Positions 1 through 64,000 of a DNA stretch of 64,000 nt are shown piece after piece. Numbering within the stretch: the stretch's first letter is position 1; the number at the start of each line of letters is the position of its first letter. The DNA is from Convolutriloba macropyga. Its lineage: Eukaryota. A program made the position numbers and the translations under genes. The notes below the pieces were generated by a model, which worked only from the letters and a program-made list of their open reading frames with translations, searched no databases and had not been told where the DNA came from. The DNA is taken from positions 21,824,001 to 21,888,000 of the forward strand of contig NC_134473.1 of NCBI RefSeq assembly GCF_964194025.1, read 5' to 3'.

Positions 1-2006
1 ATGCTTTATTTTTGTTTTCATTGAAATTTTTCATTTTATAGTTATCTTTTATTGCAAATGTACGAAAAAATACCGCTTTTCTTGGACAAGCAGGAAAATG
101 CGGGCTAGGTATGTACCCATCTTTGATTCTTACAATAAAATATTGTTCGGATTAAATTTTCGCAGTTTTGATAATTTTATGTTTAATATGGGAATGATTT
201 CAAATCAAAGTTAAATGAATGACAGATCTTTTTCACAACAAAATGAAACCAAAAGAATAAGTATTATTTCTTCAGTGAAAAGCTAAGAGTTTTATGGTTT
301 TGACAATGTGGTTTTCTGAACTTTAAATGATTTCTTTTTTTGCCTTCATAATTCTCTCTTTTTGCAGCTTCTTGATTTCGTCTTCCCAATCAAAGACCAC
401 TTTGAGTTTGTTGAGAGCTATTGGTGAACCATTACAATGCCTTCCTTAGTTATATTAGCCCCTTTAGGACTTTGAAAATATTTGCTTTCAGAAAAATTCA
501 TGGAAGTACTGAAGTTTGCCATTTTTGTATTTTAATTCCGTCCACATGTAGCCTAGTTTCAGCATATGCCGCGCAAATTTTCTTAACTGAAGTAAAAAAG
601 GTACTCTATGTAGGGACATTGATTTTTAGCTAATGGTTTCTTGGCTTTCTTAAACGAAATCTCTTTTACCTTTTGTGAATTTTGAATATTTGAGGCACAT
701 TGACGATAGCACCGATTGGCCCAGAAAAATTGCGCAAAAGATGTTAAAAAATTTCAGTGAATAGCTTACAGTTTTAACGGCGGCGAAAAAGTTCTCGTGC
801 AAAAAAAACGGATTTCTTTTTAAATTTTGCTTCTAATTGTTGTTCTTTTCGTTGGCGTATGGCATATTCATGGCAACAAAAGCCTGAAAAGTTTTTTTGG
901 ATATTTCAACGTATCCATTTACTGATTTTGCTTCAAAGCTAAAGTTTTTTAATGTATTTCAGATGTTTTCTTTTGAAAATCTTTTTGTTTTCCTATTTTT
1001 ACTCTTGTTTTGTCAACAAGTAACTTCTTCTCATTATTGACAGAGCGCGTTATTTTTTTATTGCTTCGAACACTATTTGCGGCGGTTGGTTATGTTCTGA
1101 TGGATGTCTTAAGAATTTAGAACAGTGTTTCTATAAGATCTTCGTGAGTTTTCGAAATTGATCAATATTTGTGGTTTTTAATTTTTGCAAAGAAAATCCA
1201 TTTAAAATCAAAGCAGACCCAAGCGGAAAAATCAATTTTTGTAAACTGAAAAGTTTCAACGGTTTTCAATATCTGATAGATTTAATGGATTCAACGCTGT
1301 CGTCTTAATTTGTTTATGAAATTAAAAGTTTTTCTGTATTTTTGGCGTCTTATGATTCGGTCTCAATAATGAAAAGCACAACTGGTTTTCTGAGCAGCTG
1401 CAAATTAATCTGTTTTTTTTTTAAGTTGAAAGCTAATAGTTTGTTTGAATTTGAAATTAATTGCTTAAAAAAAGTATGTTTTGTTTCTAAGCATTAGCTT
1501 CTTGGCCTTGTTACTACGCATTTTTATAAGAAAAGTGTGATTTTTGGACATTTGCCCACTTCTGAGTTTTTTGTTTCCCTTTCGCATTATCACATTAAAG
1601 GGGTGACCCAATTGGCGCAGCAAAAGGTGGTGCAATTGAATTTGCTTGATGTTTTTCATGAATAGCTTATGGTTTTAACGGTTGCGACACCGCTTTCCTG
1701 TTAAATTTACTTGATTTTTTGTGTTTGCCGTTCTTTTTGAAGTCTTTTGACATATTATGGAAATTGACAGGTCTCAATTCCTATTTTTTAAAAAATATTT
1801 TTTCTGAATATAGAAATCTATTTTCTTATATTATAGACACTGATTCTTGGTCGTAATTAATGTTTCTTTTTACAGCAATAATTTTTCACTGAGTTTTTTG
1901 TTAAATGATACATAAAATTTTGGAAAGTTTTCTATCTATTCTTTATTTAGTAGTTGAGCGGGGTCGGAAAATTACAGGCGAACGCACATTACCGAGCCTA
2001 CTTGTT
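1..2006 (+). mobile_element. Non-autonomous Helentron/DINE-1-like repeat, copy A (left end not resolved)
   Basis: Ends in GAGCGGGGTCGGAAA..AGGCGAACGCACATTACCGAGCCTACTTGTT (~1956-2006), the reverse complement of the ends at 4175 and 42822. Internal blocks (TATCCATTTACTGATTT, AAAATCAAAGCAGACC) recur at 11780-12450. Confidence 0.6.
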
Positions 2007-4174
2007 GTATTAAAAATACAAAATATTCGATATATTCTGAAACCAGTGGATATTTCCGCAGCTTTCTCAACAGATGCATGCTCTCGACCTAAAATTTTTA
2101 TGTAAAAAATTTATACACTATTATTGTATATAAAACAGTAAGATCTATAAATGCAAAGAAAAAAACAAAGAACCCCCCCCCAAAAAAAAAGTGTGGCTTC
2201 TAAATTGACACATATTATATATCTATGAGGTATGCTCTCAATGAAAACTATGCGCAAAAGTGCTAAGACTGAGCTTAATTTTAAGACTTAATATTTTTTT
2301 GAACTTTGACATTTCAAACTTCCATCTCTTCACTTCGTTTTAATAACGGCTAAAGAATTGCAGATAGCTTCAAAAGAAATTAAAACCTTAAATGTACCTC
2401 TTTGGTGATTAGCAATAAATAAACAAGAAAATGCATTAAATTACAATAAGCTATAAATGCGGCAGGTCATTTATCAAAATTCTTTAAGTCAAATTTCACT
2501 CTTCCATTGAGATTAAACGATTGTCGCTCCTAAATTAAAACACGAAAAGAACAAAACTAACCTTTTGACTTGACCGTGAAACTCAGATTTTCCCAGGCCA
2601 GGGAGAAGCTATGAGAGCTTCCCTCTTTCTCTGGAGAAACAGGACTCATCTCTAAAACCACCATATCCCTTATTTACAAAATCTGTGTAAAGTAAACAAA
2701 TTGTTCACTCTTTAATATTGGTTTTTCCGCGCTGTCAATGGCAATTTTTATCGTAATGAAAGGAAGCAAATTTTAAAAGGCTGTCTGATTTTGAAGTGAT
2801 TTTCAAAAAAGCAAAATCGAAATTTTCAAGGCACTATCTTAAAACAAAGCGAACAAGATTAAAGCGTGCTAAAACGTGAGGCATAACACGGTAAGGTTTT
2901 GTTTTTGTTTTTCACAAAATTGAAATCACAACAAAATTCACGTTTAAGTTGGTAAATTCATTAATGATAAGTTGAAACACAGCTTGGAAGTGCAATTATG
3001 GTAAAATGCGTGAAAAAATGAATGTGTGCTGAGGCAAATGTACTAAAATGTAAATGAACTTTGCTTTAATCACGCATTAAAAGGACAGAAAAATTAACTT
3101 ACAAAAGTTGGTTGGCTTTGACGAATCTTAATGATTTTGAGTAACTTTTACTTTCGCATGAGTAAATTTTCGTGACATGAAGCCTACTTGAAAGCTAAAA
3201 CTCAAAATTCTCTCTTGTACGGCAATTACAAAACAATGTTAAGTGCTATGGTAAATTGAAACTGTAATTCAGACAAATCTCAAATTATTTTAAATCAAAA
3301 AGTTGTATGGATCGCAACTTGAAGTGAAACTTGTTGAGTTCTAATTAAAAACGATTTTTATAGCTCCTCCGCTTTTAATTCAAGCAAGCGCACAACAAAA
3401 GCAATGATGCCACACAAATTATAGCCAAACAATTTTACGCGTGATTGTGTAGATGTTTTTAAAGTAGAGATTGAATTAAAAAAAATACCACGAGATATAG
3501 AAGGAAAAAGCTGCCGTTTTATCACGTTTCACGTTTGCATTTATTTTCACCAACAAAAATGAATTCCTTTTCCTTTTTTTTAAGTGCAGCTTAATGCCAC
3601 TGTTTGTTTTTCATGCCGAGTTTTTGCACTAAAACTGTGAGAGCTATATATTTGCACTGAATTAATAGGACGGACATTAAATTATGGATGTTATTTTCGC
3701 TTTTGAAAGCGAAAGAGTGAAACCAAAACAAATATAGGATTTAAATGATCAATCAACCAGGCTGATTTTCTTACAAAATTAAAAATCTTCATTTTTTCTC
3801 TTTCTTTCTCCTCAATTTTTTCTCAGAAACTTAAAAAACTGACAAAGTTGTTTTTATCATTGTTATTCTGTACATTTTAGAAAACGTTACTTTATTTACT
3901 TAATAATTATAATGGATTTAAAAACTATGCTCTAATAATTTAACTTGTAGAAACTCAAGAAGATTATATATCCAACTCCCAGAAAAAAGTTTAAAAGGCA
4001 ATATCAACAATTTTGTCTGTTTTACGGTGCATTCGATATGACAATTATTGCATTCTGTTTTCAACATCAATAAAGTTCCCTCATTCGTCCTTTTTCCTCG
4101 GATTTTACTAACAAATTAGGATCAATGATAAAATTTACATCAATTATAATTAAAATTGTATAGAAATAAAAACC

Positions 4175-6490
4175 AACAAGGAAGCTCTGTAAAGTGTGTT
4201 CGCACATAAAGTGCTGACCCCGCTCATCCATATTTTTTGTCCCAAATTTCTACGAAATAAAGAACAGATAGAAAACACACAAAAATTCAAGAACTTTTCA
4301 AAAAAAGGTGTATGAACAAAAAGATCGCCTCCAACATATTTAACTCGATGGAGTAATTAATGCCTCATTACATGGATGAGATCAGCCATTATTAGGAAAG
4401 CAACCAACACGAACAACAATTGGCTTATATTTTCAAAAATAATTAATTTGAAAGTAATGAAAATCATAGGATAGCTAGCAAATTAAAGAATCCAGCTTGT
4501 TTATGACCACATAACGATCCAAAAGAGGATACTTGGACCTGTCATTATTCAATTATTTGTGCGATTACAAAAAACAACACTCAAAAATTAAATTAAAACT
4601 TGCGAGAAAACGCTGTCGAAGCCGTAAAGCCATAATTTGCCATTCAATACTTGTTCAGTTGAGCCTTCCTCGGATCCCAATAATGTGGTAAGCAGCTTCT
4701 CATTAACGATGATAAGTAACAAGTAGATAAAAAAATATTAAAAAAGCGCAAAATTAAGTAATAAATTTATATTTTTTCGAGAACAATTATTTTCAAAGTC
4801 ATGAATGTTATTAGCTATAAAATAAAATAGTAAAATAGTTTCGCCTATTCCTCCAAAAGAAGCGCTTGAGACCTGTATTTTTTCAGAATATGTCTTTCGT
4901 CTATAAACGGATGGTCAAGCATAGACAGAAATCAAAATTAGTTTTCTTTTTAAAAACCCTCTCGAAGCCGGTAATTTGTACACTGCACCTTTTTTGCAAT
5001 CTATGATGTCAAATAGTGTCATATGTGATCTGTAGTTAACGAGACTAGGAAACAAATCGATATGAAACAACAAAATGCTAATTTAAGACGTGTTATTTTT
5101 TTAATTTTTGGAAACAATTGTTTTCAAAGTCATGAAAACTATCAGCCATTTACTCAAATCAGAATATAGGCTAAATTATTCCACATTAAAAAACTAATGA
5201 AAGTTTTTATTATCCAGGAAATTTCTTACGACTAAATAGACGAAGAAAAAACGACAGTTAAAGATCAATGTAAAAAAACAATTAAATTCTTCAAGAAAGG
5301 GGTGTCGAAGCTGTTAAAAACATAATCTATGCCTTTAAAGACTTTTTATGTGTAATTGTGCCTTGCTTTGAGCGCCAATATTATGATATGTCAACTGTCA
5401 ATTCTGTGATAATGTGAAAAAACGAGAAACAAAACGTGAAAAATGGACCAATGCCCAAAAATAAAAAATAACAGCGCAATCTAGTAGGATCAGGGCCAGA
5501 AAACCATAACTTATCTCGTAAAACAGCAAAATGATTAAATTTAAATTCAGTAGAGAGCAAAGAAAGTAAAAGCAATCTCTCTTCGCTGACACTAAGCTAC
5601 AAGTTGACCAAATTAAGTCAAAACGACCAAGTTTTGTCGAGTAAAGCAGCCAGATAAGTTAATTTGAACTGCTTAGGAAGTCAATTTGACCTATCGACAG
5701 TGACCTTTGATTTCAAATATTTCTTTTGTAAATGAATTTAAAAAATCAAAACTTTTTTTAAAAATAATACCTAATGTTTACGATCCGGATTATGATTATT
5801 TTTGGATTGTAACAGTGCAGGATTTTAAAAGAACGAGCCTTGCGCTTGATGTGCGTGCTTTAAGAGCGCTCAATTGTTTCGAATGTTATAGATCTAGACA
5901 ATTTGTTATTTGAAAGATCAAAATTAATTGCTGGATCTTTGAAAATCATTGAGTAAAGTTAGCAAAAAACGGCACAATTTTCACTCCAGACCACTCTCAA
6001 TGGAAGTGGAAGTAGGACTAGCTCTCTTTGTTTTTTTAAAAGATTTAATAAGTCTTTTTTCTGTGTTTTTCTGGCAAATTTAATCAAAGTGTACTAAAGA
6101 AGTTTAATTCGGGCAATTTTTGTTGAAAGGGGCAGAATTTTGATATATGTAGCCAAAAGTTTAGCCCAAAAATTGAATTAAAATACTCAACAAGACTTTT
6201 TTGACTCTAAGTGTTATTGAAAGATTTTTTACATATTTTAGCAAAATTTATGAATTTTTAGGCAAAAATTCCGGAAAATGTGAATAACAATAACGCAAAT
6301 CGGTCTATTATTCACAACAATACAAACCACAATAACTCGCTCTTGAAAACGAAAATCTTTTCTATGCCATATTCTACACTGGACGGTCTTTTTAATGATA
6401 CCACTCGCAACACTTTGTGATGAATATATCGGTCGGTACCAAAATTGACTGAAGAAAAAAAACCCATTTGAAAATATATTTCCTCCTCTC
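4175..6490 (-). mobile_element. Helentron/DINE-1-like repeat, copy B
   Basis: Begins AACAAGGAAGCTCTGTAAAGTGTGTTCGCACATAAAGTGCTGACCCCGCT and is colinear over ~2.3 kb with 42822-45338 (shared AAACGCTGTCGAAGCCGTAAAG, TTTTCAAAGTCATGAA, GAGTAAAGTTAGCAAAAAACGG, CCCATTTGA..ATAT..TCCTCC). Confidence 0.7.
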
Positions 6491-9400
6491 ACTAAATTCA
6501 CAGCTTTCAACAATAAGTTTTGAATTTAAACATAAAATTGAGTAGTTCGCTCTTATACAAACATGATTCGCGTAAGATAACAATAGTCAAGCTTGAACAT
6601 TTGGTGGATAATTAACACACATTTTCGGGCGTCGTGCAAGGTGCATTGAGCCTCATCTAAGTTGATCAACTGAAAATATCGACTAGTATTGTGTTCAATT
6701 TTATTTTGTTTATTGCCGTTTTTATTACAGATTTTTTTAAAATCCAAGGTGAATGATTAACCAATAATTTTAGTAAAATTTTTTGAGCTTCATAACCCAT
6801 TGGCACTTCTGTTTCTGAAAACTTTCTTTGTTTTTTCTTTTAGCCGTGTTTATTTCTTACTGTGATGGGCTTTCGTTATCAGGTAGGTACATCAGGCAGC
6901 CCATTGATGACCGCAATCTATATGTTGTGGTCTGCGATCTTTTCTTCTATGTTTTGTTGACGTTTAGATTTCCTGCAATTCATTATGTGGTTTCTCTCAA
7001 TATTTCTATTATACAATTTTTTGCGGAATCCAAGCACTCGGAACAAGATAATCATTACTGAAATCTGAAACAAATTACGTATTAAAGTATTAACATAGAA
7101 AGTGCAAAATTTCAATAACTGTTCCATTGTTCCAAAAATCTCTATGTTTTCGACACCGCTGAAATTGACTAATTTGTTTTCACTTATTTCTGTAATTCTT
7201 GTTTTACCTTGGCTAATAGATGCGTTAAGAACTATGTTAAAAAACAAGGCAATTTTTTTACTGAATAAAAATTGGTTAGTAATTCAAGAAAACAATTTTT
7301 ATATTTTCTGTTTTATGTTTTATTTAATTTTTCTAGTAATACAGAATTGTATTGCAATGTTCAGACTCTGATTAAATTTTTGTGATAGTCTGCTTATCCA
7401 TAGACTTTCTCTCTTCTCAAGTGTCTTCTCTGCTCTTTTTTATATTTTTTAAAATGTTAGTCAAACAATGGATCTTTGGGTGGCACACGTCCAAATCTTG
7501 TGTCAGATGTATTAATAAAATTACACTTTTTCTACGGAAGGCCTTCAAAAAATACTCTGCGATTCAGGTTTAACTCGTGCTTTTGTGCGTCTTCATAAAA
7601 ATCAAATTAAATGAAATAGTTTTTGAAGAACTTCATACCAATTTTTCCACAGTTTTTAACACTCTTTCTGTCTCTATGACTGAAAAAGTAATAAAGGCAC
7701 AATGCAGAAAAGGATTCTTCATTCGAAAAATTTAATTCCGGTTTTTTGAGATTTTTATCCGCCTATACTGCGATGGATTCTTTTGAGGTTTGGTGTTTCT
7801 GTACAAAAGCACCACAATAGGCTTCTTTACTACAAATTCCAGTTGATCAACTATAATCTCTGTTCTCAGTATTTTTGCACAGGTTTATCAACCAACTTTA
7901 CAATAAAACAAAAGCCTTTGGTAAGATTTAGCAGAAGATCTTTCTGTGAGTGTCCAATATTTCGTTGGGTTGTAGATGCACTAATGCGAGTTTGTGTGCT
8001 TTTTGAATAACTCTCAGATACGATTTGAGTCACATAGTAAGATAAAATTATAGCGAAACTACGTTTATTTTGTTAGTATTAGGCCTGACGTATCAAGCGC
8101 CGAAGCCTTTGAGTAAACTAAGTAGAGACTGTACTAGTCAAGACAGAAACCACAGACAAACGACTGTTATGCAGTTTTTCCACCGGTTTTGAGAGGAAAT
8201 ACTTGCGCATTTTTAAAATTACTAATTTTTTAACTTTTACTAATTCTTTCTGTATTTTTCTTTTTTTGTTTTTTCAAAGCTAATCAAGTTTTTCTCTTAT
8301 TCTATCTAACTCACTATGGTATTTTTTTATAGCCCATTTTTTAAATAGTTGTTATCACCGCTCCCATGTAATAATTGCAGTAACAACTCTTAAACATTAC
8401 TTCGCCAAACGTGCACTTTAGAAACTTTCCACATTTGTGGACATATGAGACGTTCTTTAGTTACATTTATCCACGTTTTGTCTAAGACTTGAATTGTGAT
8501 TTAATATGACAGTAAATTGTGGACACGAGTTACAAAGTTCCATCACAATTTTAGGCATTTAAAATTAGCACTTTTCACGAACGATGAAATAATTGTTCAA
8601 ACTTGAGCATGATTTTGGCTTTAGTCTAAATCGATTTATAACTTTACCATGCTTGCTAAATAGATGATTAGATCAACATCGCTTTGTTTTTAGCAAACAT
8701 TGATGTTAATTGGATGGACGTCTTGGAAGCATCTTAAATTGGATAGAGTTTGTGAGAAGTTATACTTTTGATTGCTTCAATAAAAATCACTCAGTGCTGA
8801 ATTTTTTTTCTTCTGACGTTGAAATGGTAAAATTTAGATGCTGTCTTTGTGGACAATGCGAACGAGGAATTTGGTTACAAATTATGTGAACAAATTTGAC
8901 TGTAATTTGTAGACAGTTAATATAAAATTTTGTCATATTGATCCACAATTGCCAAAATTTAAAAAACGTGGATGAGACGGATATTTCCTTTTATGAGCGA
9001 GTTTGAACTAGTTTTTCATTGTCAATTTTGTTCACATAAGCTTATAAACCTAATCTGTTTTGGCCCCCTCAGCTATTGTGAAAGTAACAGGCTCAGATGT
9101 TATTTTTTAACATAGTGGAGCGCTATATAACATCACATAAATCGTAATTTTGGGCATAACAAATCCTATGCGCCTGAAACTGAATAGCTCCTCTTTTAGA
9201 CTGGGACAAAATTAGTGACTATCGCAAACTTTATTATACTGGCGATGACAGACTTACGCTTTGTACATCATTTCTCGTCATTTCCAAACTTTAAAAATCG
9301 ATGAAAACTTTTTACTGAAAAGTCTACAAAACGTTTTTGAATTGTATGTAAAGAAAAATGAAATGCATTACATGAGTTTTAAGCGAACAATTCTAGATCC

Positions 9401-10371
9401 AATCCAGCTGTATGTTTATTTTCTTTTCATCTTACTATAAATTGACCCGATTACTTTGGTTTCTCGCGGCTCAGAATTTTGAAGAATTGACGAAAAAAAT
9501 GGCTGTGCTATAAGACCACATATGTCACTCATAAGTGCTTCGCTCAATTTTGAAGCATTTCAAAAATCAGAACAATATAGTGGGCTGAATTTTCAGCCAA
9601 TTAAACAGTTGAGTACCAATCATTGCCATCACAATTTGGAGGTTGTTTGAGACCAATTGATCGTAACTCTTATCACCTCCACCGACTATTCAAATGTCAT
9701 CGTCTACGTGTGCACAGAGTAGCTTTCGGCAAATTTCAAATTATTTTATGAACTCAGGTTGATACAGTAAGCTTAGTCTTAGAATTTTTGAGTTGATGAG
9801 TGACAAGTCAGCCCAGCCCATTACACTTTAAATTTGAATTTTTCTGGTTATGGCAATATTAACAAACTGGTCATTCGTTTGAGAAAAGCTACATGTGGTG
9901 GTTTTCTGCCACGCATGTTTGTGAACTTTAACACGCAAATTGTACAGATGTATAATTTGTAGCTCTTTGATGTATGAATATATGAATGTTTGCATTTTGT
10001 TTATGAATGAGTAGTCATGACGTCACGCAACCATTGAATACGAGGGATAGGGTATAAATATAGTTGTTAATAGCTAAAACTTAAATTATCAATAAAAATT
10101 CAGCATTTTAATTACAAAATTAGCGTTGTTAAAAGTACAAAACCTTGAAACTGTTCCCGATATTGTGTTTCAGCATTACGAAGAATGGGGCAAAAAAGTC
10201 AAACTCATATAAGAAAAAGACAAAATTTTAGGAAAGAAATACTCAAAATTGAGGCGGGAGAGCGTCCTTGAAAGCAATTTCGAAGGTGAATTACCCATGT
10301 TATAGGTTAAATTTACTTTGGAATTGATATTCTCAAATCTGTTAGATTTAGACATTACAGAATGCACCAAA

Positions 10372-13300
10372 ATTTTTATACCGACCCACTTGTGGGAGGA
10401 GGAAGTATATACTCAAATCGGTTTCTTTTGTTCAGACATTTTTGGCCGATTGATATATTCATCTTAGAGAGTTGAGACTGGTATCATTAGAAAGTTCGTC
10501 CAGCGTAAAACTTGAAAATTTTTTAATTTTCATGTTTTACAGGGAATTATCGATGTTAAAACTTTGAGAAACATAGAGTGAATTCCGTTGTTTTTATTCA
10601 CATTTTCCGTAATTTTTGACCAAATTTTCGTCAATTTTGCTAAAACTTGTTGATATTTTTAACAAAAATGTTATTGGTTTTACCGTTAAGGATAGAGAAG
10701 GCTCGCCAATTTGTTTTATCCGAGTTTTTTGGTTAAAATTTCTAGTAATTTTTTTTTGAATTTGAGACGTTTTTAAATCAAAGAAGGCTCCAAATTAGCT
10801 TTTGATTCCTACTTCATTTAAATTTACAGGAAGTAGAGACCTGACATCTGCTGCCAGAATCTTTGAAAACTCCAAAAAAAGATAATTGTACGTTAGGTTC
10901 CTATAGGAGTTTTCTGGAATTAAATTTTTGCCAATTTTTCAAAAAAAATAAGCCTAATAATTATAAAAACCGCTTGATTTTTATGTGGTTTACTGAAATA
11001 TTTCTTTTCTAAATTATCAATTTTGTAAAAATATAGAATAATTCATAGTTTTTTGGAAGCTGAGAAAAATCAGGACCATGTTTGAGCTCATGGATTCTCA
11101 ATTTACGGCCATTGGAAAATATGGTTTGTCTTCAGAGAAAACATCATAAATTTTTTGTTTTTTTTTCGTAAATTTTAATTGATTTCTTTTTGTTTGGGAA
11201 TCATTTGTCATTCTTTTTGTAGCCTCATGACTACGTTTTATCAGTTACACAATCCACTGGGTTCTTAAAAGACTGTAGTTGCGCCTATAAAAAGCGTTCA
11301 GTTGCATTTAATGCCTTATGACTTTGAAAAAATTTGTTTAAAGAGAATGTGAGTGAAGTTTTAATTTTTTTGTCTTTTTGAAATCTCAATTCTCATTTCT
11401 GTCTAAATGTATCTTAGTGTCAAATTATGCAGTGCAAAATATATTTCAAGACAAGGGAAAAAACCATTAACAGTTGTTTTATGATAAATACTGGTTTTTT
11501 TGGTTTTCATTCTACGAAATTTCAAAAAAAATTTGTGAATTTTTTGCATATTGTCCTGTATTTGAGGTAGTTTTTAAATCATTTTTTCAACTTTTCTACA
11601 ATTGTCATTGAAAGAATGCGCAAAAAACCTTTTTTTCTTACCTCCTTGAATAGCCGATTGTTATAACAACTGCAAAGCTGTTCTCTCGCTAAACCTATTG
11701 TAGTTTTGTCTTTGTCTGTATTTGAAGTTCTTTTCATTTTTGGCATGGCGTATTCATGTCAATCAAAAACCCAAATTGTTTCTATAGATGTTTAATATAT
11801 CCATTTACTGATTTCGGATTACAGCTAAAAATTTCAATGACTTTCTCTTAATTTTTTAATGAAAATAAATTTGTACTTCGTAATTTTTGCATACTTTCCT
11901 GTAATGGTGGTTGTTATTGGTTCTTTTTTCAACTTATCGCATTGAAAATAGTTTCAACTGGCGTTGAAGGAGTGCGCAAAGGAAACTGTATGACAGATCC
12001 GTGCTCTCTCAAAATTAACTAGAACTTTTTTTTGCCTCTGAAAGCCATTTTTTTGTTGTCGTTCGGCATATTTATGACAGTCAAAGCCTTGATTGCTGCC
12101 ACGATTGTTTAACTGAATCTATTTCCTGATTCGAGTTTAACACTAAAGGTTTTAAGGACTTTCAAAAGATTTTTTAAAGAAATTTTGTTCCTCCCAATTT
12201 CTGTTATCTTTGTTATCACCAAGAAACAAAGTCCCATTTTTGACAGAACTCGTCAGTTTTCTGTTGCTATAAACCATATTTGTTTGATGTTAGTTATGTT
12301 TTGATTAATGCCTATGGAGCTTAGAAATAAGTTTTGATAATAATTTTAAGAGTTCTTGATACTGGACAATTTTTGTGGTTCTTTTGTTCTCTTTTCCATA
12401 AAGATCTTTTACTTAGAGAATCCAGTTAAAATCAAAAGAGACCAAAGCAAAAGTTTTAAAATTTTTAATGGTTTTTAAAATGTTATTGGTAAAATGGCTT
12501 CAACACTGTTGCTTCCATAAATTGTTTCTGAAAATTTTTGAGTTCTGTCCGTATTTGCTGGTTTTTGTCGTCCTATGATTTGGTGTCAATATAAACAAAC
12601 CCAACTGGATTCCTCTGCAGTTGCAAATTATGGTTTGTTTGGACTTTAGATAACACTTTTTTAACAACTCAGAGAATTTTTCAGTTTTTTGACTCTATAT
12701 TAATTCTTTCGATTTTGTAGCTTGGTCTCTCTTTCGACCGGTTGCATCCCCTTTCCAGTCAATCACAATCCAATCTGAATTTTAGTTTTGTTTTAAACTA
12801 ATGAATTCTTGTTTTGATACTACGCACTTTCATAAGAAACGTGTTATTATTGAATTTTTGCTCATTCTGAGTTTTTTGTTTTCTCTCCATTTTTATTCAC
12901 TAATTGGGTTCCTTAAATAGCGTTGAAGAAGCGCTAAATTAGCAGTGGATCTCTTTACTAATCTCCTTGAACAGCCTGTGGTTTCAAAGGTTGCTGCACC
13001 GTGTTCTTGTTAAATTCAATTAATTGTTGCTCAGCGTTGCTGTTATTTTTGCAGTCGTCCAACATATTACGGTTAACGACAAGTCTCAATTGTTTCCTAT
13101 GACGTATAGTTAGCCTTCCTAATACGCCGAGTTGATATGAAGGTGTTTCAATAAAATTGAAATTGGTTGATTTCCAAAAGCGAATCGTATATTTGAACCT
13201 TGTCCTTTTTGCTCTTCTTTGTCGGCCTGTCACCGAGTTGCATTATTGAGAGGTCTTCGATTATCCAATGAACATCTAAAGAAGAACAGGTTGATTTGTT

Positions 13301-13850
13301 TAGATCGAGTTCTATCGAATTCCTTCCCTATTTTGTTTTTTTTTCTGTTTTTAAAATATAGTAATCGAATTTTTATCGGAATTATTGTTTGCTAATATTT
13401 GTTTTTGTATGTGTCTTTTTCAGTCCCTCAGTGATTGCAAATCTCTTCGGCTCTTATTTTATTATTTTCTGACTTATTGTTTGTTGAAAGGTTTTTGGTT
13501 TTTCTTTTTCTTTCTCTTCCTTATTTGGTAGACTATTAAACCAAATTGGAGTACTTTTAAACTGTTTTTCAATATTTGATTGATCAGATATAACTAAAAT
13601 TGAAATTGTAAGAATTGTGAACAGAAGAATTGGAGCGGACTTTGCATTCGAAAACATGGGAACGGAAGAAAAAATGCTACACTGAAAAAAAATTGGCTTT
13701 AGTTTTGACAGTGAAAAAAGACTGAATTCACAAGCAAAATTAGAGAAATATTTTTAGTTAATAATTGAGAAGAAGATTTATAAAGGCAGAAAATTGGGCC
13801 ACGTTTTCTGGAAAAATGCAGATGATGGTTCAGGTTCTTGTTTTCAAATT
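10372..13850 (+). mobile_element. Helentron/DINE-1-like repeat, copy C (right boundary approximate)
   Basis: Starts TTTTTATACCGACCCACTTGTGGGAGGAGGAAGTATATACTCAAAT, the reverse complement of the end of the 42822-45338 copy. Internal similarity to 400-1900. Confidence 0.55.
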
Positions 13851-14847
13851 AAATCACTCAAATTTATCAGGTACAAATTTAAGCAAAATCAAGTGTCTGA
13901 ATAAAAAACAATGACTTTTTTAATGTTAGAGAATTAAACTTGCCAAGAGGATCTAGCATTAAAAGTTGTTGAATATTGGAAGACCAAACCGATTGAGGGC
14001 CCAGTGCTGTTAAAATGTTTCAAAATTTTTTAAAAAAAACAGCTGTTTAATTGAAATTTTTTATGTAAACAACTGAATCGTACAATAGAAAACAGAGGTT
14101 TTTAGGAAAAACATTGGCATAGAGATTTTTTCGATGAAAATGGATCGTTTGAAAAAAGAAGCATCTGAAATGGAGCATCTGGATCATACCCATCCCAAGA
14201 AAACTCGTTGTTCCTGGTATCCGCTTTACATCAAAAGTAAGCTATTAGAGCTTCGAAAAATATTGTTTCAACAAAAAGTGCAACGAGTTCTTTCCGTTCT
14301 AATTAAGTATGTAAATTCCATTTTAAAGAAACGATGCTTGCATATATTGCTACCTCATTAGAGAAAAAGTTACTTAAAAACTCACACCTTAAAAATATAA
14401 ACTGAACAGAATACTACTACTACCGACGTGTTACCGATGGTGAAAACCCTCCAAAAGACGTAAGGATTTACCGAACTTCCCTATCATTGTTATTCTTGAG
14501 GAAATTTTAAAAAGATTATGCAAAAAACAGGCCTTACTTTATCATAAGGGAAAGAAAATGCACACATAGATAGATCAGACGAGTAACCATAAGTGCAATT
14601 TAAAAGTAAATAAAAGCATGTATGTTGCTGCATGAGATTCGTGAGCATGTAAAGTGAGTTTTTCTTAATCCGGAAACTAACGCAACAATTTTGTCAACGG
14701 AGTTCCGGTACTTTTAGCAAATAGGTACCTAAGTATGTTACCTAATTGCTACAAACAGTGATCAAACTCGTACGCCCATTAATGCTCTTATGCGTTGCGT
14801 CTATATGTTCTAATCGAAACGACACGTTACTTACTGCTGATAAAATT

Positions 14848-15181
14848 TGACAACGTTGAGTACCTTTATGCAAAAGAAAATGCCGAGAGAGTGGAGAGGG
14901 AGAGAAACGATCAGACAGAGCAGTTGGAAATATTTGTTATTTATTAAGTGCTTTGTTAAGGAACGGAGTTGCTTGGTTGGAATTACTAAATCTGTAAAGT
15001 TAACAAACAAAATATGGAGAAGGTCCTAAAAGTCTGGCCGATAGCAGATCTACTGGGTGGCAGAAATTGATGGAATCTTTTTTTTCTATAGTCAAGCGGT
15101 TGATTATCTGAATCTGATACTGATAGATATAGATTGGTCGAATAGACCTGGATGAAGTGAGGGTCTTAATTTAGCGTTACA
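14848..15181 (-). mobile_element. Probable solo LTR (~334 bp)
   Basis: The minus strand reads TGTAACGC...CGTTGTCA (TG..CA ends, imperfect terminal inverted repeat), with an internal AATAAA and a CT-rich U5-like tail. No exact adjacent TSD. Confidence 0.45.
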
Positions 15182-16157
15182 TAAAAATATTTGATTCTAA
15201 TTGTTAGCTTCATTTATTGCATTTATTGCATTCTGTCTATTACACTACTAGTGGCTGGTGTTACGATTTTTAATTCAATTATCCGGATTGAAGTATTCAG
15301 GCAATCGAGGGAGCAACATTTGTGGGTGTAAATCAGTACAGTCCTAACAACAATACGAACAAGCAAACATTTTTTAGAAATTTTAATTGAGGTTTGTGCT
15401 AGCCAGTATCTCACTCGAATCCTTTTAACGAGAAAAATTGAAAATTCTACAGTCAGGGACAATATTAGATCTTTTTAAAATGAAGTTACTATTAGAGACT
15501 TTTACGCGTTTTTACGGATTTCATTTAGGTTTATGATAATATTTATGATGCATCCTTTTTCTAGCAGTTTTTCAATGCTCCCCTATTTGTCAAAAATTGT
15601 GTTTAAAAAAGCAAGTACTTTGGCTGCGTGTGCCTCCTGAAAACGTAAAATTTTTGCTGACGCAAGCGTCTGTGCTTGATTTTTCTTCAAAGCCGTGATG
15701 TCATGCGTTGTAGGCTGTCAAATGCGGAACTGTAATGTTTTTTGCTAGGCTCATAATCATACCTACCTTTTCGTTATAATCTACTCTTGCGAGTTATAAT
15801 TTTAAATTTATCTTAAAAACCTGATCAATATTTGTGATGCCTAGACCGCTTTCCCTCTAACACTAAATGCCACTAATCGACTCCAAAAAGTTGGATATTT
15901 TTCAACCATCTTTTTAAAACGAGCCAACATAATGCATTATAGAAATAGAGTAGTGTTGACCAAGATCACAAACCCGAACATTAATTAGATAACTTCTTCA
16001 AGCAGAGATATTTTTATATTGCCCCATAATATTTCTGAAAGATGATATCTGGCGTTTCTATTACTAGTAGTCTTGATTCCTGTTTCAGATGTCTGTGTCA
16101 CAGTCATACGTTTTTCGTAGCCATAATGATGATCGTAACTATATCCATTCTTTGATT

Positions 16158-16307
16158 TTATGGTTGCTGTTGCAGCTGTGCAAGTAGATCGGCAAATGCT
16201 GGACTCCCTTGACCTCTAGGGCCGGCCAGAAGTTCTCGGAATACCAAAGTCTGTTCACACACTACGTAGTGGTCCGTCCCGCCTTCACACACGTAGTCGT
16301 CCAGACC
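16158..16307 (-). CDS. C-type lectin domain protein, exon 4 (terminal): GLDDYVCEGGTDHYVVCEQ...QLQQQP*
   Basis: Acceptor ttttag|GGT, phase 0, matching the exon 3 donor. Supplies the last two CTLD cysteines (D-x2-C-x9-CE). Stop TAA at 16160-16158. GC-rich island in AT-rich DNA. Confidence 0.85.
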   Translation of the reverse strand, partial: GLDDYVCEGGTDHYVVCEQTLVFRELLAGPRGQGSPAFADLLAQLQQQP

Positions 16308-16929
16308 CTAAAATGTTCGACAGTTCGAAGAAATCAATCGCTTAGTTTTGATTCAATTGGGAATGTTTCATAATATATCTTAAATATCCTCTTTCAGAAC
16401 TGAATGTGCCGCGATTTGATTAGTGTGCTTATTTGTGTCTATTCTTTTTAAACCCCCTCCCGTTACAAATTATATGTTCTCATATAGACCGTTACTATGT
16501 AAAAAGTAGCACGTGCGCCTGGGAGGACGAGGTTAGTTTTGCCTTGTTTCTCAATGCTTACCGGTTATCAAATGCAAGTGCTATGCGAGTGGGTACTTTA
16601 ATTATCTCGATTTAGAATATCTCGGCGCGATAGTGATGAAGATTTTTGATCTTGAAATGACGTCAAATGCAGAACTTACAAAGCTTTCGATAGTGTTTCG
16701 AAAATACAATTTTCACCAGCATGGCCATAGCTAATTACATATTGGCATTTTAGAAAATGGTGTCGGAGTTTACCTACCAAAACATTCTGCCCACCAATTT
16801 TTCATTTATATTCCCGCTTTGAGATCTCTAAAAATGATGACATTCAAATGAGGATTTTTTTGAAAATTTCGAAAGTGTAACCGGATAAATCCAATTGTGC
16901 ATCAATTTTGGTTTTAACTTAACTATAGT

Positions 16930-18780
16930 TTTCAAGAGTTCATAAGTTCCTGAAAAGTATTTCAGCTTCTAGTTCTTGGGGAAGGACTTCTTGCTCAGGG
17001 CTTTTGCAGAATTTGCTCACATTTTGTTTTTAAAAACTTTTTCCTACATAGTCCTTGACTGCAATTTGATTTAACTTAAGACGGGCTTCGACATGCACTG
17101 AGATTACTGCGAAGATGAAGAATTGTCATGCACTAAGTTTTTCGTGAGACTAGAGAATCTGCTTCGAACAAAGGCTTGTAATATCTGTTCCTGTTATAAA
17201 AATGGATCTTTTTGATCAATATTCTGGTCCTAAAATTGTATTGTTTTTATCAACATGGAACAAAGAACATTCTCATTGGGAAGTGACTGACTTTTCAGCA
17301 AACACTTCCTTATATTTTTCCACTTTTTGACATAAAGTCTTCTTCAGTATTAAGGCCTTGAAATTTTTCATTTTTCAAACTGTAGTGTATTGATCAACAT
17401 GTGACAGAAAATAATATTTTCGGAATAGGACCATATTTTGCCGGGCCTCCTTCTAAATCTCCAATGAAGTGGAACTATTAAACCAACTTCATTACTTATT
17501 TATTCTAAGATCTCTTTTCAAGTCTAAAAGATTTGGTTATTGGCTTCGGAACCCGAGTTTTTTTTGCTCATAGTTTCCAGTGGTTTCGGAAAAAGCTCAC
17601 GGAAAAAATCACTTAATTTTAGATAAGAAATAAACTGCCGCCTTTACTTTAAACGAACTGTGCATCTAGCGCTTTTGGCCATGTTGCGCGGGATACGGCC
17701 ATGCCTTAGCGGCCCATAGGATTTGATATAAAACTATCACAACCGAAGAAATTATCACGACCAAAATTCAAAGCGGTTTATTTTCTATTTGAAACTTTGA
17801 AAAATTCATAAACTCCTGCTAAGTATTCCAGCTATGCAACTCAATTCCAGCTTCTAACATTTGAGGAAAGACTTCTTACTCAGGGCATTTAAAGTATTTG
17901 CTCACAGCTGGTTTTCAATTTTTTTCCTTAATAGTCATTAACTTTAATTTGATTCAATTTGAAACGGGATTCAAGATGCACTAAGATTACTATGAAGATG
18001 AAGATCTGTCAAACAATGAGTTTTTCATGAGAATAGAGAATCTTCGTCAAAAAAGGCTTGTAATCTGGTAATCTGTGTTTCTGTTATAAAAATATTCTTT
18101 TGATCAATGTTCAGGTCCTAAAATTATATTTTATTGATCAACATAGGACAAAAAATTGATCTCATTGGGAAGTGGCTGACGTTTCTGCAAATATTATCCT
18201 TATATTTTTGCATTTGCTTTCTTTGACGTAAAGTCCTCTTCAGTAATTTTTTCCATTTTTCAAATTGTAGTATATTATTCAACATCTGACATCAAATTGT
18301 TCTCATTGGGAGATGGTTGGTTTTTAATTCGAGGCGGTGTTATTTGTCAAATTTTCGTCAAATTGATGTCCTATGTTTTAGTGCAAGTTCTTGATTGTAG
18401 TCTATTGATCAACAGAGGACAAAAAATTACATTTTCAGTATGGGACCATTTTTTGCCGACCAACCTTTTAATTCTCTGATGAAGTGTGACTATTAAAATA
18501 ACGTCAATACATATTTAAATTAATATCCATTTTCAAGCCTAAAAGTTTTGGTTATTGGCTTCGGAACCCGCGTTTTTTGCTTATAGGTTCATGTGTTTTC
18601 GGAAAAAAAAACTACTTAATTTTTTGATAGGGAGTAAACCACCACATAACTTTTAAAGACCTATGCATTTAACGCGTTTGATCATGCCCTTTGGGCTACG
18701 GCCATGCTTCAGTGGCCCGTGGGACTTGATATGAAACTTTCAAAACCGAACAAATTATCACAACGAAAATTCAAATTAAA
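16930..18780. repeat. Diverged tandem duplication, ~885-bp unit x2 (lectin intron 3)
   Basis: CAGCTTCTA..GACTTCTT.CTCAGGGC at ~16963 and ~17848; GGTTATTGGCTTCGGAACCCG at ~17535 and ~18550. Confidence 0.85.
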
Positions 18781-19329
18781 AGTGTTTTTTCCCGTTGGGG
18801 TTCGTTACCTATCTAAATTTATCTGGTGTTTTCTGTAGGGTTTGTTTCCTAGATTCAGTTGCTTGTATTGTTTCCTTAATTAGTTCTTTTAATCTCGAAT
18901 TTCACTGACGGCTCTGTAATCACTTCAATTAATCTCGGAATACACTGACGATCGGATTTTGCTTTTGCGGATTATATTTTTTGAGGAAATTATGGCTCGT
19001 AACTATACATGCACTACTCACGTTAATTTTTGGATTTCGGTTCTAAATTTTCAAGCAAATGCCCAATTTCAACTCGTGAAACACATTTTCAACGAGTTTT
19101 CTTAAATTGAAACAAAGAAAAAAATTACTCTTAAATTAGGCGTTTGAGAGGTCGGTTTTGAAAAGCTCTCGCCTATGGTTAATAGAAGGAACTGCCTTAA
19201 AAATTAGAGCACAGTTACGCGCCCTTTATTTCTGGCAATATCGACATACATTATGGTACCAAAAAACTATGTATACCAAAAGATTTCTTAAAAAGCAATA
19301 CAAACATCAAATAATAAAAAAATTTGAGT

Positions 19330-20230
19330 TCAAATTTGTTCTCTAATAACGCGTCATTACACTTTTAGCTGTTTTTAACGTCTAGCAAACGGTTTGTATA
19401 GTTTTCATACAGTTTTCTCTCGACGTTTGCGTCAATTTCCTTCCAAATTTCGTACAATTTTTCTTCTGAATTTTCCGAAAAAATTTTTTGTTTTCGTAAT
19501 TGTTGCCTCATAATCGCCCATATATTTTCAATAGAATTCAGAACTGAACTGTATGCTGGCCATTCCAGTACCTTTCACTCGTTTTCTTGGAACAAATTGC
19601 CGATAATCTTCGATTTATGCGCAGGGGCATCGTCTTGTTGGAAAATAATGTCCAGGAAATGCATTTTTTCTTCGTAATTTAAAAAAAATTTCAAATAACC
19701 GACAGCGTTTACCTTGTTTGAACACTTCACAACCAATTTCCAGTCATTTGATTTTAATACACCCCTTTAATGATAATCGTATGTCAGAACTCAAATTTTT
19801 TGTGTTCCTTTTTCGAGAAACCTCGTTTCATTTCCTCAAAAAATTCTTGACAATTCCGTCGCTGTAGATGCAAATACTTGTTTCATTAGCAAAAACAACA
19901 TTCTGTCAGATCGCAAAAAGCTTTTTGAGCATTTTGATGCATCATTGTGAACGAAAATACTTAATTTTCTTCTTCAAACTAACTTTTTTGCCGCATTTGT
20001 TAAAAAGACGCCATGTTTTTTCGAGAAGTCGTCTAACTGTACCTATGGAACTAGTATCGTAGCATGAGAAAGTTTTATGAGCCCTTCTAATGCGCTCCAG
20101 TGAGGTTTTGGGATCTTTCAAAACATTGGTAATTAACTTTTTTTCTGATTTTTTTGCGACAATTTTGGGGGTCTTCCGCCCAATTTTTGTGCCTCAAAAC
20201 TATTATTTTTCATGTAACGTTTGTGTTCTT
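19330..20230 (-). mobile_element. Tc1/mariner-superfamily transposase remnant (pseudogene)
   Basis: The minus strand encodes DIIFQQDDAPAH (~19618-19653) and VLEWPAYSSVLNSIENIWAIM (~19510-19572), the FQQDNAP-H and WPxxSPDLNPIENxW motifs of Tc1. Frame-broken; TIRs not identified. Confidence 0.75.
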
Positions 20231-20529
20231 ACTGTGCACTGGATCTTGATTTCAAGTTGAGTCGTTTCTGTTTTTATACAATGATAATTCAACATCTCGT
20301 AGCGCATTGGGTAACAAATTGGCAAACATTGAAACAACAAAGCCGTTTAACCATCTTTTTTGTTAAAAGCGGAGAAAGTGAGAACGAAATTTCTCCTAAT
20401 ACTTCTAAATTTCACACCTTTTTTAACGCCTTTGTGCAAACCCTCTATACTTTAATTGTATGACATCATAAGGCAACATTTTTAAGCGTCAAATTTACGC
20501 ATTTTTAAGGGGCCTTTCGGCGTGCATGC

Positions 20530-21620
20530 TTTAGAGGCGCATTGGGCAGCATGGTTAAGCGAACATATCGAGAGAAGTCAATGACTTAAAAGGTTTAAAG
20601 TAGATGAGTGAGAACCCAACCCGGGAAAAAAGGCCTGTTAGTCAAGTCTGGGTGCCACAAGGCTATGAAAGCTTGAAATTATGCTCGCCCAGAGGGAGGA
20701 CTTACTGTCCTGCGTATAACGTCATTTGAATTGCTCTCAAATGAGTTCATTGTTCACGCTTCTTTGCTGGATCACAGTTGCTCTCGGTATGAAATATGTT
20801 TATTGTAACAAAAAATTGCTCCTGGAAACGGTGGTTAGTAGTGATTATTATGCAGTTGATAAGTTTGAGGACTGCTAATCAGAGGGTCATGGTTTCGAAC
20901 CCGTGTAGTGTACCTTCCGTTTTATGGCCATGAAAATCTATCATCTAGACCTTGCTGCCTAGCGTTCGGGAGAAATTTTTGCGAGTTTAATTGTTTTATG
21001 AAACGCGTGTGCTCTATCTTTGGGGAAAATTTTCTGCATGTTTAAGGGTCTTTAGGAGCACGTGCTCAAGAGCCGCATCGAGCAGCATGGTTAACTGAAC
21101 ACCTAGAGAAGGTTCAATGACATAAAACCTCAAAAAAGATCGATGAGAACCAAACCCGGGACAAATAACTTTTAGTTAGGTGCGGTTACCATCAGGTTAT
21201 GAGGGCTTGAAAGTATGCTCGCCCAGAGGGAGGATTTACTGTCCTGCGTTCTTCGTGCATTTGAATTGCTCTCGAACGAAATGCTCTCGAACGAACTTGT
21301 GTATGTTCTTTTGCAAAATTTTAGCCTTACAGTTTCCGCGCTTTTCTAGAATAGTCTTCATTTTCTTCCAAATTAGTTTTTCGCGCTTTATTTATGATTT
21401 TTGCTTGCTCTCAATTACTCTCAATCTGAAATACCTTTATTGTTAACCTAAAAGTGATCGCGAAAAAACGGGATTAGTAGCTTTTATAGCGCAGTTAAAA
21501 ATGGAGGAACGCTAATAACATAGCAGGGTTGTTGTTTCGAAATCTTTTTTGAGTACCTTCTTTTTTGTATCAGTTAAAATTTCTATTCTACACCATACTG
21601 CCTGGCGTTCGAGAGCAAAT
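20530..21620 (+). repeat. Diverged tandem pair (~540-bp unit) with tRNA/SINE-like A- and B-box remnants
   Basis: GCAGCATGGTTAA at ~20546 and ~21082; TATGCTCGCCCAGAGGGAGGA.TTACTGTCCTGCGT in both units; GGTTTCGAACCC at ~20891. Confidence 0.65.
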
Positions 21621-21829
21621 TTCGTTATTTTGTGAACCCTAGTGTGTGTATGTTTGGGGGGTGTTGACAATGGTTAATATTTTTTCTTTGTAGCAATTCT
21701 TCTTCCCTGTCTCTTGATCTTCTGTGGTTGTTGAATTTCATTTATAACGGAAATTTTTCGTAGAAATGGATGATTTTGTTTTTGTTTTATTTATGATCGA
21801 ATGATTTTTTGAGAAATCATTCTTCACAC

Positions 21830-22165
21830 TTTTTCTTCTTTATTCCTTTTTTTCCCAACTCTCTCTATCTTTCTCTATCTCTTTCTTTTCTCTCTTTATA
21901 TTTCTCGTCTGCCTTTGTTCCTTTTCTTGCTTTCATTTTTTCTTTATTTTTCTCTCTCTTTCTTGCTTTGTTTCTCTCTCTCATCCTATCTATCTTTCTC
22001 TCTGTGTGTGTGTTTGTGTTTGATTATGATTTTGTTTCTCCTCTCTCTCCTTTTTCCCATTTTCTCTCTCCTTTATCTCTCACACCCTTTGTTTCTTTCT
22101 CTATTTATTTCCTCCTCTTTCTCTCAGTCTCTCGTTTTTTTTCTTCTTTTTTTCATTCTCTCACA
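21830..22165. repeat. CT-rich low-complexity tract / degenerate microsatellite
   Basis: Mostly T/C with (CT)n and (GT)n runs. Explains the spurious F/L/S-rich ORFs. Confidence 0.9.
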
Positions 22166-23501
22166 ATTTTGTACGCTGCACATAACGATTGCGCAAAATT
22201 GAGAATTTGGTCCCCCGATAAAGGGTGGGTCAAAACCGTATATATCAAAGATCTACAGACAGAGTGAATTGAAAAAATCAGTCAGCTGTCTCTCTCTTCC
22301 ACGGCTTTTTTTGGTTACGCACAGGTTGAATTTTTATATAGCTGTTGATTTGCGGTTCTATTACCATTATCCAAAAAGTTGCTTAAATTAAGTATGAGCA
22401 TTTCTAGTTGTGTTGACTAATCTTCCTCTGTTATATTAAACATCAGTCGTACTTGAGCACAATGGTTAACAGCACTCCTATCTTGACATGATTTAAAGGT
22501 CTCAATGATGCAGCCTAGCATAATGCATGCGTTTTGAGACGCGCCTTTTTGTCATTCTGAAACTCCTAATCTGCTCAACTTTTTAGGCATGCGGCATAGC
22601 AAAAACCAGCGACTCACAAATGCCATTGTCCAGAATTTTGCTGATGTAGATAGGGCATTAGACAAATACAGTACGCATCGGTTGCGTAAGTATTAAGATC
22701 TATGGCTGTTAAACGAGGGACAGGGGTTCGATTTCAGTTGGCTCGAAGCAGAAATCTTAATTTCTTTAAAACCTTCTTTTCCTTCAAATTAATTTCTTGT
22801 GATGATTTTGCGGCCCTGCTAGTGCTTATCATGCACGAATCATGCTTTAAAAGCAGAAATCATGCTGTACGTAGCTTTTTGGTACCATGTTGTAGTAAGG
22901 GATAACACTGAAGATATCATCAAAACAAGACATGTGATCACGAATTAGCTGTGTGAGACTTTGAAAAGTTTAGAAAAAGTATTACAAGTTTCATTAAAAA
23001 ATCTAAATGTCTGGACAAAGTGTATCGGTTCACCGTGTTTGCTGTAACTTTCGAGCAAAACTACAAATCTGTTCTAAAAAACAATTTGACAATTTTTCTC
23101 AGCAATTAATCTTTCACTCTGCCAAAAGTTATGCATAAAGCATGAAATTTACAATTGCGTGCTCTGCTTCTTGCATAGTCGCTTTTTTATTAACTTATGT
23201 CTTCCCTCGCATGTATACTCGTGCTTCTGTTAAGAGGGAATCCAACACCATGGCGCTACAATTATCCATTTTTTCTAGGCATTTTATTCATAACCTATTT
23301 CTTTCGATCGGGCGTCACTGCGTCGTCGTTAGCCTCACCTGAAATTGTTGAGCCAAAACTGTCTCAGTCAAGCAACCGAGCATCAAATGAATATCAGATG
23401 CAAATTTCTTCCTTCAGAAACTGGATTAATTGGAGTTATTGAAAGATAAAAAAACATTCCTTATCGACATTTCAGGAACCCGAAAAATCGGCCGAGTTTA
23501 C

Positions 23502-23743
23502 CTTGTAATTTGTTTTCCCAGGTTTCTTCCTAGCCACACACATTTCATCACGTGCGTCTGTTTTCTCCCCCGGCTGTCTATTACCCCAGAGTGCATGTGG
23601 CATCACCTCCTCAACTGGAAAATTGCTCACATACAGGTCTTTGTCCCTCCTAACTGCCAGCACATCTGCCAGAGTCGGGAAGTCAGTGCCAGGTCCATAG
23701 ACGAGTGGGGCTGCCCTCTTTCGCTTGTACTGACAGAAGTAAC
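23502..23743 (-). CDS. C-type lectin domain protein, exon 3: (G)YFCQYKRKRAAP...LWGNRQPGEKTDARDEMCVARKKPGKTNYK
   Basis: Acceptor ctttcag|GT (phase 1), donor AAG|gtaaac (phase 0). Carries the W-x3-QP...E-x-CV CTLD motif. Confidence 0.85.
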
Positions 23744-24025
23744 CTGAAAGCGTGCGCGTGAATGATGAAACATTGGTCTTAAAACAGTAAACTTCAGCTG
23801 GGAAATCGGCTCGTAAAAATTAGGGATTGGCTCCTTGAGCTGACTGTAAACAGATTGTAGGTCGACCCAAGATAAAGGATCATTTGAACTCTCAGCCATT
23901 GAGACACGAGGCCGAAATTTGCTTCTAATAACAAGCTCCGAGAAAAAATAGTTTTGACTATTCAGACATTAATATATTTGCGGCTGTCCTATTCACTGGT
24001 AGTAGGGACAGTTTATAATGGTAAC

Positions 24026-24211
24026 CTGGGATGCTGTTCCTTGGTACACCCTGACCAATGACATAGACATTGATAGCAGCGATCTCTTCCATGGTCTTTG
24101 GAGTCGGTAAGGTACTTTGGAACTCCTCCCCACAGTAGATCGCAGCCTCTGTCCTGTTCGCTGTGCCCTCCGACACTTGACGCATTGAGTAACAGGACTC
24201 CGGGGTAGCAC
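24026..24211 (-). CDS. C-type lectin domain protein, exon 2: (G)ATPESCYSMRQVSEGTANRTEAAIYCGEEFQSTLPTPKTMEEIAAINVYVIGQGVPRNSIP
   Basis: Acceptor tttttcag|GT (phase 1); SCY...EA-x3-C...LPTP-x3-E CTLD N-terminal half. Donor placed at CCAG|gttacc; a phase-1 alternative, CAGG|gtgtac, lies 21 nt earlier. Confidence 0.82.
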
Positions 24212-27200
24212 CTGAAAAAGTATTGAGCAAAAATGTTAAATTTGAACTATCAGACAAAAATTTCTACATTTCTCACACTCAAATTTGTATTGCCATTACC
24301 ATCAAAAACTAAGCGCTAAATATCGATCAATGGGATGAATGGTCTAACTTTTTAAAATTTGCCCCTAAAATTACTTTTTTTCGTTCCCAGTAGAGTGAAA
24401 ACTTTAATGTTAAAACTTTTAATAAAAAAGTTGAAATTCTGATATGCAAGTGAGTATCACCCTATGAAAACAAAAATTGAAACGAGACACGACAAAAGTT
24501 CTCTGTTTTTTTCCTTCTAGCGACCGTACCAAGTCTTTTTTTTTTCAAAAATACTTTACCTGCCTGTTAAAATTTTTATTTAAAAATTATAAAGCATTTT
24601 CAGAAAATTTGGATTTTTCTGCCTTTAGTTTCAAAAGCCCGAGGTGTGGTGGTTTAAGTTTCACAGTCGGAGACCGATAATATTTTAATAGACAACTGCA
24701 AATGCCGTACGCATTTAAATAAAAATTTGCAATTTTTCACCGAGCTCGAATTTTTTTTCTTGCCAAATCAATTTGCTTTGCTTGTTAAGTGCCACCATTT
24801 TAGCTCTACATGTAATGCGTTTCAAATGAAGAAAGTAACACCGTTTTTAACTCTCAGTCCCTATAAATTAAGTCCCTATAAAAGTCCAAAACCACTACAT
24901 ATATTTTGCCTAAATTTTCTGAGAAATTTAAAACGGTTCCGTTTTTCTGCGCAATATGAAACAGAAATAGAAATGAAGGTGGAATTAAATGACCACTTTT
25001 TTGATTTTTAAACAAAACTGATTCTTTTGAACAAAACTGACGCAAGCGTTTTCAGAAAAGGCAACTATCAGCTTTTTCAGTGTTCCCTAATTAAGTTTTT
25101 TTTGAATTTGTTTTTATTACTGTCACCTTTACTTATTTTTCATTTCTGTATTGAAGACCTTTTGCGTTTAAATTTAAGTAAAAAATTGAAACTGTCAGAA
25201 TCAAAATAAATTAACACCAAACAATCATCGAATCAATTTAAAACCGTTTCAAAACTAATCAATATTGGTGAGATTTGGTTTTCGGTTTCATTCTATTGAA
25301 TACCACTTAATGGATGAGGCCAATAATTTTTTTCAACTGAGCATAAAATGAACACGTGTCACCAATTGAAAAATATAAGACTACAGCATAATCTGTTATA
25401 GATAATTCGCGGGTTTTCGCTTTGATTGTTAAGAAAATTGTCGAAAAAAAACACTCGATTTTTCCATTAATTTAACTTTAATTTGAGAGTTAGACAAATT
25501 AAAGAAAGATTGATCGACAAAATTTTAAAACGCGACTTTCATAAGTACTAGCTTCGGAAAAATAGTTTACTAGCAACACTACATATGAAGGGTCTTAAGA
25601 GAGTTTAGTTTTTTTAAAGAATTAGGTCCTATGTAATTTAAAAAATTCAAAAGGTCGGTTTTCAGGCTAAGTTTTCCGTGTATTGGTTCTACCAGTAATA
25701 GAAATTTACTAGTTCCAGCTAAGTGTTTTTTTAAGTATTAGATTGCACTTTGTACGATTTAAAAAGTTTATTAACAGGAAGACAAATTAAATTATGGATC
25801 AGTCTATTCTGTATTTGATGGCTGAAGCGAGAGAACAAAATGAACTCAAATGTTTTTTCCTGTAAAGGGAAAAAATTAAAATGCTAAGTACGCTCCCCCA
25901 GAACTCCAGATTTTATTACTTCACTGTGCATGACTTTTAAACCATACTGACCGTATGTGTTGATCCAATGATGTTTCGTGTCACTCTAAATCTAGGAACA
26001 TAACATTTCAAAAAATGCGCAGATAATGTTTACTTAGTGTTTGAGAGAAATATTCAACGAGAGTAGTTCTTTTGGTAATCGTATTTTTTCCTTTATACTA
26101 TACTTATGCTGGCTGTTCTTATCAGTTTCCAAAATAATCGGAAATGTCTTTCAGCTTCAATTGTTATTAACCATTGTTCGAAACTGAGCAACGTGTTTCT
26201 ATACAGATACTATTATGATCGTCGTTCATTTGCTGCATTGTACTTGAAATGAAAAATAGCGAACGTTAATTAAATTAGGTAAAAGCAATGTTTTAAATAA
26301 TCTGAGACCTGCTTACTATAACAAAAATGCCAAAAAAAAAGATTTTTATTAGGTTAATTTCGGTGGTATTCTTCAACTTGACCTCCCAAAAATTTTAACT
26401 TCTTTGTCCTTCAGATTTATTGAGAGAGAGAGAGAGAACTAGCTCTACAGTTCCGGAATTTTCTTTTTTTTGTATTTTTTATACTCACATTTTTCATTTC
26501 TGTAACAGAAAGCTTTCTGTTTCAAACGAAAATCAACTGAGGGCGTGATATGTGAAACCAAGCATTTGTGAAACCGTTTTAATCTGTTTCTTTTGCATTT
26601 CCTGCTTCGCAGTTCCGCTGTTTACAAAACTATATATTTCCAAAATTAGACATTGTAAACATATTTTGTCGGTTTTGCCCCGCAACAAATGGCTCAGTTC
26701 CCGGACTTGACTTTGAGAGCATTCCAGTATTGAAGCAGCAATTTTATGCAGCAATTTGAAGCAGCAATCAGTTAGAAAAGCTAGTTCATGATTTTAAGGA
26801 TAACTTTATTCTAGGTGGTAGCGAGTTGGTAAATGTTTTTTGGTAGTTGTTTGTTTTCTCATGGTCTTTTCTAAATATACTTTCCTTGATTATAAACACT
26901 GACTAACTTGATGTTCTTGGGAAAAAGCCATTTTTATTGTGAGGTTGTCGATGATAGAACAAAAATGATGAAGCTCAAATTTTTCCAGAGGAGACATCAC
27001 TCTGACAGGTCCATTGACCTATTTGATGTTCTCCCCAAATGCATATAACTTCTTGATTGTAAATTGTTTGTGTAATCATTAAGTGAATTACTCGATATGT
27101 ATTTGAAAAAAAAATTCATTATTATTTCAACAGTTAAATCCCACAATTCGGAAGCAACAAATATCAAATGCTTTTCAAATTTCTTTATATGCAGTTTATG

Positions 27201-29667
27201 GTTGAGATCGTTCTGTTTATTCTGTTTTTAACAGAACATGAGATCAATTTACCCCAAAAAACTTCTTTCATAGTAACTGGGTATGACTTCAGGTTAGTTA
27301 AGGGCAATTTACTGCATTCGGCTCATTTAAAATCATTTCAGATTTCAGCGCTTTCTAACGTCGGCACTTTATAAGGTCAGCTCTTTTGCATGCAATTACA
27401 AAAAAAGGAGTTTTTTTTAGACTAATGCAGCGATATTTGTTCTGCCACCGACCACTAGGTTACACACAAATGAATTTTCAAAAATCAGAACAATAGCACA
27501 GTTTGGTTCATAGATTAAGCTCAAGTAACCCTTCGGTATGGTTTTTAGTTTAACTTCAACCAGCCGTTGGTTGTTTTCATTTGCTATAAATAAACTGGAG
27601 CTGCGTCATGCTCAAACGCGCGCGCTTTTTTGTAGTAATTTAGTTTTTGATATTTTTTGTCAGGTTGTAATTGACTTTCAAATTTCAACACAAAAATTTT
27701 CAAGAAAAGGGAATTTTACTCAGGGTTTTTTTCTTCATTTTTTGTGTAAGTGGCTTTATGTGATTTTGAGAGCTAAATTGATAGAAACCGGGATATTTTT
27801 TTATTTTCTGCTTACTTGATAAATTTATCTATCTAAAATATGTGAAAGTGAATTACATCTGATTCATTTAATATCTCTCTGTTTGCTTTAGTGTTCATTC
27901 TAGTAAAATGAAGAAAACAGATCTCACTTTTAAAGAAGGCTTTTTTGTGTACACTTATATTTTTTTCTAGGAATAAATCACAATTAAATAAAATAAGATG
28001 AAGTTCAGATTTTAAATGTTCCACTGATTGTCTATTAGTGCTGAATAGCAGCTGATCTCCGAAGAAGGCTGCGGGCAACTAATAATTTTGTCTTCTTTGA
28101 CACTGTGTTTTAATTAAAATTTGGTAAAATTTGTTTATTTTTTGTTCATATATTTCAATTTTACTAAAATGAGAGGTTTCTGTGACATTCTAATGAGGTA
28201 TGATAATGCTACAAAGTGCTGCAATGGCATTCCATACTTAAAAAGTATTTGTTTTGGAAAAAGTTTGGAGTTTTGTCTTATGGTGTTGTTTTTTGTAGGG
28301 TTGTTCCAGTCTGAATAAAGAAAGATATCATTTGTTGCAGAAAAAAATACAAGAATCTCATATTGGCCTGACTTGAAAACTGACAAATTAAAAAACACAT
28401 AAATGAATTTTCAGTTCTCGGGGTTTTTCTTGATACTTTTTGTTATTTTGGCGTTCAATCTAAATTATTTCTGAATGATCCTTGAGAAAATATGAACCTT
28501 TAATTTTCATTCAATTGGCTTCTATTCATCGATGTTAATATGACACTTTTTACTTTTGTAAATATTTGGAGTCTTTTTAAGTTTAATTTATCATTTGTCT
28601 TTTCAATTTCGTTTTATTTGCTACATTAGTCTTTTTTTAAATTGAACTTATCGATTTTTTACGACTGCTGATGAGTCCAATTTTCTCAGGAGGCATAAGT
28701 GAAAATTCTGAATGTGTTCATTCGACTTACTAACATCTTTTCCAAAATCTGCTCCTTGGATTTTCTGGAATTTACTCTGAAATTGCTTTTAGTTAGCACC
28801 AATATTTCCAAAAAATGAATTTTTTTCAATAATTTTTCTGTTGTCATTTCAACATATACTTGATTATATGAATTTATAACTAAATTGATAGAAAACCTTG
28901 TGATAAGTTCCAAGGGCAAATATGAATTACTTCACTTTGGATTTGATTTGGTTTGGTATTCTCAATTTAGATTTCTAAGTTAGTGTTGAGTTGAGTTAAC
29001 TTTTAAAATTTTGAGCTCATTTTGCACTCATTTTGATTTGTTTTTTGTGTAAAAATTGTTGTTTGCTTGAAATATTTGTTTTTTTTTCTGGTATGAACTT
29101 TATTTACTTGGACATCTGTCCTTTTATAAGAATCTATCAAAGTTAAATTAACAAAAAATGAACCACATTTTAAAAAGCAGTCCATCTCTGCAGACAATTT
29201 AGATATTATTTTTGATGAGTGGGAAAAGAGCTTTATGTACCATCTGTTTTATGACGTATAATCCTTTGTGCTTCTTAAACTGCAGCTAAAGTTCACATCA
29301 ACAACCCGGGCCGAGGTGTCCATCCGTACTCCACAGTTATTAAGCGAGAATAAGGGTACGAAGCAATTTTCACTCCTAAGTAGCAGGAAAAAGAGTGTGA
29401 GAGTGATTTTGAAGAAATTACGCATTTTAAAACTCTTTGCACTCTTTACTCCTCTCTTATTACACCCTTAACAATTCCTTATGATTACACTCTTTAGTCC
29501 AATTTTTAGCAGGGAAATTGCCAAGCCTCTTTGAGGCAAATTTGTCTCAAGTTTTCTCTCCATGTGACAAATGTTCTGAGTTCAGGCCAAGCTAACCCTC
29601 ATCTGCTATATTCCAGGCAGATCGTAATGCCTGAAGCTTGTTTTTTTTGTAAAAATTCAATCAGTAC

Positions 29668-29782
29668 CTGATATTTTGATCATGCCAGGACGACATTGAG
29701 TAGGATCCAAGTCAACGCCCGCCTGTGCTCGTATCTTAACAAGTAGCAGTGAGCCCAGTAAGTACAGCAACGGTGACATCAT
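29668..29782 (-). CDS. C-type lectin domain protein, exon 1 (signal peptide): MMSPLLYLLGSLLLVKIRAQAGVDLDPTQCRPGMIKIS
   Basis: ATG followed by a hydrophobic signal ending A-Q-A. CRPG corresponds to the long-form CTLD C-P-x-G motif. Donor CAG|gtactg, phase 1, joins exon 2 in frame. The four exons total 693 nt. Confidence 0.85.
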
Positions 29783-29808
29783 TCTGCAAAAACTTGCGCT
29801 GTGTCAGC

Positions 29809-29816
29809 TTTATATA
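29809..29816 (-). promoter_or_regulatory. Candidate TATA box of the lectin gene
   Basis: TATATAAA on the - strand ~27 nt upstream of the ATG. The implied 5' UTR is very short, and ttttgcag|AATG could instead be a splice acceptor. Confidence 0.35.
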
Positions 29817-31039
29817 TCTAAAAATGTGAATAGGGATATGTTTAAGTATAAATGTAATAATTGTTTTTTTTTATGTTTCTTTAATTGCGTTTGTCGGTAA
29901 AGTATATCAACGGTGCAATTTGTTCAACCCCATTTGGGTGTTCTTTCAAATATTTCTGATACTATTTTTCACTTCGAGTGGACTGCAAAAAAGAATATAG
30001 CTTTTGCAGTTCGAAGTCATTTTTCAGATTAAAAGCATTTATTTTAATATTTATGCTGTTCTTTAATGTTCTTCTACAAAATTGGTTTCAATACGGTATC
30101 TCAAATTAAAATGATCTGTTGCGCTTATATGATAATATTTTTTGCAGAGAAAAAGCAAAAGCTGTCAAAAGTATTTAAAAAAAAAACAGATCCATTACTC
30201 ACAATTTTTCAACAAAATATAGCGGCAGCAGTTCTGAAGCAGCAAAAAGACAATTTTACAAAGCTGGTAGGAGGTCTGTGGAGGCTGCCTTCTGGTTTCT
30301 CAAATTTAACATCAAAATAATTTTGACTTTTAATCTAAATTAATTCTGTGAATTCTGAAAACAGACTGTCATCTGTTAATCACAACTTATTCACATGTCA
30401 TCTTGAAATTTAATTCCACAAAGCCTCTTAAGAACGCAAATTAAAATTCGGTTTCTTTTCAAAGTGGCGAAAATCATCAAAACCAATTTCAAAAACTTCT
30501 GTTGCGAATTCTGTTCGCTAAATTGAACTGGTATCATAAAGCATCAAAAGGCGCCTTTGCTTGTAAACCAGACGTTCAGCGGTTGAATTTTTCATTATCC
30601 AGTCGTAGTAATTGTTCAGAGTTTTTGTTCAACCCAGACTAAGGTACAATAGACCAGCTGAGTTCACTTCGGTCAAAGAAAACAAGTCGCTTCTGAAGAT
30701 TTCTGAACAGAATCGATGAGCATTCATTCGGCAAATATTTTTTGTTTGTTTGTAACCTCAAAAAGATCGAAATAAAAGAAACCAAGGCTTCAAATAAAAA
30801 TTAAACAACAAATATAGAAGCAACACCAGCCGAGGGTTGACTTCAAAAAGTTTGAAGCGCAAAGAAGATGCAACGCGCTATCCGCTTAGCAAGCAGAGAG
30901 ATCAAAAGTTTGAAAATTTGTAGTAGTGGGCCAATGAGTATTACAAGAGTCATATTTCTTCGACCAATTTTAGGTATAAAAAGAACCTGTGCCACAGATA
31001 TTGCTTATTAGAAGATATTTCCTCAAGTTTGTTAGCTGT

Positions 31040-32200
31040 CCTTAACCTTGGTTTGACAATAAATGACAAGATATGCTTTGGCAGGATCTGAAATTTTCAC
31101 TGGAAATAGACTCGAGCACAAAATGAGAAAAATGGTTTGGCAAAAACGCAAGATTCATTTTAAAGTCGTCTCTTACTAATAGGAAACAGTGTGTTAGAAA
31201 CGGAATAGTTGAATCCGACTGGACAGTAAAAAAAAATCTACGTGTTCCATAAGGTACTGTACCAGGAGCACTAATATTCATCCTTTATGTAAATGATTTC
31301 GGTGAGGAAACAGGAAAAAAAAGTTTTATGATTTGCAGCAATTCTATATTACGAAAAACTGTACAGTATTTAAAAGCAAAGGCTGAAAAATATTTATAGA
31401 AGCAGAACAAAATATGAAACAAGTGAACTCTAAATAAAAGAACAACAGAAATAAAGTTTTCAAAAACGAAAAGTTGCCAACTGTCAATTGCGTGGAATTT
31501 AAAATTAGTTTATTGAAATCAACAGATGAATGAAAATATCTAGAAGTTATTCTTAATAGAGAGTTGACTTACCAAAAACAGCTCGATAAAATTATCAGCA
31601 AAATAGCACTCGCCATCACATCATTTTTTTGTTACGCAATCAAATACTATTTAGGGCTCGAATAAATCTCTTTAAATCACCTGTTATGTCACATTTAGAC
31701 TTCAGTGCTATTTTTTCCCCAAAGTTTGCCATCCTACTCATTTGATACACTAAAAAAATAAATTAGATGGGGTATAAAAGTCTGCCCTTTTTGAATCAAA
31801 TAGGACTCTGCTCATAAATTACTTCTTGAAAATAAAATTCTTACTGCAAAACTTCAAATACTCACTAAACAGAACTTCAATTACGAACTACAAACAGAAC
31901 TTCAATTACTTCAAAACCTCATTAAATAGGTTTGTCAACATTGTCCAACAAAAAAAAACTCCAGACCAAAAAAAATTCAAAATAATCGTAGATGTTGAAA
32001 TTAATGTAAATTATGGTACATATGATTTTTCTCTTACGACACATTCTAAATCAAAATGGAGTCAAATTTCAATGATACGAAATGTCGATCGTAAATGGAA
32101 TAATCTTCCAAGATTTCTAACAAAGGAAAAATCGGAGAAAAAATTTAGAAGAGGAGGTTCAAATAAGACATGGACGAGTTCCAAGGGACAAAAAAATTGA
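31040..32200 (+). mobile_element. Non-LTR retrotransposon (CR1/L2-like) reverse transcriptase remnant
   Basis: Translates across lesions as LTNRKQCVRNG..SDW..VP*GTVPGALIFILYVNDF (GVPQGSVLGPLLF.YVND motif, ~31170-31300), then KYLEVILNRELTYQKQLDKIISK and KWNNLP. Confidence 0.75.
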
Positions 32201-34052
32201 AAGCATTAAAATTCTATTATTTTTTAAAAAATAAGTTACGAAAACCCGATGCTGAGCTTTAGTTTTTATTCAAAGGAAAGGTATAGTTTGTTTGTTTTAT
32301 AACATTAGAACATGTAACTTTAACCTTGTGGCTTTTCGTATTTTTGTGTTTAAGATTTGAAAAAAAATGGACTTTAGCTTGTGACTCCCGAGGCTACTCC
32401 TTATCAATAGACTCCCAAAATATGATGTGTACAACTCTAGTGGATCAGTAGCTAAGCATGAAGGATAGAATTGCGTAGGCTGTGGGCTTCAATTAAAGCC
32501 TTCAAGTATTTATTTTAAAAACATTTTTGCCTCTGAAAGGATTTTGGCTCGACTTATAAATTGAGTTTAGCTGGTTTTTGCTAGTGCCTTTGAGCATGTG
32601 ACTGATGTCAATTCATGATGAGGTACGTCAGAAGACTATTTTCTGTATCATTATCAAGATATCTTGTAACTTCAAAGCTTAAGAAGTCAGCGGCCATGGT
32701 TTTCAAAAGATGAATGCCGAGAAAACATTTGATATTGTGTTTATATGGCTAATTTTTTTATTAATTAAAGTCACATTGAAAAACAGGCGCAGTGTTTTTG
32801 TTACTGATCACTTAAATCCTATATGTTTATTTCAAAAGGTGAGCGATCACTCCTAAGAGCTACATAATCAGATATTCAACCTTTTCTCTTTACTCTGTGG
32901 CCAAAATAAAATGTTCAGCTATAATGTATACGAATAAATATCCAGGTGAATTGAACTTGCATTCTCTGTACATTCCAAATTCCTGAAGAAGTCATCTGTG
33001 ACCTTGGATTGACAATTCTGTCATAAAAAGCGGCAAACTAAGACGTTAATGAAATATTTCATTACACGTGTAGAACTGGATAAGAGAGACGTACAAAAAA
33101 AACCAAGTAGCAACTCTAAAATCAAAAACAAACAAAAATTTTGAAAACCAAACTAACCAAGAATACAATCCGGTATTACTTTACTCACTTTCAATCAATT
33201 GCATTTTCAGCGATATTTAATTCAATACACATTAGAGGAGGAAGAGGAGGAGGAGGAAATTTTATGCCATTTTTATTAAGTGTTTTATTAGATGCCATGC
33301 TTGTTCAGTTATTTTTGGCTAACAAATATTTTGTTGCAGCCGCCCTGATATTGAAAACCTTGCTTAAGAATTAGCAAACTTCTTGCATTTTTCGCAAAAT
33401 TTTTGCAAGATTGGAATCCAGATTTTTACCTACTGTTACTAGAAGGGTGTTAGTCAAATTTAAAAGAGAATATTAAGCATCGATTAGCTCATTTCTACAG
33501 AAAAATTCTCCCAAGTCATTCTAATAACTTTTAGGTTTTTTCCACCTTTTTTTATTCCGGCATTTTCCGACTTTTTTAACATGGGCTGAAGATATAAATA
33601 CCTCTAAGCATCTAGAACAAAATGACTGCAGAACAATTAGATCAAAAAACCAAACAAAAATCAAAAGAAAATGTACAAACTTCTCTGAACAGAAACCCTT
33701 TTAAAAACTATTTTTTCAATTCTAATGGAAGTCATAAAGCAATGCAGTTCATACAATTAATAAAAATGAAAAAGCGTCGGAAGAAAACCAAAAAACTATT
33801 AAAAAAATATCTCAGATACGCCATTACGGAAGAAAAAATAAAAATAAAAACAACAGAACATCTTTGATAGAACTGAAGTTTTTAACGAAAAACAGTTCTT
33901 CTAGGGCAGTTAATCTAATGATCTAATGGAGCCTGTAGCTTTTTCTGGAGCAGGAATCGATTGCTAAAAATAACTAACATATTGAACTTCAGGAGGTAAG
34001 AAGGCGAAGATATAGAGGCTGATGAAAAAGCCCCAAGGCTTAAAAATGATGC

Positions 34053-34056
<4 letters not shown>

Positions 34057-34099
<43 letters not shown>
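34057..34099. repeat. (TA)n microsatellite
   Basis: About 21 uninterrupted TA units. Confidence 0.95.
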
Positions 34100-34101
<2 letters not shown>

Positions 34102-36364
34102 TATTAATCCTGAAATGGTTTTGTTATCACAGCACTTATTGGACCTTGAATTTGAATTTTATAGAAAATATACCCGGAAAAACGATACTTTCGCATTTGA
34201 GAAATTTTTTGAGTTTTGAGAGAAACGTTTTGTGTTTTGTACAAACCAAATTATCAGAGAGCTTTTAATTATCTGAAATTCAATTTTTTGAAAGCTCGGA
34301 GAAAAAAAATACATTGCTCAAGTTGCTCAAGTGAGGACTGAAATCATAAAAAAAATTACAAAAAGTAAACAAAACATTTTTATTGCGTACTTTATATTTG
34401 CTATTTAGGACCACTTAAAGATTTTGATACCTGATTCCTGATCTTTGCAACACCTATGTACGACTGTCAATTTTATGAAGTGTTTCTGAAGCAGCTTTAT
34501 TTGGCTTTCTGCACCTAATCTTCCACACTAGTGCGTAAAAAGATCTCAAAGAAGATACAAAAAATCTAGCACTTGGAGAATTACATACTTTAAGTCCTAT
34601 CAAGTTAAAAACTGCGCGTTTTATGATCAAAATTATAGTCACTCAATTAATTGTTAAACAAAATAACTGTCTAATTATAGGAAACGCCATTAAAATTAAT
34701 TGTGAACTGAAGGATACTTAACACTTATGAACTCAAAGCGGATTACTTGATTTTTTCGGGAAAAGTATCTCTCAAAACCACAAACCATTTCTTTGCGATC
34801 TTTGTTAATCCCATTTTGATATGACAGATCAAAAATTTAAAAAAAGACTCCTATTTCTGTGACATTTTCCAATGCCTGTGTTATTTTTTCTGATCACCTT
34901 CTAGTGAACAATTTAATTTGCACTGAAAATGTCTTTTGCTCGTACTTTTTTCTGGCTTTGGTTAATAACTGCTTTTGATCGCAGGGTGTTATGATGTTGA
35001 TGGTTGAGAAGCGTAAATTTCTCAACGGTAGTCTTTTTTCAATTTCCAGTGTCAGAACTTGATGAGACAACGCAGAGAGCCTGATCAGAACTTGATTAGC
35101 CTACTTTAGTTGCCCTCACAACTCTCCTAATTCCTTCTACAGGTGTCTCCAGTTCAATATTTTGTCTGTTTAGATTAAATATTTTATTTGAAAACTGTTT
35201 TTTTGCAAATTTTTTTTGAGTACAGACAGGTAGTTTGTCAGATGTCAATTAAGCTTAAAGAGTTTTAAAGTATCGAAAAGAGCAATTGCATTTGGATGGA
35301 GCACAAATCTGCCTATTTAATGCCATTTAATTGGTTGAAAACAACCGTTAGGCTAACAATTGAACTTCTTTAGTGACGAACAAACTTTAAAAGGAACAAG
35401 GACTTCAAAAAAGGCATAAACGGTTAGAAGTGGAAGAAAACTATTTAAATTTTTATATTTACAAACATGACCAAGAAAAAATTATCAGTATGGTTATAAT
35501 GAATTCTTCAGCAATCAGCCATAGAAATCAGGTCAGTAACATTTGCGTACCATACAAAAATGACAAAGTAATTTAATAATTTTTCATTTTTCTTACCTCT
35601 TAATGTTTTTAATGCTTTTTACGTATTAATGAATCCTAATAATATCTGGTAATCTATATTAAAAGTTTGTTGGAATTATGAATGTTTCCCGGGATGAGCA
35701 CCCACAACATTGCAATACTGAACAATTAAAAATCCAGAGACTGTATATAGACTTTTTGCACTTGTACAGATTATGTTCATATCACAATCTATAATGATCA
35801 GTCTTTTTAGAGTAAAATTGTACTTCTGATTTTGTCCTGATTTTGATCTGTTCATAACTATTATCATTCAATTATCAGCCTAATTAACATTATCGTTTAA
35901 CTCTTGTCAGCATAAAACCATTCTGTTTTAAACCTGTTTCAGTTCTGATAGTGCATCACACCACAGGCATATTGACACCATACTGCATCACACCACAACC
36001 ATATTCACACCATGCTATAATTGTTGAGCACCTTAAGTGTTGTTTGCAATCATCAAAAGAAAGCTCAGTTGCTTCTCTTCTCCTCATTTTTTCTTCTCTG
36101 ACGTATTTTGAAGTATAACCCCAGGTTTAATTCATTTTTAAAACTTTATATACATAATAAGGATGAGATGAAAAAAAGCTTATTCGAATTTTATTTTTCA
36201 AACAAAAAGCTTCATTTCTCATAATGCCACACTGATTGCGACATAAAGTCGCGATCTTTTTCCAGTGACTAGTGCAATATTACTAGTCTTTACCCACCCC
36301 TAACGCAATTTGAAACTCCCGACTTATTACAAACGAGTGTCGAAACAAATTAAGTCCTTAGAGT

Positions 36365-36375
36365 ACGCATGCGCA
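36365..36375. promoter_or_regulatory. NRF1/Ewg-like palindromic site upstream of the CA-like gene
   Basis: ACGCATGCGCA ~105 nt upstream of ATG 36480, close to the YGCGCATGCGCR consensus. Confidence 0.35.
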
Positions 36376-36479
36376 AATTCGGCCAGGCTTCTAAGACAAC
36401 TAATGAAACCTAACGCCCGATCTCCGGTTGCAAAGATAGATTACTTGTGTTTCAGCTCTCCGTAAAATAAAAATAAGAA

Positions 36480-36647
36480 ATGGGCGGTGGATTGACAGTA
36501 GACAAGTCATGGGATCACAAGGGTGTGTACAATTGGCCTGCTCAGTACCCCCTCTCATGTTCTGGAAAACGACAGTCCCCAGTGGACATACTCACAGCTG
36601 AGGCTAAGAAGAAAAAGACTGACTCAATTGCACAAACACCCGTCAAG
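36480..36647 (+). CDS. Alpha-carbonic anhydrase-like protein, exon 1
   Basis: MGGGLTVDKSWDH..NWPAQYP..CSGKRQSPVDI (W..W..G.RQSPVDI motif); donor AAG|gtaagt, phase 0; no signal peptide. Confidence 0.92.
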
Positions 36648-36952
36648 GTAAGTTGCCCCGCGTCAAGTTAAGCACCCGAACCCCTCCCCAATTAATTTTA
36701 CCAGCACCTCGCCCCGGTAGAGTTTCATCATCTATAGCGAATTTTACGCTTTGCATTGGTGTTTGTTAATTGTATTGACGGTCCTACATCTTATTTGGCT
36801 ATAACAAATTCAGTGAAAAACAATTCTTAGTTTGTTCACACAGACTAATTTTGAAAAAGATTGTTCTCGTGGGAACTCGCAACTGGTTGAGAGATTTACG
36901 TTGTTTAGTGCATTTTCTCTGTTACTTCACATCTTTCTGTTGTATTGAACAG

Positions 36953-37133
36953 ACGCCTTCTCTGAAATTGGACTTGTTGACTGGATCCAAAGACATAGAG
37001 TGGAATCTGGTCAACAACGGGCACACTTTCCTTGCCTCTCCACCCGATGGTGTTGTTTGGGAGATATCCGGAGGTTTACTGGAAGCACCCTACCATCTGA
37101 AGAGTATGCATGCCCACTGGGGCACAGGCAAAG
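36953..37133 (+). CDS. Alpha-carbonic anhydrase-like protein, exon 2
   Basis: Acceptor aacag|ACG; LVNNGHT (His64 equivalent), ISGGLL..PY, MHAHWG (His94/His96 equivalents); donor AAG|gtcagt, phase 1. Confidence 0.93.
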
Positions 37134-37384
37134 GTCAGTTGTTTACATCTCTTCTCTTGTTCAGTTGGCCGAACAATGGGAAAACATAACGTAGATAGCA
37201 TGTGCAAATAGAGTGACGGTTGAAAAAAAAACAAAAGCAAAACAGTAGAGGGCATCTTACTGTTAAACTCACGGAGAAACTTTTTTCCAAACATGTAAAT
37301 TAATAATATAACCGAAAGGTTAAAAAGTTTACATGCCTTCAGAATAACCAGGAATTTCGCTGTATACACTTAGTTACTCAAATT

Positions 37385-37672
37385 TTATTTCAAAGTTTTT
37401 GTAAGGGGGTGCTTCTCTCTACGTTTTTCCCCAATTACGCAAATTTACAAATCGCTGCAAAATGATCCCTCATCACAATCGGAGTCTTCCATGCATCCGA
37501 ACTGTCGCCTGATTGAAGCTCCTCGACGTCTGACGCAAATCTTCCTGGGGTTGCAAGACTTCCCGGGCTTACAATCTTTATCTGTCATACAACCTGTCTT
37601 CCCTGTTGCTTCTATAGAGGTCAGAAGGACAATGGTCATGCATATAATTCCAACTGCGAATTTTGAAACCAT
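37385..37672 (-). CDS. Nested antisense secreted Cys-rich peptide precursor (two C-x5-C-x5-C-x5-C modules; in-frame TAA at 37447-37445, possibly a pseudogene)
   Basis: Signal peptide MVSKFAVGIICMTIVLLTSIEA; module 1 GCMTDKDCKPGKSCNPRKICV; RRR/RR linker; module 2 GCMEDSDCDEGSFCSDL*ICV; then KRR..., and a final TAA overlapping AATAAA at 37389-37384. Confidence 0.8.
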
Positions 37673-37849
37673 TTTCAGTTCTTGATTTGAAGAAACGACA
37701 ACGTCATCGTGTTAAGTTTAACTTTCTCACAATGTTCACTTTAGCGAATTAATCATGTTTGACAGGCTTCAGAATTAACTTTGACCCTAAATGTGAGTGT
37801 AAACTATGACTATTAAGAAGCTAATAACTACGTAAAACGAGAACACAAC

Positions 37850-40800
37850 TGTTTTGCCTGCTCAAACTACGATGGATCAGCAGACAGTGAAGCTGCTGAC
37901 CTACACAGAAAAGGCACATGACTTTCCAAACTGGAGCACAAGATTTGTGGCAATGATGCAGACGAAGGGACTCTGCAAATCACTACTTGGGACAGAAAAG
38001 CAACCCAATGAGCCTGAACCACTAGGCAATGAGGCGAGCAATGATGAATAGAAGAACCACAAGGTGCTGAAAGATGCATATGAGAAGGAAGTTGCAGACA
38101 TCAAGGAGAAACGGAACAATGTGTGGTGCCATCTGGCACTGACTCTAGATGCAACAACCCTCATGCTAATGAGACATGACTGTGTGAGACATGGCGACAT
38201 CGGAGATGGAGCAAAGGCTTGGAAGCTTTTGCAAGAAGCTTTTGCAAGTGTGGAGACGCTGACAGTGGTGACTTTGGTGGCATAGCTTGCTCGACTGCAG
38301 CTCAAGGATGCCGAGGATTTAGTTAGCTTCTTCATCAGAGGACAAGAGTTGCTCACCAAGCTAAAAAGAAGAAGGGGAAGCAGTCTCAGAGACCCTCTTC
38401 AACGCCTTGGTCCTCAATGATCTGCCAATGAGGTATGAAAGTTTTGAAATACAGGAAAGCTTTAACCTGGCAACGAACTTCACAGAGTTGACGAGAAAGG
38501 CTGCGGAACTTCCATGAGAGCACAGCACAGAGGCTCAAGGGACAAAGTGGTTCAGTGGCACTGGCAGTGAATCGAGACTTCATGAAGGGACCCAAGAAAG
38601 GAAACTGCTTTGTGTGTGGGATTCCCGGACATTTTGCCAAGGACTGCAGGAGGAAGGAGACAGCACAATGCAGCAAGTGTGGTGAGAAAGGTTACCAAGA
38701 CAGGGCATGCAGGAGACAAAGAGATGGAGGATAACATGAGTCAGTGGCAATGGGTCCAACATTGGCGTCACCAGACGAGGAATGCTGGGCAGCTCTTACC
38801 CAGTGGAAGACATCAGGCATGCTGGTGGACAATTGTTGTACAGATCACCTAGTGACGAACATTGATGTGTTCCTGGAATTTGTGCCCATTCAATCAGTTG
38901 TCAGAAATCCCAACGAAGAGGCTTCCAGTTTAGTGGGCAGAGGCTATGTGAAGATCAGCATACCCTCAAATAAAAGGGAATTCCAATGCCAACTCAAAAA
39001 TGTTTTGTGTGTGCCGGACTATTCTTCAAACCTCTTATCAGTCTCAAAATGCACAGAGTGGGGACATAGCTTCACATTCGAGAAAGAAAATAGCTGCATG
39101 AAACTCCAGAAGGGAATATAGTTAAAACTAACACAAGAAAATAATTTGGTTTAATTAGCCTGCAGTGTTCTAGAATTCAAGATGGGTTCCAACAGCGTGA
39201 AGATTGACGGTGCAAGGAAGTGGCACAGACAATTGAATCATTTGAATCAAGCGGATGTGGCCAGGAATGCACGGGAGACAGAGGGGAAACTCGATGATGT
39301 ATGCAATGTGTGCGCATTGGCCATGATCACAAAGACTCCAGTACCAATAGTAGCAGAGACTCAAGCAGAAGAGAAGCTGGAGAGGGTGTTCACAGACGTG
39401 ATGGGACCTAACAGAGTATTGTAACGGTCAGGGTTCCGGTTCTGCATTGTGTTTGCAGACCAGTACACGAAGTTTGTGTTTGTGGACTTGCTTAAGGCAA
39501 AGAGTGAAGAACTGGCCGGCCTGAAGAAGTTTGTTCTCATTGTGGGGACGCCCAAGAAACTGAGACAAGACAATGCAAAGGAGTTGTTCTAAGAGCAGTT
39601 CAAGATGTATTGTTTAGATGCAGGCTTTCCACAGGAGAAGACCATACCAGAGACGCCGCAACAGAATGGGTAGATAAGAGGTGCAACAGGACACTGCCGG
39701 AGACGGCAAGATGCTTGCTCATTGACCAAGCTCTTCACAAGATGATGTGGGGAGCAGCAATTCGCCAAGCAATTTGGGATGCGGGTCTTCCCAAGATGAT
39801 GTGGGGAGCAGCAAGTCGCTATGAAACAGGGATCAGGAACTTGGTTGTGAGACGAGGAGGAGATAAATGCCCAGCAGAGCTGATGCGAGGTATGAAACTT
39901 AAGTTTTCAATTAGTAAACTATCTGTTATTGGTTGCACAGTCTTCACGAGGAAACGAGACAAAGATGTCAGTAAACTTCAACCCAAGGCCCTGGAAGGAA
40001 AGTTTGTGGGTTAAACTGAAGGAGAGAACGGATACCTGGTGTACGTACCCAACGCACACAAGGTTCTTGCAGTTCGAGTTGTGATCATCAAGGAGTCCGA
40101 AGTGGGCTCAATACCTGACAACACAGAGACGCTGGACCTACTAGATGAGGGGTCACAGCAACTGGGGTCTGGCACCCAGATGATGATCATCAAGACGACG
40201 GCAACAAAGAGGAGCAGGGCACATCTACTACAATAAAAGAGGAGCGGCATTACGGAGAGAGCGTGAACACTCAAGAAACGATACTGAGACGATATGCCTC
40301 AAATGTTGAGGAAGCAGCACTGGATGAAGAATCCATGCAACAAGAGGGAGTCTCAGAGACTTGGAGTCACTGGAAGACAGTGAAACGGAGTACTTCTCAC
40401 AGACAATTCGCTCATTTGAGGAGGCACTGGACCAAGCGGACAGGGCAGAGCCAAGAGGGACACGAGCAAGGAATGTTCCGCAGTTTTTTGGAGCGATCAG
40501 GACTCATCCTGCTGTGACTGAGGGTGACTATGTGGAACCCAAAATAGTCTACGAAGCCAAGCAAGGTGACGATTGGGACCACCGGCACCGGGCAATGAAG
40601 GACGAGGTCAAGGCACTCTAAGACAACGAGACTTGGAACCTAGTGAGACCACCCACAGACAGGGACGTCAAATGGGTCTATAAAGTGAAATTGGGACCCA
40701 GTGGTCATGTGTACAAATACAAAGCACGATGAAAGGCTCCAAACAGGTGGAAGGGCTGGACTACTTTGAGACTTTTGCGCCTATCTGTAAGCCAGAGACA

Positions 40801-42165
40801 TTCAGGATTCTACTTCAACTATCAACGAAGCAGGGCCACGTGACGCACCAGTTTGATGTCAAGACGGCTTTCCTGCACTCACCAATAGAGGAGGAAGTGT
40901 ATCTGCAACAGCCACAGGAGTTTGCAAAACAAGGAGCAGATGGGGAGAAGTTAGTATGCCGACCGAATAAATCAATTTATGGTTTGAAACAGGCAGCTAA
41001 CAATTGGTATGAGGAACTGGCAAACTTCCTACTGAGACAGGGGTTCACCAGAAGCAGGAATGACCATTGCTTGTTCGCAAGAGCAGAGACAGAGGGCCAC
41101 ACCTTCATCTTTGTCTGGGTTCACGACATCATAGTGGCATCAAGAAGCATGACAGTGATCTCCTATGTCAAAAAGGCACTCGAAGCAACATTTCACATGG
41201 AAGATAGAGGGAGATTACACTGGATCTAAGAATCAGACGAGAAGAGGGTAAAGTCACAGTCGACCAAGAACGCTACATAGAAATAATGCTTGAGCGGTTT
41301 CAAACGGATCTGCAAACCCTCAAGAGCTCCAGCTGATTTTAATTTGAAATTTCAGAGAACACAGAACGGAGACGAAGAAGTGGACCAGAGGATCTACAGA
41401 AGCTTGGTTGGATCACTCCTGTATCTGGCGAAACAGACGAGGCCAGACATCATTTTCACAGTCAACATTCTTTCCAGACACATGAATACGCCTACCAATT
41501 GACACTCGATGTGCAAAAAAAAGACTTCTGCGATACCTTCGAGGTTCAAAAGGTTTAAAACTTGCTTGCACAAAAGAAGCTAGTTATTATTTAGTGGGGG
41601 AAGGTGATGCAGACTGGCACAGTTGTTCTTTCTTCATGAGAAGCAGAATATCAGGGCATGGCAGCAGCAGTTCAAGAAGAATCGTATCTGAAACAACTTC
41701 TGGAGGATTTCGGCATCCAACAGAAACATCCAATAGCAATTGGAGAAGACAACCACAGTTGTATTAAATTGTGCTAAATCTCAGTCATGCACAAGAGGGG
41801 CAAACACAGTGAGACAAAATTTCATTTCATTTGGAACAAGACGGAAGATGAGACTATTTCAATTCCATACGTTCCTACTGACAAAATAGCAGCCGATATC
41901 TTCACGAAGCCTTTACCCGTATCGAAGGTGGAAACATTCAGAACTGCTTTGGTCTACGCAATCAACTCAAATATGAGTGGGGGTTTTAGAAAATTGAACA
42001 AACTATTGCCTTAAACTTAGTGAGAATTAGAAAGAAAGTTTAACTTACCAGATTAGAAAGACAATAGCAAATTGATTTTAATCAGAGAATTTATATAAAT
42101 GAATCGTCAAGAAATGGTGCTAAGAATCAATATTCGGCTCAAATCAGTGAATCTAGATAACTAAT
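37850..42165 (+). mobile_element. Degenerate Ty1/copia LTR retrotransposon (gag-PR-IN-RT-RNaseH), 5' LTR not found
   Basis: Gag with zinc knuckle CFVCGIPGHFAKDC, protease MLVDNCCTDHL, WHRQLNH..CNVC, integrase FTDVMGP/RQDNAKE, RT FDVKTAFL/YGLKQA/WVHDII, RNase H ADIFTKPL. IN precedes RT. PPT GAGTGGGGG at 41975-41983. Many stops and frameshifts. Confidence 0.95.
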
Positions 42166-42821
42166 ATTAGAGTAAGATTATTTGATGTAAAGTCTTCCCA
42201 GCATGTATTGAATGATTATGATACCACCGGAAATGTGAACAAATTCTTAAAAAAGTATTATGCATACCATCTATGGTATCCCCTGTGACTGATTTCTGGG
42301 AAATTTGCAGCAGCAAACCATATTGGGTAACCCTTGCGACCCCCACCGTAATCATGGTGCCAAGATTAGCTTTGTATCTTGACTTTATCGCACTGATAAT
42401 ATGTATATATACAGCTGATTTTTGAGCCTTTTTTCATCCCCAAAATCAAATCACCATCTTGATCTAATAATCAGATCTCTCCTGTAAATCTCTAAATTCT
42501 ACTGTAAAATAACACACTTGTTATTCTCTCTTTTTGAGAAAATAATTTTTCTACTTAGTTATAAACGCTTTTATTCCGCTTGCGAAAACCCATAACCCAA
42601 CAATCAGCATCGGAATCCTTAACCCAATCACAAAACTTTACTGGTGACCTTCAATTTTGTTGTTTTCAAATGTAGCCACCATAATGAAACCTTCAAAATC
42701 AGATTTCATTATGTCCTTTTGCAGTATTAAACTGACAATTGCTAAGATTTTGACCAACGATACTATATTTAAGGGTTTTGTTGGATCAAATTTTATACTA
42801 TTTTTTGAAATAAGTTTTATT

Positions 42822-45338
42822 AACAAGGAGGATCCGTAATGTGCGTTCGCATATAAAGTTCCGACCCCGCTTATCCGCATCTTTGGCATAAATGTCTACC
42901 AAATGAGGGACATATAGAAAACCCCAAAAACTCATTTGAAAAAAAATTTGTTTGAACAACAAGATCGCCACCAACGCAAATAACTCTTTGAAGTTAAAAA
43001 AACGCTGCATTAGATTGATGAGATCAGCCGTTACTAATAAAGAAAACCAATTTGAACAACAGAATCAAACAACAATAACAAATATCTTTAATTTCTTCCA
43101 AAACTTTATGTCCAATTTTTTTAAAAAAAATACAGATTTATTAACAAAGTCAAAAGAGTGTCAAATAAAAATGAAAAAAAAAGGAAATAGATTTTATTGC
43201 ACTAGAAAATATATGCACCGATCCTTTATTAGGCTAGGAAACAGTTAGACAAAAAGAACGAAAAAACAGCAAAGTTAATAAGTTCTCTCATTTTTAAAAA
43301 AACAATTAATGTTTGATGCAATGAAAACCATTAGATATACAGTGAAAGTATCCCAATGTAAAATTATCACAGACAATTCTATAGGGGGGCATTAAGAGCT
43401 TTCATTATTCAATTTTTTATTCTGTTACAATAAGAACAACAAATAAAGACAACAAACAAAAATTCAATCATATCTTGCGAAAAAACGCTGTCGAAGCCGT
43501 AAAGTCATATTTTGCCTCTCAAAAAGTGTTAAATGTATTTTTCGAAAACAAAGATTTTTCAAGTTATGCAAACCATTAGCTATCATATGAAAAAGTTAAA
43601 AGGGTTTTTATATTACTCCAAAGGAAGCGGTTGAGAAATGTAATTATTCAGAATTTGTCTTACGTCTACAAAAAGAACGTCAAATAAATTCAAAAATCAA
43701 AAAGTAGTTTGTTTTTTTGCGAAAGACCTGAGTCAAAGCAAGTAAATTCATAACGAAACCTTAGATTACAAAAACTTTTACACTTGCACTTTCCCCCGAA
43801 ATCAATAATGTGTGATCTTCATTTAAGGAGAATAGGTCACAAATGGACAAAAAAGAAAAATGCCACGTTAAAAAGTGTTTTTTTATTTGTTTTTGAAAAA
43901 CCATCGTTTTCAAAGTCATGAAAGCCATCAAGATCTACACAGATCAAATTATAGTTCAATTATTCCCCTGAAAAATTCATTGAGACCTGTCGCTATCCAG
44001 AAGTTTTCATGCGGCTTTAAAGAGAAAAAAAGAACGACAGTTAAAGATAAATTTCAAAAATTCAACTAAATTCATTGAGAAGGGGTTTCGAAGCCGTTAA
44101 AACTATAATCCATGCGTTTAATGACTTCTATGTGGTCAATTGTGCCTTATTTTGAACGCCAATAATGTAATTTGTCAATTGTCAGTGATGTGATAATGTG
44201 ACAAAAGGAAAAAGAACGCGAAAGAGGGGCTAAGTTCAAAAAATTAAAAAAAAATGTGAATTCTAGTAGTATCAAAGCCAGGAAACAAAAATTTAACGCG
44301 TAAAACCTCAAAAGGAATTGAATTTCAGTTCAGTAGAAACAAAGAAGAAGCATCTTTCTTTGTTAACACTAAGCTGCAAGTTTACCAAATTAAGAGAAAA
44401 ATAGTGGCAAAGTTCAATAAGCCATTGTTTATTTAAATATCAAACATTTCTAAAGCAAAATGACAATAGTCTTTCGACAAAAGAAACTAGATATACTGAC
44501 CTGAAATTGCTCAGGAAAACCAAATGGATCTATCAACAGTGAGCTTTGATTTGAGATGTCCTTTCCTCGATTAACATTTAAAAGATCAATTTTTTTTTAA
44601 AAGACCGGCTGATTAATATTCAAATGATTTTTGGATTGTAACAGTCCAAGATTGAATCCGAACAAGCCCTGCTATTGCTGTTTGTCCATTGAAAACACTC
44701 AATTTGATCAAATTTTATATATATAGATAATTTGCTAGTTAAAACATGAAAAATAAATGCTGCGTTTTTGACAATCAATGAGTAAAGTTAGCAAAAAACG
44801 GTGAAATGTGAATTCCAGACTACTCTCAAGGGGAGTGAAATAGAAATGGCTCCTTTTGTTGTTTACAAAGATTGTGTTAATGGTTTTTGGGTGTGTACTT
44901 CCGGCAAAGTTAATTTAATTGGACTGAGCAAGCTTGTTTCGGGCAATTTTTGGTGAAAACGTCGGAATTTGAAATATTTAGCCAAAATTTTAGCCAAAAA
45001 ATTCAATCAAAATGGTCAACAATGCTTTTTGGTCTTTGGAAACAAAACCAACAGTACTATTGTTAAAAATGTTTACATATTTTAGCAAAATTGAGCAAAA
45101 ATAAAATTACTGAAAACGTGAACAAAAACAACACAATTAACTCTACTTTTCTCATAAGTTTAAAACTCGACTCGATAACTCCCCGTAAAAACGAATATAA
45201 AAAATTAATTCCGCATTCGACGCTTGACGAGCTTTCTGATGATACCAGTCTCAACTCTGTACGATCGGCCAAAATTGTCTGAACAAAAAAGCCCATTTGA
45301 GTATATAGTTCCTCCCCCCTCAAGAGGGGTCGGAACAA
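42822..45338 (-). mobile_element. Helentron/DINE-1-like repeat, copy D (apparently full length, ~2.5 kb)
   Basis: AACAAG terminus; subterminal inverted repeat GTTCCGACCCC (42858-42868) / GGGGTCGGAAC (45326-45336); hairpin CCCCT-CAAG-AGGGG; colinear with copy B. Confidence 0.7.
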
Positions 45339-45355
45339 TGATGGTTTGTGTCTAG

Positions 45356-45513
45356 GTCATGGTTCAGAGCATCTGTTAAATGGTTGCAAATTTGACGGGG
45401 AGATTCGCTTCATGTTTGCAGTGAAAGAGGGTCTCAAGAAGACCCCAGTGGACACTATACTAGCAGTAGGAATGCTCCTATCAGAGGTGGAGGAAACTGA
45501 CCCCACAGTCAAG
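45356..45513 (+). CDS. Alpha-carbonic anhydrase-like protein, exon 3 (third Zn ligand His->Arg)
   Basis: Acceptor tctag|GT, phase 1; HGSEHLLNGCKFDGEIRFMF...ILAVGMLL. Donor uncertain: AAG|gcacga (GC donor, 45513) or GAG|gtggag (45486), both phase 0. Confidence 0.88.
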
Positions 45514-46101
45514 GCACGATATCATATCACCTGTTTTATCCCCCCCTGCTGTTGAAGTCAAGAAAAAAATTAATTTGATCAAGGATTTTACTTGTCTTTT
45601 AGGCTATTTCGCATACGACAAAGACAAAACTCGAAACTCTGGCCCCAGCGTAACAATCTTTCTATGTTAATTCAGGCGGGCTGTAAATTTTTGCACCATT
45701 TTTCTGGCAAAGCTAAATTATGAAAATCCGGGGGATTTTCCACAAACATGTAAGGTAAACGGTTTAACTATAGAGTTTAAAAGTTAGCATAATCAATGCA
45801 ATTTTCTTACATAATTTTGTAGTGAAAGCAGTGAAAGTGTTAATATTGCGTAAAATCATCTACAAAACTCGGCATTAATCATTCATAATTTCAACCCATT
45901 AACCGCTATTCTTACAATTATTTTCATAAATTCTCTAGCATTGACATCTCGGGCCGACACTTTACATCAAGCTGTATGGCGAAAGTAATAGAAGATTTTT
46001 GGATGTTTTGTTCGGTTCGGAAAGCGTTGCACTTTAGCAATTAATAAAGTGCTGAGGAATGCTTAAGGTGAGAATGGTCGTGAAATAGTTTCGTGTTATA
46101 G

Positions 46102-46234
46102 ACAGTGATAGAGGAGACTTTGGGTGAGAACTTAGTCAAGATAGTGGCTTCATCAACAGAGACCATAAAGATTCCTGGAATTGACTTAGCAACTCTGCTT
46201 CCTGTCAAAAAGATTAATTATTTCCTGTATCAAG
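46102..46234 (+). CDS. Alpha-carbonic anhydrase-like protein, exon 4
   Basis: Acceptor ttatag|ACA; TVIEETLGENLVKIV...IDLATLLPVKKINYFLYQG (LLP..YxxYxG motif); donor AAG|gttaga, phase 1. Absent from the ORF track. Confidence 0.88.
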
Positions 46235-46335
46235 GTTAGAAATTTTATTGTTAACAAGGAATGTATGCTATTTTGACTAATAGCTTTGTGGGCAATATTA
46301 ATCTGAACCTATAGCCCATCTGTAACCGGAAGAGT

Positions 46336-46742
46336 CCCGGTTCTTAGTAGTCATACAACGATCTTATATCTTGTCATACAAATCATAACGTATTTCCTAG
46401 TATAGTTCTTGTCCGACTCCCTTTAGTATTTCCCTTGAATTGTTTTGTGATCCTTTGCATGACTACTAAGAAGTCATACAATTCATATATGACCTAACAT
46501 GATTTTTTAAAAAATGAAGGAAAGTTTTTTGCTCTATTGATTTTGGTAATGCCAATCATGGCTCTATTTGTTGCTGTTGAAACTCACTGTTTACTTTACT
46601 AATGTATTGCATCCAAAACAATTATTGTGATCGTTCTAGGAGCTCTAAGAAATCATACAATTCATATATGACTTTTTATAGTTACTATGAATCATATATG
46701 TCCTAATATGACTGCTAGAAATATTTATGATGAGCAACCGGG
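46336..46742. mobile_element. MITE-like element with CCCGGTT..AACCGGG ends and internal TCATACAA/TCATATATG subrepeats
   Basis: Short terminal inverted repeats at 46336 and 46736-46742, with repeated subterminal motifs. Confidence 0.5.
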
Positions 46743-47519
46743 GAACATGTTAACATGATGTACGTGACAATTGAAAAGTGAGTTTATTATCTGAATTACA
46801 GAACAGACCTAATAAACTAAACTTGAAGCTCAAAGCTCGTCTATTACACCATCTGCAAGCTGGGCTGTTTTTCAAAACCATAAATTACACACAACATTAC
46901 TCTAAACAAACTAAAAGGTTTTAAAAAATTTACGCTTGAACAAGAACTGATCTCTGGACTGTTTTCAATATTTTTTGAAAGAAGATTCGACTGACTGTAA
47001 TAGGCGACTTTTCTGTTAGATTACTGTTATTTTGAATATATTTTGTAACACGATTTCAGTGGAAACTTTTGACCTATGAGTATTCGATAAAATTTTGCTC
47101 AAAATTTTTCCTTTAATTTCTATATTCGTCATCATATTTTACACAGAAAAAGTTGGACACAAGAGATTTTGTCGGGTAAAATCTTACCTTTATAAACAAA
47201 ATTAGAAATTTCGGGAGACGTCGCATATTGTCTCAACTGGAAACTTTCAGAATTACTCCAGCCCAGCATACTTTGTTATTAGTCAATGAAAAGTGTGGTA
47301 TAGTTGTGACGCGGTGAAGACAACATGCGAATTAAAAACTATGAGCTTCGGGCTGCGATAAAAAATATACATTAGGTGTTTTCAAAGCATCTGTACTGTC
47401 AAGTAAGTGGCCCGCGCAGTGTTTTGCTTTGGTAAGTGTATTTGAGATAAACAATTAGATAGGTCACAATGAGATGTCGAGAGATACAATATGTCACATT
47501 ATAATATTTTAGTCAAAAG

Positions 47520-49074
47520 TATAGCTGAAAGACTCAGTCTATCGGAGCATTGTTTAATTCAACAAGTATAGTAGGTCAAGTAGGCAATTGTCGTAACGAT
47601 AAGGCAGACAACAGTATCAAACGCGTCAAATAACATCTTTTGACAGGTCCTAGTCTAAGATCAATCACCGAAATTTTTTTGAAACCTAAAAAGATTAACC
47701 TAAAGCGAGCGCAATCGACTTAGTACATTAGAAGGTTTCACGAACTTTATGATATTTGCATTTTTTCTGAGTGTTCTACGTATATTACAGCAGATCTAAT
47801 GTGTATTTACAATTTTTTCGTCTGGCTAAGAATTGACGTAACAAATCTTTCTCTCTGGATAGATAGCTTCAAGTCGCTTGTTCATTTTATTTTTCGTAGC
47901 TCTTTTATTTACTCAGTAACAGCCTCCAGCCCGGAAGAAGATGTTAGAAGGTTTGGTACAAGCTTAACAAGCAGGAGGACGAGCGGTTCGGACGACGTGC
48001 AGAGCGGGCGACGCTGTCGGAACCGTATCGGAGCTCATCAATTCGAGCAGTAAGATAGTAACCCCTAGGGTTGCTTTCTTCAACTATCTAAACTAATTCA
48101 ACGACCTTGAAGTGCTGCTGAGCGGACGACTCTCAGTTAGATCTACGGTTCAGAGCAGGTACATACTCTTTAAGTTAACGTGCCCAAATTGCATTGGTGA
48201 AAATCTGCGCACGAGTGTACCGCTTACAATGATCGAATTCGACAACGCCATTGACGGAAATCTGGTTGCTTGGTTAACAACCAGAGAATTATTGGCTGTT
48301 ATTGCCCCCAGGTTGAACTGGTCGGGGCATACAAGCACTAATGGATATTCGTCTAGTGCATATTCCACCAGACAAAAATTAGCGTTCACAACAACATTTG
48401 TGAGGCGACGTGTACCGAGGATGCTATAAAGTACTCTCTTAAAACTACCGATCAACATCTCCCAGATGCCACCTTGGTGTGGCGCACTGTTTGGATTCAA
48501 CCTCCACTTAATGCTGTTATGCGCAAAGTCAGCGGCGATGTTGGATTGTTCGAATTTTTCACTACATTCACGGAGCTCTCTTTACTACTCACAACTTCTT
48601 GCCACGCTCCCCAGTCGACTCCAACGCCAATAGCATAGTTAATATTTCTTTGTAATTACTTAAGTTGAGAGTCAGGGGCGTAGATGGTTACATTAAACAG
48701 CAACCTTGCCGTTAACCATGCCAGAATGTAGCTGAAAACTCAGTCTATCGGAGCCTTGTTTAATTCAACAAGTACAGTTGGTCAAGTTGGCAACTGTCGT
48801 AACGGTAAGGGCAGCCAACTGTATCAAAGGCATCAAGTAAAATATTAAGCCTAAATCGAGGGCAATCGATTAAGTATATTAGTAGGTTCAACGAAAATTA
48901 TGATATATGCACATTTTTTCTGAGCTTTCTTCGTATATTCGAGCCTATTTTATGTTTATTTAAACTTTTCTCGTGTGGCTAAGAAATGAAGTAATAAAAA
49001 ATTCTCGCTAGATAGATAGTTTTAAATCGATTGTTCTTTTCTTTTCTCGCTGCTCTTTTCATTACTCAGTAACA
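47520..49074 (-). mobile_element. Internally deleted BEL/Pao LTR retrotransposon with two LTRs and a 5-bp TSD
   Basis: Direct repeats 47520-47921 and 48727-49074 (T[G/A]TAGCTG...CAGTAACA), flanked on both sides by AAAAG. The - strand interior encodes NPNSAPHQGGIWEMLIGSFKR, the BEL/Pao integrase motif. Confidence 0.9.
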
Positions 49075-49339
49075 AAAAGTTCTCAAAACATTTTCTCATT
49101 ACAAAACGAAAAGGCAATCACAATTATTTAAAAGAGCTCAATTTGTTCTTGATTCATCCAACATCATTTTAATTACCAAGAAAATTCAGTATATCTGCTG
49201 TAAATGATGTAGTATATCTAAAAATTCCCAAAAAAACTCAATTTTCCTATAATTTTTTTTTTTGGAGGGGAGGGGGGTCTCAGAATTATTCGAAAAACTT
49301 TGATAAATGATTTAAAAAGTAATAATTGCGCTGATTTAG

Positions 49340-49524
49340 GTTCTCTAACGACACCTCCCTTCTCTGAAGATGTAGTGCACATTGTGCTGGAGAAACCAGT
49401 GGAAATTTCCAGTGAGTTTATGGTCAAATTGAGAGGTCTGGATGGGTGCGATGGGCAAAAACTGACATTCAACTACAGGAGTATCCAGCCAATATGCGGA
49501 AGAAAAGTGACAAAAGCCAAGTAG
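49340..49524 (+). CDS. Alpha-carbonic anhydrase-like protein, exon 5 (terminal)
   Basis: Acceptor atttag|GT, phase 1; GSLTTPPFSEDVVHIVLEKPVEIS...NYRSIQPICGRKV; stop TAG. The five exons total 825 nt (274 aa). Confidence 0.93.
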
Positions 49525-50554
49525 AACAAATTTAAGAATTCGGTTCTGTTTCATGTGTCATGTCCCTCTTTTGTTCGTTTGAAGGACATGTGTTAAAAAA
49601 TTTATGAGTGAGTTTGAGCTGTGAATTGTTTGCATACACCCTGATGAGGCTGTAAAATTATCAATAATAGGCTGTCATATTCAACCAGGAAACATGAAAC
49701 AGTTCCGAGAACAGAAATATAATTATGCTAATCTTCCTGAGATGTAGTGGTCTTCCACAATTTACTGTACATTTAGCTTCGACTTAAATTTATTGATACA
49801 CCGCTCTTTTTCGTTCCACTAGCTCAGTTTTACAGAGGCTATTTTTTGGTGAAAGATAACGAACTACCCTATCAAATGCTTACATAATTTTAAAAGAGAT
49901 CGGAGCTGAAAACTCAAGGGAGATATTGTTCAACACTGCGCCAAAAGGATCTAGATTCTTAATTTGTATGTTGAATAATAAATTTACAAGATGTCAGAGC
50001 CCACCAAACCAATCAAAAACTATTCCGAATCGCGTAAGAAAAAATATTCAAAAATGAGTGGTTACGGATGCAAAACCTTGCAACCTAGTTAACATAGCCG
50101 GCAGATTGCCGGAATAGCTGCGAAAGCATAGACTTGCGTACCGTATATTAGAGATAGAAACAGATACAGATATAAAATGAAAAAGATATCGGCGCCGTTC
50201 AAAAAACTACATAAAAATCATTCAGCGATCAATTTTTAAAGTTTGTTAACATTCGTTGCTTGCGCAGAAACCTTTTCATTGGGGGAAACCTTTATACACA
50301 TATGAGTTCTTTTGACCTTAAACTAATTCAAAATAAACACAAGTTTAAAAGTGCAAAAGTCATTTTTATTGAGCGCGATGAAACAGGTAAGATCACAATC
50401 CAATCACGCAAAAGTTTTGCTAGAGAAAGAGAGAGAGAAATGACATGACGAGCTCAAAAGCCGTTAAAAAGAAGAAATCATTCAGAAAATGTGACTTTTT
50501 CAGCTTTGCTGTGTGAACAAATGTGAAACGAAAAAGAGCGTCAGACGACGAAAC

Positions 50555-51560
50555 ATAAAACATAGCAAGACAAGTCCAGACGTACTATTCAAAGAATATT
50601 CATTGACTAAACAAAAAAACTGGACCCAGAACAGACTATGAGTGAATTGGGAGCACCATTTAGAAAAAACATTATAAATCAAAATGAAATTCCCATATGT
50701 GAACAAAAAAAAACCACTAACGAGAAATGGAAATCTGGTTCAAACACAAAACTAGGGCTAGAACAAACTATGGATGGATTGGGAAAACCATTCAGAAAAA
50801 AATCTGATCCAAGAAATTTAAAAAAATAGTAAAAATCAAGGTGAAATTGCCGCATGTGAACTAAAAAAACCACTAGCGAGAAAACGAATTTTTGTTCAAA
50901 CACCGTTTTCTCACTCTACTTCAAATTTAGAGCAAAAACATTTCACGCCGCAAAACCACTCGCTTCTGCGCTCCACTTCCTGTTTCGGCGTGACCAAAAT
51001 CACAACTCCAATTTGACTTCAAAAATCATGAAAATGTGTGAACAGATCTTAAAAAACGACAGAACCCAAATACAATTCAAATTCTTTAAACTGTAAAAAA
51101 CATAGCAGGACAAGTCCTGACGACCTAGAACGGACTATGAGTGAATTGGGAAAACTTTTTCCAGCAAAATTGGATAAAAAAATTAAAAAAAAAGACAATC
51201 AATGTCAAACTGTCACATATGAAAAAAACCATTAACTAGACATGGAAATTTAGTTCAAACAAAAAACTGGGCCTATAATGAACTATTAATGAATTGGAAA
51301 AACCATTTAGACAGAAATCAGATCCAAAAAATTGAAAAAACAGTAAATATCAAAGTGAATTTGTCGCATGTGAATAAAACCACTAGCAAGAAAGCGAATT
51401 TATGTTCAAACACCGTTATCTCACTGTAATTTAAAATTAGAGCAAAAAATATTTATACCGCAAAACCACTCGCTTTTTCGCTCCCCTTCCTGTTTCGCCG
51501 TGACCAAAATCACTACTCCAATTTGACTTTAAAAGTCTTGAAAACGTGTGAATAATCAAA
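50555..51560. repeat. Diverged tandem duplication (~510-540-bp unit), related copy at ~57220-57490
   Basis: AAACATAGCA.GACAAGTCC.GACG at ~50558 and ~51098; CCGCAAAACCACTCGCTT..CTTCCTGTTTCG.CGTGACCAAAATCAC at ~50948 and ~51458. Confidence 0.85.
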
Positions 51561-51727
51561 ACGCCCCAATACAATTAAAAATTTTTTTGAATTCTAATAA
51601 ACACCAAGGAGAACAAAATATAGCTCCACTATAAGCTTACAGCTTCAACGCTATAGAAATATTTGTTGATAACGCAATGAAACTTATATAGAGTTGTTCA
51701 ATTTAGTCAGCCCAATAATATGAAATT

Positions 51728-52655
51728 TGTCTGATCACAGGTGACATCTATCTGAGACGATCTGATCAGAGGGAACTCGGGCGCACAATAGTGTGATCAG
51801 AAAAGAATTTGAGCGTTTGTGTCTAATCAAAAACCGTTTCGAGTGCAATTTTTTTTCATTTTTTCTTTGGATTTAGGCAACAAATGAAGCAGCGTTTTGA
51901 TCAGCTCCAAGCGGCAACAAATGACGCAGTGTTTTGAGCAAAACATCTTTTAGAGTCTGATGGCGCTGATCAGAATCATATGGTCCAGTTGATAGCAATT
52001 GCCGGTCTGCTTTAGAATTAAATTTGAATAACAGTAAAACAAAACATATTTTATGAACAACTGTTTAACTTCATCTATGGAGTCAGAAACATGCACTAAA
52101 GCCTACAAAATTATTGTTTTCCAAGATTTGGGGTCTTCTTTTATCACCGTAACCTCAGATTTGGTTTTTTCCTAGGTTGCATATTTTACTACTCAGAACA
52201 CAAAAACAACATGAAACGATTATGTTAAACCCACATTAGGAGATTTGTTCATGTCTAAAAACATTCTCTGATTAGACTATTTCGGGAGCACCTGTGTCTG
52301 GTCAGATGCTATTTAAATTGCACTTGATTTTGATTAGAAGCGACTTCAAGCGCACGTGGTCTGATCAGAGGTGGATTTGAGAGCACATTATTCTGCTCAG
52401 AAGTGGACTCGAGCGCATACTAGTCTGATAAGAAGTGACTTTCGAGCGCACGATAGTCTGAATAGAGGAGCTTTTTGAGCTCACAAAGATTTTTGAGCAA
52501 AGATAGAGTGATCAGAGGTTAATTCGGTCTGAGTTGGATTGATCAGAGGTTATTTTTACCTGGGACTTCTGAACAGAGCCGATTTCGGTTTGAGTCGGTT
52601 GGATGAGAGGTCTTTTCTTCGGGGACGGTCTGATAAGAGGCGATTTCGATCAGAC
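51728..52655. repeat. Degenerate ~32-bp minisatellite built on the palindrome TCTGATCAGA
   Basis: Repeated GTCTGATCAGAGG..(T)CGAGCGCA units at 51728-51810 and 52290-52655. Confidence 0.75.
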
Positions 52656-55600
52656 ATTTTTTAAGTGTGCATAATCTGAGTTTTGCAATATACCGACTAC
52701 TTGAAATCCTGCAACGAATAAGGAGGTGTCAAAGTTGAAGGCAAAGAAAGATTTCAACTTCTGATGCCTTTAGCCCTATTGATCTGATAAACGTATGTTT
52801 GCTCGTTAAACTTCTCCTGATCCTCTAAACATCTTTTTCCACGAGGATTTTACTGCTTAAATGCAAGGAGCAATCTATGCATCATTTTCTTAACCACGTA
52901 CGTCAAAAAGATTAGACCATCAGTGTCGAGTATTTCTAAACGTTCAAATACGCATAAAATTTGTTCTATTATACATAGGAAGCTGGGAAAAAATGCAGAT
53001 AACATAATTTTCAGTAAGCCTTTCCATAAACCTGATCGATTGCGCTAGTTTTAATCTAAATATTTTTAGGGTTCAGGAATGTATCGGTGACACGATCTGA
53101 GCCAAAGAGCAAAGGGTGAAGACATAACAGAAATAACAGTCCAGGATGACGTCCTCAATGAAGATTGCTAACGATCACACCCTTCGATACGCAAACTTTG
53201 TATGGTTAGAGCCGTCCAATATTTAAAATCCTATGTCCTCGACTCGTTCAATTTCCATGTTCTCAACATTAACTCGTCTTATTCAGATTTTAGATTTATG
53301 TGTACCTAATTTCTCAGTTAACAGTTACGCTGTAATATAGAAATACAATTTCTTCTTAAACTCTCAAAATCTCGAACAAAATAGATGCGATAATAAAGTA
53401 ATTAACATAAAAATTATTCTCCTCTTTTTTATGCACAAATAAGCATATGATGTTGCGTTACTTTTCCACAATTTGTCTTTACTACACTCTACTACATTAC
53501 AGGAGAAGCTTCAAAACAACATTTGGCCTTAAAACCCTGTTTGGCTAAAATCACTGTTTGATCAGATTTTGGTTTTTGTTTGAAATCATTTTTCATCAGA
53601 CTCTGGCTCTCTTACAAATGCCATTCATTATCTTTTAGGACTCTTGTAAGATAACCGTCTTGCACGAAAAGCGGAAAATTGCCTTAGCTGGTATACGAGC
53701 TTCTTTCGCTTCTTTGAAGACTAAAGAATAGGATTGGATTTAATCTGTAGTCGGCAAAAGAAAAAAAAGACAGATAAACTGTCAGAGGATCACGGAGTTC
53801 TCGAAGTACTGACTCATCACAATGTGAAATCTTCGTTTCGCAATCTGTTTCAAAAAAATTTTGAGGCGAACATTTTGAATTATCAATGAATTCGAAAACG
53901 AGTCAGCATATCAACTTTGGACCACTTCTAGACAATTTTTGGCAATTTTTTAATTTCTGCTCGCCAATTTTAGATTTTTGAGATTTCACGCCACTTTCTT
54001 ACTTGTTCAATGCCCGTACAAAAACAAATGGGTCAAGAGCAGTGTCAATTTTGCTGCTCATTTTCAATGGAATCAAAAAATAAGCTTCATGAAATTTGAA
54101 TAAACTTTTATTTGCGTTTAAGCAATTTCAGCATTTTTATTTATACATTTCTGCTTCTACTGTAAAAAAGGAAAATATTCGTATTTGCTTTTTCGGTATA
54201 TTATTGGACATTAATTTTTCGTTTCGTTTGCTGCTTTTTCAAACAAGTCCCCGTCTTGTTGAAACTGTACTTATGTCAACACAGAAGAACGCAAAATGGA
54301 TCATACAGTACCTAATTTATGGAACTGATTGAAATTATTTCCCAAAAATGGGTGCTCTGAGATCAGAATTGGGCTTCAGAGGGCAAATAAACTGAAGCAA
54401 CGTTGAGAAGTCTTATTTGAGTTATAGTTTTGAGAGATAATTTAAAGTGACATATCATAGTAGGATGTATTGTATAAAACAAACAACCTCATTTCAGTGT
54501 TCCCTAATCCTTGACCTTTTTTTAGTGAGTTAACTTTTCGTTGAAAACTTACAACCGTTGGCAGTACAAGGTCAAAAGCTGTTGAAAATTCTGAGCTAAG
54601 TTTAAGCTAGTCCAATGAAAAGTACAAACACGAAAATAATGCAGTGCAACCAAATTTTATTTCAAAGACATCAGAAAAATATCAATCGAAACTGCTTTAC
54701 ATTTAAACCAGCGAGTTTGCTGTTTATCTTTTGTAACAAATTAATTGCTGCCCGTTAATATATATTATAAATCCAAGCAAATGAATTTCTCTAAACGTAA
54801 ATTCAGACATCAAAAATTGATTAATACTATTAATTTTTTCATAGTCCGCGGAATTTTCAATGATATTTCTTTATCTTTTGGTCATGAATGCAAAAATACC
54901 TTAAAAGATGCAACACAATCCCCAGTAAAAAAAATGATTATCTGCAAGTGCCTGGCAGATTCTGACAATATCCTGCAATATAACCAATTGTATTGAAAAG
55001 TTACTTCAATTATTCAAATTAAGTTTTTCATGAAATTTTAAATAACTCAATATAAGCATACATCACTTCACTCGCTTTCGAAACAACTTTTTAAAATATA
55101 AATACGTCTGTTGCGCAAAATTGTTTTTGGTGCATTCAATTTTCTTTTTTTCTTCAAGTTAGATGCAAAATTGTTATCTATATACGGCGTTATTCTAAAT
55201 AATCAGTCAGTTCATTCTACACAATTTTTTACCAGTTATTCGAAAAGTAAAGTGTCAAATCTTGCCTTTTTGTCTGGGATTATAATTATTGTTGCGAAAC
55301 AGTGGCGAAACAGTCGTCTTTCAATTTTTTTTCAGTTTTATTCAAGCAGATTCTCAGTTTTTCAATTTAAAAATATTTTTGAAATAAGGTCATTAAAGGG
55401 CTGGCAAAGCTCATTGAAACTGAACATATCACTACCTCATGAAGACAGAAAGCAATGAGAAAAACAGGCCATCTGGAGAACACATTTTTCTAGACAAATA
55501 ACACCTGCAGTTTTCAGAAACTATTCATTCAATTTCAATTTCGAGGGCTCACATCTGTATAAGAGGAGCAAATAAAATTTTTCATTGAGCTAAGATTTTT

Positions 55601-56211
55601 GTACAGCCCAAACGTTGATAAAATTTTGTATACCTTTATTAGTACTGCTAATATGCATTGGTTGGCTTAGAGCATTATGGGTTATCGTGTACCTAAATGT
55701 AGATTACGAAACTTGGTTCCTACAAAGTTAACTTATTCGAAATTACTGTTTCAAGTAAAACAAAAAGTTTATTGTTGCATGCAAAACTGGCAAATAATAT
55801 AAGAAAAAAGAAATAGTGTAAAATTCTATTTATTAAAGCACATAGATCTTTAATTATATAGAAAAAAAACCAAGATGAATTAGACATATAGATTATTTGT
55901 ACAGGAAAATAAAATTTAGTAAATCTATGTGGAAAACCCCAGTGATTCTAGAGTTTTTGTTGTGCAAGATCTGACAGATTTAGACAAAGCCTGACTAAAA
56001 CTTTACAGAAAACTTTGTCATGTTACACAATAAAAATTTTCCACGCAGTAAAAATACAAAGATAAAAATTCAACTTTATCAGATCTTAAATGACAAAAAA
56101 TCCCATAAAAATTTGTTTCTTATCACGTAAGGCGTATTTTAAAATCGTAGTTTAAGACGTATTACAGGATTCCAAAAACTCTGGAATCATTGGGGGACAA
56201 AACAAAAAAAG

Positions 56212-56425
56212 CTACGCAGTTAACCTATGGATATAATTTGTTCTGCAGCGGCATCTTCCTGTATAGTCACACATGCCTTCCACTATGATCTGTCGGTTGT
56301 CAATGAAGGATCTCTTGTGCCATTGACACCTTCTGAAGCACTCTATGTTCTCTGAACTGCTATCTGGGTTGCAGTTAGTGGCTGTGTCCCAATGGTAACG
56401 ACTATTCGACGAAACAGATGTCAAA
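56212..56425 (-). CDS. Defensin-like (CS-alpha-beta type) six-cysteine peptide, terminal exon or pseudogene
   Basis: NC-x10-CFRRC-x16-GMC-x5-CRC: CxxxC, GxC and CxC signature. AATAAA-like signals downstream. The 5' part is unresolved. Confidence 0.65.
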
Positions 56426-58872
56426 CTGCATCCTTGATTTAAGTGAAATTATCCATTTTTCCCCGCAAGTTTCGAAAATTCCCGCACGTTTCTTGCAGAA
56501 AGCAATAACTTTGATTATTTGTTACGATATTTTGCATGATGAGGATTTTGAAAATCATGTTAATATTCCTGATTTACGATATAATTAATTTGCATTAGGC
56601 TTATTCCTGGTTCTACAATGATAAACACCCAAAAAGATATTGCACTGAAGAAGATGCAAAAACCCCATATTGGTTGAAAGACAATTCCAAGACAAAAACT
56701 TGAAGTTCGCTGGAGTAATCATGGAAGCATGTTTTAATGTACAAAATGAAATCTTCTTTCAAAATGAGACCGATTTACACTTGATTGTGCGGACCAGTTC
56801 AGAATGTCACCTTGAATCTTCACAAATTCACTTAATGCTCATAAAAAATTCTACCATTTTATATTAAATCTTATTGAAATAAAAAAAATACATCAGAGTG
56901 ACCATTGTAATCATAATGTTGTACGCGAAAGAACTCATTATGTATATATTTTTTCAACATTAAACTTCTTTTTATATGTGAAAGTGTTGGCACATTTTGC
57001 AGCAAGAGCAACGTTTTTACCGACCCGGGTATATTTTAGCACTCTCTTTTTGGCTTACGTCTAAAAAAATTTTTACTCATAGCAACTACTGTTGTAAGGT
57101 TTGTTCTGATTGATTGAACTGAATTGAATTGCATATGAACAGTAACTTAGAGAAACATCACAAGACAAGTCTTGCCATGCAATTCAAAAATTTCCATTAC
57201 TTACACGGAAAACTAGAGCTAGAATGAACGCTGATTGGATTGAGAAAACAATTTAGAAAACAAATGCGAAACAAATCTGGAAAAAGAACAATGCCAAAAT
57301 GCCACATGTGAACAAAAAAACCGCTAAAGAAAAGGCAAGAATTTCTTTAAACACCCATTTCTTACACTAGATTAAAATTTCAGTTAAACACACACCTTGA
57401 AAGCTCTCGTTTTATTGTCCAATTTCCTGTATCGAGGCGGCCAAAACTAACTGATCAGTCCAATTTCATTTCAATGATCATGAAATGTGTTAAAAATATT
57501 TAAAAAAAAACACACCAGGAAAAATTTCAGAAACAAGTAGAAGTAGCAAATTGACCGTGCATACTGACATGATTCACATCCCAAATAATTATACTAAACG
57601 TTTTGAAACAATTAAAGGAAAAATAAGATGAGAAAATTTACTGCCAATAACTTACTTTTAGTTGCAACTCCAAAAAAATAACTTGTAAAAAAGGCAATTT
57701 GCAAAAAAAAATAAAATTTGACAAGTCGAGTAGAATGGAAAGACAACGCCGAAAACTTTTCAAAACTTCAAATTCATTGAATTGCAATATATGTTAACAA
57801 TAGGTTAATTTTATCAACAACAATTATGGTACAACAGATTATTTGATGTAGTATTAGTATGTGGAGATAATAAAGTAATTTTACATTGTGTAGATACTTT
57901 ATATTGAATAGGACGTTTATAGAATGCGGAACGCCATCTGCAATGAAATTGATTCATAAAAACAGACGTTTAAAATGCCTCGTGGATTCATTGTTTCATA
58001 TGAAAATCAAATACAATAATCTTTAAATGCAACATCGCAAGAACTTTTGTAGCTCTCTCGGATTTAATGCGTTTGCAAATTGAAAATGAGGGTTATATGC
58101 TGGGGTGACTGAAGAGATAGAGTAAAAAGCCTCTTACTCTGATTTGTTGGGGAACAGTTGTCGATAAAAAAACACTACAAAAACATTTGAAATAATTTGT
58201 TGTGAAAGAAAAATCATTCGCGTCCGAAGTTACGGTTTGAAAAATTATAAATACCAAAAAATGCAAACATTGAAAAGAACTGGTGATAAAAGCTACTTAC
58301 GTATAAAAACGTCACTTGTTTCCCTAATTTTCGAAATTTTTCTGCTCAGTTTTCAAATTTTTTCTAAAACTGAATAATTATCCGCAATTCTTTCAATTAG
58401 TTTTTGCTCAATTTAAATGCAATTTGGTTACTTTACAACTTCACCAGCTGAAATTTCCATGGGAAATCTTTGGCCAGATAATTATGCCTGCTGTCAGATT
58501 TTAAGCAAGCTAGATTTTAATCTAGCAGGTTTTTTTTTACTAAATGTTGCAAATTAAAATAAAATTCAAACAGTTAGGAAATCATCAAATCTTCCAATGA
58601 CTTTTCATATCGTACAAGATTAATATCCCGGGCCGGAATATTTATCTGGCAGAGTTCTTAATAACTTGTACTATAATTGTGCCCGTTATTAGGATTTAAG
58701 TACGATTCTTAGAATACAACTATTTCTGAAGTTGGGCTATAATCAGAAACGCCTGCAAATTTGACTGCAAAAATGAACACATGGTCAATAAGGTTTCACT
58801 AAGTTGCCTCAAGTCTCGAAGTTGGGAATGCAAAAATAAAACAAACCTTTCGTTTTTTGAGTTTTTGCCTTT

Positions 58873-59208
58873 CTACCGAAATGGGATCAGAAACTGTAAA
58901 TGATCATAGTTAAAAGCTCTATCAAGCATGCAGCTGTAATGTAGTAAAAAATATTTGTTCCTGCTGCGTCTCCAGGGTGCAGTGTAGGAGTAGACTGGCG
59001 GTGAAGAAGTAGTTCTGATTGGATAACCCAGAAACTGTCTAGCTGGGAGAGGAGTTGTTGATGGAGTCGGCGGATCCGACGGATTGGGCGGATTAGGAGG
59101 CTCCGGTGGATTTGAGATATCAGGAGTAGCATCAATAACACACTGAAGTGCATGTAAGACCACGTAAACAACTACGCATTTAAGAGAGTAAATCAAAATA
59201 AACTGCAT
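58873..59208 (-). CDS. Secreted Pro/Ser/Thr-rich small protein (3' structure uncertain)
   Basis: MQFILIYSLKCVVVYVVLHALQCVIDA signal-like N-terminus followed by NPPEPPNPPNPSDPPTPSTTPLP; GC-rich island. Confidence 0.6.
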   Translation of the reverse strand: MQFILIYSLKCVVVYVVLHALQCVIDATPDISNPPEPPNPPNPSDPPTPSTTPLPARQFLGYPIRTTSSPPVYSYTAPWRRSRNKYFLLHYSCMLDRAFNYDHLQFLIPFR

Positions 59209-60825
59209 AATTATAGTGGCAAATTTGTAAATTAATACGCACAGAATTAATGGCACAAATTTTCCATGATTTTTACTGGTGGTTTTAAAAGGAAGACGTT
59301 GGTTTAAATTTTTACTTCCTAGACCGCGATGACTGCGGCCCAAGTGCCAAATTAACTTGATAAATCAAGTTGATAAATCAATGATAATTCAATGTTTTCA
59401 CGGCATGTTTAAGCTTAGAAGCGTTGAAAATATTTAAGCTACAAATAACTCAGTTAAAATTTGAAACATAGAAATGCTTGTATATGGTTTAAGAATAGAT
59501 GTGGGCTACGCATATTGGCAGCCCACTTTATGAATGTATGCTCTCTGTATGAATGGAAAAACAAGGCGAGGTTGAGAAGGGACAAAATTTGTTACATCAT
59601 CAATATTATTTAAACTGTTGCAGACCTCTATACTATTATTTAGGAATTATCGTCTTCACGATTTCAGTATTCAGCTCATTTTTAGAACCATAATAACCGT
59701 CTTGTAGTTGTCGGCTATTGTCTCTTACTACTGAATCAGAGTAAAACCCAGACTGTTCTTAGACTGTTTTTTTAAATTGTCCTTTCTCTGTTCATGTTAA
59801 AAGCTATGACCAGCCTGTCTAAATTTTCAGTAAATTGTATTCCGAATTTAGCATGATTTACCATGTCTATTGTAATGGAACATTTTGTACTCATAATTAT
59901 CAGCTCATTTAAAATTCTGTTTTTTTTTCAAATTTATAACTAAATCAAGAAGGCAAGTAATTCGTAGCAAACTATATTGTTCTGCCAATTGAGCACAAAA
60001 AAAATCAAATAGGCAAAAAGAGAATTTGCTCAAACTTTCGTTCCACAGCGCACACAATGGGGCCTTTGCAGCACAAAAGCTAAGATTAACAATGATCTGC
60101 TGATAGTGTTTGTCACATATGACCTTAAATTTTGGAATATATGCAACAAGTCAATTAAAATTTTAAAAAATTGAAAAAATAAATGAAATTAACCAAAAAA
60201 TAAATCAACATTTTGCGGCAAACAACACATTTGATCGACTATATATACTCTGTAATTAACTCTTATCTTTTGAGCTGTTCGCCGACCCTAATCTAGACCC
60301 TTGATTTTGGGAATTAGTCGCCATAATTCTCAGTGTTATTGTGCCTAGAATTCGCTGCGGAATTAGCGACGAAGCAACAACACTGGCACTTTTGTTGGTG
60401 ACTTTCGCATTGTCGCTGATTTCGGCAATTTTGCTAAAGTACGAGAAACCAACGCAATGAATTAAAAAAACTAAATTACTTGTCTTCTTGTTACACTTAT
60501 TTCATCATTGAATCATTTCGCCATCAAATCACGCAAAATTCAAGGTACTGAAATTTGTCATATTTAGATGCTTAAGCATTGCCTACCAAAAAACAGTAAC
60601 GAGGTAAGTTTAATAAACGCATACTTCAGCTTTTTTTTAGATTACATGATCACGTACTATTTTTTATTGTGGTTTCTACAGAAAAAATGCAGAAAAAGAA
60701 TGATGAAAAGAACTTGCAATAGACTGATTCGGTGCTGGTCTGCATTGGTACACTCTTCTAACAAGCTATGGAGAATTTTCATTCCGGCCTAGTAATACAT
60801 TGAATTTGCAACTGGTCTTTTTAAG

Positions 60826-60957
60826 TTACCCCCCACTCTTAGATCTTTTTGGTCTATCTGGTGATAATGAACTATAAACTGGTGAGAAATTACCCCCGAA
60901 CTCTTACATCATTTTACCCCCCTTGATAGACCAAAAAGATCTAAGAGTGGGGGGTAA
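60826..60957. repeat. Perfect 33-bp inverted repeat with 66-bp spacer
   Basis: TTACCCCCCACTCTTAGATCTTTTTGGTCTATC (60826-60858) and its exact reverse complement (60925-60957). Confidence 0.92.
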
Positions 60958-62091
60958 TTTGTCTTTTACCCCCTCACTCTTACGCCATTTTACCCCCGTT
61001 GGAAGCCTAATGCAGCCCAGAAAGACGTAAAAATTTTGAGCTGCATTTTCTTAAAAAATCCTCCCATTGCAGCTCCACTCTTACATCATTTTTGGCAGAA
61101 AAATTCGACCCGGGCCAATTTGATTTTGCCCTAATAATACACAGAAGTTGCAAGATTTTGTAGGTAGTAAAATATGAAGCAACTTGTTTTTTGCCTTGTA
61201 AAAAATTGAAGGTGCATGACTCTGGCGATAATAAACTAAGACGCAATTTGATTTCAGTCTAGTGTAATATAGCTATATCTCACGATTCTGTCATTTGATT
61301 AACAATTGATTATATAATAATAAAGCAACTTGATTTTGACCTATTAAAATACTGCAGTTGAAAGATTCTGGCGATAATGAACTATTAGGCAAACTGATTT
61401 CGGCCCAGTAATACGCTCAAGTTGAAAGATTATGGTGTTATTGAACCACCAGGAAATTGATTTACGCCTAGCAATATATACTCAAATTTCCCCGAATGAG
61501 TCAAACGCTTTTTGGTTAAAACAGTAAGTTTGTTAAGCAGTGAGGACAAATTTATGGACTAAAGCCAACTACTTGAGACAACGCACGTTGTTTCGTTTCA
61601 AATCGATTAAAATTTCTTGTAGTAAAATAGGTGATATTGTAGCTACATTGGCCTCGGACAATCACATGAAGTAGAAAGTAGGCCGAAAAACTCGGATTAA
61701 CCGATTTTAATTAATTAAGATAAGATAAACGAAATGTGCTTAAAATAATTTTGTTATAGTTTGAGTGCAGAAAACAATCAAAGCTTGAAAACATTTGAAG
61801 CTTATACGTGTGTTTAGGCTTGAAATCTCTCTGGACATATTTTTTCATCCAGTACAGGAGTATGATTCAATATACAACAACGTTTTACAAATTTTTGCAA
61901 CTGCACTATCTACCCGGACCTAGCTTCAAGTGTAAATCAGCACTGAATCTTTTTAACTCCATCATGTTTTTTACTCTTCCAAGTTAACTGTTCATGGCAC
62001 ATATTAGACATTTCATTGTAAATTACAGGACAAATAAAATCTTTTCTCGGTTATTCTTATGCCCAGCATGATTATTGTACGGCGACTTATC

Positions 62092-62186
62092 TGCGCATTA
62101 TGCCTTTTAAGCGGGTAATTGTATGCGCATTATGCTATTTAAGCGGGTAATTATATGCGCAGGATGCGCGTTTGCAGCGGGTAATC
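62092..62186. repeat. ~32-bp tandem repeat x~3
   Basis: TGCGCATTATGC..TTTAAGCGGGTAATT repeated, third copy diverged. Confidence 0.8.
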
Positions 62187-62514
62187 CCAATGATCAGAAG
62201 ACTGATGTAAAGCAAAAATTCATTAAGTATAATTTAAAAATTTTGTACGAAGAAAATTGTTTAAAATTTTTTTCTAAGTTTTATATTTCACAATTCACCT
62301 TCCAATTTTTGAAAAGTAACATTGAAAAGAACCTACTATTGCACATCTTCTTAATAGCAAAGAAACCCACAAGCTTTTAAAAATTATATAAAGATATTGT
62401 GCCAATTAACAGGATCTATTTTTAATAAGAAAACATTCAACTATTATCTAAATTTATAGGAGAACAGACGCAATTTCCACAGAAACAGACCGTACGCCCT
62501 AAAAGAAATTGTCT

Positions 62515-62782
62515 TTTGTCAATAGATTTCTTTTCTCTTACAATTTACATCAAAGCATAATTAAGGTCTAATCAAATACAAGTCTCTTAAATGAGAAAAA
62601 AAGGAAAAATATATATATTAAGCGACTAATTTCTGGCCCAATTTCTGGACTAATTTCTTTGTCAATAGATTTCTTTTCTCTTACAATTTACATCAAAGCA
62701 TAATTAATGTCTAATCAAATACAAGTCTCTTAAATGAGAAAAAAAGGAAAAATATATATATTAAGCGACTAATTTCTGGCCC
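62515..62782. repeat. Near-perfect 125-bp tandem duplication with 18-nt filler
   Basis: 62515-62639 and 62658-62782 differ at one position (AAGGTC/AATGTC). Confidence 0.95.
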
Positions 62783-64000
62783 CTTGAGACAAAAAATAAT
62801 TATCAGATTGAGCAGAAGCCATGATAAAATTTAAAGAACTGAATGAAAAATTAAATATTTAAATTGATGTTATCTGTTTGCAATTGAAACTATCCTTCTT
62901 TAAAGAAAATTAAGATAAAAAGTAATCAGACTGGCTTTGACTAAATGAGAAAAGCCAATCTAGATAGATTTACAAGATTTTGCAGGTTGGTTTAGACTAA
63001 GAAGACACCAAATTCAAAAAATTTAGGCTAGAAAAAATTTAGGCTAAAACAACCCATTTGATTGTTTTTCTTGTAAAAATATAACAGGAAGTCAGGAAAA
63101 CGTTTTTGTGAAAAAAAATTGAAAAGGGCAATTAAAAAATTTTCAAGAGAAAAGTTTTCCAAAAATCGCCAAATTACATCTTGAAAATTCTTTTGCCTTT
63201 TTATTTAATTCGTAAACATAAGGCTGAAACAAGAGAAAGCGAGAAAGTTAATATGCTGAAAATTTCTCTAATTTAACTTTTTACGATTACAGGAAGCGTC
63301 AAAAGGCGAGAAAATAAAATGTTGACAATAATTATACAATAAGCATTTGAATAAGATTAAAATCTTGTTTCAACTTTTAAAGGCACTATCAAAAAATTAT
63401 TGATTGCTAAAAATGTAGTAAGAAAGTCCACCCAACAGCCATTTCAGTTGAAAGGAAACTTTTCTTAAAATTACTTCAAAGTTTTTTCGTGATTGATTTT
63501 GGTTAACTACCACCAAAGCTTTAGAAAATAAAAAATTTTTAGTTTCAAAACAAGAATAGCCTGTCTGTATCTAAATCATATTTTAAAAACCATGCTAATT
63601 TTACCGCTAATTACAGCTCTTTTTCTCCAATCAAATTTGCCCTTTTTGCTTAGGCAACAACGAGAAAAAAAAGAAATGGCAATTAGTAGCTCCCAAAGTC
63701 TATTTCTAATTAATAAAAAAATTTTCGTTTTTTTTTTCAATCGGCAACAGGGGAACGCTTTATAATTGAAGGAAAAACTTAAAGGGAAAACCATCGATAG
63801 GGAATTGATAGATTGATGTAATCGTAGATTTGTGCATTTATGTTAGAACTTAGGTAGGTCTGAAATGAAGTTTTATCTTTGCTTTTTAGGAAACCCGATT
63901 TTCTCTGTAAAGTACCTCCTAATTAATTTTTTCTAAAACATCGACATTTTGAATATAAATTTGTACAAAAAAACAAAAACTAAAAAAAAAGATGCAGTCC

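Follow-up and report, generated by a model that had tools for sequence, protein, structure and literature searches.

Does the reading frame found antisense within an alpha-carbonic anhydrase intron belong to a working nested gene for a processed peptide? The sequence-only reading of this locus had described a continuous, intronless frame of 96 codons for a precursor with a signal peptide and two cysteine-rich modules of opposite charge, the modules being separated and followed by basic sites, and had proposed that one cationic and one anionic peptide of an undescribed family are released from it. We followed up this proposal in the window, by which we mean the whole stretch of 64,000 nucleotides that was analysed, and in the genome assembly to which the window could be matched. 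The feature is very probably (we would put the probability at roughly 0.85) a dead, dispersed copy, most likely a retrocopy, of a gene for a two-module, cysteine-rich secreted peptide. The earlier observation was confirmed in part, and its interpretation is partly supported, in that it holds for the architecture of the peptide family and not for the locus in the window.

The peptide frame is interrupted within its second module

The minus-strand frame starts with an ATG at 37672 and, as it was first read, is made up of the following parts:

37385–37672, minus strand: peptide frame as first read; a broken gene, whose module 2 contains an in-frame stop and whose 3' tail is off-frame relative to the sister copies
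37604–37672, minus strand: signal-peptide-like N-terminus, residues 1–23, recognised from hydropathy and from conservation among the copies
37532–37594, minus strand: module 1, 21 residues with four Cys in the pattern C-x5-C-x5-C-x5-C, net charge +3
37499–37531, minus strand: linker, with a tribasic and a dibasic site on either side of a short spacer
37436–37498, minus strand: module 2, acidic, in the same register as module 1 and split by the in-frame stop

Much of the architecture proposed for the precursor was found as described. Both modules are 21 residues long and share the same spacing of their four Cys, and the opposite charges assigned to them also stood, module 1 carrying its net charge of +3 and module 2 being acidic. 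In P0010, the intact sister copy, modules 1 and 2 are identical to each other at 11 of the 21 positions. The linker of the window frame reads RRRGASIRRQF and has the expected basic residues on both sides of its spacer; these basic sites are present in four of the six independent copies and are altered in the remaining two (P0002 and P0004). At the N-terminus, residues 6–20 form a hydrophobic core with a mean Kyte-Doolittle value of 2.5, small residues lie ahead of a Lys at position 25, and the N-terminus is kept across the copies. The hydrophobic segment of the proposed signal peptide was confirmed, and cleavage after it is a prediction from the sequence.

The continuity of the frame was not confirmed. 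Reading from 37672 to 37385 crosses one in-frame stop, which lies within module 2, and the actual open frame of the window copy is therefore 75 codons long and leaves module 2 with three of its four Cys. The KRR motif that had been taken for a C-terminal processing site lies downstream of this stop, in a tail that differs by one base in length from that of the other copies, and is private to the window copy. The sister copies terminate a few residues past module 2, and a basic pair after module 2 is absent from all of them.

The frame lies in a dispersed, A-tailed unit

Comparison by blastn placed the frame within a larger unit that is repeated elsewhere in the genome:

37281–37723, minus strand: whole repeated unit, matched by blastn to six other loci with sharp similarity breaks at both ends
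37281–37286, minus strand: terminal A-run of the unit, at the same position as the 8–15 nt A-rich tails of the other copies

The unit is intronless and about 440 bp long, and runs from a 5' UTR of ~51 nt through the peptide frame and a 3' UTR of ~150 nt to the A-run. In the same assembly, blastn found it again at the locus pair L001/L002, at L003 (three copies) and at L004, L005 and L006, with 89–95% identity and with unrelated flanks. Counting the window copy, there are at least seven independent copies. The A-rich tail starts at one fixed base in all seven, varies in length from 6 to 15 nt, and is followed by unrelated DNA. The 5' ends differ between copies: L003 begins later than the longest copies, the upstream part of the unit at L005 is swapped for unrelated sequence, and the 5' part of the unit at L006 can be aligned weakly. 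Terminal inverted repeats of the unit were sought and none were found, and we rejected a reading of the unit as a MITE or DNA transposon for this reason. An Rfam search of the whole window gave no match.

Flanking direct repeats gave little indication of target-site duplication. One was found only at L006; it is 9 nt long, a length that was also reached in 14 of 500 shuffles, and its 5' copy falls where the locus can be aligned, though weakly, to the 5' UTR of the unit itself. In the same test, the window copy and four more did no better than shuffles.

The sequence-only reading had proposed a search for paralogues. Within the 64-kb window tblastn found none; in the assembly one intact paralogue was found, P0010 at L006. 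A protein search with the window ORF returned four clusters that are 78–88% identical to it, all of them from ENA assembly ERZ25071359, and a cluster look-up added two further family members. Through an exact look-up of a copia ORF from the window, positions 34729–47229 were found to be 100% identical over 12.5 kb to contig ctg37990_50x_l of this assembly (263565–276065), indicating that the copy in the window and all the others are paralogues in one genome. This is a eukaryotic host genome, covered at roughly 50x in an assembly filed with metagenome assemblies. The copy census was built from called ORFs and is a lower bound; it is incomplete, since the window's own copy is not called as an ORF in ERZ25071359. 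An intron-bearing or promoter-bearing parent gene was not found among the called ORFs of the assembly.

Several of the loci have features of their own. At L003 the retrocopy lies within a 1,628-bp unit that forms at least three tandem repeats (5922–9615). The same Cys is lost in all three tandem copies, which indicates that the array arose by DNA duplication after the damage. Between L001 and L002, which have coverages of 63x and 35x, near-identity extends for several kb and takes in both the copy and the features next to it; the two loci represent haplotigs or else a segmental duplication of recent date. The window (at ~6352–6486, 10373–10553 and 45171–45338) and L006 (3520–3714) share a short interspersed repeat, ~135–195 bp long, at 75–79% identity, and a low-complexity, dinucleotide-type repeat in the window (34054–34104) and at L004 (9117–9462) produced many spurious cross-matches. 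L005 carries a band 4.1/FERM gene on its minus strand (3–2171), whose single frame stays open for at least 723 codons. The best named relatives of this protein, from amphioxus, mites and vertebrates, are 43–50% identical to it and two unnamed ENA proteins are 72–74% identical, distances that suggest an animal lineage with little annotated sequence.

The host intron and its copia-like neighbour

The surroundings of the unit in the window contain these features:

~36525–36620, plus strand: alpha-carbonic anhydrase coding stretch, matching positions 3–33 of the Pfam Carb_anhydrase profile
36956–37129, plus strand: last carbonic anhydrase coding stretch upstream of the insertion, profile positions 35–91
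49339–49515, plus strand: carbonic anhydrase coding stretch downstream of the insertion, profile positions 190–252
37836–42014, plus strand: decayed Ty1/copia-like internal region (Pfam Pol_BBD and RVT_2), a neighbour that lies outside the unit

Because plus-strand Carb_anhydrase matches flank the unit on both sides, the unit lies antisense within an alpha-carbonic anhydrase intron, and the placement given to the frame earlier was correct. By eye, positions 45301–45552 on the plus strand look like a middle carbonic anhydrase exon; the 5' end of this stretch overlaps a copy of the short interspersed repeat, and the stretch had no Pfam match at E ≤ 0.01. When the last carbonic anhydrase ORF was looked up for exact matches, no record was found.

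The copia-like element shares this intron with the unit, ~110 bp away from it, and the two are arranged head-to-head. The GC content of the element is 0.46–0.47, compared to ~0.31 in the flanks, and its gag-pol frame is broken by stops and frameshifts into about fifteen open pieces. LTRs of the element were searched for and none were detectable. We also considered whether the unit could itself be an LTR of this element and rejected this, as no direct repeat links the element's two sides and the other copies of the unit have no copia element next to them.

Distant relatives and a structure model of the family

An exhaustive profile search with the family, covering 1.8 billion cluster representatives, yielded just four further distant relatives, among them P0005 (167 aa) at E = 1.2e-19. 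Since the unit recurs in the genome and the family profile finds modular relatives at this level (E = 1e-19), the pattern of the window ORF is more than chance. P0005, the cluster-mates P0006 and P0009, and P0007 are secreted-looking proteins with four to nine G-C-M-type four-Cys modules of ~21 residues, and P0005, P0007 and P0009 pass the 24.6-bit cut-off of DUF7107 (PF23416) with scores of 27.5–49.6 bits. A second search, with P0005, added only P0012, a further relative with Thr/Pro-rich repeats and a hydrophobic C-terminal end. The distant relatives are unnamed entries of environmental sequence catalogues (labelled SRC, MERC and JGI). As for the traits expected of a precursor, the hydrophobic core is conserved among the copies of the unit; basic pairs between modules are found in P0007 and are absent from P0005 and P0009, and opposite charge of adjacent modules is not a trait of the distant relatives. 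A literature search found no paper that names DUF7107, the assembly accession ERZ25071359 or the peptide strings.

Three other Pfam comparisons stayed below their cut-offs with the window ORF:

Dickkopf_N (PF04706): 24.7 bits against a cut-off of 25, over profile positions 2–17 of 51 only
Nodulin_late (PF07127): 20 bits against a cut-off of 30.4; family members score 18.6–20 bits
DX: 19.4 bits against a cut-off of 25

P0004 scored 25.2 bits against Dickkopf_N over the same short stretch. The resemblance to legume NCR peptides that had been put forward for the two modules came down to the Nodulin_late score, which at 20 bits falls short of the cut-off of 30.4.

The AlphaFold model of P0010 has an overall pLDDT of 61.5, with values of 71–79 in the modules, each of which is modelled as a turn and a beta-hairpin, and with a disordered linker. 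A Foldseek search of the PDB with this model gave no match at E ≤ 0.001 (best E 0.046). The weak local matches were to squash knottins, the N-terminal region of Dkk4 (E = 0.14), the Ascaris carboxypeptidase inhibitor and scytovirin, and the P0010 modules superpose locally on squash knottins over 21–22 residues with an rmsd of 0.5–1 Å. A PDB sequence search with P0005 gave no match. Knottins have three disulfides, whereas the modules of this family have four Cys each; DDH is a two-disulfide fold related to ICK (PMC4942781). We take the likeness of the modelled modules to DDH or knottin mini-proteins, folds seen in arachnid toxins and squash trypsin inhibitors, as a lead only.

Most copies are damaged and have changed as expected without selection

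Six independent copies were compared, with L001/L002 counted once and the L003 array counted once, for lesions and for the eight Cys columns of the two modules:

Window copy: one in-frame stop and a shifted tail
L001: two Cys gone
L003: one Cys gone and a shifted tail
L004: one Cys gone
L005: one Cys gone
L006 (P0010): no lesions; open frame with all eight Cys kept

Damage is therefore present in five of the six independent copies. Every Cys loss is at a separate column, and the sister copies have lost Cys from module 1 as readily as from module 2. Pairwise Nei-Gojobori dN/dS values among the copies range from 0.4 to 3.8. Nearly all of the variable coding columns (44 of 49) are private to one copy, and these private changes comprise 13 synonymous changes, 30 non-synonymous changes and 1 stop. 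The share that is non-synonymous or stop is 70%, compared to the 73–78% expected without selection (p = 0.38). When the five damaged copies were pooled, we counted 8 synonymous and 29 non-synonymous or stop changes, where ~76% non-synonymous would be expected (p = 0.85). In the coding region 49 of 240 columns are variable, compared to 21 of 120 columns in the 3' UTR (p = 0.57). The substitution pattern of the damaged copies fits neutrality.

Counts for single copies are small, with 0 synonymous and 6 non-synonymous or stop changes private to the window copy, and 5 synonymous and 2 non-synonymous changes private to L006 (one-sided p = 0.011, uncorrected for the six copies). A synonymous excess such as that at L006 is expected if this branch spent time as, or near, a constrained source gene.

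Alternative readings

A dead copy in the window leaves room for a family that is alive elsewhere. L006, or a source gene outside our sample, could be a live and lineage-restricted gene of an under-sampled animal, whose secreted precursor is cleaved at the basic pairs into a cationic two-disulfide peptide and its anionic twin, the latter masking the former, and whose transcript, if abundant in the germ line, was retrocopied repeatedly. We regard this proposal for the family as possible rather than probable.

It is unlikely that the copies instead form a live, expanding retrogene family that expresses several peptides, be they antimicrobial, toxin-like or symbiont-directed, with the window copy as a recent casualty. 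P0010 at L006, with its eight Cys, open frame and synonymous excess, would be a member of such a family, most copies retain the basic-pair linker and the charge asymmetry, and the unit has been amplified in tandem at L003. However, disabling lesions in five of the six independent copies are not what this reading predicts, and the pooled substitutions of the damaged copies are compatible with neutrality, the coding region is not better conserved than the 3' UTR, and the L003 array consists of three copies that share one Cys loss.

We think it very improbable that the unit spread as a DNA-level repeat, either as a gene fragment carried by a DNA transposon or Helitron or through segmental duplication. 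Duplication of the unit at the DNA level does occur, as is seen from the L003 array, with its period of 1,628 bp, and from the L001/L002 pair, and a repeat of this kind would agree with target-site duplications that could not be demonstrated. Against this stand the mRNA layout of the unit, its lack of terminal inverted repeats, flanks that are unrelated right up to the unit ends, and A-rich tails that vary in length from a fixed end point.

The least probable reading is a working nested gene with a shortened precursor, in which the basic peptide alone could be secreted from the 75-codon frame: the window copy does keep the ATG, the hydrophobic N-terminus, the tribasic site and module 1 with its four Cys, but just ~50 nt precede the ATG in the unit, without a recognisable promoter, none of its six private coding changes is synonymous, Cys of module 1 are dropped by sister copies as readily as those of module 2, and the truncated module 2 would be left with an odd, unpaired Cys.

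Discussion

We conclude that the feature in the carbonic anhydrase intron is very probably not the working nested gene that had been proposed: it is a dispersed, A-tailed copy with an in-frame stop and a shifted tail, and its private changes (6 of 6) are non-synonymous or stop. A dead retrocopy explains these features best. Its source would have been the mRNA from a gene for a small, secreted, cysteine-rich peptide, of which P0010 at L006 is probably the closest intact representative, with a predicted order of signal peptide, basic four-Cys module, basic-pair linker and acidic four-Cys module. This source transcript would have been copied, and one copy would have been inserted antisense in the alpha-carbonic anhydrase intron. 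The copies would then have drifted, the window copy gaining the stop in module 2 and the shifted tail, and the window copy would have no role for its host beyond filling intron DNA.

The most likely route of copying is a LINE-mediated processed retrocopy, which would imply reverse transcription of the source transcript. As the copies have no demonstrable target-site duplications and a parent gene was not among the called ORFs, we infer this mechanism from the anatomy of the copies alone. Only ~50 nt of 5' UTR were carried along, so the copies would lack their own promoter, and transcription of the window copy is presumably absent. The peptide of the source gene would probably be secreted and cleaved, judging from its sequence, and the cleavage at basic sites, N-terminal pyroglutamate and charge masking suggested earlier for the window frame could concern only this intact source gene.

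In annotation, the window ORF is accordingly best labelled a pseudogene copy rather than a nested gene of the carbonic anhydrase intron. Most of the sister copies are likewise pseudogene copies, though the gene caller listed them as proteins. The window locus is ordinary, and the parent peptide family is undescribed. The claim of an undescribed peptide family thus stood where it concerned the design, as the conserved arrangement of two modules, opposite charges and a basic linker is real and has no named relative, and fell where it concerned the window locus, which is itself broken. Taken together, the copies reveal a predicted two-module, opposite-charge, cysteine-rich secreted peptide in this animal that had not been described, and they indicate that the transcript for this peptide gave rise to many retrocopies, with L006 as one intact locus.

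The copies resemble processed pseudogenes in most respects. Like these, they have an intronless, mRNA-shaped unit with a variable A-tail at a fixed 3' end and variable 5' ends, they are found at unrelated loci, promoterless, with independent lesions and neutral drift, and the window copy lies antisense in a host intron. They differ from the usual case in that flanking repeats of the copies are not above shuffles, save weakly at L006, and in that no parent gene was found. The encoded peptide can be compared with several known systems. The start of each module (Cys, an acidic pair, Cys, Gly, Cys) fits the first 16 positions of the Dickkopf_N profile; in contrast to Dickkopf proteins, the four-Cys module is repeated here and there is no second domain with a colipase fold. 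In legume NCR peptides, as is predicted for this family, a short four-Cys peptide comes after a signal peptide, and there are cationic and anionic variants, whereas the host here is an animal, as the encoded band 4.1 protein indicates, and the family has two modules in each precursor.

A further comparison is with DUF7107, a family of cysteine-rich repeats of unknown function, to which the peptide adds a first relative on the animal side, one whose precursor layout is suggestive. The window ORF (14.3 bits) and P0010 (12.5 bits) both score below the DUF7107 cut-off of 24.6 bits, and whereas the DUF7107 relatives have four to nine modules after the signal peptide, the family described here has two, of opposite charge and joined by a basic-pair linker. 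If the source gene is live and its precursor is cleaved in the way set out above, the family would add a new animal branch to the DUF7107 modules, one that carries its own neutralising partner.
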